A DNA stretch of 64,000 nucleotides from Leucoraja erinacea (Eukaryota). Below, one piece after another: positions 1 through 64,000 of the stretch (the stretch's first letter is position 1; each line of letters opens with the position of its first letter). The translations under genes were made by a program, and so were the position numbers. The stretch is from the NCBI RefSeq assembly GCF_028641065.1, contig NC_073404.1, forward strand, positions 3,844,001 to 3,908,000, read 5' to 3'. The notes under the pieces were generated by a model, which was not told the origin of the DNA, did no database searches, and saw nothing but the letters and a program-made list of their open reading frames with translations.

Positions 1-53
1 TGTGAATCATCCTTCCGCCCAATAGAAATGCAAACTTTTCCTTCTCTTACCAG

Positions 54-344
54 GCTCCTCTGTGGATATTTTCCAATATGTAGACGGGAAACACGAGGAA
101 TTGGAATGCGAAATCAGCCGGTATTCCACACACAACCACCATGTTGACTGGCCCCACCAGGGTGCAGAATCACCGGGGAAACGATGGTTCACCATGACTC
201 TGAAGCACAGACACGGCAAGTTCATCACAACCAGCTTCATGAGAGAACTAAAACCACCTGATGATGAGGCCAAGGAACAGATTGAAGCACAGACCGATGA
301 GGACACTTCACCCATTGGAAACACGGACACCCTCATCATTCAAG
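54..344 (+). CDS. TAPBPL: Tapasin-family (tapasin-related/tapasin-like) gene, internal exon encoding part of the N-terminal domain; upstream exons lie outside the window
   Basis: Polypyrimidine tract plus cag (51-53) and donor gtaacg at 345; phase 1-1. Encodes SSVDIFQYVDGKHEELECEISRY...W...WFTMTLKH...TLIIQ. The CEISRY...WF pattern is typical of TAPBPR/tapasin. The symbol denotes the family, not proven orthology. Confidence 0.85.
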
Positions 345-501
345 GTAACGTTTTAACACTTGAGGCGACTAAAGAAGACACCGCCATCTTGCTCAAAACG
401 ACACAAGAAAAGACAGGTGTTTTTAAACCATGCATATTTTAGTTTTAATCAATAGTAAATCGAAAGATTAGTTTTAACCAATTTAGATTTAACCAATTCT
501 A

Positions 502-956
502 AATGTCATATGCTGAGAGAATGGAGCAGCTGGGCTTGTACACTCTGGAGTTTAGAAGGATGAGAGGGATTCTCATTGAAACATATAAGATTGTTAAGGG
601 CTTGGACACACTTAGAGGCAGGAAACATGTTCCCGATGTTGGGGGGAGTCCAGAACCAGGGGCCACAGTTTAAGAATAAGGGGTAAGCCATTTAGAACGG
701 AGACGAGGAAACACTTTTTCTCACAGAGAGTGGTGGGTCTGTGGAATTCTTTGAATCAGAGGGCGGTGGAGGCAGGTTCTCTGGATAATTTCAAGAGAGA
801 GCTAGATAGGGCTCTTAAAGATAGCGGAGTCAGGGGATACGGGGAGAAGGCAGGAACGGGGTACTGATTGGGGATGATCAGCCATGATCACATTGAATGG
901 CGGAGCTGGCTCGAAGGGCCAAATGGCCTGCTCCTGCACCTATTGTCTATTGTCTA
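502..956 (+). mobile_element. CR1/HER1-like LINE 3' fragment
   Basis: LGLYTLEFRRMRG..IETYKI-type ORF2 end with a (ctattgt)n tail. Confidence 0.88.
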
Positions 957-1377
957 AAACTGCACAGTGGCACAGTGGTAGTGTGTTTGCGTCACAGCGC
1001 CGGACACCCAGATTCGATCCTGATTATGGGTGCTGTCTGTACGGAGTTTGCACGTTCTCCCTGTGACTGCGTGGGTTTTCCCCGGGTGCTCCGGGGTCCT
1101 CCCACACTCCAAAGACGTACAGGTTTGTAGGTGAATTGGCTTTGGTAAATAATTGTAGATACATACAGGAAGCACCCAGATTCAGGATCGAAACCTGTGT
1201 CCATGGCACTGTAAGGCAGCAACTCTGCTGTTGTGCTGCTCTGCTATTAGTGGGGTTAGGTTTATTATTGTCATGTGTGCCAAGGTACAGTGAAAAGCTT
1301 CGTTGTGCTTATTCAGACAATTCACAACTACAAATCTAGTCAAACTCAAGTACAATAGATAGAGCAAAGCGCAAGAT

Positions 1378-2012
1378 TCATAGCAAAAGGATTTGAGTAT
1401 AGGAGGAGGGAGGTTCTATTGCAGTTGTACAGGGTCTTGGTGAGACCACACCTGGAGTATTGCGTACAGTTTTGGTCTCCAAATCTGAGGAAGGACATTA
1501 TTGCCATAGAGGGAGTGCAGAGAAGGTTCACCAGACTGATTCCTGGGATGTCAGGACTGTCTTATGAAGAAAGACTGGATAGACTTGGTTTATACTCTCT
1601 AGAATTTAGGAGATTGAGAGGGGATCTTATAGAAACCTACAAAATTCTTAAGGGGTTGGACAAGCTAGATGCAGGAAGATTGTTCCCGATGTTGGGGAAG
1701 TCCAGGACAAGGGGTCACAGCTTAAGGATAAGGGGGAAATCCTTTAAAACAGAGATGAGAAGAACTTTTTTCACACAGAGAGTGGTGAATCTCTGAAACT
1801 CTCTGCCACAGAGGGTAGTCGAGGCCAGTTCATTGGCTATATTTAAGAGGGAGTTAGATGTGGCCCTTGTGGCTAAGGGGATCAGAGGGTATGGAGAGAA
1901 GGCAGGTACGGGATACTAAGTTGGATGATCAGCCATGATCATATTGAATGGCGGTGCAGGCTCGAAGGGCGAATGGCCTACTCCTGCACCTAATTTCTAT
2001 GTTTCTATGTTT
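1378..2012 (+). mobile_element. CR1/HER1-like LINE 3' fragment
   Basis: [19 protein letters not shown]...RRLRGDLIETYK with a (tttctatg)n tail. Near-identical copies at 20435-21066 (+) and ~46481-47255 (-). Confidence 0.92.
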
Positions 2013-2888
2013 CTATACATACAGAATATAGTTCTCAGCTTTGTAGCGCATCAGTTCCATAGACAAAGTCCAATGTCCCCAATGGGGAATCGGACAGTAC
2101 CCTAGCTGATGGAAGGGCCGTTCAGAAGCCTGATAACAGAGGGGAAGAAGCTGTTCCCGAGTCTGGTGGTGCGCGATTTCAAGCTTTATTTTTCCCGTGG
2201 GAAAATCCCGTGGGATCACGACTTTGTTTTTGTTTTTTGTTTTTTTAATTTATTGGAAGCAGTGTACACAAATATAAACAGCGGCATATGTCATAATACA
2301 GTTATTGTACAGCTTCAATTTTAATTTTTCGCTAAAAGTTGAGAGGAAAGAAGAGAGAGAAAGCAAGAGAGGGAAAAGGTGGAATGTGCAAGGATAGAAC
2401 CCCTAGACTACCAAATTGGTGAAGTCAAAGAGTGAGTAAGTAAAAGAAATAAGGAAGACGTAGAGAAATAAAACGACCAAAACAGAAAGAAAAACAAAAG
2501 GCGATGATATACCTGCCTCGTATCCCTCCCCACCCATCACCCAACCCATAATTAGATTTAACTCCAACATTATGTTGCACCACACTATCCTTGTAATGGA
2601 GACAGAGGGGACACGTCTCCCCCATGTTTTGAGAGGTGGAAGACATCCCCCCCAAGTTTTTGTAAACCGGATTTTAAAACCCGGTGAAACCTCCGCTCTC
2701 TACGAGACAGTGGGGGTGGGACTGATGTTCGAGGGCGGTGATTGGAGGAGGGAGACGTGGCACAGACCTGCGCTTCATCCGCAGCCAGGATGATCCCGGC
2801 CGGCTCTCCGGCGCTGTCCTGTCCCCTCCCGAGCGCCCCCCCCGTGGGTGGCCAGAGACGTCGGCAGCAAAGATCCTCCGCTATAGGA

Positions 2889-3088
2889 TGTCAAGAAGGA
2901 ACTGCAGATGCTGGAAGATCGAAGGTACACAAAATTGCTGGAGAAACTCAGCAGGTGCAGCAGCATCTATGGAGCGAAGAAAATAGGCAGCGTTTCGGGC
3001 CGACGGGTTTCGGCCCAAAACGTCACCTATTTTCTTCGCTCCATAGATGCTGCTGCACCCGCTGAGTTTCTCCAGCAATTTTGTGTAC
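2889..3088. mobile_element. Palindromic Penelope pLTR-derived short element with target-site duplication
   Basis: Two inverted arms (gctggagaaactcagc.ggtgcagcagcatctatggagcgaag and its reverse complement). Flanking 17-bp direct repeat cctccgctataggatgt at 2875-2891 and 3088-3104. Confidence 0.8.
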
Positions 3089-3784
3089 CTCCGCTATAGG
3101 ATGTTTGGTCGGGAATCAGACGGGCCAGTGCAGAGAAACAGCGCTAAACCCAGCTCAACTCTGCCTGTCCTGCCAGGTGAGCCTAAAGCCGTCCAGGACT
3201 TGCGGGAAATATAGCCAGCGTGGAGAAGCAGCGCTGGTGTCCCGTCAGTCTAGGCAGGGCTGTAGTTAACCCGGTGAGACAGGCAGAGTTGAGCTGCATT
3301 TAGCGCTGGATTGAGCCTCCGAAGCCTCGTGCGCGTGTGTGTATGTGTGCGCGCATGTGGCCGCCAAAACATTATGTCCCCCGGACCCCTCCATGTTTTG
3401 ATAGCGAGTTCCGCTCTTGAATGTATCAATGAATGGTGTCCATGTCTTCGAAAAATGCTCGGGTTTTTCTGCTAAGACGAGTCTCATATTTTCAAGATGT
3501 AGCGTCTCGGACATGTTTGTAATCCACATGTTGAGCGTAGGGGCAGATGTATGTTTCCAAAATTAGAGTATTAGTTTTTTTGGGAGAAAGACTTTAATTG
3601 CAAGTTTGAAATATTGGAGCCCTCAATGACACAATTGTTTTTACAATGCGAGTTTCCATAACCTGTGGTTTAAGAACATGGAACTTTGAGTAGTACAGCC
3701 CAGGAAAGGGCCCTTTGGCCCACAATCCCTGCGCCGAACATGATGCCAAGTTAAACTAATCTCCTCTGCCTGCAATTTCAGGAA

Positions 3785-4075
3785 AGTTTAGAGATACAGC
3801 ACGAAAACAGGCCCTTCGGCCCACCGACCAGCGATCCCCGCACATTAATACTATCCTACACCCACTAGGGACAATTTTTACATTTACCAAGCCAATTAAC
3901 CTACAAACCTGCACGTCGTTGGAGTGTGAGAGGAAACTGAAGATCTCGGAGAAAAGGTCACGGGGAGAACGTACAAACTCCATACAGACAGCACCCGTAG
4001 TCGGGTTCGAACCTGTGTCTCCGTGCTGCAAGCGCTGTAAGGCAGCAACTCTGCCGCTGAGCCACCGTGGCTGCC
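3785..4075 (-). mobile_element. HE1-like V-SINE (other minus-strand copies ~4785-5305, 8726-9012, 11505-11792, 12803-13085, 45380-45676, 49605-49920, 50310-50612)
   Basis: Reverse complement of the A/B box, V-core and tail consensus. Confidence 0.85.
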
Positions 4076-5033
4076 CCAAGATGCATCTCCCTCCACTCCC
4101 TGCATGTTCGTGTACCTATCCAAAGGCCTCTTGAACACCACTATTGTAAATGCCTCCATCACCAGCCCTGGCAACGGGTTCCAAGCACCCACCACTCACA
4201 GCACAACACATCTCCTTTAAACTTTGCCCCTCTACACCTTGAAGCTAATGACCTCTCCTATTAGATTTTCCCATCCTGGGATAAAGGTTGTGAGTGTCTA
4301 CCCCATCTACGTCTCGTAATTCGACACACTCTACTTCTATCAGGTCTCCCCGCAACCACAGTGTTGCAGATGACACAATCCATATCTGTCCGACCTCCCT
4401 CTGTGGCTAATACCTACAAATCCAGGCAGCGTTCTGGTATACCCCATCTGCAAAGTCACCGCGTGGCAGAGGCTTTGCCGAGGTGCCGTGGCCGCGGTGC
4501 CCGCCCGGAGGACATGAAGGCTCAGCGAACCGTGGTGGATCGAGGGCCCACTGGACCCTCCTGGAGGGCCGGCGAGCAGACCGGCTGCGGGAGGGCATGC
4601 ATGGCCTAGACGGGGGAGTGGCCGCTGGAGGCCCTGCAGCAGCCAGGGGCTCGGCTGGACCGGGGACCGCTCCAAGAGGCCCAGCACGTGGACCGCACAC
4701 GGCCTACAGCGGTGGAGCAGCGGAAAAGGTCACCATGGCTACCAATATAGTTGTGATTTACTATTGAAACCAAAAGTTGATGTTATTTTAGTTTTAGTTT
4801 AGAGATACAGCACGGAAACAGGTCCATTGGCCGTGACCGCACCGACCAGCGATCCCCGCACACTAGCACAATCCCACACACACTAGGGACAACTTACAAT
4901 TTGTCTTCAAACTTTTTTCGTCTTTAGAGCTTGGGGGGGAAACTGGGGATCCCGGAGAAAACCCACGCAGGTCATGGGTCCGTACAGACAACAACACCCA
5001 TAGTCAGGATCGAACCCGGGTTTCCTGCGCTGG

Positions 5034-5279
5034 AAAGGGCCTGTCCCACTTGCCGATTTTTTTCGGCGAACGTTGTCATCATTGACTGACGAATCAGGTC
5101 ACTGAGCACGTCGCGGCGTGACGAGGCTTGATGACGTATTGACGAGCGGGGCCTCCTCAAGTGTCGCAACATTTTTTTGGTCTGGATTTTGAAATGTTCA
5201 AAATCTTTTGGTGACCCTGATATGTCAGTCAATGATGCCGGCAGTCTCCGAAACAATCACCAAGTGGGACAGGCCCTTT
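5034..5279. mobile_element. MITE of the agggcctgtcccactt family (PIF/Harbinger or Kolobok type), nested in a SINE
   Basis: TIR aaagggcctgtcccacttg/caagtgggacaggcccttt; it splits a SINE at gcgctg|taaggcagc. Confidence 0.85.
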
Positions 5280-5552
5280 AGGCAGCAACTCTACCGCAGT
5301 GCCCTTCACCCTCAGTCTTATGTGTCAAATTACGTTGCCTAAGAATGCTGATGCCAAACCTTTATGCAGAACCAAAATGAGCTCAGTCCAGTCTTAGCTC
5401 AAGGCAATATTTGTGGAACGGATATGGAAATAATGCATCGGACTGGATGACTCAACTCTAAACTGGACGTGATTCATTTTGATCGTGTCCGCTCATCATT
5501 ATTCATATCCATTTTCAGTATTCTGCCCTGTTTTCCCAAAACATCCCAACGC

Positions 5553-6075
5553 ATCTGATCGGGAAGCACCGCAGCCTGGTTTGGGAACAGCTCCATCCAA
5601 AAAATTGGCAGTGAATTGTGGATGCAGCCCAGACCATCACACAAACCAACATCCCTGTCATTGATTCCATCTACACCTCACGCTGCCTCGGCAAGGCCAG
5701 CAGGATCATCAAGGACCAGTCTCACCCCGGCCACTCCCTCTTCTCCCCTCTCCCATCAGGCAAGAGGTACAGAAGTGTGAAAACGCACACGTCCAGAATC
5801 AGGGACAGTTTCTTCCCAGCTGTTAGCAGGCAACTGAATCATCCCATCACAACCAGAGAGCAGTGCTGAACCACAGTCTACCTCTTTGGTGACCTTCGGA
5901 CTATCCTTGATCGGACTTTGCTGGCTTTACCTTGCACTAAACCTTATCATGTATCTTATACACAGTACATGGATCAATGGTAATCATGTATTGTCTTTCC
6001 GCTGACTGGTTAGCACGCAACAAAAGCTTTTCACTGTACCTCAGTACACGTGACAATAAACTAAACTAAACTAAA
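5553..6075 (+). mobile_element. Rex/Babar-like LINE 3' fragment (related: ~12150-12548 +, ~17665-18145 -, ~38880-39150 -, ~63580-64000 +)
   Basis: KASRIIKDQSHPGHSLFSPLPSGKRYRS..T.TSR.RDSFFP. Confidence 0.8.
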
Positions 6076-6709
6076 CTTCACTAACCGATTCACCTCCACC
6101 CCATTGCAGACATTAGACTTTGTCTGTGGAGCTGGTGCACTACAATGCTGAGAACTACTGTATATTATACACTCTGTGCTTATCCCCTTTGCTCTACCTG
6201 TTGTATTTAAGTTTGACCTGATTGTGTTCAGAGATATACAGCATGGAAACAGGTCCATTGGCCCAACATGCCCATGCCGACCAACATGCCCCATATAACC
6301 TGTACAGTATTCAACTGCCTGCGTTTGGCCCATATCCCTCTAATCCATGTGCCTGTCTAAATGTTTTTTGAACATTGTGATAGTACCTGCCTCAACTAGC
6401 TCCTCCGACAGCTTGTTCCATATACATACACCCCCCCCCCCCCCCCATCACATTTAACCTATGCCCTCTGGTTCTTGGTTCCTCTTCTCTGGGTAAAGAC
6501 CACATCTATTCCTCTTATGATCTTATACACACCTCCATATCCTTCCTGTCTTGGGGTGACCAGAACTGTAGATCAAAGGCATCGAAGAGTGCAAAGAGAG
6601 ACACAAAAGCTGGTGTAAGTCAGCAGGTCTTGTGGGAAACGATAGCAGGCATCACAGTGGAGCAGATGATAGCGAGCCAGTGATCTGTGTTCAATGATGT
6701 GAGGATGTG

Positions 6710-7200
6710 TAGGGAAGGAACTGCAGATGCTGGTTTACACCAATGATAGACTCAATGTGCTGGAGTAACTCAAGCATGACAGGCAGCATCTCTGGAAAAA
6801 AAGGACTAGGTGATGTTTCGGGACTGAGAGTCGGGGGAGGGGGAAACTAGGGGTATGAAAAGGTACAGGACAAATTAGAGCCGCCACTGATGGCAAAGGA
6901 AAAGTTGTCCATGGTTGGCTGTGGAAGAAGTGATAACGAAAGGATACAGGGAAGCGAACAGTGGAACTAGCAGGATGGCTAGGGTGGGGGAGGGGAGAGA
7001 GAGAGAGAGAGGGAGTATCAATGTTAGAGATATCAATGTTCATACCGCTCAGTTGTAAGCTGCCCGAGCGAAATATGAGGCGCTGTTCCTCCATTTTGTG
7101 TGTGTGTGGCCTCACTCTGACAATGGAGGAGGCCCAGGACAGCAAGGTCCGTGTGGGAATGTGAAAGGGAGTTAAAGTGTTGGGTAACTGGGAGATCGTG
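6710..7200 (-). mobile_element. Penelope-like 3' fragment
   Basis: Encodes MEEQRLIFRSGSLQLSGMNIDISN, matching the 55343 ORF C-terminus, followed by the same terminal repeat. Confidence 0.75.
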
Positions 7201-7649
7201 TAGGCCCCAGGCCAGAGATGCATCCTGACCCGCTGAGTTACTCCAGCTTTAGTGTCTGTCTTTGATGTAAACCTGCATCGGCAGTTCCTTCCGACACATT
7301 TTACCCGCACTCTTACATCCCTCTGATGTACAACACTCCCCAGAGCCCTGCCATTCACGGTATAGGTCCTGCAATGGTTAGACTTTCCAAAACGCAACAC
7401 CTCCCACTTATCTGCATCAAACTCCATTAACCATTCCTCAGCTCGCCTACCCAACTGATCAAGATCCTGGTGTGGTATGCATAGTATCACCTGATCAGTT
7501 TGGATAGCGTGCAATACCAAGTTTGTCACTGTGGTACACATGACGATAATAAACATAGCACTAACACCTAATATCATTTACCCATTTAGAAATGCAGTAA
7601 TTTTTTTTTGACCTCAGCAGGGAATAGCGGAGGAATGATTTAACACCAA

Positions 7650-8000
7650 TCCAGGACCGCTGCCGATTCTCCGGCACCCTCGATTCCCGGGCCTTGCCGT
7701 ATTATCCGTTTTGCCAGATCGCCAGAGGTCGCGGCCCGCAAAGCCGGCCCCGGAAGTCGGCCATGGGAACGGATCTGCCGGCTCCGGCCAGGCCAGAGTT
7801 CCAGAACCCCGGCCGCAGGGGGGCAAATCTGACCCGGCGATCGGCCGCGGAAGTCCCCCCCCCGATGAGATTGAGATTGGCCGCTTCACCGATAGGGGCC
7901 ACGTGTGCAAGGGGGATTTCAAGTGCGCTCTCGTGGTTTTGTCCGGATTAAGGAGGTGCCGGTCCATCAGTTGCTGGAAGATCGGGGGTGGAGCTGTATT
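7650..8000. mobile_element. GC-rich dispersed element (related copies ~21400-21710 and ~31540-31750)
   Basis: Shared core gaagtcggc.atgggaacggatctgccggctccggc and terminal-like ccggcaccct; superfamily unassigned. Confidence 0.55.
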
Positions 8001-8356
8001 GCAAAAGAATTAAGGCCTAGTCGGCAATAAATAGGTAGACTACAATGGTAAGCATCGGAGGTAAATTAAATGTGTGGGAAGGAACTGCAGATGCTGGGTA
8101 AAATCGAAGATAGACACAAAAAGCTGGAGTAGGTCAGCGGGTCAGACAGCATCTCTGGAGAAAAGGAATAGGTGATGTTTCGGGTCGACCCTTCTTCAGA
8201 TCTGGCTCTACCAGAAACGACACCTATTCCTTTTCTCCACAGATGTTGCCTGACCCGCTGAGTTACTCCAGCATTATGTGTCTATCTAAGGTCAATGAAA
8301 CTTGTGCGATATCATTAACCATCGATGTGACCCCGCTGTTTCTTTCCACTTGCCAG

Positions 8357-8695
8357 TGAAATACATTGTCCGCACACGAACTCCATTGGTCAGAAGCAAA
8401 ATGAAGCAAGATGTCGTCCTGGACTGCGGCTTCAAGATTGACCACAGGAAGGACTTCTACGTTGACTGGAGGTATCAGCACAAAGGCGTGAGGAAAAAAC
8501 TGTTTATCTACAATGGGAAGAACCAGCAGACCGAACAGATTGAGAAGGGAGTTGGAACATTCTTGGATCAGATCGGGGACGGGAACGCATCCATCCGCAT
8601 AAGAAATGTGGACATTAGCAGTGAAGGATCCTACACCTGCTTGGTGTATGTCCCTCCACTATTTGGAACACACACCATCAATCTGGAGATATGGG
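8357..8695 (+). CDS. TAPBPL: Tapasin-family gene, IgV-like domain exon
   Basis: ttgccag acceptor and G|gtaag donor, phase 1-1. VKYIVRTRTP...VVLDCGF...VDWRYQHKG...GNASIRIRNVDISSEGSYTCLVY has the canonical IgV C/W/YxC residues and the tapasin-like LDCGF and WRxQxxG motifs. Confidence 0.92.
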
Positions 8696-9725
8696 GTAAG
8701 TTGCCAATTTTGATGACACGACCAGTTTAGTTTAGAGATACAGCACGGAAACAGGCCCTTCGGCCCACTAAATCCACGCCGACCAGCGATCCCTGCACAC
8801 TAGCACTTACCCTACATACTCTAGGGACAATTTACACTTATATCAAGCCAATTGATATCAAACCTGTAGGTCTTTGGAGTGTGGGAGGAAACCGAAGATC
8901 TTGGAGAAAATCCTCATGGGGAGAACGTACAGACAGCGCCCGTAGTCAGGATCGAACCCAGGTCTCTGGCGCTGTGAGGCAGTAACTCTACCGATGCGCC
9001 ACCGTGCCACCCTTGAGTATTGAACTTAGATTAATATTTTTGGGGTACTGAAGACATTAGCAGAAAATCAGGAGGAAATCTGCTGGATGGGCGATGTTTT
9101 TGGTCATGACCCTTCTTCAGGCGGGTCCTATCTCTGAAGAAGGGTCCCGAACCATAATATCACCTATCCTTAAAGATAGATACAAAAAGCTGGAGTAACT
9201 CAGCGGGGCAGGCAACATCTCTGGAGAGAAGTAATAGGTGATGTTTAAGGTTGAGACCCTTCTTCAGATTCTCGAACCGAAACGTCACATATTCCTTTTC
9301 TCCAGAGATGTTGCCTGTCCCTCTGAGTTACTCCAGCTTCTTATGTCTCTCTTCAGTGTAAACCAGCATCTGCAGTTCCTTTTGTTTAAGAAAATCGACT
9401 GGGCTTATTTTCACTGGAATTTAGAAGCATGAGAGGGGTTCGTATAGAAACATACTTAAGGGAACATATTGAATGGCCATGTGAGTGAGTTTTAATCCTA
9501 CAAAATGTGTACGTTTTAAACCTAAAACGTTTCTATGTCTTAAAACTGCAATGTTTCTACGTTTTAAAACTACAAAGTTTCTCTGTTTCTCGTCCCCTTT
9601 GATGTCACGTTTTCACACCTTGCACCTCCTTATCTCTGTGTCTCCCTCTGCCCCGACTCTCGGTCTGAAGATGGGTCTCGACCCGGAACGTCGCCCATTC
9701 CTTCTCTCCGGAGATGGCGTGCCTG

Positions 9726-10117
9726 TCATAGAAACATAGAAACATAGAAAATAGGTGCAAGAGGAGGCCATTCGGCCCTTCGAGCCAGCACCGCCATTGT
9801 GATCATGACTGATCGTCCCCTATCAATAACCCGTGCCTGCCTTCTCCCCATATCACTTGACCCCACTAGCCCCTGGAGCTCTATCTAACTCTCTCTTAAA
9901 TCCATCCAGTGACTTGGCCTCCACTGCCCTCGATGGCAGGGAATTCCATAAATTCACCACTCTCTCAGTGAAAATATTTTTTCTCACCTCAGTCTTAAAT
10001 TACCTCCCCTTTATTCTAAGACTGTGGCCCCTGGTTCTGGACTCGACCAACATTGGAAACATTTTTCCTGCATTTAGCTTGTCCAGTCCTTTTATAATTT
10101 TATATGTTTCTACTATA
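9726..10117 (-). mobile_element. CR1/HER1-like LINE 3' fragment
   Basis: ETYKIIKGLDKLNAGKMFPMLVESRTRGH, with a (catagaaa)n tail on the plus strand. Confidence 0.85.
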
Positions 10118-10175
10118 AGATAACTCCTCATCCAGTCCCGCTGACTCACTTCATTGTGTTGTCTCCCCTGTGCAG

Positions 10176-10502
10176 AGGCGCCCACAGTGTCCCTGAGCCA
10201 CAGCTCGCTCTCGTTGAGGGAGGGTGACGAGCAGAAGCTGGCGTGCGGCGCGGAGCGGTACTACCCGCTGGACGTGACGGTGCGCTGGCAGAAGCAGCAG
10301 GGCGGGGAGCGCCTTCTGCCCAACTACCTGTCCAACACCGTCTTATCCCCACACCAGCCGAACAGGGATGGCACCTTCAACATGACCAGCTACTTCCGCT
10401 TCACCGCCTCCCTCAAGGACAACGGCGTGACGTTTATTTGTCACGTCGACCACGTCAGCTTGGAGAAGACGATCAAACGCTACGTCCATGTAAAAGTGCA
10501 AG
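10176..10502 (+). CDS. TAPBPL: Tapasin-family gene, IgC1 domain exon
   Basis: tgcag acceptor and G|gtaaac donor, phase 1-1. EAPTVSL...LACGAERYYPLDVTVRW...DGTFNMTS...FICHVDHVSL contains the C1-set CxVxH motif and YYPLDV. Confidence 0.92.
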
Positions 10503-10542
10503 GTAAACAATGAGCAGACATTTTAAATACTGTGTGGAAACG

Positions 10543-10980
10543 GGATGGCGGGACTGTCATATGCTGAGAGAATGGAGCAGCTGGGCTTGTACACTCTGGA
10601 GTTTAGAAGGATGAGAGGGAATCTCATTGAAACATATAAGATTGTTAATGGCTTGGACACGCTAGAGGCAGGAAACATGTTCCCGATGTTGGGGGAGTCC
10701 AGAACCAGGGGCCACAGTTTAAGAATAAGGAGTAAGCCATTTAGAACGGAGACGAGGAAACACTTTTTCTCACAGAAAGTGGTGAGTCTGTGGAATTCTC
10801 TGCCTCAGAGGGCGGTGGAGGCAGGTTCTCTGGATGCTTTCAAGAGAGAGTTAGATAGGGCTCTTAAAAATAGCAGTCGGGATATGGGGAGAAGGCAGGA
10901 ACGGGGTACTGATTGGGGATGATCAGCCATGATCACATTGAATGGGATGAATGGCCTACTCCTGCACCTATTGTCTATTG
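10543..10980 (+). mobile_element. CR1/HER1-like LINE 3' fragment
   Basis: MAGLSYAERMEQLGLYTLEFRRMRG... followed by a tail. Confidence 0.88.
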
Positions 10981-12641
10981 AAACTGGCCCTTCGGCCCAC
11001 ACGGACCATCCATCACCATCCACCATCAAGGCAGCACAGCGACACAGATCTGGTTTGATCCAAAGGCGTGCGGGTGTGTAGGTTAATTGTTCTTTAAGCT
11101 GTCCCCCTAGTGTGTAGGGAGTGAACGAGAAAGTGGGATAACATGGAATGAGCGTGAATGGGTGATCGATGGTCGTAGTAGACCAGGTGGGCCGAGGTGA
11201 ACCATCATCTGCAGTTCCTTGTGTCGAGAACTGACAAAGCCGCACGTCTTTGGGAAGTGGGAGGAAACCAGAGAATCCAAAGGAAATCCACACGGTCACA
11301 GGGAGAACGTGCACACTCCACTCAGACAGCACCCGTGGTCAGCATCAAACCCGGGTCTCTGGTGCTGTAAGGCAGCAACTCTACCAGATACACCACTGTG
11401 CTGCCCCTATTGTTAAGAATGAGTGCGGGAACTATTTGTTTCTGGTGGTGGATGCATGAAGGCTGAACAATATCAGGAGACAATTCCTAACCATGTCTCT
11501 GGGCAGTTTAGTTTAGAGAGACCACTTGGAAACAGGCCGACCGAGTCTGCACCGACCAGCGATCCCCGCCCTCTAACACTATCCTACACACACCAGGGAC
11601 AATCTACATGTACACCAAGTAAAAATGAACCTGTAAACCTTTGGAGTGTGGGAGGAAACCTAAGATCTCGGAGAAATCCCACGCAGGTCGCAGGGAGAAC
11701 GTACATACTTAGTACAGACAAGCACCCGTAGTCAGGAGTGAACCCGGGTCTCTGCCGCTGTAAGGCAGCAACTCTACCGCTGTGTGTCACCCTATTCCAG
11801 GACGGATGTGGAGTTTTTGGAGCGGGTGCAGAAGGGGTTTTACCGGAGTGATGCCTGGATTAGGGGGTTTATTTTTTTCTAGAGCTTCGGAGGTTGAGGG
11901 GAGACCAGATAGAGGTATATAACATCATGAGACGTGTGGATTGGGTAGACAGTCTATGAAGGGAATGTCCAAAGATGAACGCCATACCTTTCAGGTGAGT
12001 AGGGGAAAGGTTTAATGGAGTTGTGTTGGGCATGTTTTTTTACACAGTGGGTGCCTGGAACATGCTGCCAACGGTGGCGGAGGCAGATGGCAGCTGGCAT
12101 TTAAGAGGGGCACATGGATGTGCATGGAATGGAGGGATATGGATCACGTTGATGAACTGTACACTGCAAGGGCCAGGAAGCGAGCGGGCAAGATCATCTC
12201 TGACCCCTCGCACCCTGGCCACAAACTCTTTGAATCACTTCCCTGTGGAAGGCGAGTCCGGACTGTCAAAGCTGCCACAGCCAGACATAAAAACAGTTTT
12301 TATCCACGAGTAGTTGCTCTACTCAACAGCCAAAAAACTGTAGCCTCCCTTTGAACTGGTATTTTGTTGGTTCACATGCTTGATCAATGGTGTTTTATCA
12401 TTAATGTGTTATTATTATTATTATTATTAATGTTTCGTGTTTTCTGAGTCATTCGTAACTGTCACCGTATGTCATGTTGATACTTGTGGGCGGAGCACCA
12501 AGGCAAATTCCTTGTATGTGAATACTTGGCCAATAAACTTACTTACTTGCGTGCAGCCAGGGGCGATTAGTTTAACATCATCATGTCCAGCATGGGCTGA
12601 AGTCTCAAAGCAGTAATGCTCAATATTTTATTTTCCCACAG

Positions 12642-12734
12642 CACGACCCCAGATATTATTTTATATCTTAGTTTTAATATTGGTCCTATTCTTCTGCACT
12701 ATTGTGATCATCCTACTAATTCACTTGAATAAAG
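12642..12734 (+). CDS. TAPBPL: Tapasin-family gene, transmembrane exon
   Basis: ttttcccacag acceptor and G|gtgagt donor; 93 nt, phase 1-1. Encodes ARPQILFYILVLILVLFFCTIVIILLIHLNK, a single hydrophobic span. Confidence 0.88.
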
Positions 12735-13146
12735 GTGAGTGCTTTCTGTTTTATTTTACATGTTATTAATGAGTGCGGGGTGATCCCATCTCTAGAGGAT
12801 TCTAGAGAGACCGCGTGGAGTCAGGCCCTTCAGCCCACCGATTCCGTGCAGGCCAGCGATCATCCCTTTCACTGGCACTATCCTACACATTAGGGACAAT
12901 TTACAAAAGCCAATTAGCCTACAAACATCCACATCTTTGGAGTGTGGGAGGAAACTGGAGAAAACACACACGGTCACGGGGAGTACATGCGAACTCCACA
13001 CAGACAGCATCCGTAGACAGGGTCGAACCCGAGTCTCTGGCGCTGTCAGGCAGCAACTCAACCGCTGCTGCTCAACCTTGCCGCCCTTTGTTGTTGTATA
13101 GTCTGGGGTTTGTTCTGTACAAGATGACGTCACCTGATGTCTATTG

Positions 13147-13450
13147 GGGCGGCCCGGTGGCACAGCGGTAGATTTGCGGCCTTATAGCGCCAGAGCCCCG
13201 GGTTCGATCCCGACTACGGGTGCCTGCTGTACGGAGTTTGTACATCCTCACTGTGCCCGCGTGGGTTTTCTCCGGGTGCTCCGGTTTCCTCCCACACTCC
13301 AAGACGTACACGTTTGTTGGTTAATTGGCTTCAGTGCAGATTGTAAATTGTGCCTAGTGAAGAGGATAGTGTTAGGGTGCGGGGATCGCTGGTCGATGGG
13401 CCGAAGGGCCTGTTTCCACGCTGTATCTCTAATCTAAACTAAACTAAACT
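13147..13450 (+). mobile_element. HE1-like tRNA-derived V-SINE, full length
   Basis: A box ggtggcacagcggta, B box ggttcgatcc, core gggttttctccgggtgctccggtttcctcccaca, LINE-like tail gggccgaagggcctgtttcc and (aaact)n. Confidence 0.88.
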
Positions 13451-13646
13451 ATTCATAGCCAATGTGTTTCCATTCCTGTAGCTTCAGTGGAGAGCAAGGA
13501 AAGCGTTTGTGCACATAACCGTGTGAATTTTACCCTGTAGTTTATCCATTTTGAAAAAGTGTTTTGAACAACGCTAGCAATGATGATGTATCAGTGATGT
13601 GGTGGTGCTGACATGTTGTAATGATGCTGTATTCTTTGCTTTGCAG

Positions 13647-13663
13647 TTATGGACAAAAACAAG
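13647..13663 (+). CDS. TAPBPL: Tapasin-family gene, 17-nt cytoplasmic micro-exon
   Basis: ttctttgctttgcag acceptor and AAG|gtaaga donor; phase 1-0. Encodes VMDKNK and joins the TM exon in frame to the KKPY* exon. Confidence 0.75.
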
Positions 13664-13968
13664 GTAAGAAAAATATTGTTTCAATATTACATTTATTCAT
13701 GCAGGAAAACAGTACAAAACATGATATGTTCCTAAGTCACTGGAGCAGTAGTGGACATTTGACCAATCTAGTCTACTCCCCCATTCAATCATGGCTGATC
13801 TTTCTTTCCCTCTCAACTCCATTCTTTTGGCCTCTCCCTATAACTCCTTACTCCCGTACTACTATAAATATCCAATGACTTGGCCTCCACAGCTGTCTGT
13901 GGCAATGAATTCCACAGATTGACCACCATCTACCAAATAAATTCCTCCTCATCTCCTTTCTAAAGGTA

Positions 13969-14600
13969 CAGTGCATTCAGAAAGTATTCAGACCACTTCA
14001 CTTTTTCTACATTTTGTTACGTTATAGCCTTATTTTAAAATTGATTAAATTTGTTTTTTTTTATCATCAATCTACACACAATACCCCAGAATGAAGAAGT
14101 GAAAACAGGTGTTTATAAATTTTTGCAAAGTAATTAACTGAAATATCACATTTACGTAAGTAATCACACTCTTTGCTATGACACTCAAAATTGAGCTTCG
14201 GTTCATCCTGTTCCCATCGATTATCCTTGAGATGTTTCTACAACTTGATTGGAGTCCACCAGTGGTAAATTAAATTGATTGGACATGATTTGGAAAGGCA
14301 CACACACCCGTCTATATAAGATCCCACTGTTGACAGTGCATGTCAGAGCATAAACCAAGCCATGAAGACGAAGGTACACAAAAATGCTGGAGAAACTCAG
14401 CGGGTGCGGCAGCATCTATGGAGCGAAGGAAATGGGTGACGTCACTTATCTCCTTCGCTCCATAGATGCTGCTGCACCCACTGAGTTTCTCCAGCATTTT
14501 TGCGTACCTTCGATTTTCCAGCATCTGCAGTTCCTTCTTGAACATGAAGACGAAGGAATTGTCCGTAGACTTCTGAGACAGGATTGTGTCGAGACCACGA
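13969..14600 (+). mobile_element. Tc1-like DNA transposon 5' fragment
   Basis: Begins ta|cagtgcattcagaaagtattcagacc, a Tc1-type TIR after TA. Transposase start MKTKELSVDF*DRIVSR at 14544 (ATG duplicated at 14362). Confidence 0.75.
14372..14544. mobile_element. Palindromic Penelope pLTR-derived short element inserted in a Tc1 remnant
   Basis: Same inverted arms as 2889-3088. Flanking direct repeat catgaagacgaagg at 14361-14374 and 14543-14556. Confidence 0.8.
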
Positions 14601-14924
14601 AGACCCGTTGCCCTGGCAACATTTCAGTGCGGCCTGGCCAAGCGTAGCCGTGGTGACCTCCGTCCGCTGCTCCACCGCTGTAGGCCGTGTGCGGTCCACG
14701 TGCTTGGCTTCTTGGAGCGGCGCCCGGTCCAGCCGAGCCCCAGGCTGCTGCAGGCCCTCCAGCGGCCACTCCCCCGTCTAGGCCGTGCAATCCCTCCCGC
14801 AGCCAGTCCGCTCGCCGGCCCTCCAGGTGGGTTCCATGCGCCCTCGATCCGTGGCGGGCGAGGCAGGGGGGTTCCGGTCCATGGCGTGGGTTTTCCAGTC
14901 ACGTTTCCTTTGTCTCCCCTGCAG

Positions 14925-14939
14925 AAGAAGCCGTACTGA
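14925..14939 (+). CDS. TAPBPL: Tapasin-family gene, terminal coding exon (KKPY-stop)
   Basis: Strong acceptor tttcctttgtctcccctgcag followed by AAG AAG CCG TAC TGA, giving a C-terminal KKXX motif. Confidence 0.78.
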   Translation, partial: KKPY

Positions 14940-15109
14940 GCCCAGGGAAGAGCACTCCAGGCAGGATGCAGCTGCTGAGGTGTCCTTGGAACATGTTCCA
15001 GTGCCTTCTCGCCAATGAACCTCTTCAAAACCCTTGGCTGTCGGTAAATGCATGGAGATTGGACGCACCGGCAACCCACATGGACCCATTGAGGCAAATC
15101 ACCCAGTTA

Positions 15110-15320
15110 TTTGTTTACCGGGGGAGGAATATTGACCAGGACACCAGACCCACTCATTGGGGCTTCACATCCACTCGACCCCCCCAGTGAAATGGAAAGT
15201 GGAGCCTCCATTTAAAGTTCCACCCAATGGGCATTTAATGAGGATTCTTACTGACGGTGTCTTGAAGTGAACCTGAACCTACAACCTTCCGAATTTGAGG
15301 CAGCAGCTTTAGCCATGGAG
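15110..15320 (-). mobile_element. Old Deu-domain (SacSINE/AmnSINE-like) SINE remnant in the tapasin-like 3' UTR; second copy at ~55930-56095
   Basis: The minus strand shows a tRNA-like ggttgtaggttcag head and ctggtgtcctggtcaatatt, which resembles the Deu core. Recognised from memory. Confidence 0.5.
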
Positions 15321-18300
15321 TCATAGAGAGACGCACCGACCAAGTCCAACCCGTCCATACCAGTTCTATGCCATCCCAATTGTTGATTGGTGGCTAGTGC
15401 AGACTTGGTGGGCCGAAGGGCCTGTTTCCATGGTGAATATCTGAGCTAAAGTCTAAGGTTTTCCTGTCTTTCACTGTTATCCTGGTTTCACAGTCCCGTA
15501 TCCCTTTGCCGTCACCTCTCCCACAGCCAACAATGGACCATTGTGGGCTCCACCTCTCCTTGATCATCGGTGCCGGGCAGCTCTGATTTGTTCTTTTCAT
15601 GCCTTTCATTCATTTGTTCTTTGCTCCTTTTTCATACCGCTCGTCTCCCTCTCCCCTGACTCTCAGTGGGAAGAAGGATCTCGACCCGAGACGTCACCTA
15701 TTCCTTTTCTCCAGAGATGCTGCCTGACCCGCTGAGTAATTCCAGTATTTTGTGTCTTATCTTCTTGCCTTAGTTGGCTGCAGTACTTAGACCAAGGTGA
15801 GGAAAGAAATGTGTTGCTTTTATTGCAATTAAAAAAAAACCTGATCCCATTTTCGAAGCAGAGCCTAGATACCAATGGATATTACTTTATTCCAAGGTTT
15901 CCTAAGGTGAAGTGCATTTGCAGGTTGGTATCTGGATTGTGTGACACAGAGGTGGCTGGGGTTTGATTTCTTAAAGAGGAGATCTGGAAGTTCATCTTCC
16001 AAAGGTATTGGCCATGGCTCATTGGGTAGTGCTCTAACCCCTCGGCCTCCGGGTGTCCCCAAGACATGCGGGTTTGTAGGTTTAATTGGCCTCCATAAAA
16101 TTGGCCCTTGTGTGTAAGTTCATAAGACGTGGGTGCAGAATGAGTCCATTTGGCCCATCAAGTCTACTCCACCATTCAATCATGGCTGATCTATCTCTCC
16201 CTCTCAACCCCATTCTCTGACTTTTCCACATAACCTTTGACGCCCGTACTAATCAAGAAAACTCTCCATCGCCGCTTTAAAAATACCCAAAGGCCTCCTC
16301 AGCATCTGGCAATGAATTCCACAGATTCACCACCCTCTGACTAAAGAAATTCCTCCTCATCTCCTTTCTAAAGCTACGTCCTTTTATACTGATGCTATGG
16401 CCTCTGGTCCTAGACTCTCCCGCTAGTGGGAACATCCTCTCCACATCCACTCCATCCATGCTTTTTTACTCTTTGGTAAGTTTCAATGAGGTCCCTCCCC
16501 CCCTCATTCTTCTAAACTCCAGCGAGTACAGGCCCAGTCCTGTCAAACGCTCATCACCCATCCTTTTTCTCTAGAGATGCTGCATAACCCACTGAGTTAC
16601 TCCAGCACTTTGTGTCTTATCTTCGGTGTTAACCAGCACCTGCAGTTCCCCCTTAGAGACAAAACCGTTCCTAGTTCATAGTTTAGTTTGTACTGTTGCA
16701 GTGGTTGGGGAAGAAGCAGCTCTTGGACCTGGAGGTCCACAGATTCACCACCCTCTGACTGAAGAAATTCCACCTCATCTCCTTTCTAAAGATAAGTGCA
16801 GGGAGTGGATGAGAAAGTGGGATAACATAGAACTAGAGGGAATGGTTGATCCGTGGTCGGCGCGGGCTCAGTGGGCTGATGAGCCTGTTTCCGTTCTGTA
16901 TTTCTAAACTAAACTATTTAGGGCATTAAACTGGACTTGATTATTTCTAGCGGGACGGTGGTGTAGCGGTAGAGTTGCTGTCTTACGGCGCCAGAGACCC
17001 GGGTTCAATCCTGACTTACGGGTGCTATCTGTGTGGAGTTTGTACGTTCTCCCCGTGACCTGCGTGGGTTTTCCCCGGCTGGTCCAGTTTCCTCCCGCAC
17101 TACAAAGACTTACAGGTTTAAGCGTTAATTGGCTTCGGTATAAATGTAAATTGTCCCTAGTGTGTTAGTGTGCAGGGATCGGCAAGGACTCCACTGGCTC
17201 TGCTTATGACTAGTTCATGGGCAGTACTGCAAGGCACCACCAGAGGGTAGTCTAGACCACATTTGTTAATGAACTCAATGTTGCTGTGATTTGTGTAGTT
17301 GCAGCAACAATTAGAAGTTGTGTGCAACAGATTTTTAACTCTATAACCGTGTACCCTTCATTGTCTTCACTAGATTACATGTACATTTCAGTGGTGCTGC
17401 TGGTATAGCCGCTGCCTCACAGTGCCGGAGACCCGGGTTCGATCCTGACCTCGGGTGCTGTCTGTGTGGAGTTTGCACGTGCTCCCTGCGACAACGTGGG
17501 TTTCCGGTTTGCTCCCACATCCCAAAGACGTGTGGGTTTGTAGGTTAATTAGCCTCTGTAATTTGCTCCTGGTGTGCCGGATGAACCAGTGGGATAAACC
17601 AGAGCTAGTGTATACGGGTGATCAACGGCACATTGGCCTTGAGATTGATCTGAACCCCAGTTTAGGTTTAGTTTATTATCACGTGTGCCGAGGTACAGTG
17701 AAAAGCTTTTGTTGCGTGCTAACCAGTCAGCAGAAAGACAATACATGATTACAATCGAGCCACTTACAGTGTATAGACACATGATAAGGGAATAACGTTT
17801 AGTGCAAGGTAAAGCCAGCAAATTCCGATCGAAGATAGGCTGAGGGTCATCAAAGAGGTAGATAGTAGTTCAGCACTGTTCTCTGGTTGTGGTAGGATGA
17901 TTCAGTTGCCTGATAACAGCTGGGAAGAAACTGTCCCCGAATCTGGAGGTGTGCGTTTTCATACTTCTATACTTTTTGCCTGATGGGAGAGGGGAGAAGA
18001 GGGAGTGGCTGGGGTGCGACTGGTCCTTGATTAAGCTGCTGGCCTTGCCGAGGCAGCGTGAGGCGCTTGCAGCCATTAGAAGGGAGGAGGTTGGTCTGGT
18101 CTGCGTCCACAATTCGCTGCAATTTCTTGCGGTCTTGGATGGAGCTGTTCAGGTCCAAGTTCACATTTATTGTCACATGCACCAGTTAAGGTTCAGTGAT
18201 ATTTGAGTTACCATACAGTCATACAAGTAAAAAAAGAACGCAACACACAATAATTTTAACATAAACATCCACCACAGTGGAATCAACATTCCCCACTATG

Positions 18301-19663
18301 ATGGAAGGCACTAAAGTTCAGTCATCTTCCTCCTTTGTTCACCCGTGGTGGTCGGGGCCTTGACCCGTCAGCACTGCCTCTGCCGATGGCTCGATGTTCT
18401 AGCCCTCTCGTCGAGATGATGGAGACTCGGGATGGATCGGAAAGCTGCATGTTGTGATGCATCCCGATAAAATGATTCCTACGGCGCACTTGTAGAAGTT
18501 GGTGAGAGTTGTAGGGGACATGCCGAACTTCCTATGCCTTGTAAGGAGGTAGAGGCGTTGGTGGGCCAAAGGGCCAGGTTTCCACGCTGTATCTCTGAAC
18601 TAATCGAAATTAGTTTTCATCAACGGAAATTTGACGCAACTGAACATGACATGACATGTGACAACTGACTTGTGAATGCGATGAATTGCCGGTGGTGGGT
18701 GGGCCGAAGGGCCTGTTTCCATGCTGTATCTCTGAAGCAAACATAACAAGTCTCAATGACACAGACATTAGTCATAAGTGATGGGAGCAGAATTAGGCCA
18801 TTCGGCCCATCAAGTCTACTCCGCCATTCAATCATGGCTGATCTATCTCTCCCTCCTAACCCCATTCTCCTGCCTTCTCCCCATAACCTCTGACACCCGT
18901 ACTAATCAAGAATCTATCTATCTCTGCATTAAAAATATCCATTGACTTGGCCTCCACAGCCGTCTGTGGCAAAGAATTCCACAGATTCACCACCCTCTGA
19001 CTGAAGAAATTCCTCCTCATCAACTTCCTAAAATAAAGTCCTTTAATTCTGAGGCTATGACCTCTAGTCCTAGACTCTCCCACTAGTGGAAACATCCTCT
19101 CCACATCCACTCTGTCCAAGCCTTTCGCTATTCTGTATGTTCCAATGAGGTCCCCCCTCATTCTTCTAAACTCCAGTGAGTACAGGCCCAGTTCCTCCCA
19201 TCAAAAGCTCATGATATTTCTATTCAGAGAGCCACTGTAATAAAGAGAGCAGGGTACAAGCGTGGGTGGTTGAGATGAACAATTTACTGTCACTGAACTT
19301 GTTCCCCTCATGAGTTGTGTCCATTGTTTCAATGAAAGGAATGTACATGGCAGGGCCACTCCTCAGGGTTGAACACAGGGATTCAATGTAAATCAAAAAG
19401 AACTGGAATAGCTGCTTTTCTCATTTAATCTTCATTGACCATATTATAGTACAGCACAGGATCTGGCCCTTCGGCCCACAATGTGCTGAACACGATGCCG
19501 AGACCAACTCTTATCTACCTGCACGATGGCGCAGCGGTAGAGTTGCTGCCTTGAGACCCGGGTTCAATCCTGACTGAAAAAGAGTTTCTCGCCAAGACCC
19601 CGTGGGTTTTCTCCGGGTGCTCCAGTTTCCTCCCACACTCCAAAGACATGCAGGTTTGTAGGT

Positions 19664-19872
19664 TACACAAAAAAGCTGGAGAAACTCAGCGGGTGCAGCA
19701 GCATCTATGGAGTGAAGGAAATAGGCAACGTTTCGGGCCGAAACCCTTCTGGGTTTCGGCCCGAAACGTTGCCTATTTCCTTCGCTCCATAGATGCTGCT
19801 GCACCCGCTGAGTTTCTCCAGCTTTTTTGTGTAACCTTCGATTCTCCAGCATCTGCAGTTCCTTCTTAAACA
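19664..19872. mobile_element. Palindromic Penelope pLTR-derived short element inserted in a SINE
   Basis: Same inverted arms; caggtttgt occurs on both sides (19651 and 19873). Confidence 0.75.
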
Positions 19873-20434
19873 CAGGTTTGTTGTCTTCTGTAAAATTGTA
19901 AATTGGCCCTAGACTAGGATAGTGCTAGTGCACGGGTGATCGCTGGTCAGCACGGACTTGGTGGGCTGAAGGGCCTGTTTCCGTGCTGTATCTTGAAATG
20001 AAACTAAGTTGAAATCCATATCCACGTGCCTATCCAAAAGTCTTTTGAACGCCATTATCGTATCTCCACCCCCACCCCCGGCAGTGCGTTCCAGGCACTC
20101 ACCACCCTCTGTATGAAAAAAAAAACTTGTACCACACATCTCCTTTAAACTTTTCCCCTCTAATGTTAAAACTATGCCCTCTAATATTTGATTTGAGATA
20201 TAGATGGTGATGTGGAGAGATAAAGAACAGTGAATGAAAGATATGCAAAAAAGTAACAATGATAATGGAAACAGGCCATTGTTAGCTGTTTGTTGGATGA
20301 AAATGAGAAGCTGGTGTGACTAGGGTGGGGCAGGGAGAGAGAGAGAGAGAGAGAGAATGCAGGGGCTACCTGAAGTGAGAAACATCAATATTCATACCAC
20401 TGGGCTGTAAGCTGCCCAAGCGAAATATGAGATG

Positions 20435-21066
20435 AGGATTTGAGTATAGGAGCAGGGAGGTTCTACTGCAGTTGTACAGGGTCTTGGTGAGACCGCACCT
20501 GGAGTATTGCGTGCAGTTTTGGTCTCCAAATCTGAGGAAGGACATTATTGCCATAGAGGGAGTGCAGAGAAGGTTCAACAGACTGATTCCTGGGATGTCA
20601 GGACTGTCTTATGAAGAAAGACTGGATAGACTTGGTTTATACTCTCTAGAATTTAGGAGATTGAGAGGGGATCTTATAGAAACTTACAAAATTCTTAAGG
20701 GGTTGGACAGGCTAGATGCAGGAAGATTGTTCCCGATGTTAGGGAAGTCCAGGACAAGGGGTCACAGCTTAAGGATAAGGGGGAAAATCCTTTAAACCCG
20801 AGATGAGAAGAACTTTTTTCACACAGAGAGTGGTGAATCTCTGAAACTCTCTGCCACAGAGGGTAGTTGAGGCCAGTTCATTGGCTATATTTAAGAGGGA
20901 GTTAGATGTGGCCCTTGTGGCCAAGGGGATCAGGGGGTATGGAGAGAAGGCAGGTACGGGATACTGAGTTGGATGATCAGCCATGATCATATTGAATGGC
21001 GGTGCAGGCTCGAAGGGCCGAATGGCCTACTCCTGCACCTAATTTCTATGTTTCTATGTTTCTATG
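20435..21066 (+). mobile_element. CR1/HER1-like LINE 3' fragment
   Basis: [16 protein letters not shown]2 end with a (tttctatg)n tail. Confidence 0.9.
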
Positions 21067-21835
21067 AGATGCAGTTACTCCAAAATATGAGATGCTGTTT
21101 AGCCTCACTCTGACAATGGATGAGACCTAGGACATAAAGGTCAGTGTGGGAATGGGAAGGAGAATTAAATTGTGTCTCTTATCCCTAACCAGTCTGAGGA
21201 AGGGTCTCGACCTGAAACATTACCCATTCCTTCTCTCCAGAGATGCTGCCCGTCCCGCTGAGTTACTCCAGCTCCCAGTGGCCAATACCTTGATGCATGG
21301 AGCCTTCTTTACCACTCTACATGTGTTGCCACTGTCAGAGAGCTATGGATTTAAACTCCCAGCTCCCTCGGTACATCAATACTGTTAAGGTTCTTGCCAT
21401 TAATTGTCCAGGGCCACTACCGATTTCCACCGGTGGTCTGGGCCCTCCTTTAATCCAGATAAAATCCCCGCACGGAGGTCCCCCTGAAAATGTGGCCCCT
21501 AGACCAGGTGAGGGGGCCGATCTCGGCTTCATCGGGACTTCCGCGGCCTCTGGAATTCCGACCCAGCCGGAGCCGGCAGATCCGTTCCCATAGCCGACTT
21601 TTGAGGCCGACTTTGCGGGCCAGTATCTCAGCCCCTCAAGCCCGTGACCTCTGTTGGTCTGGCAAAATCCAGCAAGGCTCTGGAACCAAGGGTGCCGGAA
21701 AATCCACTAATGGTTTTGTACCCCTCTATAAGATCACCCCTCATCCTCCTGCGCCTACTCCATCGAATAAAGTCCTAGCCAGCCCAACCTCTCCCGATAG
21801 CTCAGGCCCTCGAGTCCTAACTACATCCAGCTATT

Positions 21836-22147
21836 ATCCCTGTCCCACGGTACGAGTTCATTCCAAGAGCTCTCCCGAGTTTAAAAATCAAACTCGTGGT
21901 AAGCACAGAGAATGAACTGAGCTCGGGGACGTCACTTAGCGGCTCGTAACGCTAACGGCAGGTACTCGGGAAGACTCGCTAAAGGCAGGTAGGCACGGGA
22001 AGACTCGTGAAGATTTTTCAACGCGTTGAAAAATGTCCACGAGAGCCCTGAGTACTGACGAGTGGCCATTACCATAAATCTCCGAGTTTGAATCAGGGCA
22101 AACTCGGGGAGAGCTCTTGGAATGAACTCGTACCGTGGGACAGGAGT
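21836..22147. mobile_element. MITE of the same superfamily
   Basis: 38-bp inverted repeat cctgtcccacggtacgagttcattccaagagctctccc (21839-21876 versus 22107-22144). Confidence 0.85.
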
Positions 22148-22226
22148 TTAACTGTTTCTCGAGTCCATGTCCCACACCGTCAATGCACACAATTTGCAGC
22201 TCGATTCGATCTTGACACAAAATACA

Positions 22227-22232
22227 TTTATT
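22227..22232 (-). promoter_or_regulatory. Candidate polyadenylation signal of RAP1GAP2
   Basis: AATAAA on the minus strand, followed by GT-rich sequence, at the end of a repeat-free, UTR-like block (~22180-22860) downstream of the gene. Confidence 0.45.
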
Positions 22233-23707
22233 ACTGTGCAGTGCTACACAAAAATGAGTCAGCAGCAAACAGAATGTACATACAAGAAAGTCCGGATCCT
22301 CCAGTTTTTACATCACAACAAAATTAATTTTGCCAAAGTAGCAATAAATTAATTGTACAATATTTACATCTGTGGATCAATCAGGCAGCTTTGTAAAGCC
22401 CAGCCGCTTCTTAACAGCTGTTCTACTCGCGATGTACATCTATCTGCATGTTTACCCAGCGGCCTTGCACACTCCATGTTAGCCTGGGCCAGAGGTCATA
22501 GTAGTTCAAAGTTCAAGTCTTCGGCATCCCAAATACACATTACAGCAGGATCATAAAGGGCCCTCTTCCCCTAAACACCCGTCCTGATGTGCGTGTGTGT
22601 GCGTGCGCGAGAGTAAACTAAATAACGAAAATTAAAAATGTTACAATGGACAAGTACCAATTGGCTGGGACTCTTTGACCGGGCGGCAGGAGGGACTACA
22701 CTCACATTTTATTTCTACATCAAGCCGTTAAACTTGGCGAACGGGACCCAAACCGCTTCACGCAACATAAAGCAAAACAAACAGTCGCGCAGCTGCACAG
22801 TCATGGATGGGCAGGAAAGGTTGGCGTGGGCATGGGCCGGGCGTAGGCAAGTGGCACGAGCTTGGCAGGGCAACTGGGTCAGGGTGAAGGTGCAAAGTGC
22901 AGGGGCTGAGGAGTACATAGTGAAGGGGAGGGCAAGGCATGTGCGCTGGCACAGAGTGATACGATGGAAACAGGCCCTTCAGCCCAACTTGCCCACACCG
23001 GCCAACAATGTCCCAACTACTCTAGTCCCACCTGCCCGCGTTTGGTCCATATCCCTCCAAACCTGTCCTATCCATGTACCCGTCTAACTGTTTCATAAAT
23101 GTTGGGATAGTCCCTGCCTCAACTACCTTGTTCCATACACCCACCACCCTATGTGTGAAAAAGTTACCCCTCAGATTCCTATTAAATCTTTTCCCCTTCA
23201 CCTTCAGCCTACGTCCTCTGGTCCTCGATTCACCTACTCTGGGCGAGAGGCTCTGTGCATCTACCCGATCTATTCCTTTTATACACAGTATTAGTACAAG
23301 TAAGCATACAGTATACAATAAGCATACAGTAAGTCAGTCACCTCAGTTTGAAACCCGCACACTCCCAACATCATCCACACATCTCAAAGATCGTGCGGGG
23401 TTGTAGGACAGAGACCAGGTTCGATCCTGACCTCGGGTGCTGTCTATGTGGAGTTTGCACATTTTCCCTTTGACCGTGTGGGTTTTCTCCGGGTGCTCTA
23501 GTTTCCTACCACGTCCCAAAGACGTGCAGGTTAATTGGCCTCCGATAATTGCCCCTGGGGTATCGGGAGTGGGTGAAAAAAAATGGGATAGCATAGAACT
23601 AGTGTGAATGGGTGGTTGGCATGGACTCGATGGGTTGAACGGCCTGTTTCCATGCTGTAACTCTAAATTACTTTTAAAAAAACCACGACAGGTTATACCT
23701 GTGTAGG

Positions 23708-25575
23708 AAACTTAGAAACATAGTAAATAGGTGCAGGATGAGGCAATTTGGCCCTTCAAGCCAGCACCGTAATTCATGGTGACCATGGCTGATCATCCAC
23801 AATCAGGAACCCGTGTCTGCCTTCTCCCCATATCATTTGATTCCATTAGCCCCTAGAGCTCTAACTATCTTTTAAATTTTTTTTTGAATTGGCCTCTACT
23901 TGCCTTCAGTGACAGAGAATTTCACAAATTGACAACTCTGGGTAAAAAGGTTTTTCTAATCTCAGTTTTAAATGGCCTCCCTTTATTCTTGGACTGTGGC
24001 CCCTGGTTCCGGACTCCCCCAACATTGAGAACATTTTTCCTGCATCTAGCTTGTCCAGTCCTTTTATAATTTTATACCTTTCTATAAGATACCCTCTCAT
24101 CCTTCTAAATTCCGGTGAATACAAGCCCAGTCTTTCCAATCATTCCTCATATGGCAGTCCCGCCATCCCGGGGATCAACCTCGTGAATCCACGCTGCACT
24201 GCCTCAATAGCAAGGATGTTCTTCCTCAAATTAGGACCAAAACTGCACACAAAACTCCAGATGTGGTTTCACCAGGGCCCTGTACAACTGCAGAAGGATC
24301 TCTTTACTCCTATACTCAAATCCTCTCGTTAGCTGGCAACTGTGGAGGCCTCAATGGGCCCGACTATGGGTGAACTGGGGTTGGGGACTGGACTTTGTGC
24401 CTTCCCTAATAATGGGAACCATTGTGGGGGGATGTTCTTTATGTTTAAAACTCTTATTAATGTTATGTCTGTATTCCTTCTGTATGTGCTGCAAAATGGC
24501 AAGAAGCATTTCACTTCACTACACCTAGGTGTATGTGAATGTGACCAATAAAATACCTTTGATACCTTAGCTTTCTTTACTGCCTGCTGTACCTACATGT
24601 TTACTCTCAGTGACTGGTGTACAAGGACACCCAGGTCTCGTTGCACGTCCCTTTTTCCTGATCTGACACCATTGAGATAATAATCTGCCTCCCTGTTCTT
24701 GCCGCCAAATGTGGATAACCTCACGTTTATCTACATTATACTGCATCTGCCATGCATCTGCCCACTCACTCAACCTGTCCAAATCACCCTGCAACCTCCT
24801 AGCATCATCTTCGCATTTCACACTGCCACCCAGCTTTGTGTCATCTGCAAATTTGCTAGTGTTACTTTTAATTCCATCATCTAAATCATTCATATATATT
24901 GTAAACAGTTGTGGCCCCAGCACCGAGCCTTGCGGAACTCCACTAGCTACTGCCTGCCATTCTGACAGGGACCAGTTTATTCCTACTCTTTGTTTCCTGT
25001 CTGCCAACCAATTCTCTATCCATGTCAATACCCTCCCCCCAATACCATATATCCTTCTTTATATTATTGGCCAGCTAACCCTCGTACTTCATCCGTTCAC
25101 CCCGTGTTGCCCTGTTTGGTACTTTCTGTTGTCCTTTGAAAGTTTCCCAATCCTCTGGCTTCCCGCCACTCGTTGCTGTGTTATACACCTATTCTTTGAG
25201 TTGCATTCTATCCCTAACTTCTCTTGTCAGCCACAGTTGCCTCTTACTCCCCAACGAATCTTTCTTCCCCTTTGGAATGAAGTGATCCTCTTTGGAATTA
25301 AATGATCCTGCATCTTCTGGTTATGCCCAGAAATTCCTGCCATTGCTGTTCCACCGTCATTCCTGCTAGGATCCTTTTCCAGTCGACCTTGGCCAGCTCC
25401 CCTCTCATGCCTTCATAGTCTCCTTTGTTCAACTGCAACACTGACACTTCCGATTTAACCTTCTCCCTCTCAAATTGCAGATTAAAACTTACCATAGTAT
25501 GGTCACTGCCTCCAAGCGGTTCCTTTACCTTGCGTTCCCTTTATTAAATCTGGTTCATTAGACAACACTAAATTC
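23708..25575 (-). mobile_element. CR1/HER1-like LINE, internally deleted, interrupted by an insert at ~24330-24567
   Basis: RT motifs SGVPQGSVLGPQLF and FADDTKLGG (ORF 24567-25028); upstream LNKGDYEGMRGELAKVDW. Confidence 0.88.
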
Positions 25576-26016
25576 AGAAGGAACTGCAGATGCTGGTTTA
25601 CACAGAAGATGGACATAAAATGCTGGAGTAACTCAGCAGGCCAGGCAGCATCGCTGGATAGAAGGAATGGGTGACGTTTTAGGGCAGAACCCTTCTTCAA
25701 ATTGGGTTGGGAGGTGTGTGGGGGGGGGGGGGGGGGGGGAGAAAGCCAGAACAAATACACTCAGACCATCATGGGCTACGGGATCACCTGGTTGCCGAAC
25801 ATTGTAACACTGACCTTTCTGTCCTGGGCCTCCTCCATTGTCTGAGCAATTCCACACAAATTGGACGAACAGCACCTTATATTTTGCTTGGGCAGCTTAC
25901 ACCCATGTTATGTAATTATTGATTTCTCTAATTTCTAGTAACTCCTGCATTCCCTCTGTTCCTCGCTCCCCCACCCTGTCTGTCGCACTAGTTCCTCTGT
26001 TCACATCACTGTATCA

Positions 26017-26540
26017 CAAGGACATCCTTGTGATTGAGGCAGTGCAGCGTAGGTTCACGAAAGTGATCCCTGGGATGGCAGGACTGTCATATGAGGAAAG
26101 ATTGAAAAAGACTGGGCTTGTATTCACTGGAGATTAGAAGGATGAGGGGGGATCTTATAGAAAGATATAAAATTATAAAAGGACTGGACAAGCTAGATAC
26201 AGGAAAAATGTTCCCAATGTTGGGCGAGTCCAGAACCAGGGGCCACAGTCTTAGAATAAAGGGGAGGCCATTTAAGACTGAGGTGAGAAAAAACTTCTTT
26301 ACCCAGAGAGTTGAGAGAATATGTGGAATTCCCTGCCACAGAGGGCAGTGGAGGCCAAATCACTGGATGGATTTAAGAGAGAGTTGGATAGAGCTCTAGG
26401 GGCTGGTGGAGTCAAGGGATATGGGGAGAAGGCAGGCACGGGTTATTGATTGGGAACGATCAGCCATGATCACAATGAATGGCGGTGCTGGCTCGAAGGG
26501 CCGAATGGCCTCCTCCTGCACCTATTTTCTATGTTTCTAT
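26017..26540 (+). mobile_element. CR1/HER1-like LINE 3' fragment
   Basis: [29 protein letters not shown]... followed by a tail. Confidence 0.88.
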
Positions 26541-26609
26541 CCCTTTGTTATCCCCCTCTTCCCCAGCCATTTTCGGCCCCATTTCCGTAACCGGCTTCCG
26601 TCTCTGCAC

Positions 26610-26911
26610 CAAAGATCCCGTAGCGGAGCAAAGATCCCGTGCGGAGACGGAAGCCGGTTACGGAAACATCCTCGTAAAAATAAAAGTTCTTTGGTAAAAA
26701 TCTTCTCCTCATTTTCAGAATTATAATTTATTAACACAAACTGTTTCCTCGCAACGTTGATTACACTGCGGGTCAGGTCGGGTCGGGTTGAGTCGGGTCA
26801 GGTTACTGAAATGGATGGATAAAAAGGCCCACGTTCCGCTCCGTTGCGTACTACACATCAGCCCATTGCATTTAGAAGGAGTGGTCTATCTTGCTCCGCT
26901 ATAGGATCTTT
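26610..26911. mobile_element. MITE, probably hAT
   Basis: TIR caaagatcccgtagcggagcaa / ttgctccgctataggatctttg with imperfect 8-bp flanks ctctgcac/gtctgaac. Confidence 0.65.
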
Positions 26912-29900
26912 GGTCTGAACATATTGATTGCAGTTGCTAAGTTGGAGGGTAGGGAGCCATTATCAGAAGGCAATGGTAATACAGTGGCTTATCTCAGCCA
27001 AACCTCCAAAACCAATGATGGACACTAATTGCTGGAGTAACTCAGTGCCTGCATGGTCAGCATGGGGTTTGTGGGCCGAAGGGACTGTTCCTGTGCTGTT
27101 CTGTGATAGACACAAGGTGCTGGAACGTCACCCATTCCTTCTCTCCAGAGATACTGCCTGTCCCGCTGAGCTACAACGGCATTTTGTGTCCACCTTTCGA
27201 TTTAGCCCAGCATCTGCAGTTCTTTCCTACACATTTAATCATGAATTTGTCTATCACTGCCTCAAAAATATCCGCTGACTTGGCCTCCACAGCCCTCTGG
27301 GCAATGAGTTCCACAGATTCACCACCCTCTGACTAAAGAAGTTCCTCCTCACCACCTTTCGAAAAGAGTGCCCTTTAATTCTGGACTTTCGGGTTGTGAC
27401 CTTTCTTCAGAGCAGGAAGAAGGTGAACGTGAAGATGATAAGGGCAATAAGTGATAGGAGTAGAATTAGGCCATTCGGCCCATCGAGTCTACTCTGCCAT
27501 TCTGAAGAAGTGTTTTGGCCTGAAACGTCGCCTATTTCCTTCGCTCCACAGATGCTGCTGCACCCGCTGTGTTTCTCCAGCACTTTTGTCTACTTCCGCC
27601 ATTCCAATCGTGGCTGATCTAACTCTCCCTCCTAGCTACATTCTCCCGCCTTCTCCCCATAACCTCTGACACCCGTACTAATCAAGAAATGATCATCTGA
27701 TGACCTGGTACAATCCTCTCACTCCGAATGTTCGGAGATGAACCCTGCTGACCACTCTGGTGATGAATGTTTTAGGGGAAATCTGCAAAGCAATGCTGTG
27801 GCCCAAGGCTGAAGGTGGCAGATTTCTCCTTTGCACAACGAACACATTAAGCGGACGGACTAGCGAGACACAAGGCTGGTTGGTCCTCGTTAATTGGCAG
27901 TGTGGACGACTACGGCAGCTGAAAGGTTACAGCGCAAGGTTGAGGCTCATGCTACATCTGCTGGGATTGAGGGGAGGGGGCTGTACCTCCAGCCGGTGAG
28001 AGAGCGAGGGAGGGAGGGAGGGACGGGAACGCGGGCAGCCTCCCCCCCCGGAGCTTCTCGGAGATGGCTCGCCATTCGAGACGCTTCAAGATCCATCCCA
28101 TCGTAGCCCATCTCCAGACTCCGAGAAGGAAATCCATGCAGTCCCAAGTTCCCAAAAAGAAAACGTGGATCCCAGAAGGTTACAAGAAAGCCAAGGGAAG
28201 CTATCGGAAAGATTAATGGTGACCCAGGCCACACATCCAATGCTTATCTTCTACTTATGCATCTTGCAAGGTGCCTATGCCGATGGATCAACACGCCTCC
28301 AACGATGGTGCTGAGATGGTTTTCGCTCTGCAGGTGAAGGGCCAGGGCAACTGGAACCCCTCAGACAAGGGCACCTCTGAGGCCCGTCGTCCCGACCATC
28401 TCCCTCCACCCTGGGGTGCCTCAGATACGGGAGGGGTGGGTGCGGCGTACGATGTGGGTGGGGGTGGGGCGCTTGAGTGTCTGTGCCGGCTTCAGTTACA
28501 TCTGCGGTGAAGGGTAAGGTCCCAGCATCTGCGACAAGAACAAAGAACACATTTTTCAGTCCAAACCAGCCCCATATGACTGCTCGACACAGGAGAGTCG
28601 AGAGGCCAATGCCCATTTAGTTTAGTTTAGAAAAACAGCATAGAATATTGACCACGCACGCAATGCTCTGCCTTCTCCGGCTTCAGCTGGGGATAGAGCA
28701 TCACATCTTCCAAGTGAGTCTGGATTCCTTCTCATGTGGACCTTATCTACAGCATCATGCCCTTGCAGCATCGAATAAATGGATCCCTGACTGATGATCT
28801 TGTTGCCTGCCCATTATACCAGAGGTTTTGTGTACACACTGTTTGCCAACACCACCTTGCCCTTCACTCACCCACGTAAACCTCAGAACAGTACGGCACA
28901 GGGACAGGCCCTTCGGCCCACAATGTCTGTGCCCATGCCAAGACCAGCCATATCTGCCTGCATATGCCCCATATCCCTTAATTCCCTGCATATCCATAAC
29001 CTCAACCCTTGAAAATGCCACCAGTGTCTCTACCTCCACCACCACTCCCAGCAACGCGCTCCTGGCACCCACACCTCTGCATTAAACACGCCCTGCACAT
29101 CGCATTTAAACTTCACCTTCAAGCTGCGTATTTGCCCTCCTGGTTCTGAGTGTCTACCTAGCTACTCCTTTGCACAACGAACACATTAAGCGGACGGACT
29201 AGCGAGACACAAGGCTGGTTGGTCCTCGTTAATTGGCAGTATGGACGACTACGGCAGCTGAAAGGTTACAGCGCAAGGTTGAGGCTCATGCTACATCCGC
29301 TGGGATTGAGGGGAGGGGGCTGTACCTCCAGCCGGTGAGAGAGCGAGGGAGGGAGGGACGGACGGGAACGCTGGCAGCCTTGTCATGATTTATCTACACC
29401 CTCGTAGCGGCACCTGCTGGCGCACGCAGGTATCGAACCCACCGTTCGGAAGCCGCGGTCACGTGACTCGGGATGGGGCTGCTGTTTTCCGCGCGGTTTC
29501 GCTTTCGAGCGGCAGTTCAGTGCTGACCACCGTTGTGGCTGGACGTGTTGTGAGAACCATATAACAATTTACAGCACGGAAACAGGCCATCTCGACCCTT
29601 CTAGTCCGTGCTGAACACGTATTCTCCCCTAGTCCCATATACCTGCGCTCAGACCATAACCCTCCATACCTTTCCCATCCATATAACTATCCAATTTATT
29701 TTTAAATGATAAAAACGAACCTGCCTCCACCACCTTCACTGGAAGCTCATTCCACACAGCCACCACCTGTGAGCTAAGAAGCTATTTTCAGAATGAAATA
29801 AGTTACAAAACTTAGTTGTCGTTCTTGCCACTGCCAAAACCCTACCTAGACGTCTCATTTTACCAACACTCCCCCTCCAACCTCTGCTGCCCCAGAGAAA

Positions 29901-30164
29901 ACAATCCAAGTCTGTCCAACCTCCCCCTATAGGTTCAAGAAGGAACTGCAGATGCTGGAAAATCGAAGGTAGACAAAAGTGCTGGAGAAACTCAGCGGGT
30001 GCAGCAGCATCTACGGAGCGAAGGAAATAGGCAACGTTTCGGCCCGAAACCCTTCTTCAGACTGATGGAGGGTGGGGGGGGGGGGCTCTAACTCTAACTC
30101 TTTATCGCTCTATCTTGTGTTACCACTTTCATGGAGATATGGTTCTGGACCCCAAGATTCAATT

Positions 30165-30865
30165 AGACAATAGACAATAGACAATAGGTGCAGGAGTAGG
30201 CCATTCGGCCCTTCCAGTCAGCACCGCCATTCAATGTGATCATGGCTGATCATCCCCAATCAGTACGCCGTTCCTGCCTACTCCCCATATCCCCCTGACT
30301 CCGCTATCTTTAAGAGCCCTATCTAACTCTATCTTGAAAGCATCCAGAGAACCGGCCTCCACCGCCCTCTGGGGCAGAGAATTCCACAGACTCACAACTC
30401 TCTGTGAGAAAAAGTGTTTCCTCGTCTCCGTTCTAAATGGCTTACTCCTTATTCTTAAACTGTGGCCCCTGGTTCTGGACTCCCCCAACATCAGGAACAT
30501 GTTTCCCGCCTCTAGCATGTCCAAACCATTAACAATCTTATATGTTTCAATAGGATTCCCTCTCATCCTTCTAAACTCCAGCGTGTACAAGCCCAGCCGC
30601 TCCATTCTCTCAGCATATGACAGTCCCGCCATCCTAGGAATTCACCTCGTGAACCTACGCTGCACTCCCTCTATAACAAGAATGTCCTTCCTTAAATTAG
30701 GGGACCAAAACTGCACACAATACTCCAGGTGTATTCTCACTAGGGCTCTGTACAACTGCAGAAGGACCTCTTTGCTCCTCTGCTCGACTCCTCCTGTTAT
30801 AAAGGCCAACATGCCATTCGCTTTCTTTACTGCCTGCTGTGCCTGCATGCTTACTTTCATAGACT
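30165..30865 (-). mobile_element. CR1/HER1-like LINE 3' fragment
   Basis: [14 protein letters not shown]...[11 protein letters not shown], with a (agacaat)n tail on the plus strand. Confidence 0.9.
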
Positions 30866-31809
30866 GTTTCCTGTCCATATTCATAAAGCACACTGTTCTT
30901 GAGTTTATTGCGGACATGTCCTAGTCCTTGAATTAAGTTGGAGCCTCCCAAACTTTGAATTAATTATCCAATGAATTGTCAGCACATTCCTGAGGGAATG
31001 GGAAAGGGAGTTAAACTGGTTAACAACCGGGAGATCCAGCAGGCCTTGGTGGACCGAGCGCAAGTGTTCAGCAAAATGGTCGCCCAGTCTACGCTTGGTC
31101 TCGCCGATATAAAGGAGACCACATTGGGACCAGCAGTAGATGACAACATCTTCCTGATCACCCGGTTGCTACCCACTCTCCTTTCCATTCCCATGCGAAC
31201 TTTGCTGCCCTGGGCAAGTCTAACCATTGCAGGACCTATACCGTGAATGGCAGTGCTCTGGCGAGTGTTGTACATTAGAGGGATCTAAGAGTGCAGGTAA
31301 AATGTGTCGGAAGGAACTGCCGATGCAGGTTTACATCAAAGAGAGACACTAAAGCTGGAGTAACTCAGCGGGTCAGTATGCATCTCTGGCCTGGGGCCTA
31401 CACAAACTCCCAGTTACCCAACACTTTAACTCCCCTTCCCATTCCCACATTGACCTTTCTGTCCTGGGCCTCCTCCATTGTCAGCGTGAGGCCCAGCGCA
31501 AATTAGAGGAACAGCGACCTCATACTTTGCTTGGGCAGCCTGCGGCCGAGGCTCTGGAACTCCGGCCCGGCCGGAGCCGGCAGATCCGTTCCCATAGCCG
31601 ACTTCCGAGGCCGACTTTGCGGACCGTTCGGCCCCTCGGCGGACCGTTCCAGACCCATTAGACTCCTCTCGGAGGCCGTGACCCCGGTTGGTCCGGCTAA
31701 ATGGGCAATCCGGAAAGGTTCTTCAACCAAGGGTGCTGGAAAATTGGTGGTGGAGCTACATGTCATACCGATAACAATAGCAAATAATAAAACAATGTAC
31801 CATACTCAC

Positions 31810-31886
31810 TGGGTTTGAGCTCTGCTGGAGTTTCTCAAATCGCAATTTCAAAGTATTTCTCGGAGAGGTTTTACACTTTGTTGAGT
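31810..31886 (-). CDS. RAP1GAP2: RAP1GAP2 penultimate coding exon
   Basis: tcacag/gtgagt; 77 nt, phase 1-0. Encodes DSTKCKTSPRNTLKLRFEKLQQSSNP (SPR..LK.RF.KL motif). Confidence 0.88.
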
Positions 31887-33391
31887 CTGTGACAGAAAGG
31901 AGGAGAACACAAAATATATAAATACACAGTAATAGTAACTTCGTGGCCACTAAACAAGGGCTGGCGCGGTGGCGCAGCGGTAGAGTTGCTGTCTGTACGG
32001 AGTTTGCACGTTCTCCCCGTGACCCGTGTGGGTTTTCTCCGGCTGCTCCGGTTTCCTCCCCCATCCCAAAGACAGACTGGCTTGTAGGTTAATTTGTTCG
32101 GTAAACTTGTAAATTGTCTTTGGTGAGAGTAGAATAATGTGCGGAAATCGACAGTCGGCGTGGATTCAGTGGGACAAAGGGCCTGTTTCTGTGCTGTATC
32201 TCTAAACTAAACTGTCAGTATATTATAGCCATGTCTAACATTTTAAATATTTTTACTTTTTATCTGTACTGTTGGAGGTGGGATTTGATACGTAGAAGGG
32301 GTGTGTCTATTTCTAGAGGAGACGAGCGCAGACTCATAGATTAGGAGTGTTGAGTCTTGGAAGGATGATGAGAATACAGTTTTTAGCCACTCAAACACAT
32401 GATCACGACACACACAATGAGACAACATACTTTTATAAGAAGAAACTTTCATATGATTTATATGACACAGTGATTAAGAAACAGAAAGTGGCGGATTATT
32501 TCTTTGCTACGTACTACTTCAATCAAAGACCAATTAATCTCGAAACAAAATTTGAATTTGAATTTTTTTTAATTTGAATTTTTTTAAATTTAAACAGGGA
32601 CAGTGCATATTGATGAACATTTCCATGTAAATATGTAAATTATAGCCAATAGCTAATTTCCATCTTTAGTTTTGGCAGCAAAAATAAACAATTATACAAG
32701 ACACACAACCAAACTCAATTCACACAAACATCCATCACAGTGAGTCTCTTCCTCACTGTGATGGAAGGCAAAGTCTTGTCTCTCCCCTGTTCTCCATCCT
32801 CTCCCGATGTTAAAGCCCCCGGCGGGCGATGGCAAGTCCCACAGCCGTTAAAGCCACGCCGGGCAATGTAAGGCCCCGCTCCGGTTCACCTTCAACCCCG
32901 CAACTCGGGCGGGAGAAGCTGCCGCCGCGGGAGTTCCAGAAAGTGGTCTCCTACTAGGGACCAGCGAGCTCCCGATGTTGCCGTCCACAGGCCTGCGGCT
33001 GGAGCTTCCGAAGCTCCGGAGTCGGGTCGCAACCGCGCGCCACCACATCTCCCCACGCTCCGAAGCCGGCCAGCTCCACGATGGTAAGTCCGCAGGCTCC
33101 GCCACTGGAGCCCCCAGGTCGTTCCAGCTGGAGGCCGCTCCACGGTGCTAGGCCCCAACGACAACGGAGACCCGACAGGGAAAAGGTCAGGTCCCCCGTA
33201 CAGGGAAGAGATTTAAAAGTCCCCCCCACCCCCCACATATACACAGTTAAAAAACAATATTAAAAAACCACAGCAAACGGGACAAAAATACAAAACATTT
33301 TACAGACGACCTGCAGGGGCCGCGCCATTACAGCGCCGCCATTTCCTTTCCTTGAAGGATTCCTTTGAAGGATTCGTTTTTACTATCTTAA

Positions 33392-33604
33392 AGGGCCTGT
33401 CCCACTTTCGCGACCTTTACAGATGACTCCTGGCGACCGCTCACAACCATAGGAGACCTCCCACAACCGTGGGTCGGGAGATGTCTCCAAAGAGCCGTAG
33501 CGTCTTTCTGGTCGCCGCTGAATTTTCAACGTGTTGAAAATTTCGGCAACCTATCACGGGTGCCTGCAGTCACCTGTAAAGGTGGCGTAAGTGGGACAGG
33601 CCCT
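33392..33604. mobile_element. MITE of the same family, TTAA-flanked
   Basis: ttaa|agggcctgtcccactt...aagtgggacaggccct|ttaa. Confidence 0.88.
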
Positions 33605-34164
33605 TTAAGTGTGTCGCTAGTGCGTAAAATAAACCTCCTAACCATCCCCGAGGAGTAATGGCTGTCGAAGTTGGACTTTGAGAACGTCGTAAAGGCTGCC
33701 ATTATAGGTTGGAAGGAACTGCAGACGCTGGTTTATATAGACACAAAATAATGGAGAGACTCAGCGGGTCAGGCAGCATCTCTGGAGGAAAGGAACGGGT
33801 GACGTCTCAGGTTGAGACCCTTCAGACTGAGGGTCAGGGGAGAGGGAAACTAGCGGTGTGTAAAGGTACAAAGAACAAATGAATGAAAAGTATGCAAAAA
33901 GGACAAATCAAAGCCAGCAACGGTGTTCGAGGAAATGTGGAGCCCACAATGGTCCATTGTTGGCTGTGGAAGGGGTGACAACAGGAGGATACGAACAGTG
34001 AAACACTGGATGACCTGATTTAAGATTCAAGATTCAAGAGATTCGAGGGATAATGGGCTATTTTACTTCGGAGTCACGTGAGTGACTACGTGAAGTCCCC
34101 GTCCAGTACGCATGCGTGTCATATCGTTTATCGGCCAGGAACATCGGGCCTCCGTAGAGGCATT

Positions 34165-34520
34165 TGCGGAGGCCACAATAGGCCTGATTTTGGGAGAACT
34201 GGGGATGGGGACTGGACATTGTGCCTTCCCCCACAGTGGTAACCATTGTGGGGGGATGATTTTTTGTGTGTAATGTGAATATGTTAGTTTGTGTCCAAGA
34301 TGGCTGTCGGAAGGGAGAGTGGACGCTAGCGCGGTTTAGCTGCCGCTGCTCTCTCTTCACATTGTGTTTTTGATTTTTTGTCTTTGGAGCGAATAATGTC
34401 TTTAATTTGTGTATTGGTGATGTCATTATTATTTATTTTACTCCGATTATATGTTTTTTCTCTCTTGTTAATTTCTGTAAGGTGTCCTTGAGACTTTGAA
34501 AGGCGCCCGCAAATAAAATA

Positions 34521-34590
<70 letters not shown>
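34165..34590 (+). mobile_element. Non-LTR-type insertion(s) nested in the DIRS element, ending in (ATT)n
   Basis: The 5' part resembles the insert at 24341-24450. The 3' end reads tgtaaggtgtccttgag...gaaaggcgc...aataaaat followed by a pure (ATT)n tail at ~34522-34590. Confidence 0.65.
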
Positions 34591-34851
34591 TTTATTGCAT
34601 TGCGTGATGACTGGCAGGCTGAATGTGAATCTCCTGCTAGCAACAGACCTGAGGTACGTTTTTAAAAATACTTTCAGGTTTTAAAATCTTCTTGCAGGAA
34701 CCTCTACTTAGAGGGCCTGCTAAAAGTCCGGGGCTAAGTCGGGACGGAGGGGAAACCCCAGTCTCGAACTTCAGGGAACTCCGGTCACGGGGAATCCCGC
34801 CCACGGACCTAGGCGCTCGTAACCGCGGAATGCGGGTAGCGAGCGGCGGTA

Positions 34852-35123
34852 AATTCACCTTTAAGCTGCTGGCAGTAAAACCAGCGGCTTCATATTGGTG
34901 GACAACCCGCTCCGGAGACCGCGGGACGCAGGCTGATTCGCCCTCGAGCCGCTGGCTGTGGAGCCAGCGGCTTCATATTGGTGCCGGGGACACCGGGGCA
35001 GCCGCTCCGGAGACCGCGGGAAAACGGGGAGCGGATAGCGGTGGATTCACCTTCGAGCCGCTGGCTGTGGAGCCAGCGGCTTCATATTGGTGCCGGGGAC
35101 ACCGGGGCAGCCGCTCCGGAGAC
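34852..35123 (+). repeat. Three imperfect ~80-110 bp GC-rich tandem units inside the DIRS ORF1 region
   Basis: The unit attcaccttcgagccgctggctgtggagccagcggcttcatattggtg...ccgctccggagac recurs at ~34852, ~34935 and ~35045. Confidence 0.8.
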
Positions 35124-47255: not shown

Positions 47256-50200
47256 GCCTGGATAATTTACATTTACTCCATGTACGTCTTTGGAGTGTGG
47301 GAGTAAACCAGAGATCCAGGAGAAAACCCACGCAGGTCACGGGGAGAAGGTACAAACTCCGTACAGATAAGCACCTGTAGTCAGGATGGAACCCGGGTCT
47401 CTGGCGCTGTGAGGCAGCAACTCTACCGCTGCGCCACCGTGCCGCACTCTGGCTCTTGGTTCCCCTACTCTGGGTAAAGGATTCAGCGCGCCGACCCGAT
47501 CTATTCCCCTTAACCTAAGAGAGATTCTGTATAAGCATGTTTTATTCATTCCTTTTTAAGACTGGAGCTACTCAGTGCTGGAGCTACTCAGCGGGTCAGG
47601 AAGCATCTCTGGAGGACATGGATAGTTAATGAGACGGGTCAGAAAGACATAGCGATACTCCGATACGTAGCCCATCCATGTTCTCTGCAGATGCTGTGCA
47701 CCAACAATTTGCATTTATGTAGCAACTTAGACATAGTAAACTGTCCCAGGATGTTCCTGTCACTGGACTGCGGAAATCTTAGGAGCTGCAAACTCAAAAC
47801 TGACCAGAGGAACATGTTAAGGAACAAATATTGAATGAAGATAGGGTGGCTGAGGGTTTTATAGGGAGGTTCAGACATGAGTAGGTGTAGGAACAATGCA
47901 TCAACTGTTCCATATATTGTTATTTGTTGGTAATGTTCACTAGGCCAGGAGTGGAAGAGGGCAGATACTGGGCCACACCTTGGCACAGCGGGTAGAGCCA
48001 CTGCCTCACAGAACCCGAGTCTCTGGTGCGGCAAGGCACCATTTTTTACTCAACTGCAGGCGACTAGTTTGTCGCCACATGTTCGCCTGGAGTCGTCTCC
48101 TCAGTCGCGCAAAAAGGCGTAGCATCTTTCTGGTCGCCGCTAAATTTTCAGCGTGTTGAAAAATGTTCGGTGACAGTGGGTTTGACGCCAGTGAGCGTAG
48201 CTTGACTTCTCCTGACGTTGGGGCTGTCGTAGGTTGTCGCCAGGAGGACGCAGGTTGCCGCTGGTTTTTCGGCGACCGGTTACAACTCTGACAGTCGCCG
48301 GCAGTTGCCTAAAAAATCGGCTAGTGGGACAGGCCCATAAGTTTAACTTGGAAGGTGGGAAAGTTACTGGAATCAATTGATTTAACGGCTGGTGGGTGTG
48401 TGGAACGAGCAGCCGGGGGAGGTAGGTGAAGATGGGACTATAACAGCATTTAAAAGACAGGTACGCGGATGGGAAAGGTTTAGAGGGATATGGGCCAAAC
48501 ATGGGCAGGCGGGACTAGTGTAGATGGGCCATGTTGGTTGGCGTGGGCAAGTTGGGCCAAAGAGCCGGTTTCTATTTTATATGAGTCTATGACTTTATGA
48601 CTGTGGACTAGTTAGATATGGGAAGGGTGGAAGGTCAGGACAAGAGGAGTGAACCACAAAAGGGGGTACTACAGGATGGGAGGAGGGGGGGGGGGGGGGG
48701 GGGGGGCTGTGGTAGGGATTTGTAACGCTGAGAAGTTTAATGTTGACCCATGCATCAGCAGATACATCTGCCACGCAGACACATCTGCTCATCTCTACTA
48801 AACAGTCTGCTGCCCTAATCAGTTATTTATATTCAGCATAATCGGCCTCCAGCCTGATTAAGTTCAACTTCTTGGTGGTTTGTGCCAAGGTTCCTCTGAC
48901 GGAAACAAATGGCAGGTGATGAATGTGAATCGCTGTAAAATAAACCCTTCATCAGCACATGGGGGGCTGTCATTGAAGAGTCTGGTCCGGTGATAATATA
49001 GACCATAGATCACAGTGCAGCACAGGAACAGGCCCTTCAGCCCACAATGTCTGTGCCCAACATGATGCCAAGACCAACTCTTATCTGCCTGCACGTGGCC
49101 CAGTGCCAACAAACGCAACAAACTAGCTGTATGTGATCCCACTTTCTCATCCACTCCCTACACATTATGGGCAATTTACAGAGGCCAATTAACCTACAAA
49201 CCCACACGTCTTAGTTTAGTTTAGCATTAGTATTGTTCATTTGTCTGTTTGTTTTTTTAATACAAACTGAACTTTTGTTGTTGTTGTTTATGATGGGTTT
49301 TACAGAGTACTGTGTTTAATATTCTGTTGTCCTGCTGCAAGTAAGAATGTCATTGTTCTGTTTCTGTTCTATGACAGTAAAACACTCCTGACCTGACTCT
49401 TGACTAGTTTGTTAGCGTCTCGTGGACTAAGCTGCAGTGAAACGCTTTTTGCTTTCTGGGCAGGTCAAACATAGTTGATGTTAGGTCCAGGTTATGAAGG
49501 TCGACTTCCTTTCCATTGTCCACTAGTCCTGATCTCTTGAACATTCCTGAGTTTAACTCCTCCACTGTTGATACCTGTTCTTTGTCCTGCTCAACCTTTG
49601 AAATTAGTTTAGTTTAGTTCAGTTTGGAGATACAACGCGGAAACAGGCCCTTCGGCCCACCAGGTCCGTGCCGGCCAGCAATCCCTGTACACTAACACTA
49701 TCCTACACACACTAGGGATCATTTACTGTTATACCAAGCCAATTAGCCTACAATGCACGTCTTTGGAGTGCGGGAGGAAACCGGAGCACCCGGAGAAAAC
49801 CCACGCAGGTCACGGGGAGAACGTACAAACTCTGTACAGCCAGAGCCGGTCGTCAGGATGGGACCCGGGTCTCTGGCGCGGTGAGGCAGCAACTCTACCG
49901 CTGCACCACCGTGTCGCCCTTGCGTGCCACTGTGCTGCCTCCTTAACTCATCAGTCATGTGACCTGCAATGTGCTGTCAACAAATGATGCTTACCACAAA
50001 CTGAGCTGTTTAACAAATCTTAATCAAGCTGAATGCCTGAACGGTCTGAATATAAATAACAGTTTACAGCAGCTGACTGTTTAATTGCGAGGAGCAGATG
50101 GATCTGTCTGATAGATTTGGCTCACGAGATGTCATCCCGTGTTGGCCGGCCCTCAGGAGTTATTATCACATGGCCTCTCGTCCCTTCTTGATCAACTATG

Positions 50201-51340
50201 CGTCACATACATTTCCAGAAACAAACCAAAATGCTCAAAATCAGGAGTATGTAAAAAAGCGGCATATGAGTGGCATAGCTCGGGTAGACAGTCACTATAG
50301 CTTTAAGGTGAGTTTAGTTTAGTTTAGAAATACAGCATGGAAACAGGCCCTTCAGCCCACTCCGACCAGCAATCCCTCTACACTAGCATTATCCTACACA
50401 CACTAGGAATAACTTTCTATTATACCAAGCCAATTAGCCTACGAACCTGTACATCTTTGGAGTGTGGGATGAAACCAGAGCACCCGGAGAAACCCACGCA
50501 GGTCACAGGGAGAACGTACAAATTCCGTGCAGACAGAACCCGTAGTCAGGATTGAACCTGGGTCCCTGGCGCTGTGAGGCAGCGACTCTACCGCTGCGCC
50601 ACTGTGTTGCCCCGGGTGACCATCAGGAGAGGGACGTCGGCTGCGGGGGGGGGTGGTACTTGGATCGCGGGCGCCCCGGGTCTTCCAACACGTGGACCGG
50701 ACTTTGCTCTTCGGGCTGTTTGTGTTCTCTGTTTTTGTTCCGTTACTTTTTTGAAAAAACTGCGTCAAAATTGTAGCAACTGAGAGTATGTAGTCGTGCA
50801 AATGAATGTCACTGCCCAGTGCAAACGTGACAACAAAGGACCGTGGGATCACTGAGGAAGACGTGGCCAGTAGCTTCTCCCCGTCACCTGCCCGGGCTTT
50901 CTCCCAGATCTTCCGTTTCGTCCCACACTCCCAACACATACAGGTTTGTAGACGGCAGGTAGACACAAAATGCTGGAGTAACTCAGCGGGACAGGCAGCA
51001 TCTATGGAGAGGCGTCGTTTCGGGTCGAGACCCTTCTTCAGACCTGAAACATCACCCATTCCTTCTCTCCAGAGATGCTGCCTGTCCGGCTGAGTTACTC
51101 CAGCATTTTGTGTATACCTTTGCTTTAAACCAGCATCTGCAGTTCCTTCATACGCAGCTTTGTAGGCTGATTTGGGTTGGTATAAATGTAAATTGTCCCT
51201 CGTGTGTGTGTGGGATAGTGTCAATGTGCTGGGATCGTTGGCCGGCACGGAGCCGGTGGGCCGAAGGGCCTGTGTCTAGCGCTGTATCTCTAAACTAAAC
51301 GAAATGAAAAAAGATGAGGTGTTGGAGGGGCTGCACTCAC

Positions 51341-51438
51341 CAGCGGGGTCTGCCATCCAGCTGGCCGTCCGAGCTGCCGTGGGTTCTCAGGAAGAGAGCC
51401 GACCTCCTTTTCACCGGGCTCTTCAGAAGCTTGACTTG
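51341..51438 (-). CDS. RAP1GAP2: RAP1GAP2 exon
   Basis: ttcttggcag/gtgagt; 98 nt, phase 0-2. Encodes QVKLLKSPVKRRSALFLRTHGSSDGQLDGRPR (SPxKRRS motif). Confidence 0.88.
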
Positions 51439-52006
51439 CTGCCAAGAAAACAAGAACATTGTTACACCGTGGGCGGCACGGTGCCTGAGACCCGGGTTCG
51501 ATCCTGACCTCGGTTGCTGTCTGTGCGGAGTTTGTACGTCCTGCCCGTGACGCTCGTGGGTTTTCTGCACGATCTCCGGTTTCCTCCCACACTCCAAAGA
51601 CGTGCAGGTTTGTAGGTGAATCGGCTTGGTGTCATTGTAAATTGTCCCCAGTGTGTGTAGGACAGTGCAAGTTGCCGGGATGGCCTGTTTCCGAGCGAGG
51701 AAGAGGAACAGAGGGCTGTGGAGCTGGGACAGCAGCAACATCCCCAGACGTCCTTACAGTCCCAGACCATAGTCACACACTGATCATCCACATCCAGGGG
51801 TTAAAGCACCCGGTGGATCGAGCAGTGTATAGGGAGGCACGGTGGCGCAGCGGTAGAGTTGCTGCCTCACAGCGCCAGAGGCACGGGCTCAATCAAGGAG
51901 TTTACACGTCCCCCCTGTGGCCTTATAGGACATATGTTTAAGGTGAGATTAGAAAGAGTTTGTTAATCTAAGGGGCAACGTTTCCACACATTGGGTGGTG
52001 GGACTG

Positions 52007-53112
52007 GGGAACTATGGGGGTAGGGTGTTGACATGGATAGACAATTGGTTGGCAGACTGGAAGCAAAGAGTAGGAGTGAACAGGTCCTTTTCAGAATGGC
52101 AGGCAGTGGCGAGTGGAGTGCCGCAAGGCTCGGTGCTGGGGCCGCAACTGTTTACCATATATATTAATGATTTGGAGTGGCAAGAGGGAATTAGGAGCAC
52201 CACTAACAAGTTTGCGGATGACACAAAGCTGGGTGGCAGTGCGAACTGTGAAGAGGATGTTAGGAGGTTGCAGGGTGACCTGGACAGGTTGAGTGAGTGG
52301 GCAGATGCGTGGCAGATGCAGTATAATATAGATAAATGTGAGGTTATCCACTTTGGTGGCAAAAACAAGGGGGCAGATTATTATCTCAATGGGGTTAGGT
52401 TAAGTAAGGGGGAGGTACAGCGAGACCTGGGTGTCCTTGTACACCGGTCACTGAAAGTTGGCATGCAGGTACAGCAGCCAGTGAAGAAAGCTAATGGAAT
52501 GTTGGCCTTTATAATAAGAGGATTTCAGTATAGGAGTAAAGAGGTTCTTCTGCAGTTGTATAGGGCTCTGGTAAGACCACATTTGGAGTATTGTGTACAG
52601 TTTTGGTCTCCTAATGTGAGGAAGGACATCCTTGTGATTGAGTAGGTTGATGAGATTGATCCCTGGGATGGCGGGACTGTCATATGAGGAAAGATTGAAA
52701 AGACTAGGCTTGTATTCACTGGAGTTTAGAAGGATGAGGGGGGTCTTATAGAAACATATAAAATTATAAAAGGACTGGATAAGCTAGATGCAGGAAAAAT
52801 GTTGGGCGAGCCCAGAACCAGGTGCCACAGTATTAGAATAAAGGGGAGACCATTTAAGACTGAGGTGAGAAAAACACATTTCACCCAGAGAGTTGTGAAT
52901 TTGTGGAATTCCCTGCCACAGAGGACAGTGGAGATCAAATCACTGGATGGATTCAGAGTTGGATAGAGCTCTAGGGGCTAGTGGAATGAAGGGATATGGG
53001 GAGAAGGCAGGCACGGGTTATTGATTAGGGACGATCAGCCATGATCACAATGAATGGTGGTGCTGGCTCGAAGGGCCGAATGGCCTCCTCCTGCACCTAT
53101 TCTCTATGTTTC
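52007..53112 (+). mobile_element. CR1/HER1-like LINE RT-to-3' fragment
   Basis: ORF 51995-52645 contains SGVPQGSVLGP, FADDTK and [13 protein letters not shown]. Confidence 0.92.
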
Positions 53113-53471
53113 TATTAGGGAATGATTTGCCAGTGGAAGTAGTTGAGGCAGGTACAATAACAACAGCTTTTTACACAGAGTAGGGGAATCAAGAACCAGA
53201 GGGCAGTATTAAGGCGAAAGGGGAAAGATTTAATAGGAACCTGAGGGGCAACATTTTCCACAGAGGGTAGTGGGTGTATGGAACAAACTGCCAGAGGAGG
53301 TAGTTCTTCTTCTTGTGAATGAAACATAAACCAAAGGAATAGTTAGATCTCGGGCCGGGTTGAAACGCAGTTTCAACTCCAGTACCAAGTCTGTTGAGCT
53401 TCACCTATGCTCCTCTGGGGAGGTCAGATCCTGGACAGCTTTTATCTGATGAAGAGATGTAGCTGTGTAAT

Positions 53472-53690
53472 GCCCCTGTCTCACTTAGGAAACCTGAACG
53501 GTAACCTCTGGAGCCTTTGCGCCCCACCCAAGGTTTCTGTGCGGTTCCCGGAGGTTGCAGGTGGTTGCCGGAGGTTGCAGGTAGTGGAAGCAGGTAGGGA
53601 GACTGACAAAAACCTCCGGGAACCGCACGGAAACCTTGTGTGGGGCGCAAGGTCTCCAGAGGTTTCCGTTCAGGTTTCCTAAGTGGGACA
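53472..53690. mobile_element. MITE of the same family
   Basis: ccctgtctcacttaggaaacctgaacgg...ccgttcaggtttcctaagtgggaca; internally palindromic. Confidence 0.8.
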
Positions 53691-53956
53691 CAACGTGAAA
53701 CGTGGGGGTGAGTGGGGTGGACTCACATTTTTTTTAATTTTTTTTTATACAACAAAATGTATTCAATTATTAAAAATAATATTTACACTACAATAAAACA
53801 AGCCAGAACCCACCACCATAATACAATACAAACATGTATCCATAATAAACTACTATACAACTATGATACAATCCTTATTGAGGATACATTCAACACCCTG
53901 CGGAGCCCAGCGGTCCTGGAACTCCCTCAGGGTGCCCACAGACAGGGTGTACTCAC

Positions 53957-54094
53957 ATTAGGAGGGTGTTTGATGATCTCAATGGCGCTGTGTGGGATGC
54001 CCCCACTCTGGCTGCCTGGTAGACCCCCGCTGTGATGCTTCTTGTGGCTTGTCACCATCGTCTCCATTGAGTGGCTCCGCACGCGAATCGCCCT
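53957..54094 (-). CDS. RAP1GAP2: RAP1GAP2 exon
   Basis: cag/gtgagt; 138 nt. Encodes RAIRVRSHSMETMVTSHKKHHSGGLPGSQSGGIPHSAIEIIKHPPN. Confidence 0.93.
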
Positions 54095-55329
54095 CTGCCA
54101 GGCAAAGAGAAGAAAGACCGGCCTCACCCACTGACAGTCAGTCCCCAAGCCATCGACAATCGGAGGAAGACGGGATCCCACCACCGCCCACGTCTTCCCA
54201 TCTCCACCCATTTCCGCTTCCCGCAGAGACCGTTCCCTCCGCAACTCCCTGGTCAACTCGTCCCTTCCCTCCCAAACCACCCCCTCCCCTGCAACCGTAG
54301 GAGATGCAACACCTGTCCCTATACCTCCCCCCTCGACTCCATCCAAGGACATAGAAACATAGAAAATAGGTGCAGGAGTAAGCCATTCGGCCCTTCGAAC
54401 CAGCTCCGCCATTCAATATGATCATGACTGATCATCCTAAATCAGTATCCTGTTCCTGCTTTCTCCCTATGTCCCTTGATTCCGTTAGTCCTAAGAGCTG
54501 TATCTAACTCCCTCTGGAAAACATCCAGTGAATTGGCCTCCACTGCCTTCTGTGGCAGAGAATTCCACAGATTCACAACTCTCTGGGTAGGAACAATACT
54601 GGGATCTCTGTTTATAATACATACATATTTGAATGAACATGTAGGTGGTCTAAGAGGGAAGAGTATAATAGATGGCGGGGCCCCAAGGACAATTGATGCA
54701 CAGTTCTAGTTACTGCAATTGGATTACCGTTAGGGTTAGGTACGGATTGCTTCCTCTAGAGCAGAGACGGAGGGGGTGAGCTGAAAAAGTACGTCAAATT
54801 ATGAAAAGGCCCGAAACGTCGCCTATTTCCTTCGCTCCATAGATACTGCCTCACCCTCTGAGTTTCTCCAGCATTTTTGTCTACCAAAGACCAGAACAGG
54901 GTTTTAGTTTGCACTCAGAAAAGAGATTTAATGCCTTTTATCCTAATGAATGCTGAATAATTGAAATGCAAATCACCCATTAATGCAGGCCATTTAAAAT
55001 GTAATGTTTATACGAAAGTTGTAGAGAATTACATTAAAAAAATATTCACCTCCATAAATTAATGATTTTTTTTTATCCATTACCAAAAATGGTAACTAAT
55101 GTGTTTTTTTAGGACAGAGTGGTTCAAATATTGTAGTTATCAGCAGTATTGGGGAAATATGTTCAAAGTCATTTGATATTTTTTATCAGCTCTTTGTAAT
55201 GAAAGAATGCACATGATTATCAAACTATCTTTTGCAAGAACCTTGCAAGTAAGTTATTCGCTGAACTTACAGTGAGATGCCACCTTCCTGGCACCCTTAC
55301 TAATCAAGAACCTATCAATCTCCACCCCG

Positions 55330-55920
55330 ACAGTCCTTACAGGTGAGGGAGAGGTTCACCTGCACCTCCTCCAACCTCATCTACTGTATCCTCTGTTCCA
55401 GGTGTCAACTCCTGTATATCGGCGAGACCAAGCGCAGGCTCGGCGATCGTTTCGCTGAACACCTCCGCTCAGTCCGCCTAAACCTACCTGATCTCCCGGT
55501 GGCCAAACACTTTGACTCCCCCTCCCATTCCCACACTGACCTTTCTGTCCTGGGCCTCCTCCATTGTCAGAGTGAGGCCCAGAGCAAATTGGAGGAGCAG
55601 CACCTCATATTTCACTTGGGCACCTTACACCCCAGCGGTATAAACATTGACTTCTCTAACTTCAAATAGCCCTTGCTTTCCCTCTCTCTCCATCCCCTCC
55701 GACCAGTCTAACTGGCCTCGATTACATTTTACCTCTGCCTCCTTCCCCTTGATCTCCATCCCCTTTGTCTTGTTTTCACGCCTTACATTTCCTTATCTCT
55801 GTATCTCCCTCTCCCCTGATTCTGTCTGAAGAAGGGTCTGGACCCGAAACGTCACCCATCCCTTCTCTCCAGAGAGGCTGCCTGTCCCGCTGAGTTACTC
55901 CAGCATTTTGTGTCTATCAC
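55330..55920 (+). mobile_element. Penelope-like element 3' part: GIY-YIG endonuclease plus pseudo-LTR
   Basis: ORF 55343-55669 reads NLIYCILCSRCQLLYIGETKRRLGDRFAEH...HF, a GIY-YIG domain. It is followed by the ctgaagaagggtc..gacccgaaacgtc...ttactccagc terminal repeat seen many times in the window. Confidence 0.9.
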
Positions 55921-57392
55921 CTGTCTGAGGATATTGACCAGGACACCAGACCCACTCATTGGTGCATCACATCCACTTCACCCCCCAGGAAATGGAAAGC
56001 GGAGCCTCCAATTAAAGTTCCATGATGAGGAAAGTTAGTCTTGAAATGAACCTGAACCTACAACCTTCCGACTTTGAGGCAGCAGCCTTAGCATAGAGTC
56101 ATAGAGAGACGCATCTAAATGGCCTTTCAGCCCACCAAGTCTAAACTAGCCACCAATCAACAATTGGGATAGCATAGAACTTGTATGGATGGGTGGGTTG
56201 ATGGTCAGCATGAACTAGGTGGGCCGAAGGGCCTGTTTCCATGCCGTATATCCAATCTACACTCTAAATCAGGTCTTCCTGCTTTTCACTGCTGCCCTGT
56301 TTAGCTTCCCTGTTCGTACCCTTTTGTTATCACCTCTTCCACAGCCAACAATGGACCATTGTGGGCTCCACATTGCTCCGGGATCATCATTGCTGGCTTT
56401 GATTTATCATTTTGCATATCTTTCATTTTTGTTCTTTGTACCTTTTCATACCTCTAGTTTCCCTCTCCCCTGACCCTCAGTCTGAAGAAAGATCTCGTCC
56501 CAAAACGTCACCTATTCCTTTTCTCCAGAGATGCTGCCTGACCCCTCTGAGTTACTCCAGCAATTTGTGTCTATTTTCGGTATCAACCAGCATCTGCAGT
56601 TCCTTCCTACGCACTAATCAGTGGAAGGTCGCTGATTACATTTATTCTAAAGATACAGCAGGGAATCTGGCCCTTCGGCCCATCGAGTCCATGTTGGCCA
56701 TCGATCATGGTAGTTCCATGTTATCCCACTTTCTCATCCACTCCCTACACACTAGGGACAGTTTACAGAGACCCTGGTTCAATCCTGACTACAGGTGCTG
56801 TCTGTACGGAGTTTGCACGTTCTCCTTGTGACATGGGTGGGTTTTCTCCGGGTGCTCCGGTTTCCTCCCACACTCCAAAGATGTACAGTTGTCTAGGTTA
56901 ATCTGCCTCTGTAAATGCCCCTGGTGTGTAGGGAGTGGAAGAGAAGGTGGGACATGATAGAACTGGAGTGACTGGGTGATCGATGGTCAGCATGGACTCG
57001 GTGGGATGAAGGGCCTGTTTCCACGCTGTATCTCTAAACTGAAGTGATGCCTTTTTATTGAACCAAATTCCACAATCCAAGGACGTGCAGGTTTGTCGGT
57101 TAATTGGCTTCTGTAAAAATTGTAGGAATAGACTTAGTGAACTAGTCTGAAGAAGGGTCTCGACCCGAACCGTCACCCAGACCTTTTCTCCAGAGATGCT
57201 GCCTGTCCCGCTGAGTTACTCCAGCATTTTGTGTCTATCTTCAGTGAACTAGTCCGCTGGTCGGCGCGGACTCGGTGGGCCAAAGAACCTGATCCCATGC
57301 TGTATACTGAACAAAACTACATTGAAAAACCACCAAACTATATTTGAGTAAAGTGTTAGCCTCCACTCCCTGTTTGAAGCAGGGGGTTATTA

Positions 57393-58130
57393 AGCCCCTG
57401 TCCCACTTAGGAGACCTAAACAGCAACCTCTGGTGACCTTGCCCGCCACCAAAGGTCTCCACGAGGTCACCGGAAGTTGTGGTCACTCTCCCTAATGGTC
57501 GAAAGTAGTTTCGGCGTGGTCGAGGCTTCATCTAGGTTGCTGCTATTTTTTCATCATGATTAAAACCGGCCTCGACTAAAAATAGCTTGCTGTTTGAAAA
57601 ATCGATATTTTTTTAGTCGCAGGTCTAGTCGAAGCCGGTTTTCTTCATAGTCGAGGAAGGTTTTCAACATATGCGTGGGAGGTGGTAGGAGGTTGCAGGT
57701 CAAACAAAATCATGAGAGACCTCTTCCACCCCTGCAACGGACTGTTCCAGCTGCTATGGTCAGGCAAACGCCTCCGTTGCCATGCAGTGAGAACGGAGAG
57801 GTTGAGAAGGAGTTTCTTCCCAGAGGCAATTCGGACTGTAAATGCCTATCTCACCAGGGACTAACTCTACAGAACGTTTTTCCTTCTATTATTTATTATG
57901 TAAAAGAATATGTGTGTTATGATTGTGTTTATAATTTGTTTGGTTGTTTTGTTGTTTGTCTTTTGCACAAAAGTCCGCGAGCATTGCCACTCTCATTTCA
58001 CTGCACATCTCGTATGTGTGTATGTGACAAATAAACTTGACTTGACTTGACTTGACCTCGACCTTGATTTTTTTTTGGGTGGTGGGCAAGGTCACCAGAG
58101 GTTGCTGTTTAGATCTCCTAAGTGGGACAG
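57393..58130. mobile_element. MITE of the same family containing a nested Rex/Babar-like 3' fragment
   Basis: cctgtcccacttaggagacctaaacagcaacctctggtgaccttgccc (57396) versus its reverse complement at ~58084-58130. The nested LINE end at ~57700-58055 has a (cttga)n tail. Confidence 0.75.
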
Positions 58131-58698
58131 GTGTTAGTTACCAGAGGATGGTTAGGCTTTGGATTTAGCAACATATTTCACCTTAATAGCTACAGAATTT
58201 TCACCACACTGTTTTTTTGTTCACCTTATTCCTCGGCCACCACCTGCCTAAGTCTTTCTGCTGTCACTTTGCAAGGAAAAGCAGTCAAGTGGGTAAGCAA
58301 ATTCAAAGGAATTCATTACGAGAGGCTTAGCCAAGTCTCCCAATCGATTATTTTAACTCAGCGGCAAGTGAAGTTATTGTCCATGACTGAGGGTTTTGTG
58401 TTGACATTGTTGATGTTTCAAGGATAAAATGATGGAGGTGGGGCTGGAAATGTCTTCAATTGTCAGAAAGCTGCATTCCGCAGTGTCAGCGACGTGAAGA
58501 ATTTTAGGAGGTAGAAGTCTAAGGGTTCATCTGGCACTTTTAGTTTAGTTCAGTTTGGAGAAACGGCGCGGAAACAGGCCCTTCGGCCCATCGAGTCCAC
58601 GCCGACCAGCCATCTCCGTGTACTATCACTACCCTGCACACACCAGGGGCAAGTTTACACTTACACCAAGCCAATTAACCTACAAACCTGCACGTCTT

Positions 58699-58970
58699 TT
58701 AGAACGGAGACGAGGAAACACATTTTCCTCACAGAGAGTTGTGAGTCTGTGGAATTCTCTGCCTCAGAGGGCGGTGGAGGCCGGTTCTCTGGATGCTTTC
58801 AAGAGAGAGCTAGATGGGGCTCTTAAAGATAGCGGAGTTGGGGGATATGGGGAGAAGGCAGGAACGGGGTACTGATTGGGGATGATCAGCCATGATCACA
58901 TTGAATGGCGGTGCTGGCTCGAAGGGCCGAATGGCCTACTCCTGCACCTATTGTCTATTGTCTATTGTCT
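58699..58970 (+). mobile_element. CR1/HER1-like LINE 3' end (similar fragments at ~41877-42189, ~61355-61709 and, on minus, ~16120-16555, ~18770-19190, ~59260-59745, ~62995-63385)
   Basis: FSQRVVSLWNSLPQRAVEA motif with a (ctattgt)n tail. Confidence 0.82.
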
Positions 58971-59036
58971 ATCTCGGCCCGGTGAGTGCTGAATGTGTGT
59001 GTGTGTCTTTCAATGATCAGTCAGTCGACTAATTAC

Positions 59037-59171
59037 CTTGAAGGACTCCAGGAAGCCTCCATGACTGTCATTCTCCATCTTTTCTTCGTCAGGACCCAGC
59101 CCCAACATGGCCTGTGATTGGTTGTGGAGGTCCTCGTACAGGTTGTCGAGTAGCGCTGCCCGCGTGCGGTT
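59037..59171 (-). CDS. RAP1GAP2: RAP1GAP2 exon
   Basis: cag/gtaatt; 135 nt. Encodes [58 protein letters not shown] and HGGFLESFK fit RAP1GAP2 better than RAP1GAP. Confidence 0.95.
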
Positions 59172-60401
59172 CTGGACAGGGAAGACCAAAAACACATCGT
59201 TCACAACCTGCTCTGCAAGGCCTACTTCACCGAGGTCCCACGATCAAAAACAGCCCCCGCCTCTGGCCGGGCCAAACAGCCAGCCCATCGAGTCCACTCC
59301 ACCATTCAACAATGGCTGATCTATCTCTCCTCCTAATCCCATTTTGCTGCCTTCTCCCCATAACCCTTGACACCCGTTCTAATCAAGAATTTGTCTATCT
59401 TTGCCTTAAAAATATCCACTGACTTGGCCTCCACAGCCCTCTGTAGCAATTAGTTCCACAGATTTACTACCATCTATGAGTAAAGAAGTTCCTCCTCACC
59501 TCATTTCTAAAAGAGCATCCTTTAATTCTGAGGCTGTGACCTCTGGTCCTAGACTCTCCCACCAGTGGAAACATCCTTGGTCAATCCATGCCTTTCATTA
59601 TTCTGTAAGTTTCAATGAGGTTCCCCCTCAACCTTCTAAACTCCAGCGAGTAGAGGCCCAGTGCTGTCAAACACTCATCATAGATTAACCCACTCATTCC
59701 TGGGATCATTCTTGTAAACCTCCTCTGGACCGTCTCTAGAGCCAGCACGTCTCTGTACCGATGGGCTGCGCGCGGGAGAAGCTGCCGGACGGGCGTGGGC
59801 TGCGGGTCATACCCTGGCGGAAGGCCTGGCTCGCCCGCCGCGGAGATGGCAAACCCGCCTGAAGTGGAAGGCTGACGAGCCCGGCCCCGACTATGTTTCC
59901 CTGAGGAAGAACGTATCTTCAGGAAGGAGATGAGGTGGAATTTCTTCCTAAGTTCATAAGTGATGGGAACAGAATTTGGCCGTTCGGCCCATCTAGTCAA
60001 TTTATGAACAGCAGGGCCATGGTGCTTTGGAAAGGAAAGTAAAAGAACCTAATCCTGAAGGCCCCAGTTCTGGGCAACATATTATGGGGAAGATGTTGTC
60101 AAGCTGGAAAGGGTGCAGAGAAGATTTACAAGGATGTTGCCAGGACTAGAGGGTCTGAGCTATAGGGAGAGGTTGAGTAGGCTGGGACTCTATTCCTTGG
60201 GGCACAGGAGAATGAGGGGCGATCTTAATAGAGGTGTACAAAATCATGAGAGGAATAGATTGGGTAGATGCAGAGTCTCTAGCCCAGAGCAGGGGAATCG
60301 AGGACCAGAGGGCATAGGTTTAAGGAAGGAGGGGAAAAGATTTAAAAGGAATCTGAGGGGTAGCTCTGTTCTCCGGAACAACCTCGGACATGCATCCTTA
60401 C

Positions 60402-60488
60402 CTCCAGCTTTGCAAACTTCTCCGACTTGTAGCAGGCCGACTCTGCGTTGATGAGTTTAGTCAGCAGAAACTCTCTGAACTCCGGGCC
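60402..60488 (-). CDS. RAP1GAP2: RAP1GAP2 exon
   Basis: cag/gtaag; 87 nt. Encodes [29 protein letters not shown], a conserved RapGAP helix. Confidence 0.95.
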
Positions 60489-62733
60489 CTGGGCAAATAT
60501 AAGCAAACGTTTGTGAGTTTGGTTTCCCGCTTTCAATGCATTTGTGCGTAGCTGCGGGTACACTTGGCACAGTGTGCCCAGTGTCTGTCGGGTACCCAGC
60601 CGGACAGTATCAGCACTAGAGCGCCTGGTCCCAATACCCCACCCAACACTCAACCCTTCCCTCCTTCAGGCATCACGTTTAACGTGAGACGGGCAAGATT
60701 TAATGGGAAGATTGTTGTCGGGAACTTTGGGAATGATAGGGACGTTGAGTAGGTTACAGTGTGGTTAACCCTGCAGTTAGGGTGGCCAACTTGCTCACTC
60801 CCAAATAAGGGACAAAAGGTCAAAATATGGGGCAAATGCCCGATGGCGATTTGTTGACCGACTTGGCCGTGGCTGGGTGAATGATGAGTAGGCCCGGGTG
60901 CTGGACTGCACACAAAGCCCAGCCGGCGGGCCAGCTGAGGAGTTATGGCCCGCGTGACGTCGTGCACAAATTCCGGCGCCCCATCCAACCCGTGAACCGA
61001 TGATCGGCCATGAGAAGGAGGGGTGGTGGTGTCGGTGGTAAGCGAAGGTCGAACATCTTACCACCGAGGGGGGGGAGTCCTTTGCAGTTCGGTCTAGGTT
61101 CTTATCTGTTGCAATCTTGAGAGCACAGCTGCCCTTTGTCACTGTGTTTAGCAGGCTAGTCTCCCGAAGGTTAACAGAGGGGGGGGGCTCCATTTGGCGA
61201 GTGGAGTGTGGACATTGATGGCGTCTACATGTTAGATATATGGGAGAGAGATTCTCCACAAAATAAGAAAGGTAAGATTAACATTGACTCTGGGGAAAGA
61301 CAAAGAAGGAAGGTGACAGAAACACTGATGGTTTGTTTCAACTCCACAAGTGTCCACTTGGACACGCTAGAGGCAGGAAACATGTTCCCGATGTTGGGGG
61401 AGTCCAGAACCAGGGGCCACAGTTTAAGAATAAGGAGTAAGCCATTTAGAACGGAGACGAGGAAACACTTTTTCTCACAGAGAGTTGTGAGTCTGCGGAA
61501 TTATCTGCCTCAGAGGGCGGTGGAGGCCAGGTTCTCTGGATGCTTTCAAGAGAGAGCTAGATAGGGCTCTTAAAGATAGCGGAGTCAGGGGATATGGGGA
61601 GAAGGCAGGAACGGGGTACTGATTGGGGATGATCAGCCATGATCGCATTGAATGGCGGAGCTGGCACGAAGGGCCAAATGGCCTACTCCTGCACCTATTG
61701 TCTATTGTCACTGAGTCCTGACCATATAAAAATACTACAGTTACTGCAGCTTATTGAATCAGTTTGGGCTTGCTCACACAGCTTCCCGATGTACATTGTA
61801 ACGCCTTTTAATAAGCCAACTGGTTCGATAGACTCGCCACTGATGTACGTGCTATTTGATTTTGTGTCTGGGTCTATCTGAGTAAAGCCAGATAGAGTAC
61901 AGGTAAAGTACAAAATATACCTCCTGCAAACCTGAAGGCCAACCCTTTCACACAGAGGGCAGACTAGAGGATCTGAGCTGGAGGGAAAGGGTGGACGGGC
62001 TTGGATATAACTCCTTGGAGCGCAGGCGGATGAGATGATCTTGTATAGGTGTGTAAGATCATGAGGTATATTGACAGGGTGAATGCCTCGGCTGAATAGT
62101 CTTTTGTCCAGAGTAGGGGAATCAAGAACTAGACAACACTGCTCAACTCTGCCTGTCCCGCCTGGTTAACCGACGGCCCTGGACTGACGGGACCGGCCCG
62201 GAGCAGTGGAGTTAGCGCTCCTTCTCCGCGTTGGCTGTAAGCCTGGGCCGCCACTGCTCCAGGCCGGTGCTCCATCAGTCCAGGGTCACCCCGGACATCT
62301 CCGACCGCCCCCAGACAGGGGTGGGACATTCGGGAGGGGACGGGGACGGTCCGGTAACAATTCAGCAGCGCTTGCAGCGCCGGAGACCCATCTTCGACCC
62401 TGACTGCGGATGAAACGCAGGTCTGTATACACGCAGCAGCACAGCTGCCGAGAATGTTTATCGCGAGTGACCTTTGACAAATCCCATGATTCCTTGCGGT
62501 TTTTGGAATACCGAACTTGCTTATACACTTGTACTGTATCTGAGATGCTCATCTAATATGTATCTAAGTGCTTACAGTATGTAAAGTGATACGTGTACTG
62601 AACTGGTTACGGAAATGGATTTCACGGTACCTCGGTACGCGAGGCAAATAAAGCACCAGATCCAAACCGTCTCTCATCCCACTGTTGTTCAATATCCAAA
62701 AAAGCTAACTGCGCATGAATTTGGCGATCTTAC

Positions 62734-62805
62734 CTTCTTGAAGAGCGCTGGGCTCGGTAACGGGGGCCCAAATCGGCGGACACCTTCACGAGCAGTGACC
62801 GAAAC
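62734..62805 (-). CDS. RAP1GAP2: Rap1 GTPase-activating protein 2, exon in the C-terminal part of the RapGAP domain
   Basis: cag acceptor and gtaag donor; 72 nt, phase 0-0. Encodes VSVTAREGVRRFGPPLPSPALFKK, matching the RapGAP VSVTAR..V..FGPPLP motif. Confidence 0.88.
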
Positions 62806-64000
62806 CTGCCGAGAGTTAAGGAAGTTAACACGAGTGTTGTCTGAATGAATCTACACCTACGTCAATGAGACGGTCCTCATCCAAACATCGGTCAGCTCAA
62901 CATCAACTCTGACCACAGCGGTGAAGAATGCAAAATATGGAAACCAACCAGAGAAGGAATTTACCAGTAAACAAACCTTGTGTGTTATCATAAGATCATA
63001 AGTGATAGGAGATGAATTAGGCCATTCGGCCCATCAAGTCTACTCCACCATTCAATTATAGCTGATAGCCCTCCTAACCCCATTCTCCTGCCTTCTCCCC
63101 AGAACCTCTAACATCCGTACTAACCGAGAAGTTATAGGAGCAGAATTAGGCCATTCGGCCCATCAAGTCTGCTTTGCCATTCAATTATTGGCTGATCTAT
63201 CTCTCCCTCCTTACCACATTCTCCTGCCTTCTCCCCATAACCCCTGACACCCGTACTAATCAAGAACGTGTCAATCTCCGTTTTAAAAATACCCAATGAC
63301 TTGGCCTCCACAGCCTTCACAGCGACAATGAAATCCACAGATTCACCACCCTCCGGCTAAAGAAATACCTCCTCGTCTCCTTTCACTGCCACCACCTGTC
63401 ACCAGGTGGATGTGTTCACTGGCAGAATGGGACAATTTGGACCAAAGTCTGCCCGTTCCCATAGAGATGGGGGATTTCTCCCAGGATAAACGGTTAGTCA
63501 TTGAAGCCAGAGATTGGGAGAAATGTCTCTACTCCATTCTCGGCCAGAGTGGGATACCAGGCATGACTCAATCAATCAGTATCAATGGTGCCGAAGAGGA
63601 AATGATTGAGATCTTCAGGTTCTTGGTGATAATATTACCAACGACCTGTCGTGGGCCAATGGCACTGAAGCGACAGCTACACCAACAGAGGGCGCAGCTA
63701 CACCTCTACATCCTCAGGAGACTGCGGAAATTCGGCGTGTCTCTTACAGTGACTCTTTACAAACTTCTCCAGATGCTCCATAGAAAGCAGACTGTCGGGT
63801 TGCATCGCAGCTTGGTTTGGGAACAGCTCTGCCCAAGACCGCAAGAAATTGCAGAAAGTTAAAGATGTAAAGATGTCCATCGCACAGTCCAGACCCCCCA
63901 CCACTGACTCCATCTACCCTTCAGGCTGCCTCGATAAAGCTGCCAGCATAATCAAAGACTTGTTGCTATTTCTCCCCGCTCCGTCCTGTCGAAGATACAG

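What the first reader, a model, noticed from the sequence alone, without database searches (positions are those of the whole stretch)
54..14939. Tapasin-family protein with mixed tapasin/TAPBPR features: KKXX tail but no TM lysine and no free loop cysteine
Seen: the spliced product has CEISRY and YYPLDV, a Trp 14 residues after the N-domain Cys, an NAS sequon in the IgV domain, a TM segment with no charged residue, only one Cys in the N-domain exon, and a C-terminal ...NKKKPY*. Known (human, from memory): tapasin has KKXX, a TM Lys for TAP binding and Cys95 for ERp57; TAPBPR has CEISRY/YYPLDV and Cys94 for UGT1 binding, but no KKXX. Inference: this is an ER-retrieved MHC class I chaperone or peptide editor independent of TAP and ERp57. 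It may belong to the little-studied third tapasin-like lineage reported in non-mammalian jawed vertebrates.
Basis: partly seen in the sequence, partly recalled or inferred. Interest (0 to 1): 0.75.

Follow-up and report, generated by a model that had tools for sequence, protein, structure and literature searches.

The report
Skate TAPBPL, the third tapasin branch
This is an intact skate gene of TAPBPL, an already described third branch of the tapasin family that placental mammals lack; it likely chaperones MHC class I molecules inside the endoplasmic reticulum, a role that remains untested.

Summary
Six exons in the window plus two upstream splice to an intact 431-residue protein ending NKKKPY, identical to RefSeq XP_055513516.1; 11 of 11 listed transcript-sized Logan proteins end the same way. 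It is not a tapasin/TAPBPR mosaic but an ordinary orthologue of TAPBPL (Grimholt 2018). It nests with frog, bird and marsupial TAPBPL at 100/100 support, and grouping with TAPBPR or tapasin is rejected (p-AU 0.001 each). A separate true tapasin with the membrane lysine sits elsewhere in the genome. KPY tail and lack of the lysine are lineage-wide; CEISRY and YYPLDV are not TAPBPR-specific. Additions here: 10 named cartilaginous fishes plus this gene form a TAPBPL subclade; none of 13 cartilaginous-fish rows has the published TAPBPL free cysteine; the MHC-contact glutamine (TAPBPR Q272) is replaced in 29 of 31 TAPBPL; a tandem IRF/ISRE-like element lies 66-81 bases before the start codon. Likely function: interferon-inducible, COPI-retrieved class I chaperone outside the TAP complex (about 0.55, untested). 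New member of a known, functionally uncharacterised lineage.

The parts
54..344 (+). Exon 3, N-domain: C2 in CEISRY (107), Trp at 149-151, WFTMT (Met where many TAPBPL have a free Cys), no HADC Cys. Exons 1 and 2 and the IRF/ISRE-like element lie upstream of the window: G000:C28:3841271-3841304, 3842638-3842817 and 3841190-3841205
   Evidence: upstream parts
8357..8695 (+). Exon 4, IgV domain: C3-C4, D-W-R-Y-Q (TN6 part), NAS sequon (8584), Thr at the Q272/Q261 site
10176..10502 (+). Exon 5, IgC1 domain: C5-C6, YYPLDV (10259), second sequon NMT (10379)
12642..12734 (+). Exon 6, membrane segment without charged residue, one Cys
13647..13663 (+). Exon 7, 17-base cytoplasmic exon (VMDKNK)
14925..14939 (+). 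Exon 8 coding part KKPY*, completing the dilysine motif (K at -3, -4, -5)

Best explanation
The gene is the skate orthologue of TAPBPL, the third tapasin-family lineage, and its product likely acts as an interferon-inducible chaperone for MHC class I heavy chain/beta-2-microglobulin in the ER and early secretory pathway, outside the TAP complex. Shown: intact 8-exon gene, spliced transcripts, lineage membership, predicted tapasin/TAPBPR fold, dilysine tail, no membrane lysine, no unpaired lumenal cysteine. Inferred: (1) IRF/ISRE-driven induction; (2) COPI retrieval through KKKPY; (3) no docking on TAP, which would be left to the separate tapasin; (4) the N/IgV and IgC faces cradle peptide-receptive class I as tapasin and TAPBPR do; (5) because the Q272/Q261 and I261/L250 sites differ, it would prefer a different set of class I clients (possibly nonclassical) or hold rather than edit them; (6) no disulphide to ERp57 and no C94-type link to UGT1.
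For: Tree of 47 proteins: window protein inside a 28-row TAPBPL group at 100/100, with TAPBPR (14) and tapasin (5) as separate groups; AU tests reject joining the cartilaginous-fish subclade to TAPBPR (p 0.00098) or tapasin (p 0.0010). The group contains P0051 and P0099, which by eye match the frog and chicken TAPBPL printed in PMC5824609. AlphaFold2 model pLDDT 89, pTM 0.79; the ten best Foldseek ranks are all tapasin or TAPBPR entries, E 7e-25 to 9e-22. Dilysine motif (KKxx or KxKxx) in 27 of 31 TAPBPL rows, KPY end in 28 of 31, against 2 of 12 and 0 of 12 TAPBPR. A true tapasin with LYGALK is on G000:C1010. TN6 residues (E205, R207, Q209, Q272 in TAPBPR, PMC9956121) read D, R, Q, T here. 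IRF-type element before this gene and the same core 205 bases before the skate tapasin ATG; salmon TAPBPL genes rise 1.5-3 log2 after IFN-gamma (PMC7573153).
Against: I found no experiment on the function of any TAPBPL (PMC7573153 calls it unknown; PMC9372762 says no structural information). The Q272/Q261 glutamine, invariant in 12 of 12 TAPBPR and 4 of 4 tapasin rows, is kept in only 2 of 31 TAPBPL; the I261/L250 site is Thr here; R207 is absent from all 7 tetrapod TAPBPL rows, so the class I binding face is eroded in part of the lineage. Skates also change the TC2/TC3 stretch to HQP. How Pro and Tyr at -2 and -1 affect retrieval is not known to me (one search gave nothing specific). Four of 31 rows lack the dilysine end.
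Confidence: 0.55

Rival explanations
1. TAPBPL is a dedicated chaperone for a nonclassical or otherwise different client (nonclassical class I lineages, W-category molecules or another Ig-domain protein) and does not serve classical class I at all.
For: Lineage-wide replacement of the Q272/Q261 glutamine (29 of 31) and loss of R207 in tetrapod members; the genome carries several divergent class I genes (15 MHC_I exon matches); the lineage was kept beside tapasin and TAPBPR from cartilaginous fish to marsupials.
Against: D-W-R-Y-Q, the His of TC2/3 (31 of 31) and the IgV sequon are kept in the skate protein; human TAPBPR itself is modelled with a nonclassical client (PDB 7rno title), so client breadth need not exclude classical class I.
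Confidence: 0.25
2. TAPBPL is the tapasin of an alternative peptide-loading complex and docks on TAP together with duplicate calreticulin/ERp57 proteins (speculation in PMC5824609).
For: Shares with tapasin the dilysine tail, the Trp after C2 (31 of 31 TAPBPL, 3 of 4 tapasin rows) and the IgV sequon; same promoter element as skate tapasin.
Against: No Lys at the tapasin membrane site, and the acidic stretch that precedes the membrane helix in tapasins is absent; the genome has a canonical tapasin with both; the gene lies beside EXO5 and a Rap-GAP gene, not beside antigen-processing genes.
Confidence: 0.1
3. It reaches the cell surface and acts as a B7-like ligand, as proposed for human TAPBPR.
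For: The IgV-IgC pair is B7-like: B7-H3 and B7-H6 rank with TAPBPR in the sequence search; a paper proposes such a role for human TAPBPR (PMC8103088, search listing and abstract start only).
Against: Conserved dilysine tail in 27 of 31 members; the full-length fold matches tapasin/TAPBPR ahead of B7-H6.
Confidence: 0.07
4. It is a TAPBPR or tapasin orthologue, or a recombinant of the two, that gained or lost features in skates.
For: RefSeq names it 'tapasin-related protein'; no separate TAPBPR gene was found in this assembly in 4 searches.
Against: Both placements rejected by AU test; identity 27-32% to TAPBPR and 29-32% to tapasin rows, against 42-52% to sturgeon, coelacanth and chimaera TAPBPL; HADC-type Cys in 12 of 12 TAPBPR and 0 of 31 TAPBPL; Heptranchias, Scyliorhinus, coelacanth, lungfish, Acipenser and Rhinatrema each appear in both groups.
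Confidence: 0.02

Closest known systems
TAPBPL (tapasin-like) lineage of Grimholt 2018, PMC5824609
   Same: Same clade; same six structural cysteines, W after C2, VPPLxG in IgV as in fish members, no TM lysine, K/R-K-P-Y tail (gar ends KKKKPY).
   Different: That paper lists bony fish, frog, turtle, birds and opossum but no cartilaginous fish in its alignment (0 hits for 'shark' in the supplement). The skate protein lacks the WFTC free cysteine described there, as do all 13 cartilaginous-fish rows, coelacanth and lungfish.
Tapasin (TAPBP)
   Same: Fold, IgV sequon at the N233-equivalent site, Trp after C2, dilysine tail, IRF-type promoter element.
   Different: About 30% identity, separate clade, no TM lysine, no C95, Q261 site is Thr; the skate has its own tapasin on another contig.
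TAPBPR (human gene symbol TAPBPL, a source of naming confusion)
   Same: Fold, no TM lysine, CEISRY and YYPLDV as in the human protein, D/E-W-R-x-Q.
   Different: About 28% identity, separate clade, no HADC (C94) cysteine for UGT1, has a dilysine tail, Q272 and I261 sites are Thr.

Membership tests
Tapasin family | N-domain fused to IgV, then IgC1, single membrane helix, short tail; three disulphide pairs | tested here: met
   (six lumenal Cys)
TAPBPL (Grimholt 2018) | Clade with frog, bird, turtle and marsupial TAPBPL, apart from TAPBP and TAPBPR | tested here: met
   100/100 support; alternatives rejected; anchors P0051 and P0099 compared by eye with the printed sequences
TAPBPL (Grimholt 2018) | No lysine in the membrane segment | tested here: met
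TAPBPL (Grimholt 2018) | C-terminal KPY with ER retrieval lysines (present in some members per the paper) | tested here: met
   NKKKPY; 28 of 31 end in KPY
TAPBPL (Grimholt 2018) | Extra cysteine in WFTC (described for the lineage, but not a universal and so not a defining trait) | tested here: not met
   The skate has methionine at this site; the Cys is present in only 8 of 31 rows and absent from the paper's own frog, turtle and opossum sequences
Tapasin (TAPBP) | Orthology with tapasin | tested here: not met
   separate tapasin on G000:C1010
Tapasin (TAPBP) | Membrane lysine for TAP | tested here: not met
   K in 3 of 5 tapasins examined, R in 1, Q in 1
TAPBPR | Orthology with TAPBPR | tested here: not met
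TAPBPR | Free cysteine C94 (HADC) needed for UGT1 | tested here: not met
   12 of 12 TAPBPR, 0 of 31 TAPBPL; role from PMC5441866 passages
Tapasin/TAPBPR function | TN6 surface E205, R207, Q209, Q272 | tested here: inconclusive
   D, R, Q, T: two identical, one conservative, one changed
Tapasin/TAPBPR function | Binds class I and catalyses peptide exchange | not testable with these tools
   needs biochemistry
KKxx/KxKxx cargo | COPI-dependent ER retrieval | not testable with these tools
   motif present; localisation untested

The most novel reading that the evidence does not exclude
TAPBPL is an ancient third class I chaperone, present since before cartilaginous and bony fish split, whose reshaped MHC-contact face serves nonclassical class I clients in the ER; placental mammals lost it, and skates and rays, which may have lost TAPBPR, would use it as their only TAP-independent chaperone.
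Probability: 0.12. Interest if true: 0.65.

Novelty: new member of a known kind. Interest (0 to 1): 0.3.

Why it matters
The gene itself is ordinary: annotated in RefSeq and a member of a lineage named in 2018. Its value is modest and comparative. It places TAPBPL in sharks, rays and chimaeras, so all three tapasin branches predate the split of living jawed vertebrates. It suggests that the ancestral TAPBPL had no free cysteine, and it points to one lineage-wide change at an MHC-contact site and an IRF-type promoter element. TAPBPL function is an open question; the skate protein, with an intact dilysine tail and most of the TN6 surface, is a clean candidate for the first binding and localisation tests.

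Tried and rejected
Complex prediction of the ectodomain with three skate class I domains as separate chains, without beta-2m: no verdict, score 0.00, alignments not used; no evidence either way. Sequencing runs: no RNA holder listed for the IgV stretch. Laying four 2026 RNA runs on 13600-15300 was swamped by repeats; the last exon and 3' region had mean depth of at most 2 and the exon 7-8 joint was not among the joints shown (161 not shown), so inconclusive. The N-domain exon alone gave no Pfam or useful PDB hit. A kappa-B-like site upstream is at chance level (3.5 expected per 10 kb) and was dropped. Alternative last exons: 20 acceptor-like sites were listed within 16 kb, and only 14925 gives the end found in homologues. 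Naming an upstream neighbouring ORF (L005:9324-9797) failed. No earlier scan finding matched. Literature on Pro/Tyr after a dilysine motif: nothing specific. Tapasin sampling is thin (5 rows, no mammal), because the search for more gave only one hit.
Full report
Observation. Each has an AG acceptor after a pyrimidine-rich tract, the first five end at a GT donor, and together they give one frame ending NKKKPY*. CEISRY, the Trp 14 residues on, the NAS sequon, YYPLDV, the single Cys of the first window exon and the uncharged membrane segment are all present. Two more exons lie upstream of the window, at G000:C28:3841271-3841304 and 3842638-3842817. The 8-exon product has 431 residues, six lumenal cysteines and one in the membrane segment, and is 431 of 431 identical to RefSeq XP_055513516.1 ('tapasin-related protein', Leucoraja erinacea) from that model's second Met. 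Eleven unnamed Logan proteins in the same cluster sit on 1.5-1.9 kb contigs, far shorter than the 17.7 kb gene, and all 11 end in KKKPY. The tail exon is therefore spliced in. Direct read laying was inconclusive.

What it is. Grimholt 2018 (PMC5824609; abstract, passages, supplement parts 26-27 and passages of part 9 seen) defined TAPBPL as a third branch beside tapasin and TAPBPR, present in bony fish, frogs, turtles, birds and marsupials and lost in placental mammals. It notes no membrane lysine, an ER signal in some members and an extra cysteine. I collected homologues, named them and built a maximum-likelihood tree of 47 rows, chosen from those hits as mostly near-full-length family members; isoforms, near-duplicates, most unnamed fragments and multi-Ig B7-like hits were left out. 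Three groups each form one side of a branch: TAPBPL with the window protein (28 rows, 100/100), TAPBPR (14 rows, 100/100) and tapasin (5 rows, 100/99). Group labels were set from sequence features and source names before the tree was run. The window protein nests as skate within rays, elasmobranchs and cartilaginous fish (11 rows, 100/100). Forcing that subclade with TAPBPR or with tapasin is rejected (p-AU 0.00098; 0.0010). P0051 and P0099 in the group match by eye the frog and chicken TAPBPL printed by Grimholt. Several genera appear in both the TAPBPL and TAPBPR groups. The root was placed on tapasin for display only; the order of duplications was not tested.

The same genome holds a true tapasin on contig C1010, with LYGALK in its membrane exon, which falls in the tapasin group. 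No TAPBPR orthologue was found in four searches. In Verissimo 2023 (PMC10751288; passages, supplement rows and part 96 seen) the region that carries TAPBPR is called fragmented in the sawfish, with CD4 and LAG3 not found, so an assembly gap is the simpler reading. That paper's sawfish 'tapbpl' lies on another chromosome than its a2m and may be the present lineage rather than TAPBPR; I did not test this.

Feature census on a 47-row alignment (31 TAPBPL, 12 TAPBPR, 4 tapasin; this set differs slightly from the tree set). KPY end: 28, 0, 0. KKxx or KxKxx: 27, 2, 3; tetrapod members mostly use KxKxx. HADC-type cysteine (TAPBPR C94): 0, 12, 0. WFTC cysteine: 8 of 31 TAPBPL, none of 13 cartilaginous-fish rows (12 named, 1 unnamed), none in coelacanth or lungfish; Rhinoraja, not in this alignment, has a Cys at another place. 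Trp after C2: 31, 0, 3. CEISRY: 8, 3, 0. YYPLDV: 23, 12, 1. The 'mixture' is thus ancestral family motifs plus normal TAPBPL traits. At the class I contact set TN6 (E205, R207, Q209, Q272; PMC9956121 passage) the skate has D, R, Q, T. The last site is Gln in all 16 TAPBPR and tapasin rows and in 2 of 31 TAPBPL. The I261 site (I261K seen only in a search listing; its role is recalled) is Thr. R207 is kept in most fish TAPBPL and absent in all 7 tetrapod rows.

Structure and regulation. An AlphaFold2 model (pLDDT 89.2, pTM 0.79) has tapasin and TAPBPR entries as its ten best Foldseek ranks (E 7e-25 to 9e-22), ahead of B7-H6; the Atlas also returns tapasin-family clusters first. Upstream of the ATG, at -81 to -66 (G000:C28:3841190-3841205), lies GAAATCGAAAGTGAAA. 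The triple pattern was chosen after seeing it (0.01 expected in 10 kb); the fixed core GAAASYGAAA, an IRF-element consensus recalled from general knowledge, is expected 0.10 times in that 10 kb and occurs in 4 of 63 loci, one of them 205 bases before the skate tapasin ATG. Salmon TAPBPL genes are induced by IFN-gamma (PMC7573153 passages). Neighbours are an EXO5 gene about 5 kb upstream and a Rap-GAP gene downstream on the other strand; no antigen-processing gene was seen among 142 of 308 repeat-poor ORFs scanned over about 200 kb.

Mechanism. Most likely (0.55) the protein is an interferon-inducible type I membrane chaperone, retrieved to the ER by its dilysine tail, that binds peptide-receptive class I/beta-2m through the tapasin-type concave face, without docking on TAP and without a cysteine link to ERp57 or UGT1 (roles of the human residues from PMC5441866 passages). 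The gene, transcript, lineage, motifs and predicted fold are shown; localisation, partners and catalysis are inferred. The absence of C95 says little about ERp57, since non-mammalian tapasins lack it too. The changed Q272 site leaves room for a different clientele (0.25). An alternative TAP-bound complex (0.10), a surface B7-like role (0.07) and a TAPBPR/tapasin mosaic (0.02) are less likely.

Novelty. The lineage is in print, and reviews list three family members in many non-mammalian jawed vertebrates while noting the lack of structural or functional data (PMC9586880 and PMC9372762 passages; PMC9022212 passages use TAPBPL as a synonym of TAPBPR). Four searches of the open library showed no paper that assigns cartilaginous-fish genes to this lineage or tests its function; subscription papers, theses and bioRxiv supplements were not visible, so this is weak evidence of absence. 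Verdict: new member of a known, functionally uncharacterised kind; interest 0.3.

Noticed in passing
G000 whole genome: No TAPBPR orthologue found in four searches with shark and lungfish TAPBPR, although tapasin and TAPBPL were found. Assembly gap is likelier than loss (the matching region is fragmented in sawfish), but no ray or skate TAPBPR was recognised among the named homologue hits either.
   Followed up: partly
G000:C1010:15800-33750 (L023-L024), minus strand: Canonical skate tapasin: membrane lysine, a Gly/Cys-containing insert in the N-domain, IRF-type element 205 bases before the likely ATG; the RefSeq model XP_055486225.1 starts about 70 residues further upstream in a simple repeat and is partial at the 3' end, while a Logan transcript ends EEDLKKKN.
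   Followed up: partly
L002:7190-7270 and G000:C1010:33700-33750: Both the TAPBPL and tapasin upstream regions have CCCGGCTCCAC within about 50 bases after the IRF-type element; could be chance or a shared GC-rich element.
   Followed up: no
window 59000-60500 (minus) and L026:332-586 (minus): Exons of a Rap-GAP family gene downstream, opposite strand. From recall it resembles RAP1GAP2 more than RAP1GAP; not tested.
   Followed up: partly
L002:1439-1954 (plus): 3' part of an EXO5 gene about 5 kb upstream of the TAPBPL start (Pfam Exo5 E 4e-25).
   Followed up: no
L005:9324-9797 (minus): ORF that from recall resembles LIAT1 (C17orf97); unnamed by Pfam and PDB. If right, with a RAP1GAP2 neighbour, the locus would not lie in a classical MHC paralogon, which bears on the proposed whole-genome-duplication origin.
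   Followed up: partly
window 12642-12734: A cysteine in the membrane segment is shared by most elasmobranch TAPBPL (10 of 31 rows at this column); role unknown.
   Followed up: no
window 14925-14939: Pro-Tyr after the lysines is conserved from chimaera to marsupial (KPY in 28 of 31), more than a plain KKxx motif requires; it may tune cycling between ER and Golgi.
   Followed up: partly
G000:C18:41.24-41.52 Mb and C17:15.9-16.3 and 19.9-20.1 Mb: Clusters of C1-type immunoglobulin-domain exons; those on C18 look B7-H6-like.
   Followed up: no
G000:C1159, C1416, C732, C1256, C633, C1104: Class I heavy-chain exons on small contigs; the C1159 gene appears to keep the classical peptide-anchoring residues (positions recalled) and has only about 80 bases between its alpha-1 and alpha-2 exons.
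   Followed up: partly
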